Part shown: positions 1 through 64,000 of the stretch, piece by piece
How the letters are laid out: every line of letters starts with the position of its first letter
Position numbering within the stretch: the stretch's first letter is position 1
Source: an uncultured delta proteobacterium
Lineage (GTDB): Bacteria > Desulfobacterota > BSN033 > UBA1163
Reading direction: 5' to 3'
Assembly: GCA_963820625.1 (NCBI GenBank)
Contig: CAWGAV010000017.1
Location: 32,888-96,887 of the forward strand
DNA length: 64,000 bases
Notes under the pieces: generated by a model
What the model was told of the DNA's origin: nothing
The model's input: only the letters and a program-made list of their open reading frames with translations
Database searches by the model: none
Translations under genes and position numbers: made by a program

Positions 1-159
1 ACATTCCTCAACCGATTTTGCCTCTCTCTCTTGGAATTGGGTCTCATCGTAATCCAGGATGGTAATCTTTGGCACCTCCCTCTTTTTCTCTCCAATATGG
101 ATGAGGGTCCCGGGTGGAAGACCAGCCTTCTGCGATCTCTTCTTAGTCAGTTTCAGCAT
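1..159 (-). CDS. corA: Magnesium/cobalt transporter CorA, N-terminal fragment (gene runs off the window start)
   Basis: Reverse-strand translation from an ATG at about 157-159 reads MLKLTKKRSQKAGLPPGTLIHIGEKKREVPKITILDYDETQFQE..., a typical CorA N-terminus (GLPPGTL motif). It is absent from the ORF track because the window edge truncates it. Confidence 0.55.
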   Translation of the reverse strand, partial: MLKLTKKRSQKAGLPPGTLIHIGEKKREVPKITILDYDETQFQEREAKSVEEC

Positions 160-361
160 CCTTTACTCCTATCTCCCTTTTTCCTCTGACGCAGCAACGA
201 ACCATCGGAATTTTTTTAATCGGTGCCTTAATAATCGCATTTCAAACCTTCTCTACGAAAGTTAACCCAACTCCGGTGCCATTTACTCATGCATCAGAGG
301 CAGCAAAAACTTTGACTGAAAAATTCAGTCAGGAGGAGAAGCAATCAGCTAGAGAGTCATA

Positions 362-388
362 AATAATTCCAAAATAGGGAGCTGTCCC
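362..388. repeat. Partial copy of the GGGA-N4-TCCC motif family (AATAATTCCAAAATAGGGAGCTGTCCC)
   Basis: Resembles the 47-bp elements at 736-782 and 2006-2052 and shares the GGGA-NNTG-TCCC core. Confidence 0.4.
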
Positions 389-404
389 TAATTTTGTGCA
401 CTTC

Positions 405-644
405 CTACTTCTTTCGGCTTCTTGCCCATTGGACTGCCTCAGCCACTTCCTTTTTAGTAATTCCAAACTTTTTCATTTTTCCCCTTACGCTTTCAAGGTT
501 TGATCCAACAGGCGGTATTTTAACCGGCATTAAGAGGATTTTGTTATCTTCAATCTGGACATCAAAGGATTGGGCATCAGGAAACGCATTGGCGATGTCT
601 TTGGGTAAGGTCATCTGATTCTTCGATGTTTTCTTGATAAGCAT
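405..644 (-). CDS. AbrB/MazE/SpoVT-family DNA-binding protein (small regulator or orphan antitoxin)
   Basis: 79 aa. The N-terminus TSKNQMTLPKDIANAF...VQIEDNKILLMPVK matches the SpoVT/AbrB swapped-hairpin pattern. No partner toxin ORF lies downstream. Confidence 0.5.
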   Translation of the reverse strand: MLIKKTSKNQMTLPKDIANAFPDAQSFDVQIEDNKILLMPVKIPPVGSNLESVRGKMKKFGITKKEVAEAVQWARSRKK

Positions 645-735
645 CCTTACATCCTTGTTAAACGGATACCTTACTTTAGGGGATATTTCAATAATAATTT
701 TTGGATGTGAAATTCAGGGAGAATAGGTAAGCTTC

Positions 736-782
736 AGGTGGAATTAATAGATGGCTAATAATCCAAAAATGGGATGTGTCCC
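736..782. repeat. 47-bp dispersed element AGGTGGAATTAATAGATGGCTAATAATCCAAAAATGGGATGTGTCCC (copy 1)
   Basis: Near-identical to 2006-2052. It lies in the promoter region of the minus-strand AbrB-like gene. Confidence 0.7.
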
Positions 783-821
783 GCTTTCTAAGAACAACCT
801 TCCCATATATATCTTTTAGGA

Positions 822-1733
822 TTACCTCATTAACTTGTTTTTTCCATATCCCCTCTCTTTCTGAATCAGTTTCGGAATCTCGAATTCGCATGGGACTTTG
901 GTCTGACAGAGCCCGCATCCGGTGATCTTGACACCATATTCATCCTTCTTGGCCTGGCTGACGACAGAATAACAGTACTCGAAACATTTATCTTTGTCAT
1001 GACCCTTTTCCGTAATCGCCCCGGCCGGGCAGCGGGCTGCACAGGTCTTACAAGTCTTATTGAAGTAGTAAAGGCAGTTGGCCTGGTGATGGGGATAAAT
1101 TTTTTCCGAAGGTTTGAGGAGCAGATCGGTGACCACGCTGCCCACGCGCATGGCCTTACCTTTTGCGGTAATTAGTCCGTCGCTCAACCCGAAAGCCCCG
1201 AGACCGCAGGCATAAGCGATATGCCGTTCTGACCAATTGGAGGCGATGCCCACTTCGGGGGATCGAAGCCGTTTCCATAGGGGAGAGTTCATCGGAGCAA
1301 CGGCCTTATACCTTTTCTTTTTTAACATGGAGACAAGGTGATTTCTAAGTTTGACGTTGAATTGTTCACCGAAGTCCCGGGCATGAGCCCAGAGTAGAGA
1401 AGGATATTTGGCCTCTTTGCGATTGCTTTTCCGGATATCTTCAGATGTCGGGAGAACCCAGGAGATAACTGAAAGCTCTTTGGAAGGCTTCCTTCCGCCA
1501 AAAGTCAATTCAAAAAACTCCTGAGGTGTATAGTGGAATTCGCCTATAATCTTTTTATATTGCCGAAAAAGAGGATTGTCCCCTGAGGCGAACCCAACTA
1601 GAGGTGTTTCCCAGTATTTCCCTCCGTCTACCTTCCGGCGGTTAGCAGGACTCTCCCTAACAAATTTGGCAATGACCCTTTCAATGAACTTCTCAGGCTC
1701 TTTCTTAAAGACGATTCGCTCCATTGATTTCAT
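822..1733 (-). CDS. 4Fe-4S cluster protein, epoxyqueuosine reductase (QueG)-like / RdhA superfamily
   Basis: 303 aa with two cysteine clusters (CKTCAARCPAGAI and CGLCQTKVPC) after a PLVGFASGD core. The family call is tentative. Confidence 0.4.
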   Translation of the reverse strand: MKSMERIVFKKEPEKFIERVIAKFVRESPANRRKVDGGKYWETPLVGFASGDNPLFRQYKKIIGEFHYTPQEFFELTFGGRKPSKELSVISWVLPTSEDIRKSNRKEAKYPSLLWAHARDFGEQFNVKLRNHLVSMLKKKRYKAVAPMNSPLWKRLRSPEVGIASNWSERHIAYACGLGAFGLSDGLITAKGKAMRVGSVVTDLLLKPSEKIYPHHQANCLYYFNKTCKTCAARCPAGAITEKGHDKDKCFEYCYSVVSQAKKDEYGVKITGCGLCQTKVPCEFEIPKLIQKERGYGKNKLMR

Positions 1734-1889
1734 TCTTCCTCCTCAAAATCAACTTTACATTTAAAGGATATGACGGTACGGTTTTACACGTTACTTCTCC
1801 CCAACAGTTCCAGATTAACACAAGCAGCCTTGATGCTCAAACCAATAATCCCTATTGTCAATGCGAACGAAAACCCAGGTGGGAAATAG

Positions 1890-2000
1890 GTCAACCCTTC
1901 GACCCCCCGGTCTAAAGATTGGGGCTTGCTCAGGGTTGACCCTGAGCGGCGATCTTTCCCAACCTAAATTGCGGGGCTTGGGCGCCGTCGAACGGGTCAA
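1890..2000 (-). repeat. MITE-like ~110-bp palindromic repeat, family 1, copy A (inverted orientation)
   Basis: Contains GGGCTTGCTCAGGGTTGACCCTGAGCGGCG, the reverse complement of the core in copies B and C, with shared ends GTCAACCCTTCG...CGAACGGGTC. Confidence 0.75.
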
Positions 2001-2005
2001 TCTTT

Positions 2006-2052
2006 AGGTGAAATTAACAGATGGCCAATAATCCAAAAATGGGATGTGTCCC
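2006..2052. repeat. 47-bp dispersed element AGGTGAAATTAACAGATGGCCAATAATCCAAAAATGGGATGTGTCCC (copy 2)
   Basis: 43 of 47 identical to 736-782. It sits immediately next to MITE copy A. Confidence 0.7.
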
Positions 2053-2232
2053 TATTTTTTCAATACTTTATATTTTTCGATTCTTCTTATTAATCATTTG
2101 GATTAGGCGGCTTTTTTTATTCCTTGTTTTTTATAAAAGTTGTTTCTTTTAGTTTGGGTTTTGGGGCAACCAGAACACGGACCTCACCCCCTGCTGCCCT
2201 GATGAGACGCACCATTGAATCAACGGTGAAAT

Positions 2233-2342
2233 TGATCCTTCGGCGGCACCAAGAATTCGGCCTTTAGGCGGTGTTTAACCTGCCGCTCAGGATCAACCCT
2301 GAGCAAGCCCCAGCATTTATGCTGAGGAGCTGAAGGGTTGAC
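2233..2342 (+). repeat. MITE-like ~110-bp palindromic repeat, family 1, copy B
   Basis: GATCCTTCGGCGGCACC...GCCGCTCAGGATCAACCCTGAGCAAGCCCC...GAAGGGTTGAC has the same architecture as 5847-5959. Confidence 0.75.
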
Positions 2343-2526
2343 ATTGCCATGAAGGACTTTGGTTACTATTTTTGCCGTTCGTGTAAAATAGTCAACGGAA
2401 TTCTTTAGAAGCTACCTTCCTGAATCTTCTTCACCCACCACCCCTGAACCATGTCAGGCTCGGGACTTTGCCCTCCGCGCTCTTTGTACTGAGGGGGCAT
2501 CCCCCGTCCAAAGTAAAAGAATAAAC

Positions 2527-3069
2527 CTATTTCTTATCTTCCGTCTCCTCTACACTAAACCCGATCGGACGGCGCTTTGGTTCTGGAGGGGTCATCAGTT
2601 GTCGGATCGCATTCATCAATGATTGGATTGCTTCATCATGGTTGACAAGTTTCCGTTCTAATTCAGATAGCTTATGTGCTAACTCTTTATGGGTTGTCAG
2701 CATTGCACGAAGTCGGACGAATGCTCGCACTACCAAAACACTTGTTTGGATGGCACGTGGCGTGTTTAGAACGCTGGCAACCATGATTGCCCCATGTTCG
2801 GTGAAAGCATTCGGCAAAACAGGCGAAAACTTGAGCTTAGAAAGGTGGTCGCAATTTGCGACCACCTTTGTCTTTTCTTTGGCCGTAAGCTGGACCATAA
2901 AGTCTGCAGGGAAACGACCACGATTACGCTTAACCTGCTCATTTAGGCGTTTTGTAGTCACACCGTAAAGTTCAGCTAAGTCAGCATCCAACATCACCTT
3001 TTGGCCCCTAATTAGAAAAATTGACCGCTCGATTCGTTCAAGAGGGATCAAGGATGTTTTTTCCGACAT
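2527..3069 (-). CDS. ORF6N-domain protein (KilA-N-like; phage antirepressor-type DNA-binding domain)
   Basis: [44 protein letters not shown] is a hallmark ORF6N motif. The start was chosen at MSEKTSL. Confidence 0.65.
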   Translation of the reverse strand: [180 protein letters not shown]

Positions 3070-3240
3070 TTTAATGCTCCACAACGATTAATTCTCCAGG
3101 GTCAGGTGTGCTTCTTAACATTCTCCAATTCTTCTTATTAATCACTGATTGTTGAAGGGCACGACCCACCCACCACGGTGCCCAGGCTTGAATTGATGTG
3201 ATTTTATTAAAATACCCAGTTAGGGTCAATGAATTCTTTG

Positions 3241-3420
3241 CCTCCCCCTCACCTCAATCCCTGCCTGCGCCTGCCTGCGGTAGGCAGGGCCGGCAGGCTC
3301 TCCCCAAGGGGAGAGGAAGTATAGGGTTACCTTCCCATTGGTGATGGGGCTAACAAGCCTGCCAATGCCCCCACCCTCCCCCTCCCCCATCGAGTTTGCC
3401 TGTAGCAGGCAGGGGAGGGA
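3241..3420. repeat. Cluster of GC-rich REP-like palindromes (CCTGCCTGCGGTAGGCAGG; CCCCACCCTCCCCCTCCCCC...GGGGAGGGAA)
   Basis: Self-complementary units that recur at 3991-4035, 4536-4595, 6838-6975, 17866-17910, 22715-22745, 27340-27390, 48745-48768, 50005-50045, 53750-53845 and 60003-60045. They account for the spurious ORFs 3226..3567 and 3338..3667. Confidence 0.7.
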
Positions 3421-3427
3421 ATTGAAA

Positions 3428-3456
3428 ATCATTTCGTCGGCAGTAAATGCCGACGC
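3428..3456. repeat. Palindromic unit CGTCGGCAGTAAATGCCGACGCTAC
   Basis: Exact reverse complement of GTAGCGTCGGCATTTACTGCCGACG at 32186-32212. Confidence 0.7.
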
Positions 3457-3460
3457 TACG

Positions 3461-3745
3461 TTATTGACGATTCGGCATAAATTTAATGGCGATTTCTGGA
3501 CGGAAGGCTTCGGTGCCGGAATCAACCTTGCGAACAGGCTTCTTGTTGGCATCCAGAATCGACACATACCAGCGACCTTCTTTGAAGTTGCGCTTTGTGC
3601 TGTAAGTGCGCCATGTGAAAAACCCCTTCTGCTTCACCTCGCCTCTTATTGCCTCTCTGAGTTCTAACCACCTCTCCTTTTTAATTCCGATATCAATCAC
3701 ATCGGTAACCCCTTTCTCCGAAGCCCAGGCATGGTAGATGGACAT
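3461..3745 (-). CDS. Hypothetical protein (possibly the C-terminal part of a gene split by an in-frame TAG)
   Basis: 94 aa. It is in frame with, and immediately downstream of, ORF 3746..3985, separated only by a TAG codon. Confidence 0.35.
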   Translation of the reverse strand: MSIYHAWASEKGVTDVIDIGIKKERWLELREAIRGEVKQKGFFTWRTYSTKRNFKEGRWYVSILDANKKPVRKVDSGTEAFRPEIAIKFMPNRQ

Positions 3746-3985
3746 CTAACCCTTTGCCTCAAGCATGGTCAGGGCCCGTTCACCTGCCCTGATCTCCATC
3801 CAGAGAAATACACCTTCGTCCTTCTTAATCTCAGCTACACCTGAAAAGGAATTCATTGGCTCGTGCCCTTGAATACCTTTACAAAAAGCTTCTCTTTCCA
3901 CCTCAAATAATGGCTGGGCATTGCCATGAGGGATGAAAATGAAAAATGCCATCAGAAGTAGAGCAAACTTAAAGAAAGTTTTCAT
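3746..3985 (-). CDS. Small secreted protein with signal peptide
   Basis: MKTFFKFALLLMAFFIFIPHGNAQ is a signal peptide. The ORF ends at a TAG followed directly by an in-frame ATG. Confidence 0.4.
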   Translation of the reverse strand: MKTFFKFALLLMAFFIFIPHGNAQPLFEVEREAFCKGIQGHEPMNSFSGVAEIKKDEGVFLWMEIRAGERALTMLEAKG

Positions 3986-4111
3986 CTCCCTGGCTAATCA
4001 CCCCCACCCTCGCCCTCTCCCGTCAAGGGGGAGGGAACTTAAAGGGGCCCTCCCGCACCATAGGGGAAAGGATCTAAAGACTTCTCCTACTCAAAGGGGA
4101 GAAAAAATTTT

Positions 4112-4528
4112 TCATTCGTGACAAGGGGGCCTTTGCCCTTCACGATAATAGGGGAAATCTACAAAGGTGATGGTGCTGCCAAGATCCTTGTAAAGGGCCA
4201 TTTTAGATGCTTTATCACAAAGAATTAAGACATAGCTCTCACCTTGACGGGAAACCCGGACTGGATATTTCTTCACTTTTTTGATGATTTCTTTGTCAGG
4301 ATAGTACTTTTCCAAAATCGAAAAGAATTTCTCAGCATCCAGATCAAGCGGGAGAGATCCGGTTTGAAGCTTGTGGCCTTCGATCTTCTTTGAAAAATCG
4401 ATGAGGTATTCCTCCAACTCGGAAACCTCTTTGGGATCTATCTCTTGAGAGGATTGAAACTTTGAGCAGAAAACCAAAGAGAGAATAACGAAGGACCACA
4501 GGAGGAGAATCCTAAGTTTGGCTCTCAC
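4112..4528 (-). CDS. Putative lipoprotein
   Basis: Signal peptide with lipobox-like LVFC (MRAKLRILLLWSFVILSLVFCSKF). Confidence 0.4.
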   Translation of the reverse strand: MRAKLRILLLWSFVILSLVFCSKFQSSQEIDPKEVSELEEYLIDFSKKIEGHKLQTGSLPLDLDAEKFFSILEKYYPDKEIIKKVKKYPVRVSRQGESYVLILCDKASKMALYKDLGSTITFVDFPYYREGQRPPCHE

Positions 4529-4628
4529 TTTTTAGTCACCCCCACCCCTGCCTACCGCAGGCAGGCTAACCCTCCCCCGTCAAAGGGGGGGGATATTACT
4601 TTCACTGTTTAACATTGTTGATTGTTCA

Positions 4629-5648
4629 TCATGTCCAATAGACTAAATTTCCGGTCTGCAAATCTCTTCCCGTATCCAGATCACAATTGGTGACCCCGGA
4701 TAGAAATTGATCGATATTTCCTATGAAAATGCCTTTGGATAGATAGACCCATTGGTCTGTCACATGCTCCACGACTTTCGGAAAGACGTCACTTTCATAG
4801 GTTCCGAATTCCCCATCAGGGAGGGGGAGCCTATCCAGAAAAGTTTCTCTTTCCTTGGGTGTGATCTCAGTACTTTTCTTGTAGGTTAATTTGTGTTTGG
4901 GGTCAAATATTGGGCCTACGAATACGGGTCTGCCTGCTATTCCAATCCAGTCCTCAAACTGATCGTGCCACTCATCAATCTCAGGGCGATTATCCTGGTA
5001 GTCCACTGGAAAGTGGGTTTTAAGAATATCTCTCCAGAAAGCAAGCAAGATAGGATGAATTTTATCCTTGTCACCAGGATTCGAACAGATCTGGATGATC
5101 CTCATCAGTTCGCTATGCTCAATCTCTGCTCCCCGACGAATCTGGTGATAGATGAAGGCATCCTGAATCATTTCACAGTAACGGTGTTTTTCTTCATTCC
5201 CCTTATAGGGACCAACGATGTTCAATACAATCGGATGGACAACACAATCAGCTTTGACATGGGAGAGATAACCCAGGGTCCAACAAAAGGGGATGACAAA
5301 TTCTTCTTTCTGGAAACCCTGCGTCGATAAATCCAGAAGCTTTCGGGCCATGGTTTTAATCGCATCTCCTGTATGTCGGTAATGCATGTGGTCGGCCCAA
5401 TCCTTCTGTTTGGGTTGGGTGAAATCGAGATAAGGATAGTCTGGACCTACCGAGCCAAGGTGAAGGAAATGGGAATGGGTGAGCGTTGAACCTCGGAGTT
5501 TTTCTTGGATATCCTGATTGCCCTGAAATCGTTCGAGCGCTTTTTCTGTAATCATCAAATGGGCATAAGTGGCTGGCATCAACGACCCGCAATGTTGGGT
5601 TTTAAATCCATTGAAATCACTATATATAAAATGGGGTGCATTCGTCAA
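4629..5648 (-). CDS. Zinc-dependent phospholipase C / S1-P1 nuclease superfamily-like protein
   Basis: 339 aa. The N-terminal ATYAHLMITEKALE and multiple His/Asp (HSHFLHLGSVGPDYPY, HMHYRH) fit the zinc-PLC fold. Assignment by pattern only. Confidence 0.35.
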   Translation of the reverse strand: MTNAPHFIYSDFNGFKTQHCGSLMPATYAHLMITEKALERFQGNQDIQEKLRGSTLTHSHFLHLGSVGPDYPYLDFTQPKQKDWADHMHYRHTGDAIKTMARKLLDLSTQGFQKEEFVIPFCWTLGYLSHVKADCVVHPIVLNIVGPYKGNEEKHRYCEMIQDAFIYHQIRRGAEIEHSELMRIIQICSNPGDKDKIHPILLAFWRDILKTHFPVDYQDNRPEIDEWHDQFEDWIGIAGRPVFVGPIFDPKHKLTYKKSTEITPKERETFLDRLPLPDGEFGTYESDVFPKVVEHVTDQWVYLSKGIFIGNIDQFLSGVTNCDLDTGRDLQTGNLVYWT

Positions 5649-5846
5649 GGAGAGGGGGGGCGCATTCAGAGCACTTTTTCATTTATTGAGTAGGGTCATA
5701 TTTTAGCAGGCTGTTGAGAAAGCCCCTATTTGTCACCCTTCTGAACTTGATTCAGGGTCTCTAACGCACTGATTCTATGAGATGCTGAAATGAGTTCAGC
5801 ATAATATATTGAGTCTTTTTAAGTTTTTCAACAGCCTATTAGCTTG

Positions 5847-5959
5847 TTGACCCATTCGGCGGCGCCAAGCCGCGCCTTTGAAGGCGGGGTAGAGAAGCGC
5901 CGCTCAGGGTTAACCCTGAGCAAGCCCTGGCCTTCAGGCCGGGGAGTCGAAGGGTTGAC
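5847..5959 (+). repeat. MITE-like ~113-bp palindromic repeat, family 1, copy C
   Basis: TTGACCCATTCGGCGGCGCCAAG...GCCGCTCAGGGTTAACCCTGAGCAAGCCC...GAAGGGTTGAC, with internal palindrome CTCAGGGTTAACCCTGAG. Confidence 0.75.
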
Positions 5960-6037
5960 TTTTATTGGTAGCGGTGTTAGGGGGAATGAAACCCCACTCC
6001 TCTCTTTACGAGCTTAGAGGGGTAAAAGGAGGAAAGG

Positions 6038-6739
6038 ATGTTTTTCTCTATTCAGAAGGAGTTATTCGATATCCTGCCTGATCTCACCATTGGGATGGTG
6101 GTGGCAAAAGGTATGGACAATGCCCATCCCTCTAAAGAGATTGATGACCTTCTCGCCCAGGCCGTGGAAGAAGTAAAGAAAAATTTCATCGGTGACAAAG
6201 CTCAGGAACACCCGAGGATCAAACCCTGGAGAACTGCCTTCTCCAAACTGGGTATTTCGGGAAGTAAGTTCCCAAGCTCCGTCGAATCCATGGCGAGGAG
6301 GGTTCTGAAAGGAGATCCATTCCCAAAGATCAATCCTCTTGTGGATCTCTACAATAGTGTCTCTCTGAGATTTTTAGTCCCGATGGGAGGCCATGATCTG
6401 GACACCATCGTGGGAAATATTCATCTCCGGTTTACGGAGGGATGGGAGCCCTTTACTCCGATGGGCGGCGGGGAAACCGTGACAGTGCCTAAAGGAGAGC
6501 TGGTTTATCGTGACGATCGAGAGGTGCTGACCCGAAACTGGGTATGGCGTCAGTGTGAGAAAGACAAAGCCACCGAGAAAACAAAAAATATCTTCATCCC
6601 CATTGATGTATTGGGTGAAGTGGGAAGAGAGCGGGCCGATGAAATCATTCTGGAGCTCTCAAATCTGATCCCAAAATATTTTGGAGGGACCCTCTTCTCG
6701 GCCATCCTGAACAGAGAAAATCCTTCTGTTGAGTTCTAA
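6038..6739 (+). CDS. B3/B4 tRNA-binding domain protein
   Basis: 233 aa with KPWRTAFSKLG...LVDLYNSVSL...PMGGHDLD, typical of the stand-alone B3/4 (PheT-like) domain family. Confidence 0.65.
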   Translation: MFFSIQKELFDILPDLTIGMVVAKGMDNAHPSKEIDDLLAQAVEEVKKNFIGDKAQEHPRIKPWRTAFSKLGISGSKFPSSVESMARRVLKGDPFPKINPLVDLYNSVSLRFLVPMGGHDLDTIVGNIHLRFTEGWEPFTPMGGGETVTVPKGELVYRDDREVLTRNWVWRQCEKDKATEKTKNIFIPIDVLGEVGRERADEIILELSNLIPKYFGGTLFSAILNRENPSVEF

Positions 6740-6995
6740 TATCCCCATCCCATCCGCTCCGTCGCTGAAGCTTTAGAGCGTAAGCGACCTTTCCCCCAAG
6801 AGACTGTGTCGTAATGTCATTCTGAGGCGTCAGCCCCTGCTCGCCGGCAGGCAGGGAAGAATCTCAAATTTATAAAGAATTGAATTTCTTAGATCCTTCA
6901 CTTCGTTCAGAATGACAATAATGGTTTTCTTTAATATTACGACCCAGTCTCCAAGGGGAGAGGGTAAGGGGTGGTAAAAACTCTGTATAAAAATA

Positions 6996-7030
6996 AAAGG
7001 GGAAGAGTAAACCTCTTCCCCTTTTAAATC
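6996..7030. terminator. Bidirectional intrinsic terminator
   Basis: AAAAGGGGAAGAGTAAACCTCTTCCCCTTTT forms a GC stem flanked by A and T runs, between the convergent genes 6038..6739 (+) and 7078..7239 (-). Confidence 0.6.
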
Positions 7031-7077
7031 TTTCTCTTTCCTCCAGAGGATAGTTAATCTTCTTTATCGGGGTGGGA

Positions 7078-7239
7078 TTAGTAGCCTTTTTTCTGAATCT
7101 CGGCTAAGCCTTCATCCACTGTGAAGACGGCACCGCACTTTGGACATTTAATCTTTGCGTCTTTCTGAATCCCTGCACACCCAAAAGAAAAAACTGCTAA
7201 AATCGCCAATGCCAAAAAGATGCTCACCCATTTCCTCAT
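7078..7239 (-). CDS. Small exported protein (53 aa) with CPKC motif
   Basis: MRKWVSIFLALAILAVFSFGCAGIQKDAKIKCPKCGAVFTVDEGLAEIQKKGY. Signal peptide plus Cys. Below the 60-aa cutoff of the ORF track. Confidence 0.35.
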   Translation of the reverse strand: MRKWVSIFLALAILAVFSFGCAGIQKDAKIKCPKCGAVFTVDEGLAEIQKKGY

Positions 7240-7378
7240 TAACCCTCACCTCCTTTCATGATATGTCAGGAATATCGCAAGTAAAATTATAGTATAGAGA
7301 AAACGGATAACAAAAATCCGTTTCTATGTCAAGTAAAAAATAAAGATTCCTTTTCTTCCCCCTTTGACATCCCTCCTC

Positions 7379-7450
7379 TTACTTCTTTTTCTTCGGTTTG
7401 GCCTTCTTCGTTGCCTTCTTCACCTTAGGGTGTTTCATCCCGCATGACAT
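7379..7450 (-). CDS. Candidate 23-aa lysine-rich peptide
   Basis: MSCGMKHPKVKKATKKAKPKKKK, preceded by a strong Shine-Dalgarno GGGAGGTGG 6-7 nt upstream. Confidence 0.25.
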   Translation of the reverse strand: MSCGMKHPKVKKATKKAKPKKKK

Positions 7451-7537
7451 ATTTTCGCCACCTCCCTTACTCTTTTATTATATTGATTTATTTATCTCTT
7501 TTAAATTAAAATTTGTCAAGGGTTTTCTTAAGAGAGT

Positions 7538-7569
7538 TCCGAAAAAGTCCAGAAATCTCTAATCAAGAG
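7538..7569. repeat. 32-nt imperfect hairpin element GAGAGTTCCGAAAAAGTCCAGAAATCTCTAAT
   Basis: 28 of 32 identical to 31633-31665. The CCAGAAATCT core recurs at 43723. Confidence 0.55.
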
Positions 7570-7679
7570 AACGTATAGTAGTTTTTTAGGGCTCTCTCTT
7601 AATCTTTACCCATTGTACCCAATGCTTTAGGAAGACTCTGCATCAATTGAATTTAATTTAAAGCCCAAAGGAATGAAAA

Positions 7680-8822
7680 ATGGTTTCAAGATGGAACAAG
7701 ACCCCCTTTCCAAAGGGAACGCATTATCTCTCAGGAAATGAAGCGGCTGCCGAAGGGGCGATTGCAGCAGGATGCCGGTTTTATGCAGGCTACCCGATCA
7801 CCCCTTCCAGTGAGATCATGGAACGAATGGCCATTCGATTAAGAGAGGTGGGAGGGGTTTTTATTCAGATGGAGGATGAGATCGCCTCCATTTCAGCAGT
7901 GATTGGAGCTTCCTGGGCAGGCGCCAAAGCCATGACTGCCACCTCAGGACCTGGATTTAGTTTGATGCAGGAGTCCATTGGATATGCCGCTTTTACCGAG
8001 ACCCCCTGTGTGATCATTGATGTGCAGCGGGCAGGTCCCTGTACTGGACAGGCGACCCGGGTCGGAAGCGGTGACATCATGCAGGCCAAATGGGGTTCCC
8101 ATGGTGACTACCAGGTGATCGCCCTCTCTCCCTGGTCTGTTCAGGAGATGTATGACCTCACCCTTCGCGCCTTCAATTTAAGCGAGCGTTATCGAGTTCC
8201 CACCTTGGTGATGGCAGATGAGGCAATTGGCCATTTGAGAGAGAATCTCTCCATCCGCGCAAAGGTGGAGGTTTGGGATAGAAAGAAGAGGAAAGGAGGC
8301 TCCCCTTTTGGAACAGAAGAGGAAGACGGTGTTCCACCAATGCCTGTCTTTGGAGAGGGTGAACGGCTTCTGATCACGGGTTCCACTCACGATGCATTAG
8401 GATTTCGGAAGACCGATGATCCTGAGGTCCACGCCAAATTGGTGGGTCGGATCAATGAAAAGATTCTGAAAAACAGAAGTAGGATTGTCGAGATAGAGGA
8501 TTATTTTTTAGAGGACTCTGAAATAGCTACCATCGCTTATGGATTTACAGCTCGAACCAGCCTCTACGTGGTAAATCGCCTGAGAAAAGAAGGGATGAAG
8601 GTGGGGATGTTGAGGCTCAAGACCCTTTGGCCATTTCCGGATGAAGCTGTCACAGAGTTGGGGAAGAAAGTTAAAAAAGTGATCGTTCTTGAAATGAATC
8701 TTGGACAGGTGGCGGGTGAAGTGAAAAAGTTCTGCCGCTGTGATGTCATCCCTCTCAATCAGACCGATGGAGAGGTGATACGGCCTGAAACGATTCTGGA
8801 GATATTAAGGAGGGTCGCGTGA
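7680..8822 (+). CDS. korA: 2-oxoacid (2-oxoglutarate/pyruvate):ferredoxin oxidoreductase alpha subunit
   Basis: 380 aa. YAGYPITPSSEI and SGPGFSLMQE are characteristic of KorA/PorA domain I-II. Confidence 0.8.
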   Translation: MVSRWNKTPFPKGTHYLSGNEAAAEGAIAAGCRFYAGYPITPSSEIMERMAIRLREVGGVFIQMEDEIASISAVIGASWAGAKAMTATSGPGFSLMQESIGYAAFTETPCVIIDVQRAGPCTGQATRVGSGDIMQAKWGSHGDYQVIALSPWSVQEMYDLTLRAFNLSERYRVPTLVMADEAIGHLRENLSIRAKVEVWDRKKRKGGSPFGTEEEDGVPPMPVFGEGERLLITGSTHDALGFRKTDDPEVHAKLVGRINEKILKNRSRIVEIEDYFLEDSEIATIAYGFTARTSLYVVNRLRKEGMKVGMLRLKTLWPFPDEAVTELGKKVKKVIVLEMNLGQVAGEVKKFCRCDVIPLNQTDGEVIRPETILEILRRVA

Positions 8823-9580
8823 TGGGCAGAGCGATGGAGAAATATATTCGGCCTGGTGTCAAAGCGACACCCTTCTGTCCGGGTTGCGGCCACGGGATAT
8901 TGATGGGCCTGATTTTGAGAGCGATTGATGAATTAAAGATGGATATGAAGAAAATGGTCTTTGTCTCAGGAATCGGTTGTGCTGCATGGATCCCAAGCCC
9001 CCATTATGATGGGGATACCCTCCATACCCTTCACGGAAGGGCACTGGCATTTGCGACAGGAGTCAAGCTTTATAAACCCGAACTCTGTGTCATGGTTGTA
9101 AGCGGTGACGGGGACCTTTCTTCGATCGGTGGAAATCATCTCATCCATGCGGCGAGACGAAACATCGACCTCAAAGTCATCTGTGCTAACAATATGATTT
9201 ATGGCATGACCGGAGGCCAGGTCGCTTCCACCACACCGAAAGGATCAAAAACTTCTACAACAGGAGAGGGGAATCCCTATCGACCTTTTGACCTGTGCAA
9301 GTTGGTGGAGGCAGCAGGAGCGACTTATGTGGCCCGATACTCTGTGACCCAGCCTGTCTCTCTCATCAACTCCATTAAGAAGGTCCTCCTCCACGTGGGA
9401 TTCTCTTTTATCGATGTCCTCTCCCCTTGTCCGACACAATACGGAAGGAGGAATCGTCTTGACCGGCCGGAAGAGATGATTCAGGACCTCATTCGACGAT
9501 GCATTTTAGAAGAAGAGGCAAAGGGACTGACTGAGGAGGACCTGGCAGAGAGAATCATCACCGGAGAATTTTCATCATGA
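8819..9580 (+). CDS. korB: 2-oxoacid:ferredoxin oxidoreductase beta subunit (TPP-binding)
   Basis: FCPGCGHG and GDGD TPP motif. Overlaps korA by 4 nt. Confidence 0.8.
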   Translation: MMGRAMEKYIRPGVKATPFCPGCGHGILMGLILRAIDELKMDMKKMVFVSGIGCAAWIPSPHYDGDTLHTLHGRALAFATGVKLYKPELCVMVVSGDGDLSSIGGNHLIHAARRNIDLKVICANNMIYGMTGGQVASTTPKGSKTSTTGEGNPYRPFDLCKLVEAAGATYVARYSVTQPVSLINSIKKVLLHVGFSFIDVLSPCPTQYGRRNRLDRPEEMIQDLIRRCILEEEAKGLTEEDLAERIITGEFSS

Positions 9581-10122
9581 TGGAAATCAAGCAGGTTCGT
9601 ATAAGCGGTTTGGGAGGTCAGGGAGTGGTTTTAGCAGGTCTCCTCCTTGGCCAGGCAGGAGTAATGGAAGGGAAATATATCGCTGGGTCGAATTCCTATG
9701 GTGCCCAAGCCAGAGGCTCTGGATGCAAATCGGAGATTATATTTTCGGATTGTCCGATCAACTTTCCTCATCTCACCACTGCAGACATTCTGGTCGCCAT
9801 GTCACAAGGAGCCTACAATACCTATTGTGAAGATGTTAAGGAGTCTGGACTCATTTTATATGACCAGGGGCTGGTGACTCCAAAAAAGGAATTAAAAGTT
9901 AAACAGTTGGGTGTTCCTGCTACAGAAATCTCAGTGAAGAAATTGAAAAACAAGCAAGTGGTCAATATCGTTTTCCTGGGTGTTCTCGTCGAAACAACGA
10001 AAATTGTTTCATCCAAAGCCCTTCAAAAAGCCCTTGCCCGGCATATTGACAAACGGTTCCGAAGGATCAACCTGAAAGCTCTTCGGATGGGAATGGAATT
10101 AGGGAAGTTGAACAATGCTTGA
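9577..10122 (+). CDS. korC: 2-oxoacid:ferredoxin oxidoreductase gamma subunit
   Basis: 181 aa with GLGGQGVVLAGLLLGQAG, the gamma subunit signature. 4-nt overlap with korB. Confidence 0.75.
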   Translation: MMEIKQVRISGLGGQGVVLAGLLLGQAGVMEGKYIAGSNSYGAQARGSGCKSEIIFSDCPINFPHLTTADILVAMSQGAYNTYCEDVKESGLILYDQGLVTPKKELKVKQLGVPATEISVKKLKNKQVVNIVFLGVLVETTKIVSSKALQKALARHIDKRFRRINLKALRMGMELGKLNNA

Positions 10123-11497
10123 AGGAAGAACACACAGACCAGTCCTCCAACCGGATTGCTGTCACTCTTGCGATGTCTGTATCAGGGGATGCCCTGCTGA
10201 ACTCATTCCAGAATACCGAGAGGAAGAGAAAAGCCTCCGTGGGACCCTCTACCGAGGAAAGGTTCAAGAAAAACCTCCAAAGGATAAAGTTCCTTTTCCT
10301 CCTTGCCAGGAGGCTTGTCCCATTCGTCAGGATACAAGGGGTTATGTTTCTCTGATTGCCAAGGGAAAATTTAAAGAGGCTTTAGAACTGATCCGGAAGG
10401 TTAATCCCCTGCCTGCCATCTGCGGATTTATCTGTCACCATCCCTGCGAAGAAGCGTGTTTGAGAGAAGGGGTGGATCATCCGATTCCCATTCGACTTTT
10501 GAAAAGGTTCGTTGCAGAATACGAGCGAAATGGAGGAAAGATTAGTAGGAGATCACTGAAAAAGAGACACGGGAAGGTTCTGGTGATCGGCTCCGGACCG
10601 GCAGGGCTGACCGCTGCCAATGATTTAATCCTCCTTGGTTTTGAGGTGACGATTTTTGAATCACTTCCTGTGCTCGGGGGGATGTTGGCAGTTGGGATAC
10701 CAGAATTCCGATTGCCCAGAGATATTCTCAAAATGGAAATCGATGGGATCAGAGAGCTGGGTGTTGCGATGAAGACCCATCATCCCTTTCACTTCAATGG
10801 GAAGAGGAGAGCTTTTCAGAAACTTGGTTTTCAGGCAGCCTTTCTTTCGACCGGTGCTCATCGGAGTTTAAGATTAAATATTCCTGGTGAACGACTCCAA
10901 GGAGTTGTCCATGGGATGGAGTTCTTGAGGGATATCAATTTAGGAAAGAGCCTGAAGATCGGGAAAAAGGTGGCTATCATCGGCGGCGGAAATGTAGCCA
11001 TCGATGCCGCCCGATCGGCAATCCGGCTGAGTGCGGAAACAGTGAATGTCTATTATCGAAGATCGAAAAAGGAGATGCCCGCGATCCAAGAAGAGGTGGA
11101 GGAAGCGATACGTGAGGGGGTGAAAATCCATTTTCTTTCCTCCCCCATTAAAATTATCGGAAGAGGAGAGAAAGCGGTTGCTCTGGACTGTATCAGGATG
11201 AGGTTAATTGAACCGGATGAAATGGGAAGAAGGAAGCCCATTCCAATCGAGGGTTCAACGTATAGGGTTGCTGCGGATACCATTATTGCAGCCATCGGCC
11301 AAAGAGTGGATCGAAAATTGTTAAATGGGTTGGAGATCAATCGAGATGGAACCGTTCGAGTCGATCCGAAAACGGGTGAGACCAGTATGAAAGGAGTGTT
11401 TGCTGGCGGAGATGTAGTGACAGGTCCAGGATGGGCCATTGATGCCATCGCTGCTGGAAAAAAAGGAGCAGAATCCATCGCTCGTTATCTTTCGTAA
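10115..11497 (+). CDS. GltD/NfnB/SudA-like NAD(P)H-dependent Fe-S flavoprotein (glutamate synthase small-subunit family)
   Basis: 460 aa. Two N-terminal Cys clusters, then GSGPAGLTAANDL (FAD) and IIGGGNVAIDAAR (NAD(P)) Rossmann motifs. Embedded in the kor cluster. Confidence 0.7.
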   Translation: MLEGRTHRPVLQPDCCHSCDVCIRGCPAELIPEYREEEKSLRGTLYRGKVQEKPPKDKVPFPPCQEACPIRQDTRGYVSLIAKGKFKEALELIRKVNPLPAICGFICHHPCEEACLREGVDHPIPIRLLKRFVAEYERNGGKISRRSLKKRHGKVLVIGSGPAGLTAANDLILLGFEVTIFESLPVLGGMLAVGIPEFRLPRDILKMEIDGIRELGVAMKTHHPFHFNGKRRAFQKLGFQAAFLSTGAHRSLRLNIPGERLQGVVHGMEFLRDINLGKSLKIGKKVAIIGGGNVAIDAARSAIRLSAETVNVYYRRSKKEMPAIQEEVEEAIREGVKIHFLSSPIKIIGRGEKAVALDCIRMRLIEPDEMGRRKPIPIEGSTYRVAADTIIAAIGQRVDRKLLNGLEINRDGTVRVDPKTGETSMKGVFAGGDVVTGPGWAIDAIAAGKKGAESIARYLS

Positions 11498-11540
11498 GAA
11501 ATGCACAGCGCATAGAGCAAAGTGCATAGCGTATATCTTA
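11497..11540. repeat. GCATAGCG-type short repeat (GCACAGCGCATAGAGCAAAGTGCATAGCGTATA)
   Basis: Shares GCATAGAGCAAAG with 49819 and GCATAGCG with 13553-13592 and 47210-47280. Confidence 0.5.
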
Positions 11541-11546
11541 AAGAGA

Positions 11547-11873
11547 ATGGAAATGATCAAAGAATGTAAGGAAAAAGCTTTAAAAAAGCCAAAACGAAAG
11601 ACCCTTTCACTAAAAAGTCGAAGGAAAGGATTTTCTCCGGTTGAATCTCGTCTTGTCGAGAAAGAAGTGGTTAAGGAAGCTCAACGCTGCCTCAGCTTAA
11701 GGGAATGCGAATCGTGCGAGGTCTGCAATCTTCTCTGTCCAGATCTTTGTATCACTCGCGAAGAGAAAACTGGAGAGGTTCTAATAGATTTAGATTATTG
11801 TAAGGGGTGTGGCATCTGTGCTTCCGTCTGTCCAAAAGGGGCTATTCAAATGGTATTGGAGGAGGGAATATGA
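11547..11873 (+). CDS. 4Fe-4S dicluster ferredoxin (KorD-like delta subunit)
   Basis: CxxCxxCxxxCP x2 (CESCEVCNLLCP; CKGCGICASVCP). Start set at the internal ATG after the repeat. Stop overlaps the pxpA start (ATGA). Confidence 0.6.
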   Translation: MEMIKECKEKALKKPKRKTLSLKSRRKGFSPVESRLVEKEVVKEAQRCLSLRECESCEVCNLLCPDLCITREEKTGEVLIDLDYCKGCGICASVCPKGAIQMVLEEGI

Positions 11874-12655
11874 CAAAAAAAATCCAGATAGACATGAACT
11901 CTGATGTCGGGGAAAGTTTTGGCGTTTACAAGCTGGGACTTGACGAAGAGGTGATCCCTTACATCACCTCAGCCAACATTGCCTGTGGTTTCCATGCCGG
12001 GGATCCTGGTGTGATGAGAAAGACGGTCGCCTTGGCAAAGCAGTATGGCGTAGAGGTGGGAGCCCATCCTGGATTTCCTGATCTCATAGGATTTGGACGA
12101 AGAAATGTCGATGCCACCCTTGAGGAGATTCAGGATTATGTGGTTTATCAAACAGGAGCTTTGCAGGCATTTGCCCAATCGCAAGGACTGAGACTTCAGC
12201 ATGCGAAGGCTCATGGAAGCCTCTACAATATGGCCGTGGTGAATCCCAAGATATGGGAAGCTATCGCAGAGGCGTTGGCGAAGGTGGATCGGGATATCAT
12301 TCTGGTTGTCCTGGCTTCTTCGAAAAGGGAGCCTCTTCTGGAGATTGGAAAGCGCCACGGCATCCGCATTGCCTTTGAAGCCTTTCCGGATCGAGCCTAC
12401 AATAAAGATGGTTCTTTGGTTTCTCGAAGAGAGAAAGGGGCCGTGATCCACGATCATGAGATCGTCGCTAAAAGAGCGCTGAAGATGGCCCTGGAGGGAA
12501 AGGTGATTGCCGTGGATGGGACAGAGATCGAGCTCAAAGCGGATACGCTCTGTGTCCATGGCGATAATCCTGCTGCTGTCGAGATGGTAAAAAAGATTCG
12601 ACAGGAATTGAAGGACGCCGGCGTGACCGTCATTCCGATGAAATGGTTTGTCTAA
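11870..12655 (+). CDS. pxpA: 5-oxoprolinase subunit A (LamB/YcsF family)
   Basis: MTKKIQIDMNSDVGESFGVY...ANIACGFHAGDP matches the LamB/YcsF N-terminus. Confidence 0.75.
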   Translation: MTKKIQIDMNSDVGESFGVYKLGLDEEVIPYITSANIACGFHAGDPGVMRKTVALAKQYGVEVGAHPGFPDLIGFGRRNVDATLEEIQDYVVYQTGALQAFAQSQGLRLQHAKAHGSLYNMAVVNPKIWEAIAEALAKVDRDIILVVLASSKREPLLEIGKRHGIRIAFEAFPDRAYNKDGSLVSRREKGAVIHDHEIVAKRALKMALEGKVIAVDGTEIELKADTLCVHGDNPAAVEMVKKIRQELKDAGVTVIPMKWFV

Positions 12656-12715
12656 TTACCTCCTTGATATGATATCAACTTGGTAACGACACAAACTTTC
12701 GACTCTTCTGCAAGG

Positions 12716-12860
12716 AGGTAATCAAATCCAAATGCCAAAATCCAAATGTCAAATGAATGTCAAATGGGTGAATGCCAAGAACTTTTTGCTCTGATTAAAT
12801 TTTGTCATTTGAGCTTTGGATTTCATTTGAACTTTGAAATTTGAAATTTGACATTTAATT
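12716..12860. repeat. CAAATG-rich ~145-bp inverted-repeat element (family 3, copy 1), inserted between pxpA and pxpB
   Basis: AAATCCAAATGCCAAAATCCAAATGTCAAATGAATGTCAAATG... followed by its near-complement ...CATTTGAACTTTGAAATTTGAAATTTGACATTT. Homologous to 62500-62660. Confidence 0.7.
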
Positions 12861-13552
12861 CCATGGGCCTTTATTCTAAAACACTTCAATATCTGATGGG
12901 TGATCGTGGACTTCTCCTTGAATTCGGAGACGAGATCAGTCGCGAGATCAACGAGAAGGTGAGAAGGATGGCTCTGGCCATCCAGGCCGAGGCAATGGAA
13001 GGCATCGTTGAAACGGTTCCGACCTACCGGTCTTTACTCATCATTTACAATCCCATCATTCTCCCCATCGAGGACTTAAAAAAAAGATTAGAACGGATAG
13101 AGCAAGGGCTTCAACAAACTCCTCTCCCAGAGCCCAAATTGACACGCATCCCGGTCGTCTACGGTGGGATCTATGGCTCTGACCTAGAAGAGGTGGCGAA
13201 GTATCATCAGATCTCTCCTGAGGAAGTGATCCGACTCCATTGCAGCAAACCTTATCTCATCTATATGATCGGCTTTATGCCTGGATATCCATACATGGGA
13301 GAACTACCTCAGGCATTGGTGACCCCCCGGCTCAAAACACCGAGGCTATCAGTTCCTAAAGGCTCTGTGGCCATTGCACAGAGGCAGACAGGGATCTATT
13401 CCATGGAGAGCCCGGGAGGTTGGCAGATCCTCGGTCGGACCCCGGTAGAACTGTTCGACCCTGAGAAAGATCCTCCGGCTCTTCTTCAAATGGGAGACTT
13501 TGTCCAGTTCTATCTCATCAGCGAGAAAGAATTTAAAGAATGGCAGGAGTGA
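12848..13552 (+). CDS. pxpB: 5-oxoprolinase subunit B (KipI / allophanate hydrolase subunit 1 family)
   Basis: GLLLEFGDE...VPTYRSLLIIY...PGGWQILGRTP. The true start may be an internal Met. Confidence 0.7.
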   Translation: MTFNSMGLYSKTLQYLMGDRGLLLEFGDEISREINEKVRRMALAIQAEAMEGIVETVPTYRSLLIIYNPIILPIEDLKKRLERIEQGLQQTPLPEPKLTRIPVVYGGIYGSDLEEVAKYHQISPEEVIRLHCSKPYLIYMIGFMPGYPYMGELPQALVTPRLKTPRLSVPKGSVAIAQRQTGIYSMESPGGWQILGRTPVELFDPEKDPPALLQMGDFVQFYLISEKEFKEWQE

Positions 13553-13600
13553 ACATACGCATAGCGCATGGCGTATAGGGCATAGCGTGTAACCCGACGA

Positions 13601-14614
13601 ATGAAAAAGTATGGGCAACTCTCTGCGGTTGCCCAAAGGGAGTTACGATTGGGACGCATAGAGGCTTTTGAAGTTCTAGACCCTGGTATTCTGACTACGA
13701 TTCAGGATCTGGGTCGCTATGGTTTCAGTCAGTTTGGGGTTCCTCCCTCTGGAGCCTTAGACACTTTCTCCCTTAGGGTCGGCAACCTATTAGTTGGAAA
13801 CAGAGAAGAAGAGGCCTGCCTTGAGATCACACTCATGGGCTTGAAAATAAAGGCCATGGAAGAGGTCGTCATTGCCATTACGGGTGGAGATCTTTCCCCT
13901 ACATTAAACGGGGAACCGTTGGAGATGTGGAGAACCCATCTTCTTCTGGAAGGCGATGCCATCACTTTCAAAAAAGTCAAGGCAGGTTGCCGTGCTTATC
14001 TGGCTGTGAGTGGGGGACTTGTTGTTCCAAAAATCATGGGGAGCTGTTCAACCTATCTTTCAGGTAATTTTGGTGGTTTGGAAGGAAGGAAGTTGAGACG
14101 AGGAGACATCCTTTATACGCCTGATATCCCATCTTGTCTGGATAAATTGGGGCTTCGATTTCCAAGCGATTGGATTCCTTCTCTGGATAAGGAGGACCCT
14201 CTCAAGGTCATCCCAGGACCTCAGGATCACCACTTTACAGAAAAAGGGGTTCAAACATTTTGTTCCTCATCCTATCAGGTCACTCCCCAATGCGATCGAA
14301 TGGGAGTTCGATTAAAAGGGCCCAAGATCGAAAGACGATCCGATGTGGAGGAGTCAATCATTTCAGAGGGTTTGATTTCAGGTTCAATTCAGGTTCCCGG
14401 CAATGGGAAACCCATCATCATATTAACGGAGCTGGTCACCGGAGGTTATACAAAAATTGCCACGATTATCTCAACGGATTTACCCAAGGTGGCACAACTC
14501 AAGCCAGGAGATCAAGTGCGATTCAAACCCATCTCCATGGAAGAGGCTCACTCTCAACTCAGGGAGCAGGAAGACCGGTTAAAGGATTTTAAAGATTTTC
14601 TCCAGCAGCGTTGA
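13601..14614 (+). CDS. pxpC: 5-oxoprolinase subunit C (KipA / biotin-dependent carboxyltransferase family)
   Basis: 337 aa. LTTIQDLGRYGFSQFGVPPSGALD is typical of AHS2/PxpC. Confidence 0.7.
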   Translation: MKKYGQLSAVAQRELRLGRIEAFEVLDPGILTTIQDLGRYGFSQFGVPPSGALDTFSLRVGNLLVGNREEEACLEITLMGLKIKAMEEVVIAITGGDLSPTLNGEPLEMWRTHLLLEGDAITFKKVKAGCRAYLAVSGGLVVPKIMGSCSTYLSGNFGGLEGRKLRRGDILYTPDIPSCLDKLGLRFPSDWIPSLDKEDPLKVIPGPQDHHFTEKGVQTFCSSSYQVTPQCDRMGVRLKGPKIERRSDVEESIISEGLISGSIQVPGNGKPIIILTELVTGGYTKIATIISTDLPKVAQLKPGDQVRFKPISMEEAHSQLREQEDRLKDFKDFLQQR

Positions 14615-14721
14615 AGAGGAACAGACTTTCCGAAAATGCTGCAGAATGCCCCGCCCTCTGGGCAGGGATGAATTCAGCGATATAAAAACCGATAGACAGG
14701 ACATTCTTGTCCTGTACTGCA

Positions 14722-14785
14722 TTTTCGCCGAGGCTGGAAAGCCTCGGCTATCCGTGAAGCCCCTCCCTGTAGGCGGGTAGCTTCA
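14722..14785. repeat. ~60-bp palindromic repeat (family 5) GGCTGGAAAGCCTCGGCTATCCGTGAAGCCCCTCCCTGTAGGCGGGTAGCTTCAC
   Basis: Reverse complement closely matches 54755-54815 (GTGAAGCTCCGCCGATAGGGCGGGGCTTCACGGATAGCCGAAGCCTTCCAGCC). Confidence 0.65.
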
Positions 14786-16741
14786 CTCAACTGGCTTACC
14801 GGGCTCGATGGGAATTTCAAATTCCCAGAGACTTGCCCCTGAACCAAAATAGATTTTTCGACCAGACATTGCCATCCCTGAATGAATTGGGACAGGGGGT
14901 TTCACAACAAGGGATACCTCGTCGTTTCTTGGATCGATGAAAAAGATTGCCTCTTTAGCCAATCCATAAAGTCTTAAGTCCGGTCCAAGCTGTAGAGAGA
15001 TTTCTCTCGGTTCCTTAAATCCAAGATCAAAAATCTTTTTGACCTCTCTCTTCTCTAAATCAAAGACAAAGACCTTCTCATTGTCTGTAATCCCATAAAA
15101 CAATCCATCCACGGTCGCCGCGAGGGAAAGGATGGTCTTGGCTTCTGGAACAGGAATGATCTCAAAAATCTTTTTTTCCTCTTTCGGATCCCAAAGGATA
15201 AGCCTCGCCTCTTTCTCGATAGCTCGTGTTCCAGTCCCACCTCGCACAGAACTTCCTCCTGCAATGAGATCGAATTTTTCAATATAGGCGAGGGAGGCAA
15301 TGCTCTGATTCTGGACGATGTGGCGATAGACCCTCTTCTCATTCTTCTCTGGATCATAGACACTGATCGCACCCCCCAGAAGTCCATAGTCGGGATAACT
15401 TCCGATGTAGACCTTCCCATGAGGACCAGCCACCATCGCCCTCGGTCGATACTGCCCGCCGCCTATGGGTCCCAGGTCTCTCGGATTGGCATCATCATTG
15501 TTGCCAACTCTTAAAGGTCTTTTTGGATCATAGATGGATAACCTCGCTTCAGGGTAGGAGCAAAGGTAAAGTTTCTCATCGAGGGGCCCCATTGAGTAAA
15601 TCTCCCCATTGACATTCGGGACCTTGCCAAGATTAGTGAGAGATTGAGTTTGCGGATTATAGACGAAGAGGCGGAGGGGAAGCATACTGCTCCCATAGAT
15701 CTTGCTATCCGGGCCCATGCCGACAAGAAAGATATAGGAGCCCGCGGCTTCATAGTGGAGAGGAATCTCTTTCTCTTCTTTGGTCACAGGATTCCAGATT
15801 CTGAGGATATTGTTGTCGATGAATTGGAAATTTCGGCCATCTGGAAGGGTTTTGGGAATAAAAGGAATATCGGACTTAGAGACCTCGACCAGCCTTTCTC
15901 CTCCTTCGATGAGAAACCATTTGCTCGAATTGGAGAGTGTGGCATAGATCTTTCCGTCTTTTCCCTTGAATAAACTCACCCGCCCAGGTTTTCGTTCCTC
16001 TACCGGGAGGAGGGAGGTTTTGGTCTTTTTCTCTGGATCAAAGACGACAACGTTTATCTTCTCGAACTGGATCGCACAGTAAATTAAGCCGTCCTCTCCT
16101 GCTGTCGGATAGCAGTAGAACTGTTTTGGATCCATCTGACCAAAGTCTTCACTCACCCCGGTCTTTGGATCATAAGAGAAAAGCTTTGCAGAGGGATAAG
16201 TTCCTCCCCAGATCTTTCCATCTCTTCCCGTTGCGATTTTACAGATGAAAGACTCAGAGTCTCCCGCAGGTTGCCCAAGGTCATCCCACTTTTCAGTCTT
16301 CGGATCAAAACGCAGGAGGTGAGCGTTATAATAACTACCAAGGTAGATCCGGTTCTCGTGATCCATTGTATATCCCCACGAACCCATCTCAGAGGACAGA
16401 GGACCGTTGAATTGTCGGATTTGACCTGTATCGGGATGAACAGCGAGGAGGAAAAGAGGGGCATCGTATTGTCCAAAGGAGAGGTAAATCGTATCGATCT
16501 CTCCTGTTTTTCCCGGGCCGACATAAGCTCCCCAAATGATGGCCTCTCTGACCGGTATGCCGAGGTCTCGTTGAGCGAATGAGATCTTTGGAAGGGGGTT
16601 CAGGATGAGAAAGGCGAGGATGGGAATGAGAAATCGAAATCCCCCCAGCCCCCCTTTTCCCTCCGGGCCAGAGGCCCTATTGGGCCGGCGGCTAAAGGGG
16701 GGAGAGGGGGGATTATACGATCGGTTCTGTCTCCGGAGCAT
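14783..16741 (-). CDS. Secreted beta-propeller repeat protein
   Basis: 652 aa. Signal peptide, then more than 10 repeats of the xDGKIYxGSY / YDPKT type. Overlaps the upstream NYN gene by 29 nt. Confidence 0.55.
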   Translation of the reverse strand: MLRRQNRSYNPPSPPFSRRPNRASGPEGKGGLGGFRFLIPILAFLILNPLPKISFAQRDLGIPVREAIIWGAYVGPGKTGEIDTIYLSFGQYDAPLFLLAVHPDTGQIRQFNGPLSSEMGSWGYTMDHENRIYLGSYYNAHLLRFDPKTEKWDDLGQPAGDSESFICKIATGRDGKIWGGTYPSAKLFSYDPKTGVSEDFGQMDPKQFYCYPTAGEDGLIYCAIQFEKINVVVFDPEKKTKTSLLPVEERKPGRVSLFKGKDGKIYATLSNSSKWFLIEGGERLVEVSKSDIPFIPKTLPDGRNFQFIDNNILRIWNPVTKEEKEIPLHYEAAGSYIFLVGMGPDSKIYGSSMLPLRLFVYNPQTQSLTNLGKVPNVNGEIYSMGPLDEKLYLCSYPEARLSIYDPKRPLRVGNNDDANPRDLGPIGGGQYRPRAMVAGPHGKVYIGSYPDYGLLGGAISVYDPEKNEKRVYRHIVQNQSIASLAYIEKFDLIAGGSSVRGGTGTRAIEKEARLILWDPKEEKKIFEIIPVPEAKTILSLAATVDGLFYGITDNEKVFVFDLEKREVKKIFDLGFKEPREISLQLGPDLRLYGLAKEAIFFIDPRNDEVSLVVKPPVPIHSGMAMSGRKIYFGSGASLWEFEIPIEPGKPVE

Positions 16742-17639
16742 TAGGAACCTCGGGAGCCTCAGATGGAGGTAAAGGCGTCTTCGGTTTTGGTTTTCTTTGG
16801 CGTGAGCGCCAGCGAGGCTTCTGGGTTTTCCGTTCCTTCAGCTCTTTTGATTCTTTCAATTCCTTAGCCTCAATCTTTCTCTGTTCTTTGCCAAAACCGA
16901 CGATGACGTAGGTCCCACTTCGGGCATCGGTTCTCAGTTGGATGATCCCTTCCTTCTCGGCATCTTCAAGGAGGTCACTGAAGGTGCGGTAGCCATGGTA
17001 GGATTCATTGAAGGAAGGTTTCTTTCGCTTCATCGTTTCTTTCACCATAGAGGACCAGAGCACTTCCTTATTCTCACGGACGAGGGCCACCACCGAGTCC
17101 ACCAGGAGTTGAAAAGCCTCTTTCTTCTTCTCAGGAAGATCCTGTTCGATCTTGGGAGGAATGCCCAGGGGTCGTTCTAAGTCTTCATAGTAAATGAACT
17201 CGTCGCAGTTATCGACTAAAAGGTTGGAACTTGATTCTTTCATCCCAAGGCCGATCACCCGCTTTCCATTCTCTTTCAACTTGGAGACGAGGGGGGAGAA
17301 GTCGCTGTCGCCGGAAACGATGACAAAGGTATCGATATGCTCTTTGGAATAACAGAGGTCGAGAGCATCCACGCAGAGCCGGATGTCTGCAGAGTTCTTT
17401 CCGGTCATCGCACGCTTCGGGATTTCGATCAGTTCAATGGCCGCCTCATGAAGGGGCTTCTTATATTCTGAGTAATCGGCCCAGTCTGCATAGGCCTTCT
17501 TCACAATGAGCTTCCCTTTCTCGACCAGGCGCTCTAAGACCTTCCGAATCTCGAATCGTTTATCCCTCTTGCCCTTAAAACCCAGGGCAAGGTTCTCAAA
17601 ATCGATGAAGACCGCTAAGGTATGCTCCCCTTCAGCCAT
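16713..17639 (-). CDS. NYN (LabA-like) ribonuclease-domain protein with C-terminal OST-HTH/LOTUS domain
   Basis: FIDFENL...IVSGDSDFSPLVSKLKENGKRVIGLG is NYN. The C-terminal lysine-rich tail and the LLVDSVVALVREN region are LOTUS-like. Confidence 0.65.
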   Translation of the reverse strand: MAEGEHTLAVFIDFENLALGFKGKRDKRFEIRKVLERLVEKGKLIVKKAYADWADYSEYKKPLHEAAIELIEIPKRAMTGKNSADIRLCVDALDLCYSKEHIDTFVIVSGDSDFSPLVSKLKENGKRVIGLGMKESSSNLLVDNCDEFIYYEDLERPLGIPPKIEQDLPEKKKEAFQLLVDSVVALVRENKEVLWSSMVKETMKRKKPSFNESYHGYRTFSDLLEDAEKEGIIQLRTDARSGTYVIVGFGKEQRKIEAKELKESKELKERKTQKPRWRSRQRKPKPKTPLPPSEAPEVPNAPETEPIV

Positions 17640-17910
17640 GCTGTTTTCCTCTTCTTGTTCTTTAGAAAATTAAATCATCCATCAAGAAATGTAGGGGAGT
17701 CCCTCTATGGGCTCCCGAATTAGCCGGCCACGCTTGGGCGCCGAAGCACTGCAGCGCGCAGGGACAGAGGACCGCCCCAACAAACTAAAACCATCGTACA
17801 ATTAAAAGATAAATTTGTAAACAGATTTGGAATTCTTAAAAAATTTCAATGAATTCTGTCTCCCCCTTCCGTTCCCTCCCCCTCAAGGGGGATTGGTGAG
17901 GATGAGGGAA

Positions 17911-19116
17911 TCAACTCAGCATCTGGAGAGAATACCCCCTCTCTTCAAACCCTTTTTTAATCTCTCGGATATGGTCTGCACCACGAGTTTCTAAGACCAA
18001 TATCACTTTTGAGAACCCAATGGGAATATCTTTTGCTGCTCGCTCGTGGATGATATGAAGGATGTTGGCGCGGTATTGAGAGACCAGACTCGTCAGTTTT
18101 GCCAGAGCTCCTGGAACATCTCTTAAGAGGATACTCATACGGACGAGCCTTCCTGTTTGGGCAAGGCCTTTCTCAATGATCCGGTCGAGGAGGTGAACAT
18201 CGATGTTTCCTCCGCTGATGACCAGGACGACCTTCTTCAATCTGGTCTTTAATCTTCTTGACAGGAGCGCAGCCAAGGGAGTGGCCCCTGCGCCCTCTGC
18301 CACGATACGTTTTCTCTCCATCAGCGTGAGGATGGCTGAGGCGATTTCATCCTCTTCAACGGTGACGATCTCATCCACTCCCTTTTGGATCAAAGGGAAG
18401 GTGATCTCTCCCACCCTTTGGATAGCAATCCCATCAGCCAATGTAGGTTTTACCTTCACCTCAATAATCTTTTTTCTCTTCAAAGAGTAAAAGGCGGAAG
18501 GGGCATGAATAGACTGGACGCCTATGATCTTCACCTCGGGCCTTCTTCTTTTAACGATTGTAGCAATTCCTGAGATTAAGCCTCCGCCACCCATCGGAAC
18601 GATGATAGCCTCTACTTCGGGAACTTCCTCCAAAATTTCGAGTCCGATCGTTCCCTGACCAGCGATGACCTGTTCATCGTCAAAAGGATGAATAAAGAAT
18701 TTACCACCTTCTGTTAGCTTTTTCGCATAATGGAGGGCCTCATCTGTTTTTTGACCAAAGAGGACCACCTCCCCACCATAGGCTTGAGTAGCCATCTGTT
18801 TGGCAAGGGAGACTCCCTCAGGCATGACAATGGTTGAATGGATTCCCAGGATGGAGGAAGCCAGTGCAACCCCCTGGGCATGGTTTCCTGCGGAGGCGGC
18901 CACCACCCCCCTTTTCTTCATCGAAGGAGTGAACTGGGACAATTTATAGTAGGCCCCTCTGATTTTGAAAGAGCCGGTCTTCTGGAGGTTTTCCAGCTTG
19001 AGAAAGACCTCTTTGCCGGTCAATTTTGAGAGGGTATCGGAATAGACGGTTGGAGTCCGGAGGATTGCTTTTTGAATCTTCCTTTGTGCAACTTCAATTT
19101 CTTTCCAAAGCTTCAT
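17911..19116 (-). CDS. ilvA: Threonine ammonia-lyase (threonine dehydratase) with C-terminal ACT domain
   Basis: SFKIRGA PLP motif, GNHAQGVA, and a C-terminal regulatory domain. Confidence 0.8.
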   Translation of the reverse strand: MKLWKEIEVAQRKIQKAILRTPTVYSDTLSKLTGKEVFLKLENLQKTGSFKIRGAYYKLSQFTPSMKKRGVVAASAGNHAQGVALASSILGIHSTIVMPEGVSLAKQMATQAYGGEVVLFGQKTDEALHYAKKLTEGGKFFIHPFDDEQVIAGQGTIGLEILEEVPEVEAIIVPMGGGGLISGIATIVKRRRPEVKIIGVQSIHAPSAFYSLKRKKIIEVKVKPTLADGIAIQRVGEITFPLIQKGVDEIVTVEEDEIASAILTLMERKRIVAEGAGATPLAALLSRRLKTRLKKVVLVISGGNIDVHLLDRIIEKGLAQTGRLVRMSILLRDVPGALAKLTSLVSQYRANILHIIHERAAKDIPIGFSKVILVLETRGADHIREIKKGFEERGYSLQMLS

Positions 19117-19119
19117 CTT

Positions 19120-19902
19120 TTAATAAACTCCCTTTTTCATGAGATTAATTCGGGGCATTCCCGAAATAGGATTTTGGTCTACCCATACTTCGCAACCATA
19201 CACGCTTTCGATATTTTCTTTGGTGATAACCTCCTCAGGAGTTCCAATTTTATAAATCCTTCCTCCCTGAAGAAGAATGAGCCGATCACAAAATTCAGAG
19301 GCGATGTTCATATCATGAGAGGCCATGATAATGGTCAGACCTCTCTCTCGATTGAGAGTAAGGATGAGATCGAGAAAGTCCATCTGGTGATGAATGTCTA
19401 AGTTGACCGTGGGTTCATCCAGAAGGACGACCTCCGGTTCCTGAGCCAGAGCCCTGGCGATGAAGACCCTCTTCCTTTCTCCGCCGGAGAGTTCGTCCAT
19501 GGGTCTTTCAGAAAACGGAAGGATGTTCGTCCACTCCATCGCCTTTTTTGCAATCTCCAGATCCTTTTCGCTTTCAAACATCAACTGTCCGAGATAAGGA
19601 GACCTTCCCATCAGGACCGTTTCGAGGACACTGAAGGGAAAGAGAAGATGAGCTTCTTGAGCCACCACAGCAATCCTCCTGGCGATATCGGTTCGATCCA
19701 TCTTCTTCATGGGAACGAGTTCGAAGAGAATCTCTCCCTTCTGGGGTGAGAGAAGACGATAAAGGATCTTCAGGAGTGTGGTCTTCCCGGATCCATTGGG
19801 TCCGATCACTCCGACGAACTCTCCCTTCTCCACGCGAAAAGAGACATCCTGAAGCACCCAATCTTCATGATAACGGAAGGAGATGGAATTGACTTCAATC
19901 AT
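19120..19902 (-). CDS. btuD: ABC transporter ATP-binding protein (iron/cobalamin FecE/BtuD type)
   Basis: Walker A GPNGSGKTT, signature LSGGERKR, Walker B LLLDEP. Confidence 0.75.
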   Translation of the reverse strand: MIEVNSISFRYHEDWVLQDVSFRVEKGEFVGVIGPNGSGKTTLLKILYRLLSPQKGEILFELVPMKKMDRTDIARRIAVVAQEAHLLFPFSVLETVLMGRSPYLGQLMFESEKDLEIAKKAMEWTNILPFSERPMDELSGGERKRVFIARALAQEPEVVLLDEPTVNLDIHHQMDFLDLILTLNRERGLTIIMASHDMNIASEFCDRLILLQGGRIYKIGTPEEVITKENIESVYGCEVWVDQNPISGMPRINLMKKGVY

Positions 19903-20936
19903 AATGTTTTGATCACCTTTCTCGTCCTTAACAGGTAAATGAAGAAAGGACCTCCAAAGGCAGCGGTGATCACGCCCACAGGTAATTCAACAGGAGCAAG
20001 CAGAGTCCTTGCAACGGTATCGGAGGCAATGAGAAACGAAGCGCCGAGCAGTGCGGCTGAGGGAATGAGGAGACGGTGGTCGGGGCCGAAGATCAGCCGG
20101 ACAGAATGGGGGATGATCAGACCCACAAAACCGATCAGGCCGCATGCAGAGACCGATGCCGCAGTGATTAAAGAGGCTGAGAGGTAGGAAATCAGTTTCA
20201 ACTTCTCCACATCCACCCCTAGCTGGACAGCATTTTCTTCCCCGGAAAGGATGAGGTTTAAATGGCGGGAGCGGAGGTAGAGAAGAGAGACCCCCAATAA
20301 AATATAAGGAAAGATGATTAGAATCGCCCGAGCGTTAGAGAAACTAAAGTCTCCCATCAACCAGAAGATGATCGTATGAAGTTCTTCTCTCTGGGAAACA
20401 GAGATGAAAAACATGATGAGGGCTGAGAGAAAGGAACCAACGATGACCCCTGCTAACAAAAGCGTATTGGGATGAATCTTCCCCTCCTGTCTTCCAAAAT
20501 AGAAGACGATCATGATGGTCAAGAGAGCTCCTAAGAAGGAAGCCAGAGGAAGGCCAAGTGAAAAGGTGCCAAGCCCCAATAGAATGGCAATAATGGCGCC
20601 CACGGCTGCACCGCTGGAGACTCCGAGAATATAAGGATCGGCCAGAGGATTTCTCAGGAGAGCCTGGAACGTAGCCCCTGAAACAGAAAGGCCTGCTCCC
20701 ACGAACCCTGCGAGAATGGCTCGGGGAAGTCTGAGGGAAAGAATGATCGTCCGCTCCGTCTCACTCCCTGCTCCCTTCAGACCCAGAATGGACTGGAAGA
20801 GAATACGGATCGAACGAAGCGGTGGAACCTTTACACTTCCCATCGTAATGGATACGAGGATGACAAGGATCAAGAGGAGGCTGAGGAGAATGGAGATGGT
20901 GAGAACTTTTTTGAGTGTGATGAGCTTCATTTTCAA
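19899..20936 (-). CDS. btuC: FecCD-family ABC permease (BtuC-like)
   Basis: 345 aa polytopic protein with the FecCD signature region RLPRAILAGFVGAGLSVSG. 4-nt overlap with the ATPase gene. Confidence 0.75.
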   Translation of the reverse strand: MKMKLITLKKVLTISILLSLLLILVILVSITMGSVKVPPLRSIRILFQSILGLKGAGSETERTIILSLRLPRAILAGFVGAGLSVSGATFQALLRNPLADPYILGVSSGAAVGAIIAILLGLGTFSLGLPLASFLGALLTIMIVFYFGRQEGKIHPNTLLLAGVIVGSFLSALIMFFISVSQREELHTIIFWLMGDFSFSNARAILIIFPYILLGVSLLYLRSRHLNLILSGEENAVQLGVDVEKLKLISYLSASLITAASVSACGLIGFVGLIIPHSVRLIFGPDHRLLIPSAALLGASFLIASDTVARTLLAPVELPVGVITAAFGGPFFIYLLRTRKVIKTL

Positions 20937-21037
20937 ATCATTCGTTAATATCGTTAGGATCGTTAAGTTCGTTAGTTTGGTTGAGATCGTTAAACCGTAA
21001 CAAACTCAACGATCGAAACGGTCTAAACGATCTAAAC
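20937..21037 (-). promoter_or_regulatory. Intercistronic region with five direct YTAACGA repeats between btuF and btuC
   Basis: mRNA-sense ...TTAACGATCTCAACCAAACTAACGAACTTAACGATCCTAACGATATTAACGAATGA. Confidence 0.3.
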
Positions 21038-21940
21038 CTATTTTTTAAATTTCTCAGGATGGAGAGCTCTTGCAAGCTCCTCCAATCCATCAATGATTCT
21101 GGGCGATGGCCGATCGAGCAGGTCAGAGTCAATGAGGTGGATGCGGCCATTTTTAACGGCAGGGATGGTCTTCCAACGAGTCCATTCCTGGAGTATCTTT
21201 TGATAATCCCCTTTAGGATTCATCGAGCTGATCACGATCACCTCTGGAGATCTTTTCAGAATCTCCTCCATTCCAAACCGAGGATACACCTCTTTCTCTT
21301 TTCCTGCAATATTTTCACCGCCTGCAAGCCGGATGAGGTCATCTGCAAAACTGCCCCTTCCCACCGTCACAATGGGGATATCTCCGATCTGGATAAAAAC
21401 TTTGGGGCGTGGAAGACCCTTCGTGAGCTCAATCACTCTCTGACTTCTCTTCCTCATCTCTTCGATGATCCGCCTCGCCTCTTTTTCCCGATTCACGACC
21501 TGACCGATATGACCAATGCTTTGGAGGATATCATCGAAATTTTTTGGATAGATGACATAAGTCTGAAAACCCAATTTTTCCAAACGATCTACCATATCCC
21601 GGGTATTTCCTACTCCCGTAGCAATGATCAGGTCAGGCTTGAGGAAGGTGATTTTTTCAAAATCAAGGCTGATATAACTTCCCACTCTGTCTTTGCTCTT
21701 AGCCTTTTCGGGAAAGTTGCAATGAATGGAGACGCCCACGATCTCTTCATCAAGGCCCAGGCTGAATAGAATTTCGGTAATGTTCGGGGCCAGGGAAACA
21801 ATTCTTTTTGGAGGAAAGGGAAAGGTCACTTCTCTTCCCGCTTCATCTTTAAACGTCAGGGTTTTCGAATAGGATACCGATGTCCCAAGGAAGATAACGA
21901 GGGACAACAACAAGAGTGATTTAATGAAATGATTTTTCAT
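21038..21940 (-). CDS. btuF: Periplasmic substrate-binding protein (BtuF/FhuD class, PF01497-like)
   Basis: Start set at MKNHFIKSLLLLSLVIF (signal peptide), overlapping the tonB stop in an ATGA. Typical class III SBP. Confidence 0.7.
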   Translation of the reverse strand: MKNHFIKSLLLLSLVIFLGTSVSYSKTLTFKDEAGREVTFPFPPKRIVSLAPNITEILFSLGLDEEIVGVSIHCNFPEKAKSKDRVGSYISLDFEKITFLKPDLIIATGVGNTRDMVDRLEKLGFQTYVIYPKNFDDILQSIGHIGQVVNREKEARRIIEEMRKRSQRVIELTKGLPRPKVFIQIGDIPIVTVGRGSFADDLIRLAGGENIAGKEKEVYPRFGMEEILKRSPEVIVISSMNPKGDYQKILQEWTRWKTIPAVKNGRIHLIDSDLLDRPSPRIIDGLEELARALHPEKFKK

Positions 21941-22689
21941 TGGAGTTGAAACTTGACGGGAATATTTACCCAAAGTGGAATAGTCTTTTCCCCTTTCTGG
22001 GCAGGAACAAATTTCCACTGTTTCACTGTGGCGAGGGCTGAGCGGTCGAGCAACTCATAACCAGACGAACTTTTTACCTCGATCTGTCCCACCCGACCAT
22101 TCGGAAGGACTTCCACTTTTAAAATAACCTCTCCTTCGTATCCCTTCCGCCTTGCCTCTTGAGGGTAGATGGGCTTGGGATTCTCGGCATATTTGGGCTG
22201 AACAAAGAGGATTTCTCCATCGGAAAGAGACGGATTTTTCATGGCAATTTTTGGTTGTCCGGAGGAGCCTTTTGAAGGAAAAGGATTTCCATAAGATTCT
22301 ATAATTACTTTTTCTTCTTTCTTATCTCCCATTTCCCATTTCTCATTTTCGAGAGTGAGCGCTGAAGGATTACTGGCTGGAATTACTTTCGCCTCAGTCT
22401 GGACAGGAAGAGATTCAGGTTTCTGTTCCTTCTTAATAAGGAGTTCTTCTTTTTTCTCCTTTCGAATCAATACCCTCTCTTCGTTTCTCGTGTTTCTTGC
22501 CTCCTGATTTACATTTTGGGGGTGAGCTTTCGTTTCAGAGATCAAGGGGAGCAATGAGACTTCAATGTTCAGTTTTGGGAGTCCATTGATTCTAAAATCT
22601 GGAAATAAGAGGGACGAAATAGAAAAAAAGAGGAGATGAAGTCCCAACGAAATAGATAAAAAGATTTTCAGGGTCAGCGTTCCATTCAT
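21937..22689 (-). CDS. tonB: TonB-family energy transducer (C-terminal TonB domain)
   Basis: N-terminal TM, Pro/Glu/Lys-rich spacer, and C-terminal YPQEARRKGYEGEVILKVEVLPNGRVGQIEV. Confidence 0.7.
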   Translation of the reverse strand: MNGTLTLKIFLSISLGLHLLFFSISSLLFPDFRINGLPKLNIEVSLLPLISETKAHPQNVNQEARNTRNEERVLIRKEKKEELLIKKEQKPESLPVQTEAKVIPASNPSALTLENEKWEMGDKKEEKVIIESYGNPFPSKGSSGQPKIAMKNPSLSDGEILFVQPKYAENPKPIYPQEARRKGYEGEVILKVEVLPNGRVGQIEVKSSSGYELLDRSALATVKQWKFVPAQKGEKTIPLWVNIPVKFQLQ

Positions 22690-22744
22690 ATCCTAACTAC
22701 CTATTCCTGGAGATCCTGCCTGCCCTGCCTGCCAGCAGCCTGCT

Positions 22745-22790
22745 AAATAAAAAACCCAGCCTTCAAATGAAAGACTGGGTTTTTTTCTAC
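22745..22790 (-). terminator. Riboswitch expression-platform terminator
   Basis: Minus-sense AAACCCAGTCTTTCATTTGAAGGCTGGGTTTTTTATTT: a stem followed by a U-run, about 50 nt upstream of the tonB start. Confidence 0.5.
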
Positions 22791-22889
22791 CTCACCCTTC
22801 ACAGTCTTCCACCGAAGACCTATTGTGAAGCGCGTTCAGGCAGGTTTTCTGGCTTACGGATCATCCTACCGCGGCCTGAAATCTTCCCA

Positions 22890-23050
22890 GTACTTCAAGC
22901 CTCCTTGCCCCTTCCCATCCTTTGACCCTTCGACAAGCTCAGGACTTCGGATAGTGGATCTGGCAAGTTTCGTACCCGATTACAGCGGCGTGGCCGTCCC
23001 CGACTCTCACGGGGTTCCCTTTTCGGCTTCAAGCCACCTGAACACGGATC
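22890..23050 (-). ncRNA. Cobalamin (adenosylcobalamin) riboswitch
   Basis: Minus-sense GGUGGCUUGAAGCCGAAAAGGGAACCCCGUGAGAGUCGGGGACGGCCACGCCGCUGUAAUCGGG....CCACUAUCC....GGAUGGGAAGGGGCAAGG matches the conserved GGGAA-N4-GUG-AGAGUC-N4-...GCxGUAA core and the B12-box/GGGAAGG region. Confidence 0.65.
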
Positions 23051-23113
23051 AATTTTTAATTATCTATTATCACAATTTCTAAGGGGATGTCAAATGATAA
23101 ACAGATCGCAGAA

Positions 23114-24016
23114 TTAATCTCCAGAAAAGAGTGCTTGAAAGACGTACCACGCAATCTGAGGATTTTCTTTAAATCGTCGAATCGAATAAGCATACCATTG
23201 CTGCCCAAAAGGAACATAAACACGCAGCCTATGCCCATCCGCGACGATTTTATCGCGAAGCTTAATCCTCACACCGTAAAGCATCTGAAATTCATAGTCG
23301 GATTTTTGGAGGTTCATCTCTTGAATATATTGATAGGCACCGTCGATCAGAAAATCGTCATGGGTGGCAATGCCGACATAGCACTTTCCGTCGAGAAGCA
23401 TTTTTAAAAGTTTCAGGAAATTTAGGCGGATTTCTTCTTTGCCTTGAAAGGCGATGTCCTCTGGTTCGATATAAGCTCCCTTACAAAGCCTGACATTTGC
23501 CTTCATGGAGATCAGTTTCTGAATGTCTTCTTCACTTCGCCGCATATTGGCCTGGATGACTACCCCCACGTTCTCACACCCCCCGGAGCGAAGCCTTTCA
23601 TATAGTTTCAATGTATCGCTCGTCGTTGATGAATCTTCCATATCGATCCGCACAAAATTGTTGTAACCGGAGGCGACCTCAAGCAAATGCATAACATTTG
23701 AATGGCAGAATTCATCATCTATCTTCAGTCCAAATTGAGTGAGTTTAATTGAGAGATTTGCAACCAGGTGATTTTCATGGATCGAATGAAGAACTTCTTC
23801 GCACTCCCTGACAGCCTCCAGAGATTCCTCACGTGTCGAAACATTCTCGCCGAGGACATCCATCGTTCCCATCATATGCTTCGAATTGATCACCTTTTCA
23901 ACACGGACGGCATCAGCGAGTTCTTCGCCAGCGATGTAGCGCATGGCAAACGGCTTCACCACAGGTCTTGGGAGAAGCTGAATGGCAGATAAGATAAGTT
24001 GATTCGCCAGGTTCAT
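23114..24016 (-). CDS. Proline dehydrogenase (monofunctional PutA-type FAD enzyme)
   Basis: 300 aa TIM-barrel proline dehydrogenase pattern (VGVVIQANMRRSEED, CKGAYIEPEDIAF, RLRVYVPFG). Confidence 0.65.
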   Translation of the reverse strand: MNLANQLILSAIQLLPRPVVKPFAMRYIAGEELADAVRVEKVINSKHMMGTMDVLGENVSTREESLEAVRECEEVLHSIHENHLVANLSIKLTQFGLKIDDEFCHSNVMHLLEVASGYNNFVRIDMEDSSTTSDTLKLYERLRSGGCENVGVVIQANMRRSEEDIQKLISMKANVRLCKGAYIEPEDIAFQGKEEIRLNFLKLLKMLLDGKCYVGIATHDDFLIDGAYQYIQEMNLQKSDYEFQMLYGVRIKLRDKIVADGHRLRVYVPFGQQWYAYSIRRFKENPQIAWYVFQALFSGD

Positions 24017-24029
24017 TTGGAAACAAGTC

Positions 24030-24917
24030 TCACTTTGGAATATTTCTTTTTAAAATCTTCAGAGCCTCTCTTTTCACTTTCATATCAGAGTCATTGATCG
24101 AAGCTTCGATTTCCTCTCTCAATTCGGACAGACTCCCCCCGCCCTCCTCAGCCAGGCTTTTCAAAGCTAATTCTCGAATGCGGTGATCTTTATCTTTGAG
24201 ACACTTTCTGTAAACCTCAAGATGCTCTCGAACTTCGGTAACTGGTCTTAAACAAACCAAGGCATCAAAACGGAGGTCCGGATCTTCATGTTCCAGATAC
24301 TTGAGATAGATACTTGTAACCTCTTCTTGTTTTGAGTAAAAACGCCATAGGTTAAAAAGGATGCATCTCTTCTGTTCTAAAGGACCTTTTTCCAAACGTT
24401 CCAATAGCAAGTTTAAGATCCTATCGTCTCGAAGATTGCATAGTGCATTGACAGCTGTCTGCTGGACTCGAATATCGCTATCATAAAGCCGCTCAATCAG
24501 GGGAATAGCTGCTTGGAAATTTCCTTCCCAGCCCACTGCAAAGGTTGCGTGCAGTCTCAGTTCAGCATCTGGGCTTTCCATGTCTTTTAACAAACGGTCA
24601 ACAAAGGGTTGGGAATTTTTCAAAAAAGGACCAATCACACTTAGTTGAATCGCTGCATGATTCCTGATTTCTTCATTTCCCGATTTATCTGAAAGAATTT
24701 CGTAGAGAGGCCAAGCGACTTCTTCTTTGGCAAAGGTTCCAAGTAATATTATGATCTCAGATTTCAAATCCTTATCAGCATACTTGATGGCCTTAAGAAG
24801 TAAGGGGATGGCCCGATCACTTTCCTGGGAAAATAATTCCAAGGAATCCACATGCTTTCTCGCCTTTTCAAGAATCCGCTCTCTGGGTTCAAATTCGATA
24901 ATGTGATTCTTTTTCAT
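24030..24917 (-). CDS. HEAT-repeat (PBS-lyase type) protein
   Basis: Repeating ~30-aa units containing D/E-x-x-V-R-x-x-A-x-x-A-L. Confidence 0.6.
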   Translation of the reverse strand: MKKNHIIEFEPRERILEKARKHVDSLELFSQESDRAIPLLLKAIKYADKDLKSEIIILLGTFAKEEVAWPLYEILSDKSGNEEIRNHAAIQLSVIGPFLKNSQPFVDRLLKDMESPDAELRLHATFAVGWEGNFQAAIPLIERLYDSDIRVQQTAVNALCNLRDDRILNLLLERLEKGPLEQKRCILFNLWRFYSKQEEVTSIYLKYLEHEDPDLRFDALVCLRPVTEVREHLEVYRKCLKDKDHRIRELALKSLAEEGGGSLSELREEIEASINDSDMKVKREALKILKRNIPK

Positions 24918-24940
24918 ATCTAATTTCTTTTCGTTTCACA

Positions 24941-25216
24941 TTAAGTGAACCTTACTTGAAGACGTTTCCCCAATGCCAAAGCTGCCCGTTTTAATGTGGA
25001 GAGTTTAATGTCCTCTGCGTGATTCTCAATCCTTGAAATGGCAGTCTTTTTGGTTTTAAGCCGACGGGCCAGTTCTTCCTGAGTCAATCCTGCTGACTCG
25101 CGTGCCTGACGAAGCATGACCCCTATCTTGAACTGTTCATATCCTTCTTCAAATCCCTTGGCAAATTCTTTGTCTCTCTTTTTCCTTTCCTTTATATATT
25201 TTTTTAGATCACTCAT
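24941..25216 (-). CDS. XRE-family helix-turn-helix transcriptional regulator (HigA-like)
   Basis: [31 protein letters not shown] is a canonical HTH_XRE. Confidence 0.7.
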
Positions 25217-25276
25217 TTTATGTTCTCACTTTTAATGAACAATGATAGCCACTTACACGATTTACACAAGAAATAA

Positions 25277-25861
25277 TCAGCGATCACCTTCTAGAAGAAA
25301 TCTACGTCCAGCTTCGGTGATTTCCCAATTTTTTTTGGGGGAATCTGGCTTTAAAAGAGGTGGTTTCATCATAGTCATATCCTTACGTGCCCATTTTGCT
25401 GTGTTTACCCAGCGGAGATCTTTCGGATTGGAGGGCAACGGTTCATAGTCTGCCTCCCTCAAGACACCTTTCATTGCCTTTTCAACTCTATTAAGTACAT
25501 CAATAACATTGGCTTTACCATTCAAGTCAACGAGAGCTTTAAGGATTGGTTGGTAATAAGCCTTAGAGGGTGTCTTTATCCCACGTGGCAACTGCTTTGA
25601 AGGTAATTTTATCCCTCCTGCTTTTTTATTCCTTAACCTCCTACCGGATATGAACCCGTCCCACCTTCTTAATAAGGAGCTAACCTTCTTTCGAAAAGAA
25701 GATAATTGCTCCGCATATTTGAGTTCTTCTTTTACACCGCTGAATTCGCCAATTTTAAAAGATTCCTGGACCTTTTTCTGGATGATGCTAATCTCATCAT
25801 TAAACTCATTCAGTAACATTTCAAAGGCTGCAGAAATATTGTCCGATTTTATCTTCGGCAT
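25277..25861 (-). CDS. Hypothetical protein: N-terminal coiled coil plus C-terminal Mrr_N-like winged-helix domain
   Basis: The C-terminal YYQPILKALVDLNGKANVIDVLNRVEKAM...LRWVNTAKWARKDM...NWEITEAGRRFL follows the Mrr N-terminal wHTH pattern. Lies in the AT-rich island. Confidence 0.4.
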   Translation of the reverse strand: MPKIKSDNISAAFEMLLNEFNDEISIIQKKVQESFKIGEFSGVKEELKYAEQLSSFRKKVSSLLRRWDGFISGRRLRNKKAGGIKLPSKQLPRGIKTPSKAYYQPILKALVDLNGKANVIDVLNRVEKAMKGVLREADYEPLPSNPKDLRWVNTAKWARKDMTMMKPPLLKPDSPKKNWEITEAGRRFLLEGDR

Positions 25862-25922
25862 AATCAGATCTCCTTATTTCTTAATTTATTATATTTTGCC
25901 AACTCCATCTTTACAAAAATTC

Positions 25923-26588
25923 TTACCCAAATAACTCTTCTAAGAATTGTTTAGTATGGTCAAGGGCATTAAACGTTTCTTGGAATCTCACATTTTCCCC
26001 TTTATGTAAAATCTTATTTGCTTTTGTTATTACCTTTTTCGCATTCCAATAGACCGAGTCGTTAATTATTTTTTTCTTTAAAGCCTCCTTTAACACCTCA
26101 CCAGCAGTCCCAAACTTAGACTCCATTTGTGAGCCTATTTTCTTTTTCAGCGCAAGCTCTATAATGCTACGTGATAGAACAACTGCTGCATTAAATTGCT
26201 CAAAAATAAAACAATATCTTGATTCCTTGTAAAGATTTTTTAAATTTTCAGGAATTTTCACCCCTTGTTTTACAAATGGGGGAACCAACTTAAACATATT
26301 ACGCGCCCATACTCCAGGCCAATGTAGACTGCTTTCATAAAACAAACCGATTTGTTCAGAAGAACCTAATCCTTGGAAAAAATCATTGTTAAACTTTATT
26401 AAAAGCTCCATTTTATCTGCCAACTTATTATCAACAAATTCTCTTATATCGACTCTGTCTATTTGGGTTAATAGTTCCGTTAACTCATCGAACTTTTCGT
26501 TAAATTCTTTTTCATACAATTTTTTATCATGAGTACTAAACCAATCAAGCAGCTCGGAAAGTTTTAAGTCTTCATTGTAAGAGTTCAT
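25923..26588 (-). CDS. Hypothetical protein with C-terminal DUF4145-like domain
   Basis: RYCFIFEQFNAAVVLSRSIIELALKKK...TAGEVLKEALKKKIINDSVYWNAKKVITKANKILHKGENV fits the DUF4145 pattern. Lies in the AT-rich island. Confidence 0.4.
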   Translation of the reverse strand: MNSYNEDLKLSELLDWFSTHDKKLYEKEFNEKFDELTELLTQIDRVDIREFVDNKLADKMELLIKFNNDFFQGLGSSEQIGLFYESSLHWPGVWARNMFKLVPPFVKQGVKIPENLKNLYKESRYCFIFEQFNAAVVLSRSIIELALKKKIGSQMESKFGTAGEVLKEALKKKIINDSVYWNAKKVITKANKILHKGENVRFQETFNALDHTKQFLEELFG

Positions 26589-26767
26589 TTAAACTCCTTA
26601 AGAAAAATAATTTCATATTCTTTCTTGGGTAAAGGCTCAAAATCAATCTGTTGCATTTTTCATATTTCTATCAAAAATGGAGGGGCGGGTCAAACGAAAA
26701 TCAGGATCCGTTATTTCAATAATTTTGAACTGTTGAGAAAGGAAAGAATATGGTATCATTATTGTGA

Positions 26768-27082
26768 ATGAAATGGTTTATAGATATCCATGGCCGCCAA
26801 ATTCGATTAACAGATGAACGAGAGGAGCATATCGAGAATGACCATCCAGAAATGTCTGGTCAAATTGACAAGTTACGGGAAACTTTATTGAATCCTGATA
26901 AGGTCATCCGGTCTCGAACAGATCCAGAGGTTGAGCTATTTTATAGGTATTACGATGTTACACCTGTTACAGAAAAGTTTTTATGTGTTGTAGTCAAAGT
27001 ATCGGCTAATGATTTGTTTATTATAACAACCTATTTCACTGACACGATGAAAAGAGGTGAGGTGCTATGGCAAAGGAAATAA
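26768..27082 (+). CDS. DUF4258-family protein (putative RelE-fold toxin)
   Basis: 104 aa. The C-terminal CVVVKVSANDLFIITTYFTD matches the DUF4258 core. 16-nt overlap with the downstream DUF2283 gene. Confidence 0.55.
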   Translation: MKWFIDIHGRQIRLTDEREEHIENDHPEMSGQIDKLRETLLNPDKVIRSRTDPEVELFYRYYDVTPVTEKFLCVVVKVSANDLFIITTYFTDTMKRGEVLWQRK

Positions 27083-27279
27083 AAGTTTGGTATGACAAAG
27101 AAGGAGATTATCTTGAGGTAATTTTTGAACGAAAAGCCGGTCACTTCAGGGAAACAGAAAATGATGCAGTGATGGAAAAAGTTGATGAGGAAGGGAACAT
27201 CATCGGATTTTCTATCTTAAAAGTGAGTGCTCTTAAAGAAAAACCTCTCTCAGTCAGCCTAAGAAACAACGTCATCTAA
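27067..27279 (+). CDS. DUF2283-family protein (putative antitoxin)
   Basis: 70 aa with WYDKEGDYLEVIF...DEEGNIIGFSIL, the DUF2283 hallmark. Confidence 0.6.
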   Translation: MAKEIKVWYDKEGDYLEVIFERKAGHFRETENDAVMEKVDEEGNIIGFSILKVSALKEKPLSVSLRNNVI

Positions 27280-27451
27280 ATGTGGGTAATACCTCATCTT
27301 CTTATCACTTTAATTTGGAAGCTATTAATTAACCCCATTTTGTCCCCCACTTTAATCCCCATTCATCCCCCTTTAGGAAAGGGGATTTACTTTCTTCCAA
27401 AATTGACAATGGGCTAAAATTATAGTATTTTTAACCACATAAACGGGTTAG

Positions 27452-29995
27452 GTGATAAGGGGGATTTTCCCTTTTAGTATCTTAAATCCTCCCAAAAATC
27501 GACATGCGGATGGTGACGGATTGAAAGAATTTCTTTCCATCGTTTCAAGACCTGTCAGGTACCTTGGCCAGGAGATCCATTCGATTAAAAAAGACCCTGC
27601 CGAGGTCAAATTAAAATTCTGTCTTGCCTTTCCAGATGTCTATGAAGTCGGGATGTCTCATCTAGGGATCCAGATCCTTTATCACATTTTAAATGCAAAG
27701 AAAGGGATCGCCTGCGAAAGGGCTTTTGCTCCCTGGGGGGATATGGAGAAGGTCTTAAGGGAAAAAAAGATTCCTTTTTCCTCCCTCGAATCCTCCACTC
27801 CCCTCAATCAATTCGATATCTTGGGTTTCTCCCTCCAGTATGAACTCTGCTTCACCAATGTCCTCAATATGCTCGACCTCTCCAATATTCCTTTCCTCTC
27901 AAAAGACCGAGATGACAGGTTCCCACTCATCATCGCTGGAGGTCCTTTAACCTTCAATCCAGCACCCGTCGCTGATTTTTTTGATGCCATGGTCATCGGA
28001 GATGGTGAAGAAGTGATTCTTGAGTTCTGCGATCTCGCGCTCCAATGGAAAGAAGCCAGGGCAAAGAAGGAGGATCTTTTAAAATCCCTCTCTCAACTGG
28101 AGGGAGTCTATGTCCCCAGTTTACATACAGAGGGTAAAAAGATTCGTAAAAGAGTGGTTTCTGACCTCAACCAAACCTTCTTTCCCTCCTGTCCGATCGT
28201 CCCTTACATGAAAGTGGTTCATGACCGCCTCAATATTGAGATCGCAAGGGGTTGCAAAAGGGGATGCCGTTTCTGTGAAGCAGGGTTTATCCATCGGCCT
28301 TACCGTGAGAGAAGTCCAGAGGTGATTCATGAGATTCTCAATACCTCCCTTAAGGGAACGGGTTATGAAGAGCTCTCTTTACTCTCACTTAGTGCTGGAG
28401 ACTACTCTTCCATCGGACCTCTTCTCTCTGATCTGATGGACCGATTTGAATCGAAGAAAGTGGCTGTCTCTTTTCCCTCATTAAGGATTGAGAGTGTGGT
28501 AGGACATCTGGCAGAGGAAGTAAAACGGGTCAGAAAAACCGGATTTACGATCGCACCCGAGGCTGGAACAGAACGTCTTCGAAGGGTGATCAATAAAGAG
28601 TTGGATGAAAGGGTCTTTTTCCAAGGTCTATCGGACCTCTTTTCAAAAGGGTGGAAGAACATCAAACTCTATTTCATGATGGGACTTCCAACAGAAAAGG
28701 AGGAGGACTTAAGAGGAATCATTGAGCTGACCAAAAAGATTGCTTCCTTAGGAGAGAAGCAGAAAATCCATCCTAATATCAATATCAGTGTTTCTACTTT
28801 CGTGCCCAAACCCCACACTCCTTTCCAATGGGAGTCCCAAATCCCTTTAGAGGAGATGAAGGAGAAACTCCATTTGATGAGGGATGGGGTAAAGAGAAAC
28901 CATCTCCGTTTTAAGTGGCAAGATCCCCATCTCAGTTTTTTAGAGGGAATTTTTTCGATGGGGGATCGAAATCTTTCCCGGGTTTTAGTGGAATCCTTTC
29001 GGCTGGGATGCCGCTTCGATGGCTGGAGCGATCAATTCCGTTACCCCCTCTGGAAAGAAGCCTTTGAGAAGACAGGACTGGAGATGGATTCCCACACCCG
29101 GAAGAGAAAATTTGAGGATATCCTTCCATGGTCTTTAGTCGAAACAGGGATGGATGAACAATTTCTTTGGGAGGAATATCAGAGAGGCCTCGAAGAAAAA
29201 ATCAGCCCCCCCTGTGTGAAAGAGAACTGTCATCGGTGCGGGATTTGCGACGGGAAGACCATCACTGTGAGAGAAAGTGATCCGGCAGAAATAAAAGCTC
29301 TGGAAAGAAGGGCAAAAAAAGACATCCGAAGGAAAGGGATCAAGAAAAAGATTCGACTGAAATTCAGAAAGGTGGGAGAGATACGATTTCTGAGCCATTT
29401 AGAACTTGCCCACCTCTTCTATCGGGCTTCAAAGAGGGCCGACCTTCCCCTCTGCTTTTCTGAGGGATTTCACCCGATGCCCAGAATCATCTTTGCCACA
29501 GCCCTTCCAGTAGGAATGGAAAGTTTGACGGAGATCGTGGATATGGAGTGTGAAGGGAAAATCACTCCCCTTGAAGTCATGGAGAGACTCAATCAAACCC
29601 TGCCATCAGGAATTGAGATCATGGATGCCGAGGAAGTCCCGATCTTTTTTCATCTATCCTCGTTACCCCATCCGTCGGTTTACTGGATTCCATTGGATCA
29701 TCTTCTTTCAAAAGAAGAAGCCGTCCCAAAAGTCAAAAAGGCTTTGGATAAAAAAGAGTTCTTCATTCATCAGGAGAGAGATGGAAAGAAAAGGAGTGTG
29801 GATATTCGACCCCTGATTGAAAAGATGGAGATCAAGGAGCAAAAGGAAAGATCAGAAGAAGCCTCCCGATGGGGAGTGGAACTGGTACTCCGGAGGGCAA
29901 TGGGAAGAACGGCAAAACCGGTCGAGATTGTTGGAGCCATATTGGGTTTGGAAGGGGAACCTCTTGCCCAATGCAAAGTCATCAAGTTGGAATGA
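27452..29995 (+). CDS. Radical SAM protein (TIGR03960-type) fused to a DUF2344 (TIGR03936-type) C-terminal domain
   Basis: 847 aa with CKRGCRFCEAG radical-SAM motif. The C-terminal half is DUF2344-like. This gene is conserved next to rng in many genomes. Confidence 0.6.
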   Translation: MIRGIFPFSILNPPKNRHADGDGLKEFLSIVSRPVRYLGQEIHSIKKDPAEVKLKFCLAFPDVYEVGMSHLGIQILYHILNAKKGIACERAFAPWGDMEKVLREKKIPFSSLESSTPLNQFDILGFSLQYELCFTNVLNMLDLSNIPFLSKDRDDRFPLIIAGGPLTFNPAPVADFFDAMVIGDGEEVILEFCDLALQWKEARAKKEDLLKSLSQLEGVYVPSLHTEGKKIRKRVVSDLNQTFFPSCPIVPYMKVVHDRLNIEIARGCKRGCRFCEAGFIHRPYRERSPEVIHEILNTSLKGTGYEELSLLSLSAGDYSSIGPLLSDLMDRFESKKVAVSFPSLRIESVVGHLAEEVKRVRKTGFTIAPEAGTERLRRVINKELDERVFFQGLSDLFSKGWKNIKLYFMMGLPTEKEEDLRGIIELTKKIASLGEKQKIHPNINISVSTFVPKPHTPFQWESQIPLEEMKEKLHLMRDGVKRNHLRFKWQDPHLSFLEGIFSMGDRNLSRVLVESFRLGCRFDGWSDQFRYPLWKEAFEKTGLEMDSHTRKRKFEDILPWSLVETGMDEQFLWEEYQRGLEEKISPPCVKENCHRCGICDGKTITVRESDPAEIKALERRAKKDIRRKGIKKKIRLKFRKVGEIRFLSHLELAHLFYRASKRADLPLCFSEGFHPMPRIIFATALPVGMESLTEIVDMECEGKITPLEVMERLNQTLPSGIEIMDAEEVPIFFHLSSLPHPSVYWIPLDHLLSKEEAVPKVKKALDKKEFFIHQERDGKKRSVDIRPLIEKMEIKEQKERSEEASRWGVELVLRRAMGRTAKPVEIVGAILGLEGEPLAQCKVIKLE

Positions 29996-30133
29996 TGGAA
30001 TTTTGGGAAACTGGAATATTGGCATCTATGAGTTGTGAATGTTTGGGGAATGCTCTTCTCTTGAAAACCATCATTCCACCCTTCCACTATTCCAGTATTA
30101 CAATTCCATGTTTTTACTTCTTAGGAGTAGGTT

Positions 30134-31627
30134 ATGGCGAATGAACTCATCATTAACGTGACGCAACAAGAGACAAGGGTCGCCCTTTTGGAGGATCGGG
30201 CTCTTGCCGAACTTTATATCGAGCGCACCAAAGACCGGGGAATCATGGGGAATATCTATAAGGGGAAAGTGGTGAAGGTCTTGCCTGGGATGCAAGCTGC
30301 TTTTGTCGATATCGGATTGGAAAAGGCCGCTTTCCTTTATGTCTCGGACGTCCATGGTGGGATCGAAGATTATGAGGAGATGGGTTTCCATGGGGAAGAG
30401 ATGCCTATCTATTTCAGCAGCCCTTCCTCACAGATCGAAGACCTCCTCTCCGAAGGTCAGGAGATATTGGTTCAGGTTTCCAAAGAGCCTCTCGGCACGA
30501 AAGGAACCCGAATCACCTCTCACACTACATTGCCCGGCAGGTATCTTGTCTACATGCCCCTGGTGGATCATATCGGTGTTTCAAGAAGGATCAAGGATGA
30601 AAAGGAACGAAGGAGGTTGAGAGAGATCGTCCAATCGATGAAACCCCCTGCCGGTGGTTTCATCGTGCGGACAGCCAGTGAAGGGGCAGAGGTGGACGAA
30701 ATTCGAACCGACATGGAATTCCTCCTCCATCTCTGGAATAACATTCAGAAGAAGAGAGAAAATTCAACGGCCCCGTCACTGATCCACAGTGACCTGACCA
30801 TGGTTCTTCGGGTCATCCGGGATATCCTCTCCCCACAGGTCAATCGAATCATCATCGACTCTAAAGAAGAATATGATAACATTCTCTCCTTCATCAATAC
30901 CTATATGCCAAAACAAAAATATGAGATGATCCTCTATGAGAAGAAAGAGCCGATCTTTGATGCTTATGGGATTGAGATGGAGATTGACAAAATCCTGGGC
31001 AGTAAGATTTGGCTCAAATCCGGAGGGTACATCGTCATTGATATGAGCGAAGCCCTGGTGGCCATTGATGTGAATACAGGAAGGTATGTGGGCAAGAGAA
31101 ATTTAGCGGATACGATCCTTAAAACCAACCTGGAAGCATCGAAGGAGATCGCCTACCAATTGAGATTACGGAATATCGGAGGGATCATCATCATTGACTT
31201 TATCGATATGGAAAGAGAGGGTGATCGGGAAAAGGTTTATCAGGCTTTGGAAGAAGCCTTGAAGAAAGATCGACAGAAGACCAATATCTTTAAGATCTCA
31301 GAATTGGGCCTGGTGGAGATGACCCGGAAGCGAACCCGGGAGAACATCTCTCGGATCCTGGGTGAGCCCTGTCCCTATTGTGAGGGAGCTGGACTGATTA
31401 AATCGAAGACGACGGTCTGTTATGACATCTTCCGGGAGATCGAAAGAACTTCTACTGAACTGGGGGGGCATAACATCGTAGTGGAAGCCAATCCGGAGAT
31501 TACCGACCTTCTTTATGAAGAGGAGAGGGCTGGCGTGGAGGAATTGGAGAAAAAACTGAGGAAAAAGATCGTCATTAAGGGCAAGGCCGGATTCCACCAG
31601 GAGCAATTCAGCATCATTGAAATATGA
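30134..31627 (+). CDS. rng: Ribonuclease G (Rne/Rng family, CafA)
   Basis: 497 aa. S1 domain (IYKGKVVKVLPGMQAAFVDIG), DNase-I-like catalytic core, and zinc link CPYCEG. Confidence 0.8.
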   Translation: MANELIINVTQQETRVALLEDRALAELYIERTKDRGIMGNIYKGKVVKVLPGMQAAFVDIGLEKAAFLYVSDVHGGIEDYEEMGFHGEEMPIYFSSPSSQIEDLLSEGQEILVQVSKEPLGTKGTRITSHTTLPGRYLVYMPLVDHIGVSRRIKDEKERRRLREIVQSMKPPAGGFIVRTASEGAEVDEIRTDMEFLLHLWNNIQKKRENSTAPSLIHSDLTMVLRVIRDILSPQVNRIIIDSKEEYDNILSFINTYMPKQKYEMILYEKKEPIFDAYGIEMEIDKILGSKIWLKSGGYIVIDMSEALVAIDVNTGRYVGKRNLADTILKTNLEASKEIAYQLRLRNIGGIIIIDFIDMEREGDREKVYQALEEALKKDRQKTNIFKISELGLVEMTRKRTRENISRILGEPCPYCEGAGLIKSKTTVCYDIFREIERTSTELGGHNIVVEANPEITDLLYEEERAGVEELEKKLRKKIVIKGKAGFHQEQFSIIEI

Positions 31628-31632
31628 GAAAA

Positions 31633-31665
31633 GAGACTTCTGAAAAATTCCAGAAATCTCTGATT
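31633..31665. repeat. 32-nt imperfect hairpin element GAGACTTCTGAAAAATTCCAGAAATCTCTGAT
   Basis: Second copy of the 7538-7569 element, just downstream of the rng stop. Confidence 0.55.
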
Positions 31666-31791
31666 CCACCGATTAGGAACCGATTACACAGATATGAAAT
31701 TCAGTGAAACATCATGAAAATCCGTATAATCCTCTTTTAAAATCTGTGTTATCAAGAGAGCGTGAAGGTTTTTCTTAGAGCTCTCAAAAAT

Positions 31792-31820
31792 TTGACAATA
31801 AGCTAAAAATCAATTAATAT
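31792..31820 (+). promoter_or_regulatory. Sigma-70-type promoter of the rplU-rpmA-obg operon
   Basis: TTGACA, a 17-nt spacer, then TAATAT, about 30 nt upstream of rplU. Confidence 0.55.
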
Positions 31821-31850
31821 TCATCAATTATTTTAATTCGGAGGAGTCTG

Positions 31851-32165
31851 ATGTATGCAGTGGTGAAAACCGGTGGAAAGGAATATCGGGTCTCCAAGGG
31901 AGACCTCATGCGGGTAGAGAAATTGGAGGGAAAAGTTGGAGATCAAGTGGAATTGAAAGATGTCTTGATGGTCTCCAAAGAAGGTGAGACACAGCTTGGA
32001 ACCCCCCATCTGACTAACGTCGTCATCAAAGGGGAAATCATCCAGGAGATAAAAGGGAAAAAGGTCCTGACTTACAAGATGAAAAGGAGAAAGAATTATC
32101 GGCGATTCAAAGGACATCGCCAAACTTATACGTATCTGAAGGTCAACGATATTTCGTTGTCATAA
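31851..32165 (+). CDS. rplU: 50S ribosomal protein L21
   Basis: MYAVVKTGGKEYRVSKGD. Confidence 0.9.
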   Translation: MYAVVKTGGKEYRVSKGDLMRVEKLEGKVGDQVELKDVLMVSKEGETQLGTPHLTNVVIKGEIIQEIKGKKVLTYKMKRRKNYRRFKGHRQTYTYLKVNDISLS

Positions 32166-32185
32166 TGAAAATTTGACCCTATGAC

Positions 32186-32262
32186 GTAGCGTCGGCATTT
32201 ACTGCCGACGCCGAATGGGTGTTTTGATCCGCCCCCGATAAACGGGGGCGATACAGCATCAC
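32186..32262. repeat. Two hairpins between rplU and rpmA (GTAGCGTCGGCATTTACTGCCGACG; CCGCCCCCGATAAACGGGGGCG)
   Basis: The first is the exact inverse of 3430-3454. These are REP-like stems or a regulatory attenuator. Confidence 0.55.
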
Positions 32263-32281
32263 AAGGGGTTGGAGGTAGGGT

Positions 32282-32542
32282 ATGGCACACAAGAAAGCAG
32301 GAGGAAGTTCTCGGAACGGCAGGGATAGTGCAGGACAGCGATTGGGCGTCAAACGATTCGGTGGGCAATGGGTCCAGGCAGGAAACATCTTGGTCCGTCA
32401 GAAAGGGACTCGGATTCATCCTGGAGAAAATGTAGGGGTGGGAAAGGATTACACCCTTTTTGCCAGAGTTGATGGGATCGTCAAATATGAGAAGAGAGGA
32501 AGAGATAAAAAACAGGTGAGTGTCTACGCCCAGAATCTTTAA
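32282..32542 (+). CDS. rpmA: 50S ribosomal protein L27
   Basis: [16 protein letters not shown]. Confidence 0.9.
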
Positions 32543-32619
32543 CCCTGCTCCACAAAGGGTGCAGGGCTGAAGCCCTGAACCCTGCGCGGTGTAGGGGGTT
32601 CCCTCCATTTGGCCTGTAA

Positions 32620-34773
<2,154 letters not shown>

Positions 34774-34777
<4 letters not shown>

Positions 34778-36141
34778 AAAAGAATGTGGATTTCAAAGCA
34801 GAGGTAAGAGAGATGGCCAGAAAGGCTAAGGAGGCCTCTTATCGACTGGCTCAACTCTCGACGGTCACCAAAAATAAGGCTTTGCTCGAGATGGCAGAGG
34901 ATCTGGAGCGGAATCAGGAACGGTTGATTAAAGAAAATCGAAAAGATCTCGCCGCTGGGGAGGAGGCCTCTCTCTCTTCTTCATTGATCGACCGTTTAAG
35001 ATTGACTCCTGCAGTCATCCGTGGGATGGCAGAGGGGCTTCGGGAAGTGGCTCGCCTTCCCGATCCGGTGGGCGAAGTGATCAAGATGTGGAAAAGGCCC
35101 AATGGCTTGATGGTTGGAAGGATGAGGATCCCCATTGGTGTCATTGGAATCATTTATGAATCGAGGCCCAATGTGACCGCCGACGCTTCAGGGCTCTGCC
35201 TAAAATCGGGGAACCCTGTCATCCTGAGGGGTGGTTCAGAAGCCTTTCACTCCAATCAGGCCATCGGACAAATTCTTCGAAAAGTCCTCGTCAAGATGGG
35301 ACTCCCTCAGGAGGCTATCCAGATCTTTCCTCATACCGAGAGAGAGGCGATCCGAGAGATGCTCCAGTTGGAGGACGAGATCGATCTCATCATCCCCAGG
35401 GGAGGAGAAGAGCTCATTCGATTCGTGGCAAATCATTCAAGGATTCCTGTCATCAAACATTATAAAGGAGTCTGCCATATCTTCATGGATGAGACCGCTG
35501 ATCTGGAGATGGCCACCCGGATCTGCCTCAATGCGAAAGTCCAGAGACCCGGGGTGTGCAATGCCATGGAGACCCTGTTAGTTCATGAAAAGGTGGCAGG
35601 TCAATTTCTTCCAAAGATCGCAAGAGTCCTCCAGAAAGAAGGGGTAGAACTGAGGGGATGCCCTCGGACAAAAAAAGTTCTTTCTCGCATTAAAGAGGCT
35701 CGGGAAGAAGATTGGTTTCAAGAATATTTAGACCTCATTCTCTCGATCAAGGTGGTGAAGGGAATCGAAGAAGCCATCGAGCACATTGCGAGGTATGGCT
35801 CGCTCCACACAGAAGCCATCATCACTTCTGATTATCAGAATGCACAGAGGTTTTTAAGAGAAGTCAACTCCTCCTGTGTCCTGATCAACGCCTCGACAAG
35901 ATTCAATGATGGGTTCGAGTTGGGATTGGGCGCAGAGATCGGAATCAGCACCTCCAAACTCCATGCCTTTGGCCCCATGGGGTTGGAGGAATTGACCACG
36001 ACCAAATTTATTGTTTATGGAGAGGGACAAATCCGAGTGATAAGAGTAAATCCAATGCGAATAGTTGGAATAATGGATTATTGGAATACCTTCAGGGAAA
36101 CTAAAGGGAAAAGACCGTATGGTCGCCTTTACTTTTTCTAA
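34774..36141 (+). CDS. proA: Gamma-glutamyl phosphate reductase, with a ~34-aa C-terminal extension
   Basis: ALDH-family ProA pattern through ...[15 protein letters not shown]. The ORF then continues as [19 protein letters not shown].... Confidence 0.8.
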
Positions 36142-36215
36142 CTCATCATTCCATTTTTCCATTATTCCAGAGGGGTGAAGTCACACAATTGGCTATGGGA
36201 GGGGAACAGAGATAG

Positions 36216-36884
36216 AAAAGAAATCTGGAGCAGGCAGAGAGAAGAATTGGGCTATTTGGAGGGACCTTCAACCCCGTCCATCTGGGTCACCTCCGGGGGG
36301 GGGAAGAAATTCGAGAGGCTTTCAACCTCGAGGAGGTCCTCTTCATCCCTTCCTCCATTCCACCCCATAAGATGACAGAGAAGGTCATCGAGGCAAAGCA
36401 TCGGCTCGAAATGGTGAGGGTGGCCACCTCAAACAACCCCCATTTTTCTACCAGCGACATTGAACTCTCAAGACCTGGAAAATCTTACTCCATCGACACC
36501 ATCCGATATTTTCGGGAGAGCCACCAGGATGCCCTTTTCTTCATCCTGGGTGGGGATGCTTTTGTGGAGATCGAGACATGGAGGGAATTTCAAAATCTCT
36601 TTTCTCATTGCCACTTTATTGTGATGACCCGACCGGGATCTCAAAAAAATACATTATCCTCCCAACTCCCAAAGACCTTGATCCCAAGTTTTCGATATGA
36701 CCCTGAAGAGAAGGTCTGGATCCACCTCTCAGGCCACCGGCTCTATTTCAAAGAAATTTCGTTCCTCGATATCTCTTCTACAAAGGTCCGGGAGCTAATC
36801 GAAAAGGGGGAGTCGGCGAGGTATCTGATCCCGACCGAAGTGGAGGTTTATATTCAACAAAACGGGCTCTATAGGAAGAGTTGA
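36216..36884 (+). CDS. nadD: Nicotinate-nucleotide adenylyltransferase; the reading frame is open from 36216 but has no ATG/GTG/TTG before 36372
   Basis: The frame reads ...RRIGLFGGTFNPVHLGHLRGGEEIREAFNLEEVLFIPSSIPPHKMTEKV.... It has the HxGH motif and then continues into ORF 36372..36884. The only upstream in-frame ATG (36195) is followed by a TAG at 36213-36215. Confidence 0.6.
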   Translation, partial: KRNLEQAERRIGLFGGTFNPVHLGHLRGGEEIREAFNLEEVLFIPSSIPPHKMTEKVIEAKHRLEMVRVATSNNPHFSTSDIELSRPGKSYSIDTIRYFRESHQDALFFILGGDAFVEIETWREFQNLFSHCHFIVMTRPGSQKNTLSSQLPKTLIPSFRYDPEEKVWIHLSGHRLYFKEISFLDISSTKVRELIEKGESARYLIPTEVEVYIQQNGLYRKS

Positions 36885-36955
36885 TGATTCGAGGAATCGG
36901 CTTTTGTGGGCTAAGGATTCCCTTGAAAATAATATCTATTTTCGTTATTTTTTTA

Positions 36956-36983
36956 TTGTCATCATCATTTTTTCTGGTATAAT
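36956..36983 (+). promoter_or_regulatory. Sigma-70 promoter with extended -10 (TTGTCA-N16-TGgTATAAT) upstream of rsfS
   Basis: TTGTCATCATCATTTTTTCTGGTATAAT, about 30 nt before rsfS. Confidence 0.55.
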
Positions 36984-37013
36984 GTTTAACTCAAAATTAT
37001 CCCCCAGGAGGGT

Positions 37014-37379
37014 ATGGTCACCGATTCGAAAACAAAATCTTTGCTCTGCTTGAAGGCAGCTCTTGAAAAGAAGGCCTTAAACCCGGTTCTTATTGAGTTG
37101 AAAGGGACGACCTCCTTCACCGATTATTTTCTCCTCTGCAGCGGCAAGTCCGATCGCCAAGTCCAGGCCATTGCCCAAGGGATTGAGGAGGCTCTCAAAA
37201 AGAATGGGATTCGACCTCTGGGTCAGGAGGGGATGACCGGAGGGAGATGGGTTTTGATCGATTATGAGGATGTGGTCGTCCATATCTTTCTGGAACCTGT
37301 GAGAAAATTCTACGATTTGGAAGGGCTTTGGATCGACGCCCCGCGAATGGATCTCCAAAAAGGAGGAAATATTGGCTAA
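37014..37379 (+). CDS. rsfS: Ribosomal silencing factor RsfS (iojap)
   Basis: 121 aa. DYFLLCSGKSDRQVQAIA...DYEDVVVHIF. Confidence 0.85.
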   Translation: MVTDSKTKSLLCLKAALEKKALNPVLIELKGTTSFTDYFLLCSGKSDRQVQAIAQGIEEALKKNGIRPLGQEGMTGGRWVLIDYEDVVVHIFLEPVRKFYDLEGLWIDAPRMDLQKGGNIG

Positions 37380-37788
37380 GGGAAAAGTTAAAGTTAAGGC
37401 ACAAGTGAAAAGACAAGAGGATCAGAAAAAAGAACTGGATAAAAAGACGATCACCAAGTTTAAAAAAATTCTTCTCAAGGAACGGGAGCAGATCGTCGGT
37501 GAGGTCAAACAGATTGTTGAATCTTCAAAGGAAATGGGGCAAGATGGCATTCAGGACATCGGGGATGAGGCCGCCAATATTTATAACAAACAAGTCTTGC
37601 TCAGCTTAAATGAGAATGAGCGAATGAGGCTCCAAGAGGTGGATGAAGCTTTAGATCGTATTGAGAATGGGACCTATGGGATTTGCGAGGAATGTGGAGG
37701 TCCTATAAGTTTAAAACGACTCGAGGTTCGACCGGTGGCGAAATATTGTGTTCCTTGCTTAACCAAACTGGAGAAGGGAAAGTTATAG
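37372..37788 (+). CDS. DksA/TraR-family C4 zinc-finger protein
   Basis: The coiled-coil region plus CEECGGPIS...CVPC is the C4 zinc finger of DksA/TraR. Confidence 0.65.
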   Translation: MAKGKVKVKAQVKRQEDQKKELDKKTITKFKKILLKEREQIVGEVKQIVESSKEMGQDGIQDIGDEAANIYNKQVLLSLNENERMRLQEVDEALDRIENGTYGICEECGGPISLKRLEVRPVAKYCVPCLTKLEKGKL

Positions 37789-37792
37789 AAAA

Positions 37793-39157
37793 ATGTTGGT
37801 TAAACTTTTGTTAAGCTTCCTTTTTATTGTGATAGGTTTCTTCCTCTGGCTTTCATACCTTAACCCTTTGGTTGTGGAATTTCATTTTTTTGGTAAGACT
37901 TTTGAAACGGAACTTTCCATCCTCATGATCTCCTCTTTTGTGTTGGGTGCGATGTTGGTCTTCATCGGCACACTGACCCGAGATGCCAAACGGGCCGTCG
38001 AAGGCTATCTGAAATCTCGCCAAAAAAGGCAAGAGGAATCCCTCAAGGAGGAATTGAATAAGGGGATGGATGTTTTCCTTCGGGGGGATCTGGCAAAGGC
38101 CAAAACCCACTTCATGGAGGTATTAAAGAGGGACCCCACCCAGATCGATCTCTATCTCCGGCTTTCGGAGATCGCCCTCCAAGAGGGCAAGGATCAGGAT
38201 GCCCTTCATTGGTTGGGAAGAGCAGAGTTGATCGATATGAAGAATATAAACATCCTTCTCCGTCAGGCAGGGGTGTACCAGCGCATGAAGCGATTCGATG
38301 AAGCCATCCGGGTCCTGAACCGCGCCATCGGTTTGGATGAGACGAATCTCAAAGCACTGAAAAGTTTGAGGCAGATCTATCTGGATAGCAGAAGGTGGGA
38401 GGAGGCAATCCGAATCCAAAGGTCACTTCTCAAATCCACCAAGGGGAAACAGGCAGAGGAGGAGGAGACCCTTTTCTATTTGGGATTGAAATTTGAGCGT
38501 GCCAGAGATCTTTTAAGCCGTGGGGGGGAACAAAATCTGGAGAATGCCCTGAAAGAGGCCAAAGAGATTATTCGAGAACGGAAGACCTTTCAGCCTGGAT
38601 TTGTATTGCTGGGTGATATCTACCTCCAAATGGGAAAATGGGGCACAGCCGGGAATGTTTGGGGGAAGAGTTTCACCCGATTCAAATCCATTGTCTTCAT
38701 CCTTCGCTTGGAAGAGCTTTATCTCAGCCGAGAAGATCCGAGCACTCTCCTCCGCATCTATCAAAGGGTACTCAAGCACAATCCTGAAAATTGGGTGCTC
38801 GCCTTCTTCTACGCCAAGCTTTGTTTGAGATTGGAAATGTTGGATGAAGCTCTTGAGGAGATCAACGAAATCAGTTTAAGGGTAAAGGATCTTCCAGCCC
38901 TTCACAGGCTTCTCGCAGAAATCTACCTCCACAAAAAAGACTTTGGTCGTGCAGCCCAGGAATTTGAAAAGACTTTCGAATTGAGCGGGACTTCCTACCT
39001 TTCCTTCTTTTGCACCACCTGCGAAAGGGAATCGAAGGAATGGATTGCCTACTGCCCTCAATGTCATCAGTGGAGCACCTATACGATCAAGGAAGCCGAA
39101 AAAGCGATCCCCTTACCTTCTCCTTCTTTTCCTGAAAGGGTTCACCTCCCATTGTAA
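37793..39157 (+). CDS. lapB: Fused LapA-like (two-TM DUF1049) and LapB/YciM-like TPR protein with C-terminal rubredoxin-type zinc ribbon
   Basis: N-terminal double TM (LLSFLFIVIGFFLWL...ILMISSFVLGAMLVFIG), TPR repeats, and terminal CTTCERESKEWIAYCPQCHQW. Confidence 0.6.
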   Translation: MLVKLLLSFLFIVIGFFLWLSYLNPLVVEFHFFGKTFETELSILMISSFVLGAMLVFIGTLTRDAKRAVEGYLKSRQKRQEESLKEELNKGMDVFLRGDLAKAKTHFMEVLKRDPTQIDLYLRLSEIALQEGKDQDALHWLGRAELIDMKNINILLRQAGVYQRMKRFDEAIRVLNRAIGLDETNLKALKSLRQIYLDSRRWEEAIRIQRSLLKSTKGKQAEEEETLFYLGLKFERARDLLSRGGEQNLENALKEAKEIIRERKTFQPGFVLLGDIYLQMGKWGTAGNVWGKSFTRFKSIVFILRLEELYLSREDPSTLLRIYQRVLKHNPENWVLAFFYAKLCLRLEMLDEALEEINEISLRVKDLPALHRLLAEIYLHKKDFGRAAQEFEKTFELSGTSYLSFFCTTCERESKEWIAYCPQCHQWSTYTIKEAEKAIPLPSPSFPERVHLPL

Positions 39158-39226
39158 TTTTCTACATTCCATTCAACCATGATGTCTGTTCTGCCTATCG
39201 CAGACAGGCATCAACTGGAATGAATC

Positions 39227-39952
39227 ATGGAATTTCAATCAACCCTCTTCCAGTTTTTTCTTCCCCCGCAATGTCCCTGTTGCGAAAAATTCTTGGAAGA
39301 GGATCAACAAGGATTCTGTTCGAATTGTCTTTCGGAGATCCGCTGGATCGAACCTCCCTTTTGCTCCATTTGTGGAATCCCCTTTATCTCTAAAGAGGTC
39401 GAAAGCCATCCTTGTGGTGCTTGTGTGACCCACAGAAAATATTTTACAATGGCAAGGGCTTTGGGAGCCTACGAAGGGTCTCTCCAGGAGGCAATCCATC
39501 GTTGGAAATATGAGGGGAAGACTCACCTCGCCTTTTTTTTTGCGGAATGGATGGCAGAGGGGTTGAATCGTTATTGGGAACCTGACTCTCTCGATCTTTT
39601 GATTCCCGTCCCGCTCCATACCCATCGATTAAGGGAAAGAGGGTTCAATCAAGCCCTCCTCCTCGTAAAGGAGTTAAGCCGTCGGACAGGAATTTCTTAC
39701 CGGAAAACGATCCTTCAAAAGAAGAAACCCACCATTCCTCAAGTGAATCTCAGCGGTACAGAAAGGGAAAAGGGGTTAAGGGAGGCTTTCCATGTGGTCG
39801 GGAAAGAGGAGCTGGAGGGGAAATCAGTTCTTTTAGTCGATGATGTTTACACCACTGGAGCGACGGTCAACGAATGCTCAAAGGTGTTACTGAGAGGGGG
39901 AGCCAAAAGGGTAGATGTCCTCTCTTTGGCCCACGCTATCAAAACATCATAA
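39227..39952 (+). CDS. comF: ComF-family protein (double zinc ribbon plus phosphoribosyltransferase domain)
   Basis: CPCCEKF...CSNC...CSICG...CGAC, then PRTase motif VLLVDDVYTTGAT. Confidence 0.7.
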   Translation: MEFQSTLFQFFLPPQCPCCEKFLEEDQQGFCSNCLSEIRWIEPPFCSICGIPFISKEVESHPCGACVTHRKYFTMARALGAYEGSLQEAIHRWKYEGKTHLAFFFAEWMAEGLNRYWEPDSLDLLIPVPLHTHRLRERGFNQALLLVKELSRRTGISYRKTILQKKKPTIPQVNLSGTEREKGLREAFHVVGKEELEGKSVLLVDDVYTTGATVNECSKVLLRGGAKRVDVLSLAHAIKTS

Positions 39953-40051
39953 ATTTTTTAGGTGCGGTGGGGAATTTTAAATTCGAAGCACGAAATCCGG
40001 ATTTCGGATTTTTACCATTGAAATGGCATGAAAGGGAGTTAAGAAAAGTAA

Positions 40052-43000
40052 ATGCGACGTTGCAAAAAATGGTCTCTTCTCTGGATATTGATTCCGATCC
40101 TTGTCGTCGGAGCCTTCATTTTTTTATCGATCAATTATCTCCTCGACCCTAATATTTATCGGAATATCCTTCAGAAGTCCTTGACGACCGCCCTGGACAG
40201 GGAGGTCTCCATTGGGAAGGCAAAAATATATTTGTGGGGCGGAGTGGGGATTGCCTTTGAAGATTTCCGAATAAAGGATCGCTCTCTGGCCTTTGATCTC
40301 CTTCAGTCCAAAAGACTGATCTTAAGGGTCAAGCTTTTTCCTCTCCTCAAAAGGGAAATCAAATGGAAACGGATTGTTGTCGATCGGCCTATTTTGCATC
40401 TCATCAGGGATAAAAACGGTCAATTCAATATTTTCTTCGACGGTTCTTTGACCGGTGAAAAGCTGAAGGAAACCCAGAAGAAGATTTTGGAGGCGCTCAC
40501 CTCCCTTTTCGGAGGCTCTTTAGCCCTCCGAGAGGGGGAGATTTTCTTTTCAGACGAGAGTCTGGGCGATTCCCCCTTGAAAACAGAGATACGATCCTTC
40601 AATCTCGAACTCTCAAAGGTCTCCTATCGTAAAGCCTTCCCGTTTCGAATCAATGGGAGGATCATTCATTCCAAAAAAGACGGTCCGTTTTCCATCAATG
40701 GAACCATTCAGAATATTCCTGAGGACCTGGATTTTTCAAAGGGAAGAGTGGAAGCGGAGATGAAGATCAAAGGGATGGAAACGTTCCATTTCTGGCCTTA
40801 TCTTAAAACGATGCTTCCCATGAAAACGATTTCAGGGATCCTCGACCTGAATGCCAATTATCAAGGAGACTTCCAGGGGACCTTTAAGACCTCTGCAAAA
40901 ATCAAATTTAAAGAACTCCTTTTTGACTATCCTCAAGTTTTTTCATACGTTCTAAAACCGAAATGGGTGAACATCGATTTCGATGTGGACTATGATTTAA
41001 AAGATCTCAGGATCCCCCGGTTTTCTATCGAATTGCCTGAGTTATGGGTTAAGGCGAAGGGGAGAATATATGACATCGGATCGAAAGAAATGGGCATGGA
41101 GGCCGAAGCACAAAGCAGCCCCTTCGATGTTGCAGAAGGAAAGAAATTCATCCCCTTCCGGATCATCACTCCAGACGTTTCGGAACACCTTTTCCGGGCA
41201 GAAGGAAAGGGTTCCTTCCAGATCGTTTCCATCAGGCTTGCAGGAAAGATGCCAGAGATTGATCACTGCGATCAACCGGCGAATGCCCATGTCCTATCCA
41301 TCGAGGGAAAACTCGATGGAGCTTGGTTGAAACTTCCCTGGAACTTCCCATCTTTTGAAGACCTCAAAGGCCGGCTTCTCTTTCAAAAAGGTCATCTTTA
41401 TCTCAAAGAGGTCGAAGGGAAAATCTATCATTCGACCCTGGAGAAAATCAACGGGACATTCTATGAGCTTCTGCATGATTCGACGCTCCAAATCGAGTGT
41501 CAAGGCAAATTCGATTTGATGGATCTCCCCTCTCTCGCAAAGACCGAAGGGATCCCGGAAGAATTCAGCCGTGCCCTTTCGTCCATCAACATTCTTTCAG
41601 GAAAGGCACAATATTCCCTCTCTGCCAAAGGACTCCTGAAGCCTCCCATCCGTTTCCAGCACCATGAGATCTTTCATTTTTCAAAAACCCGGTTCACTCA
41701 TCAACAAATCCCATTCCCGATCCAAATGGGAGAGGGACGAGTAGAACTTTCCAACAAAGATCTCCAATGGTCAGAGACAAAGGTGGAGTTTGGTAATTCC
41801 TCTCTGATGACGAATGGTTTCTGGAAACACGGAGAGAAAGATCATCCTCTCGAGATCAAGGCCAAGGGAAGAATGGATCTCAAAAATCTTTTTGCTCTCT
41901 TTCAAACTCCTCTCTTCTCTGAAGAAGTACGATCAAAAACAAATACCTTCGAAGCCCTTTCAGGAACAAGCCAAATCTCATTCAAGGGGAAGACCCTTCC
42001 AGGAACTTCCCCTTTCTCCTATGAAGGGGAGTTTATCCCCAGAGAAGCTTCATTCCTGCAAAAGGGAAATCCTATTCCCCTTGTATTAAAGGAAGGGGGG
42101 ATCTCGTTTTCCAACCTGGGGATAGTTTTTTTGAAGACAAGGGTCCAAACGGGTAGTTCCTCTCTGACGTTGGACGGATTTGTCAGAGAGGGAAATGTGA
42201 ATCTCTCTACACGGGGTTCGATTGATCTAAAGCAACTATTCTCGTTGATGAAGTCACCCCTCTTTCCAGACTCAATCCGATCGCAGGTAGAAGGGATTCA
42301 TGAAATCGCTGGAGGGGCAGAGGTCCGTCTGAAATGGCTGGGGAAGATGGAAACATGGATCAGCGCCTTAAAGGAAGGGGAGATCCGATTGAAAGGGATC
42401 GCCATTCAACATCGAGAGATTCCTGTTCCTCTCTCCCATATCGAGGGTTCCTTTTGGGTCACCCCGGAGCAAATTCGATTCGATGAGTTGAAGGGAAAGG
42501 TGGGAGATTCTCCTCTCACCGTTTCCGGCACTCTCTCCCGGGGCTCGCCTTCTTCTCCTATCTCTTCCCAAAAGGTTGGAAAAGGCTCCGGCTTGACGGA
42601 ATCTGGCAGAAGACTCTCCTTCCAGATCTCTTCTCCCCAACTGGATCTCGATCAGCTCTTTCCGACGAGAGAAGGCCCCTCACATGTCTCTTTTGAAAAG
42701 ATAGGAGATTGGCTTTCAAATTGGTCGATTGATGGCAAAGTGCAGATCGACAAGGGGAAATATCGAAGCCTTCATGTTCAAGATCTAAAGGGAGAGATGA
42801 AGACGGTTGATGGAACATTGCTCATCCATCCCTTTCAATTCAAATCAGATGGAGGGGATTTCTGGGGCGAGGGATGGATAAAACCTACGGAAAAGGGGAT
42901 AAGATTTGAGATCAAACCCCGTCTCTCGAATATGGAAGCCAAGGCCTTTATCCGAACCCTCTTCCAAAAAGGGGAGGAGGAAAGGGTCATGATCACCGGA

Positions 43001-43600
43001 AGGGTTCACGTTGATAAAGTGGAGTTAAGAGGTGAAGGAGAGGATTTCCAAAAAATAAAGGAGTCTCTCAATGGGAATTCGAGGTTTGAAATCGAGAATG
43101 GAGTGATCGAAAGATTTAATATCCTTTCTAAAATCTTCTCCATCCTCAATGTCTCCCAGTTGTTCAAGGGAAGGCTTCCGGATTTGAAGACGAAGGGACT
43201 TCCTTACCACAGTATGATGGCGACGATTCATGTCAAGGAGGGCATTGCTGCCACGAATGATTTCTTGGTGGACAGCGATGCCATGAGGATTACTCTTTTA
43301 GGAAAGATCGATCTGGGTAAGAACTTGATTGATGCGAGGATAGGGGTTCATCCCTTAGTCACGATCGATACGATATTAAGTAGTGTTCCCATTGTGGGTT
43401 ATATTCTCACGGGCAAGGACAAGGGTTTCATCTCTTATTTCTATGAGGTAAAAGGAAATCTGGATGATCCAAAGATTGAGGCCATTCCATTAAAAAGCAT
43501 CACAGAACCCTCTTGGGGAGTCATCAAACGCTTACTCGAAACACCTCTGAGGCCCTTCCAAAAGACCCCTTCATCAAATCATAAAGAAAACAATAGTTAA
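40052..43600 (+). CDS. AsmA-family (YhdP/TamB-like) large envelope protein
   Basis: 1182 aa. N-terminal TM anchor, then a long predicted beta-rich repetitive body and an AsmA-like C-terminal region. Confidence 0.55.
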   Translation: MRRCKKWSLLWILIPILVVGAFIFLSINYLLDPNIYRNILQKSLTTALDREVSIGKAKIYLWGGVGIAFEDFRIKDRSLAFDLLQSKRLILRVKLFPLLKREIKWKRIVVDRPILHLIRDKNGQFNIFFDGSLTGEKLKETQKKILEALTSLFGGSLALREGEIFFSDESLGDSPLKTEIRSFNLELSKVSYRKAFPFRINGRIIHSKKDGPFSINGTIQNIPEDLDFSKGRVEAEMKIKGMETFHFWPYLKTMLPMKTISGILDLNANYQGDFQGTFKTSAKIKFKELLFDYPQVFSYVLKPKWVNIDFDVDYDLKDLRIPRFSIELPELWVKAKGRIYDIGSKEMGMEAEAQSSPFDVAEGKKFIPFRIITPDVSEHLFRAEGKGSFQIVSIRLAGKMPEIDHCDQPANAHVLSIEGKLDGAWLKLPWNFPSFEDLKGRLLFQKGHLYLKEVEGKIYHSTLEKINGTFYELLHDSTLQIECQGKFDLMDLPSLAKTEGIPEEFSRALSSINILSGKAQYSLSAKGLLKPPIRFQHHEIFHFSKTRFTHQQIPFPIQMGEGRVELSNKDLQWSETKVEFGNSSLMTNGFWKHGEKDHPLEIKAKGRMDLKNLFALFQTPLFSEEVRSKTNTFEALSGTSQISFKGKTLPGTSPFSYEGEFIPREASFLQKGNPIPLVLKEGGISFSNLGIVFLKTRVQTGSSSLTLDGFVREGNVNLSTRGSIDLKQLFSLMKSPLFPDSIRSQVEGIHEIAGGAEVRLKWLGKMETWISALKEGEIRLKGIAIQHREIPVPLSHIEGSFWVTPEQIRFDELKGKVGDSPLTVSGTLSRGSPSSPISSQKVGKGSGLTESGRRLSFQISSPQLDLDQLFPTREGPSHVSFEKIGDWLSNWSIDGKVQIDKGKYRSLHVQDLKGEMKTVDGTLLIHPFQFKSDGGDFWGEGWIKPTEKGIRFEIKPRLSNMEAKAFIRTLFQKGEEERVMITGRVHVDKVELRGEGEDFQKIKESLNGNSRFEIENGVIERFNILSKIFSILNVSQLFKGRLPDLKTKGLPYHSMMATIHVKEGIAATNDFLVDSDAMRITLLGKIDLGKNLIDARIGVHPLVTIDTILSSVPIVGYILTGKDKGFISYFYEVKGNLDDPKIEAIPLKSITEPSWGVIKRLLETPLRPFQKTPSSNHKENNS

Positions 43601-43768
43601 GAGTTCAGGGTTAAAAGTTTGAAAAACTCTATACAAATATTTTTTTTCACAAATTAAATTTTTTCTTGACAAATAACAATATGTTGTTGTAAACATCTCT
43701 AGTCATACTAAATATAGCCCATCCAGAAATCTTTTTAACCCATCTTTAACAAAATAAGGTGAGATAAA

Positions 43769-45910
43769 ATGGCAACTGTAATCGAGATGAAAGGGGAACA
43801 TCAGGAATTTAAAGGAGAGGTGGAAACCACAGATATGGCCCTCTTCGTCCGCACCTCGGACGAAGCGATGTTAGGCTGGGATCGGCAGAGAATTGTCGAC
43901 GCCCTCATCCGTGAGACCTATGTAGATTTCGATACAGCGAAGGAAATTGCTCGGGAGGTGGAGGATTTAATTGCCACCTCTAAGATCAAAATGATCACCG
44001 CCCCGCTCATCCGTGAACTCGTGGACACCAAACTGGTCGAAAGGGGGCTCGAGCAGGCCCGCAAGATGCACACCCGTTTGGGAATGCCTCTCTATGATGT
44101 CGATCAGCTCATCCTCCATCCCAATAAAGAGAATGCCAATGTCCCTCATGGGCCTGAAGCCACCAATCTTACCTTAGCCGAAAGGATTAAAAAGGAATAT
44201 GCCCTGCTTTCTGTCTTCTCTCAGGAAATTGCCGATGCCCATATGCGTGGGGATATCCATCTCCACGATCTGGGTTTTATTGATCGGCCTTACTGCAGCG
44301 GTCAATCCCTCGAATACATCAAACGCTTTGGCCTGAGCCTTCCCAACTCGATCGCCATGGCCAAGCCTGCCAAACATCCTGAGGTGTTGCTCGCCCATAT
44401 GGTGAAATTTGCTGCCGCCCTCCAGAGTCATTTTGCCGGAGCGATCGGTTGGGATTCCATCAATCTCTTTTTCGCACCTTATCTGGAAGGCATGTCAGAC
44501 CAAGAACTGGAACAACTGGCTCAGATGATGATCTTCGAATTCTCCCAGCAAGCTGTGGCCAGAGGCGGACAGGCCATCTTCACCGACCTCAATCTCTATT
44601 GGGAAATCCCAAAACATTTTGAAAATGTTCCTGCCATCGGGCCGGGCGGGGAGTTTACAGGAAAGACCTATGGTGATTATCTGAAAGAATCCCAACACTT
44701 TGCCAAGGCGCTCTTCAACGTCTATCAAGAAGGAGATGGATCCGGAAGGCCCTTCTTCTTCCCGAAACCATTGGTTCATATTACAGAAAAATTCTTTAAA
44801 ACCCCTGGTCATATGGATTTTCTTGACCACATCTGTGATGTCGCTTCTGAGAAGGGAAATACTTACTTCGTCTTCGATCGTGGGGAGACAGCCAAAATCT
44901 CTGAATGCTGCCGCCTCAGTTTTAAATTGGATCAAACAGACCTCGAAGATGCCAAACAACCCTGGAAGATGCGATACTGTGCTCTCCAGAACGTGACGCT
45001 CAATCTTCCAAGAATCGCTTACCTGGCGAAAGGGGAAGACTCTAAACTCTTTTCTAAAATTGCCGAGTTTGTCGAAATGGCGGTCAAGGCCCATCTGGAA
45101 AAGAAACTCTTTATTGAAAGACTTCTCTCTTTAGGGGAAAAGGGGCCTCTGGCGTTGCTGGCTATGGACCGGGATGGATCTCCTTATTTAAGGATGCACC
45201 GTGCCAGTTTTTTAGTCGGGATGGTGGGGCTCAATGAACTGGTTCAAATTCATACCGGGCAGGAGATGCATCAATCCAAACAGGCTTTTAAATTCGGCCT
45301 CAAGGTGATTGCCCATATGAAACTACTGGTGGACAAGTTCAGCCAGCGCTATGGGATGCGTTTTGTTCTGGAACAGACACCCGCAGAATCCACAGCCTAC
45401 CGATTTGCTAAATTAGACCTTAAATTTCATTCCCCAAAATCGGGACATATTGTAAAGGGCGATATCTCAAAAGGAGAAGTCTATTATACGAACTCCACCT
45501 ACTTGAACAATTCTGCTGTCCTCAATCCCATCGAGCGAGTAAGGCAAGAAGGCCTTTTCCACCCTCTGATCGAGGCGGGTGCATTGACTCATATCTGGTT
45601 GGGTGAGGCAAGGCCTTCGAAGTCATCGTTGGCCAATTTTGTGATTAAAACTTTTCAATTGACCCAAAATGACCAGATCGCCTTCTCTCCGGAGTTCACC
45701 ACCTGTAATGGCTGCAATCGAACGAGCCGGGGCCTTCGGTCATCTTGTGCTTACTGTGGATCGGTGGATGTGGATGGCATTACACGGATCACTGGCTATT
45801 TCACGAAAATCTCCAGTTGGAATAAAGGGAAGCTTGGAGAACTCCGGAACCGGTATCGAAACCAAGCCTTTTTAGAGGAGAGAGAAGAGGGAATGGCACT
45901 GGAAGCTTAA
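43769..45910 (+). CDS. nrdD: Anaerobic ribonucleoside-triphosphate reductase (class III)
   Basis: 713 aa. C-terminal Zn site CNGCNRTS...CAYCGS and glycyl-radical loop RITGYF. Confidence 0.85.
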   Translation: MATVIEMKGEHQEFKGEVETTDMALFVRTSDEAMLGWDRQRIVDALIRETYVDFDTAKEIAREVEDLIATSKIKMITAPLIRELVDTKLVERGLEQARKMHTRLGMPLYDVDQLILHPNKENANVPHGPEATNLTLAERIKKEYALLSVFSQEIADAHMRGDIHLHDLGFIDRPYCSGQSLEYIKRFGLSLPNSIAMAKPAKHPEVLLAHMVKFAAALQSHFAGAIGWDSINLFFAPYLEGMSDQELEQLAQMMIFEFSQQAVARGGQAIFTDLNLYWEIPKHFENVPAIGPGGEFTGKTYGDYLKESQHFAKALFNVYQEGDGSGRPFFFPKPLVHITEKFFKTPGHMDFLDHICDVASEKGNTYFVFDRGETAKISECCRLSFKLDQTDLEDAKQPWKMRYCALQNVTLNLPRIAYLAKGEDSKLFSKIAEFVEMAVKAHLEKKLFIERLLSLGEKGPLALLAMDRDGSPYLRMHRASFLVGMVGLNELVQIHTGQEMHQSKQAFKFGLKVIAHMKLLVDKFSQRYGMRFVLEQTPAESTAYRFAKLDLKFHSPKSGHIVKGDISKGEVYYTNSTYLNNSAVLNPIERVRQEGLFHPLIEAGALTHIWLGEARPSKSSLANFVIKTFQLTQNDQIAFSPEFTTCNGCNRTSRGLRSSCAYCGSVDVDGITRITGYFTKISSWNKGKLGELRNRYRNQAFLEEREEGMALEA

Positions 45911-45970
45911 TCAATTAGCAATGATCAATTCTCAATGATCATTTTTCATTGATTCATTAAGGAGGAGGGA

Positions 45971-46240
45971 ATGGGGTTAATAAAAATTTTTACGAAAGCG
46001 AAATGCCCGAAATGTCCTGCTGTCAAAGAGATTGGAACGGAGTTAAAGAAGGAAGGAGTGCCCGTTTTTAATTACGATCTGGACACGATGGATGGTCTGG
46101 CCGAGGCCTCCTTTTATAGCATTCTCTCCACCCCTTCCATTGTCATCGAGGATGAGGAGGAGAGGGAGGTGATCAGTTGGAGAGGGGTGGTCCCGACTCT
46201 CCAGGAGGTGAAGCAGCACCTGTTCAGGGGTATTCTCTGA
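45971..46240 (+). CDS. Glutaredoxin-like thioredoxin-fold protein
   Basis: 89 aa. IKIFTKAKCPKCPAVKE has a CPxC redox motif. Confidence 0.55.
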   Translation: MGLIKIFTKAKCPKCPAVKEIGTELKKEGVPVFNYDLDTMDGLAEASFYSILSTPSIVIEDEEEREVISWRGVVPTLQEVKQHLFRGIL

Positions 46241-46458
46241 ACCGAATGTTGAGATCTTTCAAAAATTGGAAAAGAAGCTCTGAGTGCGAATGAAGATTTT
46301 TTCGGTAACAATTCTTAGCGAAGCGAAATGACAGCAAATTAAATGTTTGAGCCCGAAGGGCGAGTTTTTAATTTGCATTGTCGAAAAAATGTTTTGAGCA
46401 ACGAAGAGCGACTTTTTCTGACATTTTATTATCTTTCATAATAATATGGAATTTAACC

Positions 46459-47139
46459 ATGATCGAGATCAAAGGATTTTTGGAAACTTCCTTTTTGGAT
46501 TGGCCGGGAAAACTCTGCTCGGTGCTTTTCCTTCCCTACTGTAATTTCCGCTGTCCTTACTGCCACAACCATCCCCTCGTCTTCCATCCTGAGCAGTATG
46601 CTACCATTTCATTGGAAGATATTCTCGCTCGCCTTCATTCTTTAAAAAATTGGATCGATGGGGTTTGCCTCACAGGCGGAGAGCCTACTCTCCACGTGGA
46701 CCTTCCATCACTAATCCAAGAAATAAAACGACATGGATTTCTGATCAAACTGGATACCAATGGTTCAAACCCTCAGATGTTAGAAATTTTGATTGAGGGA
46801 GGAGAGATTGATTTTATCTCGATGGATGTGAAGGCGCCCTTGGACCCGTTTCGTTATTCGCGCTCCACCGGCCTTCCCATCAACCTAAAACCCATTTTAG
46901 AGTCGATCGAAATCCTGAAGAAAAGAAAAGCGGAGTATGAATTTCGAATAACCGTTGTTCCAGGACTCCATAGTCTGGAAGACATCCAAACCCTTGGGGA
47001 TCAGTTGAAGGTGGGCCGAAGATTCATCCTCCAGAGCTTCAATTCAGAAAATCCATTAGACCCTTCATTGAAAAACATCGCTCCTTATGATCCAAAGGTA
47101 TTGAAGAAAATTGAGAAAGAAATTCAGGAAATGATGTGA
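46459..47139 (+). CDS. nrdG: Anaerobic ribonucleotide reductase activating protein (radical SAM)
   Basis: MIEIKGFLETSFLDWPGK...CNFRCPYCHN. Start chosen at the internal Met that matches the NrdG N-terminus. Confidence 0.8.
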   Translation: MIEIKGFLETSFLDWPGKLCSVLFLPYCNFRCPYCHNHPLVFHPEQYATISLEDILARLHSLKNWIDGVCLTGGEPTLHVDLPSLIQEIKRHGFLIKLDTNGSNPQMLEILIEGGEIDFISMDVKAPLDPFRYSRSTGLPINLKPILESIEILKKRKAEYEFRITVVPGLHSLEDIQTLGDQLKVGRRFILQSFNSENPLDPSLKNIAPYDPKVLKKIEKEIQEMM

Positions 47140-47209
47140 ATGCCTTTGTATCTTCAAAGTTAATTTGATATACTTGCCCAAATTCCATATAAGTACCAAA
47201 TAGGAAGCA

Positions 47210-47280
47210 CTAAACTGTATAGCGGTTAGCGAAAAGGATTTCAACGCCATGCTCTATGCGCTATGCACCATGCGGTTTCA
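47210..47280. repeat. GCATAGCG-type short repeat cluster
   Basis: CTGTATAGCGGTTAGCG...CCATGCTCTATGCGCTATGCACCATGCGG, downstream of nrdG. Confidence 0.45.
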
Positions 47281-47290
47281 GGAATAGGAG

Positions 47291-48322
47291 ATGAATTCCC
47301 TCTCTCTTAAAGAAATTCGGACGAAAGTGGAGGCTCTGGAGAATGAAATCCGTCTCCAGAGATCCATCCTCGAAGTCATTCAAGAACCATTCTTCATCCT
47401 TGACCAAAAAGGAGATTTTCTAAAGATCAACCCAAAAGGGATGGAAATACTGGGATATCCCCCGGAAGAACTTCAGCAGAGGGTCTTCATAGATGTTGTT
47501 CCTCTCGAAGACCTGGCCAGGGTCCGAGAAAAGTTCGAGGAGATGGGCCAAGAGAAAGAGGTTCGATTCAGGACACAGATAATCAGTCGGTTAGGAGAAC
47601 GAATTCCTGTTGAATTCTTCGGGACCTTCAGGGAGGATGTCTTTTTCATTACCCTGAAAGATTTGAGAGAAAGGATCGAGATCGAAGAGGAGTTTGAAAG
47701 GACAAAGAAGGAGTTCGCGGAAAAGATTCGAGAAAGAGATCTATACGCCCGGGAACTTCAGGTGATCAGGGACCTCTATAAGGAGAAATTGAAGGAGATC
47801 GGGGAGATGAGAGAGGAAGCTGTGCGTCTCTCTTATACCGACGACCTGACCGATATTTATAACCATCGTTTTTTTATTGAACAACTAACCCTAGAGGTGG
47901 AACGCCAAAAACGTTACGCCACCCCTCTTTCCCTTCTCATGATCGATATCGACTATTTTAAACATTACAACGACACCAATGGCCATTTGGCTGGAGATCA
48001 GGTGTTGAAGGCCATTGCCATCCTCATCCAGCGGGGTGTCCGGCAGAGCGATATTATCGCTCGTTATGGAGGAGAGGAGTTTTCTGCGATCTTAATCAAC
48101 ACAGGAAGGGAAAAGGCTTTAGAAATTGCAGAGAGGGTGAGAAGAAATGTGTCCGATACTCGTTTCCCCAACGAGAGTGCCCAGCCCAATAAAGATTTAA
48201 CCGTGAGTGTCGGAGTTGCCACATTTTCCTCTTCCATCTCTACCCTCACCGATTTGATCCGTGAGGCAGATAATGCTCTCTATCGGGCGAAGAAAGGAGG
48301 CCGTAATCGCATCGAGGGATGA
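47291..48322 (+). CDS. PAS-sensor diguanylate cyclase (GGDEF)
   Basis: PAS-like N-terminal region. RYGGEEF active site and DxLT. Confidence 0.75.
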   Translation: MNSLSLKEIRTKVEALENEIRLQRSILEVIQEPFFILDQKGDFLKINPKGMEILGYPPEELQQRVFIDVVPLEDLARVREKFEEMGQEKEVRFRTQIISRLGERIPVEFFGTFREDVFFITLKDLRERIEIEEEFERTKKEFAEKIRERDLYARELQVIRDLYKEKLKEIGEMREEAVRLSYTDDLTDIYNHRFFIEQLTLEVERQKRYATPLSLLMIDIDYFKHYNDTNGHLAGDQVLKAIAILIQRGVRQSDIIARYGGEEFSAILINTGREKALEIAERVRRNVSDTRFPNESAQPNKDLTVSVGVATFSSSISTLTDLIREADNALYRAKKGGRNRIEG

Positions 48323-48323
48323 G

Positions 48324-48722
48324 ATGAAAACCGTGATCGTCACTGCGGCGTTGATCATCGAACAAGGGAAAATTCTCGTCACCCAGAGAAAGGAGGATTC
48401 CTCCCATGGACTCCTCTGGGAATTTCCAGGAGGAAAGGTGAAAGAGGGGGAGGAACCGAGGGAGGCCTTGCGAAGAGAGTTAAAGGAGGAGTTGGATGTT
48501 GAGGTGGAGGTGGGAAGGATGTTCGATGCGGTCTTCCATTCCTATCCAGAATATCCTATCCTGCTTTTGGTCTATCGCTGTTGGATTGAGAAAGGCTCTC
48601 TCAAACCCATGGGGTGTCATGACCTCCAATGGGTGAACCTCAGGGAGTTGGAAAAATTGGTCATGCCACCAGCCGATGACCCTATTCGAAAACATCTCTT
48701 CTCCTCCAATGATACAAAATAA
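48324..48722 (+). CDS. NUDIX hydrolase (MutT-like)
   Basis: Nudix box GGKVKEGEEPREALRRELKEELDV. Start at MKTVIV. Confidence 0.75.
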   Translation: MKTVIVTAALIIEQGKILVTQRKEDSSHGLLWEFPGGKVKEGEEPREALRRELKEELDVEVEVGRMFDAVFHSYPEYPILLLVYRCWIEKGSLKPMGCHDLQWVNLRELEKLVMPPADDPIRKHLFSSNDTK

Positions 48723-48949
48723 ATAGTTCGGAGTGATTAGTTCGCCTGCCTGCCGCAGGCAGGGAGTTCTTAGTTTTAATCCTCTAAATTTCGAATACTG
48801 ACTCAAAACTTCGAACTCCGCCATTTGAATACTCCAAAATCGGCATTCAATTTTTAGTGCTACCTTCGGGGCAGTCAACGATTACTTCTTCAGTCAATTT
48901 CATATTGGAGAAAGAGGCCAATTGGGGTAGAATGAGTTTGGGATGAACC

Positions 48950-49792
48950 ATGGAGAAAGACCGAGTTCAAAGGTATGTTGAAAGTTTAGTAAGGACCATT
49001 CAAAATAACTATCGCTACTTGAAGGAAGCGATAGATGAATTTCAGGATATGTGTCGAATGGTCACCCCCGAAAGGCATATTCCAACGGGGATCCTCATCG
49101 ATATCCGTGAGATGTATAAGGAGATTCGCAACCGACTGACAGAGATTAAGGCCATCGAGCAACTCCTTCATGGGAAATATCGGCAGTACTATCGCCGAGA
49201 CTCCCTGCGCGATAAAGAGATTATGGAATTCGGATTCATCGCTAAAAATTGTTACTCCAAATTCGAATATACGATAATGCAGATAGAAGCGATGAAAAGG
49301 TTGAAAGAAATCTCCCCCAAGGTGGAGCCTCCGAGCGAAGCCTTCAAATGGTTTCGCTCTAAAGAGCACCAGATCGCCTTGATAAAAAATTTGAGGATGT
49401 TAATGGAATTGGATTACGAGCCCATCCCTGAAGAAGTCGGGGAGGAGAGGCGTGATTTGGCTGGAAGTCGAACCCTCACCCTCTTCCTGCTCAGTGGGGA
49501 TTCGCTCTCCCTCGACCACCTTCAATCGCAGATCCAATTTCGAGAACACGATATCATAGAGCGATATAGCCAAGAGGAGGTTCGTGGAGTTTTGGCTCAT
49601 TTGAGAAAGGTTGATCCTATTGAAGTGGAGAAGAAGTTTCACCAATTCATGGAGAGCAAAGGTTTGACCAAGCTCAAATGTCTCCTCCTGCCGATCCATT
49701 CCCCAAAAGATCTTGAGGGCGATCTATTCAATTTAATCAAAACAACTTTGCAAGAGATGGTCGAAGGGGGATTGAAGACACTTTCGATTTGA
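48950..49792 (+). CDS. Hypothetical protein
   Basis: 280-aa ORF with no recognisable motif. Good coding look: periodicity and charged helical repeats. Confidence 0.4.
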   Translation: MEKDRVQRYVESLVRTIQNNYRYLKEAIDEFQDMCRMVTPERHIPTGILIDIREMYKEIRNRLTEIKAIEQLLHGKYRQYYRRDSLRDKEIMEFGFIAKNCYSKFEYTIMQIEAMKRLKEISPKVEPPSEAFKWFRSKEHQIALIKNLRMLMELDYEPIPEEVGEERRDLAGSRTLTLFLLSGDSLSLDHLQSQIQFREHDIIERYSQEEVRGVLAHLRKVDPIEVEKKFHQFMESKGLTKLKCLLLPIHSPKDLEGDLFNLIKTTLQEMVEGGLKTLSI

Positions 49793-49809
49793 CACCCTCC
49801 TTTAAATAC

Positions 49810-49960
49810 CAAACTCCATGGAGCATAGAGCAAAGGGTTCACCCTCCGCCGTAGCGCTCCAATACCAGAGCTATGGTACGTCTTGCCGTTGTAATCAAGT
49901 CTGCTTTGGCGGAGTCTGCTCGGCGATCGGCTACGGAGGACGGGCATAGCAATAAAATCT
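49810..49960. repeat. Structured intergenic segment carrying GCATAGAGCAAAG / GTAGCGC / GCATAGC motifs between direct repeats TTTGACACC(C/T)TC(C/T)TTT
   Basis: Direct repeats at about 49783-49805 and 49965-49988. Internal inverted segments CGCCGTAGCGCTCC ... GGCTACGGAGGACGG. Confidence 0.4.
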
Positions 49961-50049
49961 TTTTTGGTTTGACACCTTCTTTTGAAGTCGTTATAAAGGG
50001 GTAATCCCCCTTGGTCCCCCTTTAGCAAAGGGGGGATTCAGGGGGATTT

Positions 50050-51321
50050 TTGGAAATCAGTCGGATTAGCAGGATGGATCAGAACCTTAAAGAATTTTAT
50101 TTCTTCAGCGATTTTTTAAATCGAAGGGTTTATGACACTTCCAGACAGAGGGTCGGCAAAATATCGGATTTAGTGGCCGAGAGGGCAGACCCTTATCCAA
50201 TGATCATTGGTATGATGATTCGAACAGGGGGAAGGGAGATGTACCTTCCCTGGGAGAAGATCATTCAAATCGAACCCCAGCTCACCCTTTCTGAGAAAGA
50301 ACTCTTGGATCTTAAAACATCCCTTCCGGAGAAAGATATCATCCTCCTCCGGGAAGCGGTGATGGACAAACAAATTGTCGATACCTTCGGGGCAAAGGTG
50401 GTAAGGGTCAATGACCTTCACTTTCTTCGGGTGGATTCTCGTCTAAGACTGATCCATGTCGATGTGGGATTTCGTGGACTGATGAGGAGGGTGGGATGGG
50501 AGAAGGTAGTAGATCAGGCCCTCCGCTGGTTCTTCTCCTATATCCTTCCCAATCAATTCATCTCCTGGAAATATGTCCAACTCCTTTCAGGTTCGGATCT
50601 CCTCCAACTCAGCGTATCTCAGAAGAAACTTTCCCATCTTCACCCTGCGGATTTGGCCGATATTATCGAGGACCTCAGTGGTCGTGAACGATCCGCCATC
50701 TTTCATGCCTTGGATGCCGAGACAGCTGCAGAAGCCTTGGAGGAGATCGATCCGAAGATTCAGAAGGCCTTGATCGAGACCATCCCTGTGGAGAAGGCAT
50801 CTGATATTGTCGAGGAGATGTCTCCCAGTGATGCCGCCGACCTTCTCGCCGATCTTCCTGAAGAGAGGGCTGAGGAAATCCTTGACGGAATGGAACAGGA
50901 GAAGGCCGAAGATCTGAGAGAACTCCTCGTCCATTCCGATGAGACAGCAGGTGGTTTGATGACCACCGCCTACCTCAGCCTGACCCCTGGAGTGACCGTA
51001 GAGACAGCCATTGCAAGATTGAAGGCGGAAGCTCCGAATCTGGACATCATGGACTACATTTTTATAGTGGACGAAGAGGAAATCCTCCAAGGGGTGGTAA
51101 GCATTCGTGACCTTCTCACCGCCCATTCCCATCAAACCCTCTCCGAAATTCAACCCGCAAGAGTGGTGAGTGTGAAACTGGATGAGGATCAGAATGAGGT
51201 GGTGGAGGCCTTTGCGAAATACGGATTCAGGGCCCTACCCGTCGTGGATGAAAAAGGCCATCTGAAAGGAGTGATCGGTTTCCGCAGTGTCCTGGACGTA
51301 TTAGCTCCAGAGGCAGGGTAA
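50050..51321 (+). CDS. Cytosolic MgtE-N domain plus CBS-pair protein (no membrane domain)
   Basis: MgtE_N-type acidic helical region (ADLADIIEDL...AADLLADLPEERAEEILDGME), then a tandem CBS pair (IFIVDEEEILQGVVSIRDLL; ALPVVDEKGHLKGVIGFRSVL). There is no TM segment. An N-terminal PRC-barrel-like region is possible. Confidence 0.55.
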   Translation: MEISRISRMDQNLKEFYFFSDFLNRRVYDTSRQRVGKISDLVAERADPYPMIIGMMIRTGGREMYLPWEKIIQIEPQLTLSEKELLDLKTSLPEKDIILLREAVMDKQIVDTFGAKVVRVNDLHFLRVDSRLRLIHVDVGFRGLMRRVGWEKVVDQALRWFFSYILPNQFISWKYVQLLSGSDLLQLSVSQKKLSHLHPADLADIIEDLSGRERSAIFHALDAETAAEALEEIDPKIQKALIETIPVEKASDIVEEMSPSDAADLLADLPEERAEEILDGMEQEKAEDLRELLVHSDETAGGLMTTAYLSLTPGVTVETAIARLKAEAPNLDIMDYIFIVDEEEILQGVVSIRDLLTAHSHQTLSEIQPARVVSVKLDEDQNEVVEAFAKYGFRALPVVDEKGHLKGVIGFRSVLDVLAPEAG

Positions 51322-51455
51322 TTCCCTAACCATCGCTATTATAGGAAGCGAGGGGGGATTCTAAATAAATTTTCAATAACCAAATTCCAAGTTTCAAATA
51401 AATTCCAATTATTCAATCATCAAACAATATTTCACTATTTGGTAAAGAAACTATT

Positions 51456-52712
51456 ATGACAAATTACTTCAAATGGGCTTCGAGTTCGAGGCATTCCCTG
51501 TGGAGAACAGTAGGGCTTTTCTTCATTCTAATGGGGCCAGGCATCATCACTTCCAATGTGGATAACGATGCCGGTGGTATCACCACCTATTCTTTAGCTG
51601 GAGCAGAATACGGACTCAAACTTATCTGGTCCCTGATCCCGATTATGATCGCCCTGATCGTGGTCCAGGAGATGTGCGCTCGCATGGGCGTGGTGACGGG
51701 TAAGGGACTCTCCGATCTAATTCGTGAAAAATTCGGCGCCAAGATTACCTTCTATCTGATGATCGGCGTGTTTTTAACCAATATGGGCAATGTCCTTTCC
51801 GAATTCGCAGGGGTGGCAGCAGGAATGGAAGTCTTCGGAGTCAATAAATTCATCTCCGTTCCTGTGAGCGCCTTTCTAGTCTGGTGGATGGTGGTCAAGG
51901 GAAATTATAAGTCCGTAGAGAAGGCGTTTCTGGTCGCCTGTGTATTTTATATCTCTTATGTGATCACCGGTATTATTGTGAAGCCGGATTGGGGGAATGT
52001 CTTTGAACAATTTCTGCATCCCCAGTTGAGTCTTCAGCCCTCAGAAATGACCATGCTCATTGGTGTGGTGGGGACAACGATCGCACCCTGGATGCAATTT
52101 TATCTGCAAGCTTCGATCGTGGAGAAAGGGATCAAGATAGAGGATTATAAATTCGCTCGATTTGATGTGGTCATGGGAGCGGTCATGGTCCACGTGGTTG
52201 CCTTCTTCATCATCCTCGTGTGTGCAGAAACTCTCTTCAAACACGGAATCCGGATTGAGACAGCCAAGGATGCGGCTCTTTCCCTCGCTCCCTTAGCGGG
52301 TAAATACTGTACCTATCTCTTCGCCTTCGGATTGGTCAATGCCTCTCTCTTTGCTGCTTCGATCCTTCCCCTCTCTACCACCTATCTCATCTGCGAAGGA
52401 CTGGGTTGGGAGACCGGTCTTGACAAAAAGTTTGTGGAGGCCCCTCAGTTCTATGGATTCTATTCCTTAATCATCTTTTTAGGAGCAGGCATCATCCTTT
52501 ATCCTAATTTCCCTCTGATCCCGATCATGTACTTCTCACAGGTCCTCAATGGGATGGTTCTCCCCTTTGTTCTCATCTTTATGATTCTTCTCATCAATGA
52601 TAAAAAGTTGATGATGGACCATACGAATGGCCCTATTTTCAATGCCATTGCTTGGGTGACCTCGATCGTCATGATCGGTTTCACCCTCCTACTGATCATT
52701 CGAATGGTTTAA
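51456..52712 (+). CDS. mntH: NRAMP-family divalent metal (Mn2+/Fe2+) transporter
   Basis: 418 aa polytopic protein with GPGIITSNVDNDAGGITTYS and the MCARMGVVTGKGL consensus of NRAMP TM1 and TM6. Confidence 0.75.
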   Translation: MTNYFKWASSSRHSLWRTVGLFFILMGPGIITSNVDNDAGGITTYSLAGAEYGLKLIWSLIPIMIALIVVQEMCARMGVVTGKGLSDLIREKFGAKITFYLMIGVFLTNMGNVLSEFAGVAAGMEVFGVNKFISVPVSAFLVWWMVVKGNYKSVEKAFLVACVFYISYVITGIIVKPDWGNVFEQFLHPQLSLQPSEMTMLIGVVGTTIAPWMQFYLQASIVEKGIKIEDYKFARFDVVMGAVMVHVVAFFIILVCAETLFKHGIRIETAKDAALSLAPLAGKYCTYLFAFGLVNASLFAASILPLSTTYLICEGLGWETGLDKKFVEAPQFYGFYSLIIFLGAGIILYPNFPLIPIMYFSQVLNGMVLPFVLIFMILLINDKKLMMDHTNGPIFNAIAWVTSIVMIGFTLLLIIRMV

Positions 52713-52832
52713 CCTTGTCAGGAGCTTTCCTGCTTACTCCTGCATGGGAGAGGTAGGGTTTTATGAACTTGAAATCTTGATTTTTCAATCAACCTCGGTT
52801 AACGTTCATCTACTACGAATTGAGGGAAGACC

Positions 52833-53744
52833 ATGAAAACGGTGATCATGGGTGCTGGAGCAATGGGAAGCCTCTTCGGTGGGCTCTTAGCCCTCAAAGG
52901 AGAGGATATCCGGCTGGTGGGTACCAGAAATGAACAGATCGATACGATTTGTTCAACCGGTCTCACCTTTGAAGAGAAAGGAAAGTTGAAGATCATCCCA
53001 ATGGAGGCTACTTCAGATGTGATATCCGTTGTAACAGCGGACCTGGTGATCTTTTTTGTCAAAACCTATGATACCGAAAAGGCGGTTTCAGATGCCCTGG
53101 TCCTTGAAAAAGAAGACACGATATTTCTTACCCTCCAGAATGGCCTTGGGAATGAAGAGGTCATTTGTAAGAAGGTGGATCGAAAAAAGGTGATGTTGGG
53201 AATCACAGGTCATGGGGCGATACTACTAGGACCGGGCCATATTCGCCATGCTGGATGGGGGAAAACTTTTATCGGGGAACTGGATCATCGAATCACCGAT
53301 CGGGCCAATCGAATTGCTCGGATGTTTTGTGATGCTGAAATCGAAACAGAGGTCTCCTCGAATATCCACAACCGCGTGTGGGAGAAACTCTTGGTCAATG
53401 TAGGGATCAATGCCTTGACCGCTTTGACCGGATTTAAAAACGGTCAACTCCTGGATTATCCCGAAACCGCAAGATTGATGGAGAAACTGGTGTTTGAGGG
53501 GGCAGAGGTTGCCAGGAGAAAGGGGATTCATCTCGAGGAGAATCCGATTGAAAAAGTTCGAAATGCAATAAAAGCAACGAGAGAAAACCGCTCTTCGATG
53601 GGTCAGGATTTTGATCACAGACGGAAAACTGAAATCGACGCCATCAATGGAGCTGTGGTGAAAGAAGCTCAACCATTGGGGATCCCTGTTCCTTTTAATC
53701 AAGCTGTGACCGATCTGGTCAAGGCCATCGAAAAAAGCTTCTAA
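52833..53744 (+). CDS. panE: 2-dehydropantoate 2-reductase
   Basis: MKTVIMGAGAMGSLFGG Rossmann motif and ApbA/PanE family body. Confidence 0.75.
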   Translation: MKTVIMGAGAMGSLFGGLLALKGEDIRLVGTRNEQIDTICSTGLTFEEKGKLKIIPMEATSDVISVVTADLVIFFVKTYDTEKAVSDALVLEKEDTIFLTLQNGLGNEEVICKKVDRKKVMLGITGHGAILLGPGHIRHAGWGKTFIGELDHRITDRANRIARMFCDAEIETEVSSNIHNRVWEKLLVNVGINALTALTGFKNGQLLDYPETARLMEKLVFEGAEVARRKGIHLEENPIEKVRNAIKATRENRSSMGQDFDHRRKTEIDAINGAVVKEAQPLGIPVPFNQAVTDLVKAIEKSF

Positions 53745-53852
53745 ACCAATGCCCCCCCTCTCCCTCTCCCGTAAGGAGAGAGGAGTTCCTCTTTTCTCCC
53801 CTCTCTTGACGGGAGGGGATTTAGGGGAGGGTGAAGGGGAATCATAAAGAGG

Positions 53853-54704
53853 ATGAAGGAGGTTAAGATGGAACGTAAAAAAATCACACCTGTTGATATC
53901 CAGGCGATGAAAAAAGAAGGGAAAAAGATTACGATGCTCACGGCTTATGACTATCCAATGGCCCTGCTCGAAGACCTGGCCGGGATCGAGATCATTCTGG
54001 TGGGAGATTCCCTGGGGATGACGGTATTGGGTTATGAGAACACCCTCCCGGTCACCATGGATGAAATGATTCACCACACCAAAGCGGTGACCCAGGGGGC
54101 AAAATATGCTCTGATCATCGGTGATATGCCCTTTATGTCCTATAACACATCTGAAAGGGATGCCATTCTCAATGCTGGCCGATTCATGAAAGAGGGAAGA
54201 GCCGATGCGGTGAAGTTGGAAGGAGGCGTCAGTGTCAAGGATATTGCGAGGGCGATCGTCAAGGCTGGGATTCCGGTGATGGGCCATATCGGGCTAACGC
54301 CTCAAACCATTTCAATGCTTGGAGGATTTAAGGTTCAGGGCAAGGATGCCCAGGCTGCCCAGAAGATCATTGACGATGCCTTGTTGCTCGAAGACGCAGG
54401 GGCCTTCTCTGTTCTCCTCGAAGCCATTCCAGCTCCCATTGCAAAGAGGATTACAGAGCGTCTGAACGTTCCAACCATTGGAATTGGTGCAGGCGTTCAT
54501 TGTGATGGTCAGGTATTGGTTGTCCATGATATGCTGGGACTGTTCGATCGCTTCACACCTAAATTTGCCAAACGATATGTCAATCTGAGTGAACTGATGC
54601 TCAAGGCCTTTGAGTCATACAGAGAGGAGGTATCCAAAGGAGCCTTTCCGACCGACCAGCATAGTTTCCACATCGATGAGAAAGAGTTGAGTAGAGTGAA
54701 ATAG
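53853..54704 (+). CDS. panB: 3-methyl-2-oxobutanoate hydroxymethyltransferase
   Basis: LTAYDYPMA...VGDSLGM...VKLEGG, the PanB hallmark. Confidence 0.85.
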   Translation: MKEVKMERKKITPVDIQAMKKEGKKITMLTAYDYPMALLEDLAGIEIILVGDSLGMTVLGYENTLPVTMDEMIHHTKAVTQGAKYALIIGDMPFMSYNTSERDAILNAGRFMKEGRADAVKLEGGVSVKDIARAIVKAGIPVMGHIGLTPQTISMLGGFKVQGKDAQAAQKIIDDALLLEDAGAFSVLLEAIPAPIAKRITERLNVPTIGIGAGVHCDGQVLVVHDMLGLFDRFTPKFAKRYVNLSELMLKAFESYREEVSKGAFPTDQHSFHIDEKELSRVK

Positions 54705-54751
54705 AGAGTATGTCAAGGGATGGGTGCTGACTGTAACTTAAAAAATGGAAG

Positions 54752-54815
54752 GACTGTGAAGCTCCGCCGATAGGGCGGGGCTTCACGGATAGCCGAAGCC
54801 TTCCAGCCTATCAGC
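54752..54815. repeat. ~60-bp palindromic repeat (family 5, copy 2)
   Basis: GTGAAGCTCCGCCGATAGGGCGGGGCTTCACGGATAGCCGAAGCCTTCCAGCC. See 14722-14785. Confidence 0.65.
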
Positions 54816-55081
54816 CTCTTCTTACCACCCATTGGGCTTGGAGTCTTTACGGGTTGTAGCATTGGAAAGGTTAACGTTACTCAAGTCGCCAAACCCCTTC
54901 TTCCGTACCTTGGATTGAATTTTACCACTGTCCTACTGATCACCTACTGGCCCTGGCTGACAATGGCCATTCCAAAGTTCCTTTTCAAATAATTATTTCT
55001 TCTTCACAATATTTTTCACAACATTTTAAACTTGAAATCGGATGGGGTTTGATATATCTTCTTCGTGAAGGAGGTGATGGT

Positions 55082-55315
55082 ATGCCGATTTCAGCTTACG
55101 TCTTTATTGAGTGCACGGCAGGGGCCGCCAGGGATGTCGCAAAGGAAGCCTCCAAGATACAGGGAGTGAAGCGAGCCAATGCTACGACCGGTCCTTATGA
55201 TGTGATCGTTCTGGTGGAGGCTCCGGACATCAATATCCTTGGCGATTTCATCGTCACCAAACTCCAGGGACTTTCTGGTGTACTGAGAACCCAGACCAAT
55301 GTGATTGTGGATTAA
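55082..55315 (+). CDS. Stand-alone Lrp/AsnC ligand-binding (RAM) domain protein
   Basis: MPISAYVFIECTAG...YDVIVLVEAPD is typical of the AsnC_trans_reg C-terminal domain. RBS GGAGGTGA 6 nt upstream. Confidence 0.55.
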   Translation: MPISAYVFIECTAGAARDVAKEASKIQGVKRANATTGPYDVIVLVEAPDINILGDFIVTKLQGLSGVLRTQTNVIVD

Positions 55316-55372
55316 TTAAATACGGGTAAAATCATTTCCAAGATCATAAAGCAATAGAAAGGAGGGGAGATC

Positions 55373-55465
55373 ATGGGAAGCGTGGTTAAGAAACGCCGAA
55401 AGAAGATGCGCAAACACAAACATAAAAAGCAACTCGACCGGGATCGTCATAAGAAAAAGAAATAA
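55373..55465 (+). CDS. 30-aa highly basic peptide (AURKAIP1/COX24-like MGSVVKKRRKKMRKHKHKK family)
   Basis: MGSVVKKRRKKMRKHKHKKQLDRDRHKKKK with SD AAAGGAGGGG upstream. Matches a widely conserved small basic bacterial peptide family. Confidence 0.5.
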   Translation: MGSVVKKRRKKMRKHKHKKQLDRDRHKKKK

Positions 55466-55473
55466 TTGTTTTC

Positions 55474-56292
55474 ATGCGAAGATATACCATCCATATTGTT
55501 CTTTTCATTTTGACAGTGGCCTCCACGTTGATCGTTGGAGGCCCTGCTTATTCTTTTGCCATAATCCTTATCCTTCTAGGACACGAAATGGGCCATTATT
55601 TGACGTCGCGAAGGTATGGGATAAGGGCGACTCTGCCTTTCTTTTTGCCCTTCCCCCTCCCACCTTTCGGGACACTGGGTGCAGTCATTCGCATGGAGAG
55701 CACCGTTTCTACTCGAAAAGCCCTTTTCGACACCGGCGTGGCAGGACCTCTCACCAGTCTTCTTCTCAGCATCCCTGCCATTGTGATCGGTTTAAGACTT
55801 TCCGAACTGATTCCTGCATCCCAAGTTAAAGAAGGAGCTCTTCGTTTGGCAGATCCACCCCTCTTCGCCTTGATTCAACGTTTGGTCTTGGGAGAGATTC
55901 CAGAAAATTATGAGATTTTACTCCACCCCATTGGATTTGCTGGATGGGTAGGCCTGTTTGTCACGGCCCTCAACCTCCTTCCAATTGGACAGTTAGATGG
56001 GGGTCACATTGCCTATGCTCTCTTCGGAAGGAAGAGCCGACTCATTTCCCTCATCGCCATCGCAGTCATGGCCTTTATTACTATATTCTACAATCCCGGG
56101 TGGTTTCTCCTGCTCATCCTCATGATCCTATTTGGATTCCGACACCCTGCCCCAATGGACGATCAAACACCACTCGATGGAAAAAGAAAATTGATCGGTG
56201 CCTTCGCTTTTCTGGCCTTTTTCCTCTCCTTCACCCCTGCTCCGTTTCCTCAATTCGTTGAAGAAATTAAACAGGCTTTGCACTGGTTCTAA
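55474..56292 (+). CDS. M50-family site-2 zinc metalloprotease
   Basis: The HEMGHY zinc motif lies within a TM helix of a polytopic membrane protein. Confidence 0.7.
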   Translation: MRRYTIHIVLFILTVASTLIVGGPAYSFAIILILLGHEMGHYLTSRRYGIRATLPFFLPFPLPPFGTLGAVIRMESTVSTRKALFDTGVAGPLTSLLLSIPAIVIGLRLSELIPASQVKEGALRLADPPLFALIQRLVLGEIPENYEILLHPIGFAGWVGLFVTALNLLPIGQLDGGHIAYALFGRKSRLISLIAIAVMAFITIFYNPGWFLLLILMILFGFRHPAPMDDQTPLDGKRKLIGAFAFLAFFLSFTPAPFPQFVEEIKQALHWF

Positions 56293-56347
56293 ATTGAGAA
56301 ATTAGGGATTGGAGATCAGGGGTTGACCAAAACCTAACCCTTGAAAC

Positions 56348-58063
56348 CTAAACCCGAGAGTGGCACCATTTCAGAATTTCTTTGAGGGAAAGAGTATTGA
56401 GAACATCTTTAGTTTCGAGCCATCCACGTCTTGCCACAGCAACTCCCAGACTGACCATCCACAACTGGTCTAAATGATGAGAATCGGTCCCGATTGCTAC
56501 TCGAATTCCCATCTCTTTTGCTTTCCGGCAATGGATATCATCTAAATCGAGGCGTTCGGAATAGGCATTGATTTCCAATGCCTTCCCATATTTCTTTGCA
56601 GCCTCCATCACCTCTTCGATCTCAACTTCATAGGGGTCCCTTGCTCCCAATAGCCTGCCGGAGGGGTGGGCGAGGATATGGATATAAGGATTTTCTAAAG
56701 CTCGAATGATCCTTTTCGTCATCTTTCCCTTATCCTGTTTGAATCCACTGTGGATGGCCGCCACCGCGATGTCGAGTTTCTCCAGAATTTTTTCAGGAAG
56801 GTCTATCTTTCCATCAGCGAGGATATCAACTTCCGTCCCTTTCAGGATTTGAAAGCCTTCCAGTTTTTCATTAACGCGATCAATCTCCTCAATCTGTTTC
56901 ATCAGTCTTGATTCATCAAGACCATGGGCAATCTTAAGGGACTTTGAGTGATCACAAATCGCCACATATCGATAACCCCTCTTCTGGGCAGCTCTGGCGA
57001 TCTCTTCGATCGATGAGGTGCCATCGCTCCATTTTGAATGGACATGAAGGTCTCCCTTGATTTCGGATTCCTGAACCAGTTTAGGAAGGCGCCCGTTTTG
57101 TGCAGCCTCAATCTCTCCACGGTCTTCACGAAGTTCGGGTTCAATCCAATCCATTTCCAGGGAGCGATAGACATCCTCTTCCGCTTTTCCTCCGACCTTT
57201 TTCGCTCTTTTGAAGACACCATATTCATTGATTTTGATCCCTTTGGCCTTAGCGATTCCCCTGAGATGAATGTTGTGCCCCTTAGATCCAGTGAAATATT
57301 GAAGAGCTGCGCCATAGGAATCTTCCTCCACAACACGAAGGTCAATCTGTGTCCCCCCTTCCACAATGACAGAAGCTTTGGTTTCTCCGGAAGCTAAGAC
57401 CTCTCTGACTTCTGGAAGATGGGTGAATGCCTGAACGATCTTCTCCTTATCCGGGCCAGTGGCCAAGATGTCGATGTCTCCGATATTCTCCTTCATCCTC
57501 CGAAGGGAACCTGCCCATTCAATCTTTTTTGATCCTGTCTTCTGCCTCAGGATTTCAACGATACGCTTGGCTATGGGAAAAGCCGCGCCTAAATTCATTC
57601 TGCCCTTGCTCTGTTTAAGGAGTTGAATTCCCCGTTTGATGTTCTCAATCTTTTTCTCACCGATTCCAAAAAGACCCATCAGGGATCCATTTTCCAATGC
57701 CTTTTCCAACTGGGTGAGGTTACTGATCCCCTTCTCCTTGTGGAGCATCGAAAGGGTCTTGGGCCCCATTCCAGGAATATCCATGATGGCGATCAATTCA
57801 TCCGATACTCCTTTTCTGACCTCCTCAAATTTGGAGATCTTTCCTGTCTTAAGATATTCCACAATCTTCTGAGCCATGCCTTCACCGATCCCCGGGATGT
57901 TTTTGAGTTCTCCTTGCTCAGAGATCTCTTCGATGTCTTGCGTGAGATCCCCAATGATCCTCGAAGCCTTTCGGTAGGCGCTGATCTTAAAAGGATTCTC
58001 ACCTTTAAATTCCAGGATGTCCGCCATCTTTTCAAAGAGATCGGCGAGTTCCTTATTTTTCAT
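56348..58063 (-). CDS. polX: DNA polymerase X-family enzyme with C-terminal PHP phosphoesterase domain
   Basis: 571 aa. Helix-hairpin-helix motifs (GIGEGMAQKI; GMGPKT), a Pol-beta-like nucleotidyltransferase core, and a PHP domain (HVHSKWSDG...HSDH). Confidence 0.8.
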   Translation of the reverse strand: MKNKELADLFEKMADILEFKGENPFKISAYRKASRIIGDLTQDIEEISEQGELKNIPGIGEGMAQKIVEYLKTGKISKFEEVRKGVSDELIAIMDIPGMGPKTLSMLHKEKGISNLTQLEKALENGSLMGLFGIGEKKIENIKRGIQLLKQSKGRMNLGAAFPIAKRIVEILRQKTGSKKIEWAGSLRRMKENIGDIDILATGPDKEKIVQAFTHLPEVREVLASGETKASVIVEGGTQIDLRVVEEDSYGAALQYFTGSKGHNIHLRGIAKAKGIKINEYGVFKRAKKVGGKAEEDVYRSLEMDWIEPELREDRGEIEAAQNGRLPKLVQESEIKGDLHVHSKWSDGTSSIEEIARAAQKRGYRYVAICDHSKSLKIAHGLDESRLMKQIEEIDRVNEKLEGFQILKGTEVDILADGKIDLPEKILEKLDIAVAAIHSGFKQDKGKMTKRIIRALENPYIHILAHPSGRLLGARDPYEVEIEEVMEAAKKYGKALEINAYSERLDLDDIHCRKAKEMGIRVAIGTDSHHLDQLWMVSLGVAVARRGWLETKDVLNTLSLKEILKWCHSRV

Positions 58064-58950
58064 CGTCCTTTCCCCCTATATTGAAGATAGCGTTTGAGGC
58101 AGATCTGAAAATTTTCCGCCACATCCTTTTTGCTATTGACGATAAAGATATGATTCTGAACATGGAAGAGTTCCTCGATCAGCCTCTCCACTGGGTAGAG
58201 GGTCTTCGATTCCTTTCCATACCTCCTCTCCAATTCCTCCTCAAACATCACGACTAGTTTGTCCTTCATCCTTAACTGTGTATCATTAAAGAGGAAGGAT
58301 ACCTCTGGGAGGATATCATCCATTCTGGAGAAGAAGGTGGATATCTCGCTCTGTTCAACTCCTTTTGGAGGGGAGGATTTCACCTCCACATAGACCAGTC
58401 TTTGGTTCCAAGAGGCAATCACATCATAGTCGCCGCCAGAAGGAGTGTTCTTCACACTGACCCCATAGATTGCAGGAGAGGCAAATTCCCTTTTAAACAT
58501 CTCGGCAATGAACCACTCCAGGGTGGGCCCGAAACTGTAAAGAGGGGAGACCCAAGTCCGATATTTTCCCCTTCCATTTTTTACGATCGCCCCCATTTCA
58601 CAAAGCAGGTCGCAGTATCCTTGGACCACTTTGGAAGAGCAGTAGTGGGTCAGATCCTGGATGCGAAACCGATCCTGGTATTTGATCATATCTCTCAGGA
58701 CGAGACGAAAAGAATATTTCCTCATCATCTCATAAAATCGAGCTTTATAAAAAGAAGTAAGATCCGGAGGAAAGAAGAGATGTTCTGTGGGATTTTTTCG
58801 AAAGACCTTCATTCCCCTCATCCTGAGCATCTTCTCCACAGGAGAAGGGTCTTCTATAGAAGCGGCCTTAAGGAATTCAATCTCTTTGGTGAGGTCTCTG
58901 ACTTTTTTTTTGAGGGATCGGATCTCTCGTAGAATCTTCTGCGAATCCAT
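58060..58950 (-). CDS. Hypothetical protein with a PD-(D/E)xK-like motif, translationally coupled to polX
   Basis: 296 aa. N-terminal coiled coil. GGDYDVIASWNQRLVYVEVKSS resembles a D...(E/D)xK nuclease core. 4-nt overlap with the polX start. Confidence 0.4.
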   Translation of the reverse strand: MDSQKILREIRSLKKKVRDLTKEIEFLKAASIEDPSPVEKMLRMRGMKVFRKNPTEHLFFPPDLTSFYKARFYEMMRKYSFRLVLRDMIKYQDRFRIQDLTHYCSSKVVQGYCDLLCEMGAIVKNGRGKYRTWVSPLYSFGPTLEWFIAEMFKREFASPAIYGVSVKNTPSGGDYDVIASWNQRLVYVEVKSSPPKGVEQSEISTFFSRMDDILPEVSFLFNDTQLRMKDKLVVMFEEELERRYGKESKTLYPVERLIEELFHVQNHIFIVNSKKDVAENFQICLKRYLQYRGKGR

Positions 58951-58999
58951 TGTAAGTGTTTCGTTCGTGAGGGCGAAACCATCGGTTTACCCTCACGAT

Positions 59000-59905
59000 T
59001 TAAAACCCTCGATAGAGGCGGTAGCGTTTCGCTAACTGAATCGCCTCCAGATATTCTTTATGGGTGATCCGCCGGTTAATCTCAGGGTATTCATGAGCTC
59101 GGTATTCAGGCCGATATTGATCCATGATGTTGACATAGGAGTGAACAGAGATCTCCTCAGCGATGAACCTGAGAACCGGCTCCGAAGAGGCCACCCCATT
59201 AGGCATCACCAAATGTCTGATCAAGAGTCCTCTCTCGGCAATCCCTTTAGAATTGGTGTTTAGGTCTCCAACCTGGCGATACATCTCTTTAAGAACCTTC
59301 TTAATCACCTCTGGATAGTCCGGAGCATTGGAGAATCGCTTTGAATGTTTTTCGTCCATGTATTTTGCATCGGGCATGTAGATATCAACTATCCCTTCCA
59401 TGAGTCGAATCACCTCAATCGACTCATATCCGGAGCAGTTATAGACAATGGGAAGCCGAAGGCCCTTCTCAATCGCTTCAGGAAGAGAGGCTGCAATCTG
59501 AGGGACGTAGTGGGTGGGGGTGACAAAATTGATGTTATGGCAACCTATCTCCTGGAGCCTCACCATGATCCGCGCCATGTCAGAGGAGGTAATTCGTTCA
59601 CCACTTCCAAGATGGCTGATGTCGTAATTTTGGCAGAAAATGCACCTAAGATTGCAATTGGCGAGGAAAATGGTCCCTGAACCGTGATATCCGACCAGAG
59701 GGGGTTCCTCACCAAAATGGGGGAAGGCACTCGAGACCATGAGTTCTGAACCAGCCTGGCAGACCCCAACCTCTCCATCCAGGCGATTGACCCCACACTC
59801 CCTTGGGCAAAGCCGACACTCCTTGATGAATTCCTTCAGGAGTTGGATCCTCTGGCTGAGCTCTCCTTTTTCATGTAGACTGATATAGGAAGGGACAAAA
59901 GCCAT
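59000..59905 (-). CDS. Radical SAM enzyme, PflA/AmmeMemoRadiSam-type (CxxxCxxCQN)
   Basis: CNLRCIFCQNYD motif in a 301-aa glycyl-radical-activase-like fold. Confidence 0.55.
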   Translation of the reverse strand: MAFVPSYISLHEKGELSQRIQLLKEFIKECRLCPRECGVNRLDGEVGVCQAGSELMVSSAFPHFGEEPPLVGYHGSGTIFLANCNLRCIFCQNYDISHLGSGERITSSDMARIMVRLQEIGCHNINFVTPTHYVPQIAASLPEAIEKGLRLPIVYNCSGYESIEVIRLMEGIVDIYMPDAKYMDEKHSKRFSNAPDYPEVIKKVLKEMYRQVGDLNTNSKGIAERGLLIRHLVMPNGVASSEPVLRFIAEEISVHSYVNIMDQYRPEYRAHEYPEINRRITHKEYLEAIQLAKRYRLYRGF

Positions 59906-60059
59906 TTCAGTACCGATCCATGAGAAAGTTCCCGTTTCTCAATTATAAATTATCACAAAGTTTAATGGAATTCTATTAAAGAAGGGAATGAATCAAAGAA
60001 AAGGGGGATTTCTTAGTGCCTGCGGTAGGCAGGCACTAAGAAATCCCCATCATGCCAAA

Positions 60060-60695
60060 CTAAATGTTTTGATAGGTGGCAATGAATTTACGGTAGTAGC
60101 CGGGGGGAATCTTTTCGTTTCTCTCAATGAGCCCTTTGACATAGGTGGGGCCATAGTTATAAGCCGTCAAGGCAACCCCGATATCTTTGAAGTCAAAGAT
60201 CAACTGAGAAAGGTAATGAATTCCAATTTTTATATTGAGATAGGGATTAAACAGGGTCCGGTCTCCGCTCCATTCAATCCCCATTTCCTGGGCGAGAGAT
60301 TCTGCCACATAAGGCATGATCTGCATTAGCCCTTTTGCGCCCTGTTCGGAAACAGACCAATTCTGGAATGAACTCTCAATGGCAATGAGAGCTAGTATAA
60401 ATTTGGGGTCCTGGTTGTGGCGTGAAGCCTCTTCGTAGATGACCTCGGCAAGTTCCTCCTTCGTCACATTAGCCAAACCCGTTGGTTGCCTCTCCAATAC
60501 CTCCAGGATCTCCTTAATAGTCTGCTCCCTTTGGTTGAGACCAGGAATGAAATTGGAGAGATGGAAGGAGAGGACGAAGATGACGACAAAAAGGGTGACC
60601 TTGCGGAGAATACGGAAGAAGAGAAGGCCATTCTTTATGTTAGTTTTGGTATGTGGGGGATGACTCGTCCGTATCAATGGTTCATTCAGTGCCAT
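60060..60695 (-). CDS. Membrane-anchored lytic transglycosylase (SLT domain)
   Basis: N-terminal TM, then ESSFQNWSVSEQGAKGLMQIMP...AYNYGP. Confidence 0.7.
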   Translation of the reverse strand: MALNEPLIRTSHPPHTKTNIKNGLLFFRILRKVTLFVVIFVLSFHLSNFIPGLNQREQTIKEILEVLERQPTGLANVTKEELAEVIYEEASRHNQDPKFILALIAIESSFQNWSVSEQGAKGLMQIMPYVAESLAQEMGIEWSGDRTLFNPYLNIKIGIHYLSQLIFDFKDIGVALTAYNYGPTYVKGLIERNEKIPPGYYRKFIATYQNI

Positions 60696-61092
60696 AAACC
60701 AACCTCCTTGTGATTACTTTTCACAATGTTAGCATACTGAATCCCGTTTTGTCAAGTTTTAAATAGCCCTGCGTCCATCCGCGCCACAAACTGTAGTAGG
60801 TGACGAAAAAGGTGACGGTACCTATAGTAGGTTGGGATAGGTGGGGACTGGACCTGCAGGCTGACTGGCTACTGCCTGCCTGCTGCAAGCATAGGGCAGC
60901 AGCTTCAGCAAGGCATGATTACGCTACCGCGGGTTAGATTAGGATTCCAAATCTAAGTTCTACCGACCTCAAAGAGTTTTCTTTCGACAGGGGAGAGGAT
61001 TTCACATCTCCTTTAAAGGCAATGTTCTCTTCAATCCTGATCGCGCCAAATTTGGGGTCAATCGTATTGATTTTAATGGAGAAATTGGCCTC

Positions 61093-62232
61093 CTATTTAT
61101 CTCCTAATAACCTTACCAGCTGAGAAGAGAGGGCCGTCAAAACCCCTAATCCCAATATTCCCACTTTGAAATTCAAATGGTCAGCCACCAACCCTAAGGT
61201 AAAAGGACCGCCTCCTGTTCCAAAGATCATTCCGATGGCAATGATGAATCCAATGGCCATTGACCTTTCGGAAATGGAGGTCAACTTTGAGATAGCTATA
61301 AAGGCGACCGGAAAGAAGGCAAGGGAAAAAAGGGCTTGTAGGATGAGGGTGATCAAAATCAATGGAAGGGTAGAAGAAAGGGCAAGGCCAATGGTACTCA
61401 GCCCTGTTACAAAGATGCTCCATTTGAGTATGACCTGAAATCCAAAACGATCGGTCATAAAACCGATGGTTACAGGAACGATCACCCCAGCGGCACGGGA
61501 GATTCCAAGTAGAGTGTTGGCAAAACCGAAGTCCATCCCTCTCTCTTTGATCAGGTAGAGGGGAAGAATTGAATAGATTCCCAAACCTGAAGCCGCGGAA
61601 AAGATCCACAGAAGCCCCATGATCCAAACTGTCTTCTTTCTAAAAAGATCGACATAAAGACTCTTTTGGTGAACCCTCTCTTGTTTCGGCTCGACAGAAA
61701 CCTTCCAGAAGGGGATAAGAAACAAAAGAGGAACTATTCCAAGGATGAAGAGGAGGTTCTTCCAAGGAAAATAAAGGAGACCCAATGGGACAAGAATTGG
61801 GATGGAAAAGATAGAAAAGCTGGCTGCAGAGTCATGAAGTCCGATGGCCTTACCCCAGTGTCGATGCTCATAAGTTTGAGTGATGATGGGGAGGATGGAT
61901 GGAAGATAAGTTCCTGAACTAACGCCCAAAAGAAAGAAGAGGAGGTGAAAAGCTATATAACTTTCTGCCCACTGGAGGCCAAAAAGGACAAGACCAATAC
62001 ATATAAATCCGATAACCACCATTCTTTTATATCTCCAGGCAGAAGCAAATCGACCCGTTAGGATTAAGGTAAGGGCGTAACCGATCGAGAGAGAGACATA
62101 GAGTCCACCCGCCTCTCCATGGGAAATGGAAAGGCTGTCTTCAATCAAGGGGAGTAAGGGAGAGAATATAGTGCGGGTGGAAAAGTTAAGAAACCAGAGA
62201 CACCAGAAGATGAAAAGGGGAAGAAGTTTCAT
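61093..62232 (-). CDS. MFS transporter
   Basis: 379 aa, 12 predicted TM segments, and an MFS motif region (GRFASAWRYKRM; GFMTDRFGF). Confidence 0.65.
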   Translation of the reverse strand: MKLLPLFIFWCLWFLNFSTRTIFSPLLPLIEDSLSISHGEAGGLYVSLSIGYALTLILTGRFASAWRYKRMVVIGFICIGLVLFGLQWAESYIAFHLLFFLLGVSSGTYLPSILPIITQTYEHRHWGKAIGLHDSAASFSIFSIPILVPLGLLYFPWKNLLFILGIVPLLFLIPFWKVSVEPKQERVHQKSLYVDLFRKKTVWIMGLLWIFSAASGLGIYSILPLYLIKERGMDFGFANTLLGISRAAGVIVPVTIGFMTDRFGFQVILKWSIFVTGLSTIGLALSSTLPLILITLILQALFSLAFFPVAFIAISKLTSISERSMAIGFIIAIGMIFGTGGGPFTLGLVADHLNFKVGILGLGVLTALSSQLVRLLGDK

Positions 62233-62523
62233 TTACTTCACCCGTTTCAGACCGGGATGGCCCTTCGATGGCTTTCCCTCCTTCTCTTTCCTCCTCTTCA
62301 GCACATTTTCATTGAAGAAGGTATTCTTCAAGCTGACGGCATTGATGATGCAGTAGATGATCACTGCCTTTTCCCAATCCTTTGTTCCATCAAAATGCTC
62401 AATCTTCAAACGATATTTTTCCCTCAGGTTTGCCAGGGAGGCTTCATCAAAGGAAAGGATTTGCTCAGCTAATTTCTCAAGAGCCTTTTCCATAAAAACC
62501 CCAATGAAAAATCCAAATGTCAA
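62233..62523 (-). CDS. Hypothetical small protein
   Basis: ORF directly upstream of the MFS gene. The N-terminus overlaps the CAAATG repeat, so the true start is probably MEKALEK. Confidence 0.3.
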   Translation of the reverse strand: MTFGFFIGVFMEKALEKLAEQILSFDEASLANLREKYRLKIEHFDGTKDWEKAVIIYCIINAVSLKNTFFNENVLKRRKEKEGKPSKGHPGLKRVK

Positions 62524-62660
62524 AATCCCAATGCCAAATGAATGTCAAATGACTCAATGTCAAATGTTTTTATATTTGAAATTTCGAATTTGAACTTCAT
62601 TTGAACTTGATTCACCTTCGGTTCATCACTTCGTGCGAGCTTTGGCATTTGACATTGCTT
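62500..62660. repeat. CAAATG-rich inverted-repeat element (family 3, copy 2)
   Basis: AAAAATCCAAATGTCAAAATCCCAATGCCAAATGAATGTCAAATGACTCAATGTCAAATG...CATTTGAACTT...GAGCTTTGGCATTTGACATTG. Confidence 0.7.
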
Positions 62661-63049
62661 TATCTATTTTGACACTCTTCACAAATGTGATTCTTAAGTG
62701 CGAAGCGTCCTTCTCTCGCCCTGTATCGACCACAATTTCTGCAAAGAAATAGCTCATCCAGACAAGTGGGGCAATAATAATATCCAATATGACCGGGGTG
62801 GGATTTCGCACAGGCCTGTTCTTTACCGGTGAGATCGAAACAGAGATATTTTCTGCATTGCTGGCAGAATTCAAAAAAGTGTCGATCCAGGACCTCACCA
62901 CAGACCTCACAGTAACGAATGCCATCCGCCAACCTTATACCCTGAGTTTCCGCTGTAGCGCCCTCATTCACTGGGGGCGGATTTTGAAATTTCGTTCCGG
63001 TAGATATCGGAACGCTACGCATTGTGTTACGGACACGTGACACGAACAA
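62660..63049 (-). CDS. Cysteine-rich multi-zinc-ribbon protein
   Basis: Six or more CxxC pairs (CEVCGEV, CQQC, CPTC, CRNCG, CEEC). Confidence 0.4.
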   Translation of the reverse strand: MFVSRVRNTMRSVPISTGTKFQNPPPVNEGATAETQGIRLADGIRYCEVCGEVLDRHFFEFCQQCRKYLCFDLTGKEQACAKSHPGHIGYYYCPTCLDELFLCRNCGRYRAREGRFALKNHICEECQNR

Positions 63050-63068
63050 CGGTCACGTTACTTTTTGC

Positions 63069-63575
63069 CTAGGGTGCAAACTTTGTGATCTGATGGGGAG
63101 CCTCGAAGGTTTCGTGAAGAGCCCTCATGGCATCCTCTGTCTGATCTGCTTGAATCACGCAGGAACAACTGGAGATGGAAGTGCTAATCGCCAAGACATT
63201 GATCCCTGTTGTTCCCAGGGCATTGAACATTAAACCGGAGATCATTGGCCGCTCTCTGAAGTGAGGGCCAAAAACGCTGATCATCGCCACATTGGGATGA
63301 TAAGAAATCCCCTTCGCCTCGATCAGGGGTTTGACTCCTTCCAAAACCTCTAAGGCGACCTCCAGATTCTTTTGATCGATGCAAAAAGTCATGTTACCAT
63401 TACCCTCGAGGTCAAAATTAAGGACAATGAATTCGATATTGATATTCCGCTTTCCCATTTCGTCGAGGACTGTCCCGGCTACATCAGGCCGATCCGGTAA
63501 TGAAAGGATGCTCACCGTCGCCAGACCCGTGCTCGCCATAATCCCACCTACCTTGATCTTTCCCTCGCTTCCCAT
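63069..63575 (-). CDS. Tandem ACT-domain protein
   Basis: Two ACT-like beta-alpha-beta-beta-alpha-beta units (ILSLPDRPDVAGTVLDEMGKRNINI...; MISVFGPHFRERPMISGLMFNALGTTGINV). Directly downstream of the paaK-like gene. Confidence 0.55.
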   Translation of the reverse strand: MGSEGKIKVGGIMASTGLATVSILSLPDRPDVAGTVLDEMGKRNINIEFIVLNFDLEGNGNMTFCIDQKNLEVALEVLEGVKPLIEAKGISYHPNVAMISVFGPHFRERPMISGLMFNALGTTGINVLAISTSISSCSCVIQADQTEDAMRALHETFEAPHQITKFAP

Positions 63576-63580
63576 CCCTT

Positions 63581-64000
63581 CTACTCCCAGATCCTCCGAT
63601 CATCGATTTTTTTAGCTCGATCCGGAATGCCACCTCTTACAGTAAACACCACTTCGCCCTTCACCTTGAGAACTTCCTCCATCTCCTTCTCCACTCTTCT
63701 TTTCAGGCCAGACTGATCAACGACCTCCTCTTTTAATTCGATATAAACCGTCATTTGATCACGATACTCCTTTCGAGTGACGACGATCTGATAATTCGCC
63801 ACCATTGGGAATTTCGCCATCAACTCATCCACCTGCCAGGGATGGATGAAGATTCCCCAAACCTTGGTCACTTGATCCGTCCGGCCTAGAATCTTTCCTA
63901 AGCGAGAAGAAGTTCGGCCGCAGGGACACGGATCTTCGATCAGATAAGAAAGATCTCCGGTAGCGAAACGAACCATCGGAAAGACCTTGCTGAAGGTGGT
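63581..64000 (-). CDS. paaK: Phenylacetate-CoA ligase family (PaaK-like) C-terminal fragment
   Basis: CPCGRTSSRLGKILGRTDQ...KVWGIFIHPWQVDE is the PaaK C-terminal domain. The N-terminus lies beyond the window end. Confidence 0.6.
   Translation of the reverse strand, partial: TTFSKVFPMVRFATGDLSYLIEDPCPCGRTSSRLGKILGRTDQVTKVWGIFIHPWQVDELMAKFPMVANYQIVVTRKEYRDQMTVYIELKEEVVDQSGLKRRVEKEMEEVLKVKGEVVFTVRGGIPDRAKKIDDRRIWE

Follow-up and report, generated by a model that had tools for sequence, protein, structure and literature searches.

The question raised by this locus is whether a group of small, AT-rich genes lying ahead of a conserved radical-SAM gene forms one defence unit, or whether these genes merely share an insertion site. 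The window, i.e. the whole stretch of 64,000 nucleotides analysed here, had received a first-pass annotation in which three minus-strand genes, encoding a D4145-like protein, a protein with an Mrr_N winged helix and an XRE regulator, were read together with a divergent toxin-antitoxin pair as a candidate phage-defence or abortive-infection unit. All five open reading frames are indeed present at the positions and on the strands assigned to them (Table 1), and the minus-strand genes and their neighbours belong to conflict-system families as had been supposed. The genes do not behave as one system, however. We conclude that the segment is probably a hotspot insert assembled from independent small conflict modules.

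Table 1. Features of the variable segment and their positions in the window.
Feature	Position	Strand	Length	Basis or description
Variable cassette region (hotspot insert)	24022..27396			between proline dehydrogenase and radical-SAM genes (approximate limits)
HEAT-repeat protein	24030..24917	-	295 aa	Pfam HEAT_2, 1.2e-20
Orphan HigA-type XRE antitoxin	24941..25216	-	91 aa	HTH_3, 1.9e-11
Hairpin/Mrr_N protein	25277..25861	-	194 aa	hairpin (residues 6-75), basic linker, Mrr_N winged helix (residues 99-192)
Promoter-like site TTGTAA-17-TATAAT	25888..25916	-		between D4145-like and Mrr_N genes; consensus scan, 10/12 matches
D4145-like protein	25923..26588	-	221 aa	N-terminal family-specific helical region, C-terminal HEPN-fold DUF4145 (residues ~125-220)
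Divergent intergenic region	26589..26767			GC 0.307, lowest in window
Predicted BECR-fold toxin (PBECR2 / DUF4258 class)	26768..27082	+	104 aa	PBECR2, 29.2 bits (cut-off 27.1)
DUF2283 antitoxin candidate	27067..27279	+	70 aa	DUF2283, 33.1 bits (cut-off 23)
Terminator-like hairpin	27368..27384	+		consensus scan, 7-bp stem then T-run

The segment is accessory. By blastn, five relatives (L001, L002, L004, L005 and L006) match the window up to positions 24019-24021 and again from 27397-27398, delimiting an AT-rich insert of 3.4 kb. In three of them (L001, L004 and L006) the segment is missing and proline dehydrogenase (ProDH) directly adjoins the radical-SAM gene, the empty site in L001 being 130 bp, whereas L003 carries at the same site the PBECR2/DUF2283 pair only. 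The proposal of an accessory island is thus confirmed, but the left one of its suggested borders (24920-27300) lies too far inward. Since homology with the relatives stops and resumes where it does, the HEAT-repeat gene, previously taken as an outside flank, lies inside the variable segment. In the closest relatives, proline dehydrogenase is immediately followed by the radical-SAM gene.

The trough in GC content that had been noticed by eye is real and unique within the 64 kb, although the flanks have values of 0.45-0.47 rather than about 0.50. The estimate of one-third GC holds for 25.6-27.4 kb only, while the XRE, Mrr_N and HEAT genes have values of 0.41-0.42 (HEAT, 0.414). The mean of the window is 0.463 with a standard deviation of 0.034 (666-bp windows); all 666-bp windows with GC of 0.33 or lower start between 25801 and 26201, and the D4145-like gene itself has 0.33. 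The divergent intergenic region presumably holds the promoters for transcription in either direction, into the D4145-like gene and into the toxin-antitoxin pair; it contains a promoter-like site on the plus strand (26733-26762), and a weak 30-nt inverted repeat pairs 26595-26624 with 26742-26771 (77% complementary). The promoter sites found by the consensus scan are no more numerous than the shuffled expectation, so that the site between the D4145-like and Mrr_N genes counts as weak evidence. The terminator-like hairpin lies 3' of the toxin-antitoxin pair, just ahead of the conserved radical-SAM promoter region. The 64-kb window is devoid of tRNA genes, no ORF in the vicinity of the island encodes an integrase or transposase, and the direct or inverted repeats flanking the insert are at chance level, none being convincing.

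The plus-strand genes appear, from their sequences, to be an intact and self-contained type II toxin-antitoxin pair, with the toxin and antitoxin roles predicted. Their description as an overlapping, divergently transcribed DUF4258/DUF2283 pair stands with regard to the arrangement (the two genes overlap by 16 nt) and to DUF2283, but the toxin is nearer to PBECR2, its match to DUF4258 being sub-threshold (14.5 bits, 0.045). The literature places both families among the BECR-fold RNases. The copies at the same site in L003 are 88% (toxin) and 91% (DUF2283) identical at the amino acid level, the two genes have stayed together in L003 and L103, and the dN/dS values are 0.16 and 0.17, respectively. 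Since L003 carries the pair alone at this site, the pair seems to be an independent module, and its inclusion in a larger unit with the minus-strand genes is not supported. It shares with DUF4258 and PBECR modules a small BECR-fold toxin with a small partner in an overlapping bicistron that moves as a unit; the DUF4258 modules, however, are listed as antitoxin-first, and MqsA-type antitoxin fusions of them are reported (Gerdes 2025, PMC11980606), whereas here the toxin comes first and the partner is DUF2283.

The XRE gene was correctly recognised as that of an HTH regulator. More precisely, it encodes a HigA-type antitoxin from the gp49(HigB)/HTH family, which is very abundant, and it stands as an orphan, its toxin gene being cleanly missing. 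Its homologs number more than 7900, with more than 100 clusters at 85-99% identity, and it is 88-89% identical to P0306 and P0325, antitoxins encoded in canonical gp49(HigB)/HTH modules. In its length and its N-terminal extension the protein agrees with the antitoxins of these modules, in which gp49 is a toxin-first RelE/ParE toxin (Gerdes 2025, PMC11980606). A 119-aa PF05973 (gp49/HigB) toxin gene precedes the XRE relatives with an 8-bp overlap in 14 of the 14 contexts shown. In the window, in contrast, the toxin gene is missing, and 60 nt upstream lies the end of the Mrr_N gene, which is unrelated; no gp49 toxin is found in the whole window (tblastn of two gp49 toxins, best E 0.69), nor is a degraded one found upstream of the XRE gene. 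The nucleotide homology to the relatives begins about 6 nt before the ATG. The orphan is perhaps a remnant, but it could also have kept a function in repressing or neutralising related toxins.

For the D4145-like protein, the C-terminal DUF4145 domain proposed earlier is borne out at the level of the family. The window protein alone stays below the PF13643 cut-off (15.7 versus 23.1 bits), while an exhaustive profile search brings up 65 homologs, of which 44 match PF13643 (best 1.7e-10) and 2 match HEPN, and the protein has the four-helix HEPN fold. His195 is invariant (65/65), Asn191 is kept in 55 of the 65 homologs, and position -5 is Ala or Gly. Position -8 from the histidine, in contrast, is occupied by Ile in the window protein and by Ile or Val in all close homologs, with Arg in 14/65 of the wider family; the window protein therefore lacks the catalytic Rx4-6H motif in its DUF4145 form, which we take from the Pfam consensus to be R-x-x-G-N-x-x-x-H. 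Sixty columns, including the histidine motif, are invariant among 12 close homologs. The N-terminal half is modelled with pLDDT below 50 and has no recognisable Pfam domain.

The family is rare, with 12 clusters found among 5.8 billion, or 184 if its more distant members are counted. Profile comparison yields no real PDB relative, the best match (a NEDD8 E1 subunit, E 0.019) being spurious, and a Foldseek search of the HEPN model against the BFVD viral structures gives nothing at E < 0.6. No locus with the family is found in IMG/VR, and tblastn of the D4145-like and Mrr_N proteins against INPHARED phages and PLSDB plasmids gives no match. These searches thus revealed no relatives of the D4145-like family in cultured phages, plasmids or IMG/VR and provide no direct link to phage biology. 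Among the alternative neighbours, L094 u155 was compared with the family as a possible cryptic relative and showed no relationship.

The closest functional reference is provided by RAZR (PD-T7-4), the only characterised DUF4145 defence RNase, which acts in abortive infection as a single protein with an N-terminal zinc-ribbon sensor domain and a DUF4145/HEPN domain, and in which R146 and H154 are essential (PMC13017515). The window protein resembles RAZR in being small, in combining a non-catalytic domain at the N-terminus with a DUF4145 HEPN fold at the C-terminus, where the conserved histidine stands in a G/A-N-x-x-x-H context, and in its accessory locus. It has, however, a single Cys and no ribbon in place of the Cys4 zinc ribbon of RAZR, the equivalent of R146 is Ile, and its gene, unlike that of RAZR, is often trailed by a gene for a DNA-binding partner. 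No PADLOC model matches it at E <= 1, and we believe that PADLOC v2 includes PD-T7-4. The window protein falls within the DUF4145-like HEPN assemblage and, like the c2405-type HEPN family, has kept the histidine and lost the arginine (Anantharaman et al. 2013, PMC3710099), and both occur in restriction, abortive-infection and toxin-antitoxin neighbourhoods; the c2405 proteins carry an N-terminal AbiTii domain, whereas the N-terminus of the window protein is not detectably related to any Pfam domain.

The combination of DUF4145 and HEAT-type repeats in one small accessory locus is reminiscent of the BREX-associated defence protein BxaP (PMC10799925). BxaP, however, is one polypeptide with an N-terminal DUF4145, whereas here DUF4145 is C-terminal and the HEAT repeats are encoded separately, with two further genes lying between. 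The analogy was rejected because a HEAT homolog is absent from every other fetched locus, including those with D4145-like genes; there are also no BREX genes among the ORFs examined around the island. The match of the HEAT protein to the PADLOC model HEAT-ARM_XIII spans about 145 of the 1972 profile positions and so seems to reflect generic repeat similarity.

The annotation of the neighbouring protein as a coiled coil with a C-terminal Mrr_N-like winged helix agrees with a Pfam match to Mrr_N (37.9 bits, cut-off 29.5, residues 101-189) and with the AF2 model (pLDDT 82), in which two long helices form an antiparallel hairpin and are joined to a winged helix. Mrr, McrB and NsnA contain the same Pfam winged helix, which serves restriction-type defence there as a head for DNA recognition or sensing, sensing being its role in McrB and NsnA. 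It is N-terminal in those proteins, whereas here it is C-terminal, after the hairpin, in a standalone protein of 194 residues without nuclease, GTPase or ParB domain. An Mrr type IV restriction enzyme was dismissed for lack of the PD-(D/E)xK Mrr catalytic domain, and a HEPN/MNT toxin-antitoxin system for lack of a nucleotidyltransferase domain in any neighbouring ORF. A Foldseek search of the model against the PDB returns generic winged-helix and helical-hairpin matches only (E >= 0.056). The protein is predicted to be a DNA-binding partner or regulator.

Homologs of the hairpin/Mrr_N protein form 44 clusters among 5.8 billion, and comparison of two alternative neighbours (L081 u184 and L084 u163) with the family gives no relationship. 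Its distant relatives adjoin Eco57I/MmeI/Type ISP restriction enzymes (L125-L127), and the family also stands beside restriction enzymes without any HEPN gene; the neighbourhood in L097 comprises an MmeI-type enzyme, an AAA ATPase, GmrSD and UvrD. The earlier statement that none of the three minus-strand proteins belongs to a named defence system holds: PADLOC gives only generic HTH matches to the XRE protein, PADLOC and NCBIfam give nothing for the Mrr_N, D4145-like, toxin and DUF2283 proteins, and PADLOC gives nothing useful for the alternative neighbours.

How firmly the two proteins are linked was evaluated in nine independent D4145-like contexts, from loci retrieved with the window proteins and the first-search matches. 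An Mrr_N protein is encoded 3' of the D4145-like gene in 3/9 contexts, or in 4/9 when a protein that has just the N-terminal hairpin in common is included; a hairpin-domain protein is thus encoded within two genes downstream in the window, L082, L104 and L081. In L081, the C-terminal domain of the hairpin protein is unrelated to Mrr_N, and the neighbourhood holds two ParE genes and HicAB. The remaining five contexts have neither a hairpin nor an Mrr_N neighbour, and the pair is therefore not obligate. In other loci, what comes after the Mrr_N gene is either a gene for a 171-aa HTH/nuclease-like protein or nothing. The two genes of the pair evolve under purifying selection, with dN/dS of about 0.10-0.24 over many pairs (hairpin/Mrr_N, 0.235 versus L082), and both are intact ORFs preceded by AAGGAG ribosome-binding sites. 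A 99% identical copy (L103) has a homopolymer frameshift, with an A7 tract at gene positions 514-520, and the Mrr_N gene is split in L104, which could reflect either dispensability or assembly error.

These comparisons largely refute the initial reading, according to which the D4145-like, Mrr_N and XRE genes would together make up a novel system of three genes for defence or abortive infection, in which XRE serves as the dedicated regulator, and we consider it very unlikely. The genes are co-oriented with gaps of only 61 and 60 nt, some defence operons are under XRE-type control, and the XRE protein weakly matches the PADLOC HTH 'control protein' and capH. Nevertheless, XRE stands beside the other two genes only in the window and its near-identical copies, the Mrr_N gene has other followers or none elsewhere, the nearest antitoxins are always encoded 3' of a gp49 toxin, and the homology block of the XRE gene starts almost at its own ATG. 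The two remaining genes might instead be a toxin-antitoxin-like addiction pair, in which a HEPN RNase toxin would be neutralised and auto-repressed by a DNA-binding antitoxin. This seems quite unlikely: the HEPN gene occurs alone or with unrelated neighbours in five of the nine contexts, which is hard to square with a constitutively toxic protein needing an Mrr_N antitoxin, the canonical catalytic arginine and an MNT gene are missing, and the Mrr_N family has its own association with restriction enzymes.

The D4145-like gene is the sole element common to all nine contexts, and it might, on the other hand, be a self-contained abortive-infection sensor-effector of RAZR-like logic, with Mrr_N, XRE and HEAT as unrelated hotspot cargo. 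RAZR, too, consists of one DUF4145 protein, whose N-terminal domain is the sensor, and the D4145-like gene has its own strong ribosome-binding site, an AT-rich promoter region upstream and a promoter-like site separating it from the Mrr_N gene. We regard this as unlikely, because a rare hairpin-domain protein in 4/9 contexts is far above chance for such small families and the missing arginine speaks against RAZR-type catalysis. That the genes are non-defence or decaying cargo, as the remains of a degraded mobile element with a regulatory function or none, is very improbable, although the orphaned antitoxin, the frameshift and the split gene, the HEPN domain without canonical arginine and the lack of integrase, tRNA or repeats would be compatible with decay. 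The dN/dS values, the invariant columns including the histidine motif, and the intact ORFs with their ribosome-binding sites argue against it.

Among these possibilities, an assembly of independent modules accounts best for the data. The insert would then consist of the toxin-antitoxin pair, the orphan XRE gene, a loosely linked D4145-like/Mrr_N pair and the HEAT-repeat gene; the notion of one unit of three minus-strand genes is not borne out. Judging by its genomic associations, a defence role of the D4145-like/Mrr_N pair is plausible. We infer that the two proteins may interact, the HEPN protein serving as the effector, possibly cleaving RNA as RAZR does, and the hairpin/Mrr_N protein as a DNA-binding sensor or regulator, a function that Mrr_N has in its fusions to McrB, NsnA and Mrr. 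Since the canonical arginine is missing, the HEPN protein might alternatively bind RNA or a ligand, or act as a scaffold.

A more specific and only tentative proposal, which we hold to be rather doubtful, is that the Arg-less DUF4145/HEPN and hairpin proteins constitute a two-component defence module that has not been described before, in which the hairpin would be an adaptor linking interchangeable DNA-sensing heads (the Mrr_N winged helix here, the unrelated C-terminal domain in L081) to a HEPN effector. The hairpin/Mrr_N adaptor would serve Eco57I/MmeI/Type ISP restriction enzymes as well. The hairpin/Mrr_N protein could then be a shared sensor or regulator plugging into different effectors.

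The pairing of HEPN and Mrr_N has been undescribed so far and sits in an ordinary toxin-antitoxin/defence hotspot. If functional, it would be a new small, portable defence or addiction module, joining an Arg-less DUF4145 HEPN protein to a DNA-sensing partner that stands alone and is also found with type IIG/ISP restriction enzymes, and would broaden the picture that RAZR has given of the control of DUF4145 effectors. Otherwise, the locus would illustrate the ordinary pile-up and decay of toxin-antitoxin and defence cassettes at a chromosomal hotspot of uncultured Syntrophaceae-like bacteria. It also includes a HigA antitoxin that is a clear-cut case of an orphan.

Relatives were retrieved through the neighbouring radical-SAM gene and are Syntrophaceae-like Thermodesulfobacteriota MAGs with 74-90% amino acid identity. 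In three of their loci (L001, L004 and L006) the radical-SAM gene comes straight after the proline dehydrogenase gene, and in another (L003) the PBECR2/DUF2283 pair alone lies there, at 88-91% amino acid identity. The synteny comparison proposed in the first-pass annotation thus shows that the segment is accessory. Since nucleotide homology with the relatives ends at window positions 24019-24021 and restarts at 27397-27398, the variable region spans approximately 24022-27396; positions 26709-27473 are common to L003 at the nucleotide level. The HEAT-repeat gene, formerly taken as a conserved flank, lies inside this insert and is missing from all close relatives. Neither a tRNA, an integrase nor meaningful flanking repeats were found at the insert, which behaves like a cassette hotspot rather than an integrated element. 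The dS of the toxin-antitoxin pair (window 26768-27279 against L003 9071-9576) is 0.28-0.33, and that of the adjacent radical-SAM gene is about double (0.61), which suggests either a more recent exchange of the cassette than of the chromosome around it, or an effect of composition.

The five open reading frames described earlier were all found at exactly the same coordinates.

Genes of the insert and their Pfam matches
Feature	Window position (strand)	Length (aa)	Pfam result
HEAT	24030-24917 (-)		
XRE HTH	24941-25216 (-)	91	HTH_3, 1.9e-11
Mrr_N winged helix (residues 101-189)	25277-25861 (-)	194	37.9 bits, curated cut-off 29.5
DUF4145 (D4145-like)	25923-26588 (-)	221	15.7 bits, below cut-off of 23.1
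PBECR2 toxin	26768-27082 (+)		29.2 bits, cut-off 27.1; DUF4258 sub-threshold
DUF2283 candidate antitoxin	27067-27279 (+)		33.1 bits, cut-off 23

Of the supposed DUF4258/DUF2283 pair, the toxin is better assigned to PBECR2. PADLOC and NCBIfam searches gave no specific match for the island proteins other than XRE. The low-GC trough is real and the sole one in the 64 kb, with flanks at 0.45-0.47 instead of the 0.50 first estimated: against a window mean of 0.463 (sd 0.034), GC is 0.33 in the D4145-like gene, 0.307 in the divergent intergenic region and 0.37 in the toxin-antitoxin genes, and only mildly low (0.41-0.42) in the XRE, Mrr_N and HEAT genes. Immediately past the rng gene, at 31550-31850, GC falls a second time over a shorter stretch, to 0.34 in a 300-bp window.

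XRE has more than 7900 homologs, with more than 100 clusters at 85-99% identity across Nitrospirae, Brocadiales and Deltaproteobacteria. In 14 of the 14 contexts shown for two homologs (88-89% identical), a 119-aa PF05973 gp49/HigB-type toxin gene directly precedes the homolog with an 8-bp overlap; gp49 is listed as a RelE/ParE family in which the toxin comes first and the antitoxin is of HTH type (Gerdes 2025, PMC11980606). DNA homology to these canonical modules sets in ~6 nt before the start codon of XRE, and tblastn over the whole window found no gp49 homolog (best E 0.69). Judged from these sequence relationships, XRE is an orphan HigA-type antitoxin, and it may be a remnant of this common family. 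Because its company with the Mrr_N and D4145-like genes is limited to the window and near-identical metagenomic copies, it is not their conserved regulator. Few toxin-antitoxin components would be expected to keep 85-99% identity across organisms annotated as different phyla (P0206-P0325); a level this unusual implies that the gp49/HTH module spread widely by horizontal transfer, and very recently.

The D4145-like protein belongs to the HEPN-fold DUF4145 proteins, and its site is non-canonical. DUF4145 itself is an accepted HEPN family that occurs fused to restriction and helicase modules; it is present in the defence protein BxaP (PMC10799925), and in the abortive-infection protein RAZR it is the catalytic RNase, with R146 and H154 essential (PMC13017515). 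Only 12 close homologs (56-81% identity) were found among 5.8 billion clusters, and when 1.84 billion representatives were searched exhaustively with a profile, 184 clusters reached E <= 1e-3, of which 54 reached E <= 1e-10. His195 is invariant in the motif [A/G]-N-x-[IV]-[LM]-H, and Arg140, Glu144, Glu122 and Arg124 are near-invariant. The site is non-canonical because the Arg at -8, present in only 14 of 65 family members, is replaced by Ile or Val both in this protein and in every close homolog; it is possibly non-catalytic, and in keeping the His alone it resembles the c2405 HEPN family. The protein matches phrog_1305 (1.4e-8), and no relatives were found in INPHARED, PLSDB or IMG/VR. A 99% identical metagenomic copy (L103 1227-1285, ~window 26069-26075) carries a 1-nt deletion, A7 to A6, that truncates the protein ahead of the His motif and could reflect homopolymer slippage, phase variation or assembly error.

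The D4145-like gene was recovered in nine distinct contexts. Downstream of it are Mrr_N and then XRE in the window; Mrr_N (65% identical) and then a 171-aa HTH/nuclease-like protein in L082/L083; Mrr_N in two frames at the contig end in L104; and, in L081, the canonical Arg-containing HEPN-like u184 (hhalign 83.5%, E 8e-6) followed by u187, which has only the hairpin domain in common with the Mrr_N-family protein (hhalign 95.9%, E 5.5e-9; hmmsearch 1.5e-11). The L084 and L089 groups, L105, L107 and L109 have no related partner there. For such rare families, four contexts out of nine greatly exceed what chance would give; with a partner in those four only, the pairing is not obligate. Components are evidently shuffled among loci: the 171-aa protein (weakly matching Sigma70_r4-type HTH and Hjc, NERD and UPF0102 nuclease-like families) is 96% identical between L082 (2751-3266) and L102 (3071-3586), two otherwise different loci where it follows Mrr_N genes, that of L102 being apparently of ribbon-helix-helix type rather than hairpin type and having no D4145 gene nearby.

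Several of these loci show further features. The L104 Mrr_N gene (915-1218), which follows a D4145-like gene of 77% identity, is broken into two overlapping frames, suggesting a frameshift, and the contig ends within it. The L081 tandem (6001-8063) consists of an Arg-less D4145-like gene and u184 with its RSFRNDVHH motif, then the hairpin protein with an unrelated C-terminus, in an island also holding two ParE modules and HicAB. Homologous Lcl_C/BACON surface-protein genes (L089 718-2154 and L094 1289-3049; 55-61% amino acid identity) are followed by the D4145-like gene and a Y1 transposase in L089 and by a 155-aa gene of no known family and Mrr_N in L094; this arrangement therefore represents a second hotspot type, with D4145-like and Mrr_N as alternative cargo.

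The AF2 model of the Mrr_N protein (pLDDT 82) predicts antiparallel long helices (6-37 and 43-75) joined by a disordered basic linker to a winged helix (99-192); with this model Foldseek returned generic winged-helix and hairpin matches only. The family comprises 44 clusters, including a sister branch in which the hairpin gives way to a short N-terminus, ribbon-helix-helix-like by its sequence pattern. In McrB and NsnA, a fused Mrr_N winged helix is known to serve as a sensor. Distant members of the family (34-42% identity) are encoded 0-2 genes downstream of very large Eco57I/MmeI/Type ISP restriction-modification enzymes (1100-1380 aa) in L097, which also holds GmrSD and UvrD helicases, and in the IMG/VR contigs L125, L126 and L127.

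We consider it probable that independent conflict modules make up the insert as a mosaic. These would be an intact BECR/DUF2283 toxin-antitoxin pair, an orphan HigA antitoxin, and a HEPN effector loosely linked to a hairpin/Mrr_N DNA-binding sensor or regulator, together with a HEAT protein of unassigned role. The borders, the accessory status, the orphan state of XRE, the fold, the partial linkage and the selection are shown by the results given here; from them we infer a role in defence for the HEPN protein, and that Mrr_N would sense or regulate and interact with it. The three minus-strand genes had been proposed as one unit, which is not conserved as such; a true three-gene system is improbable, being disfavoured by the placement of XRE among antitoxins of gp49 modules.

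An addiction pair of HEPN toxin and Mrr_N antitoxin is also unlikely, given the five partner-less contexts and a HEPN protein devoid of the canonical Arg. A somewhat better, although still doubtful, candidate is a single-gene RAZR-like sensor-effector with unrelated neighbours. RAZR is the closest characterised relative in logic; the D4145-like protein is not a member of its family because it lacks both the zinc ribbon and the essential Arg. Decaying cargo is the least probable reading, since dN/dS of the D4145-like gene is low (0.10-0.23 across pairs; omega 0.18 in the least saturated pair, dS 0.53), indicating maintenance by selection; the Mrr_N protein gives 0.235 against L082. An analogy with BxaP, which combines DUF4145 with a HEAT-like domain, was set aside as the linkage does not support it, no HEAT gene being present in other D4145-like loci.

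There is nothing out of the ordinary in the toxin-antitoxin components of the mosaic. What is undescribed is that an Arg-less DUF4145 protein recurrently pairs with a hairpin/Mrr_N protein; the latter also accompanies type IIG/ISP restriction enzymes, a recurrent association for which no description was found in the literature searched.
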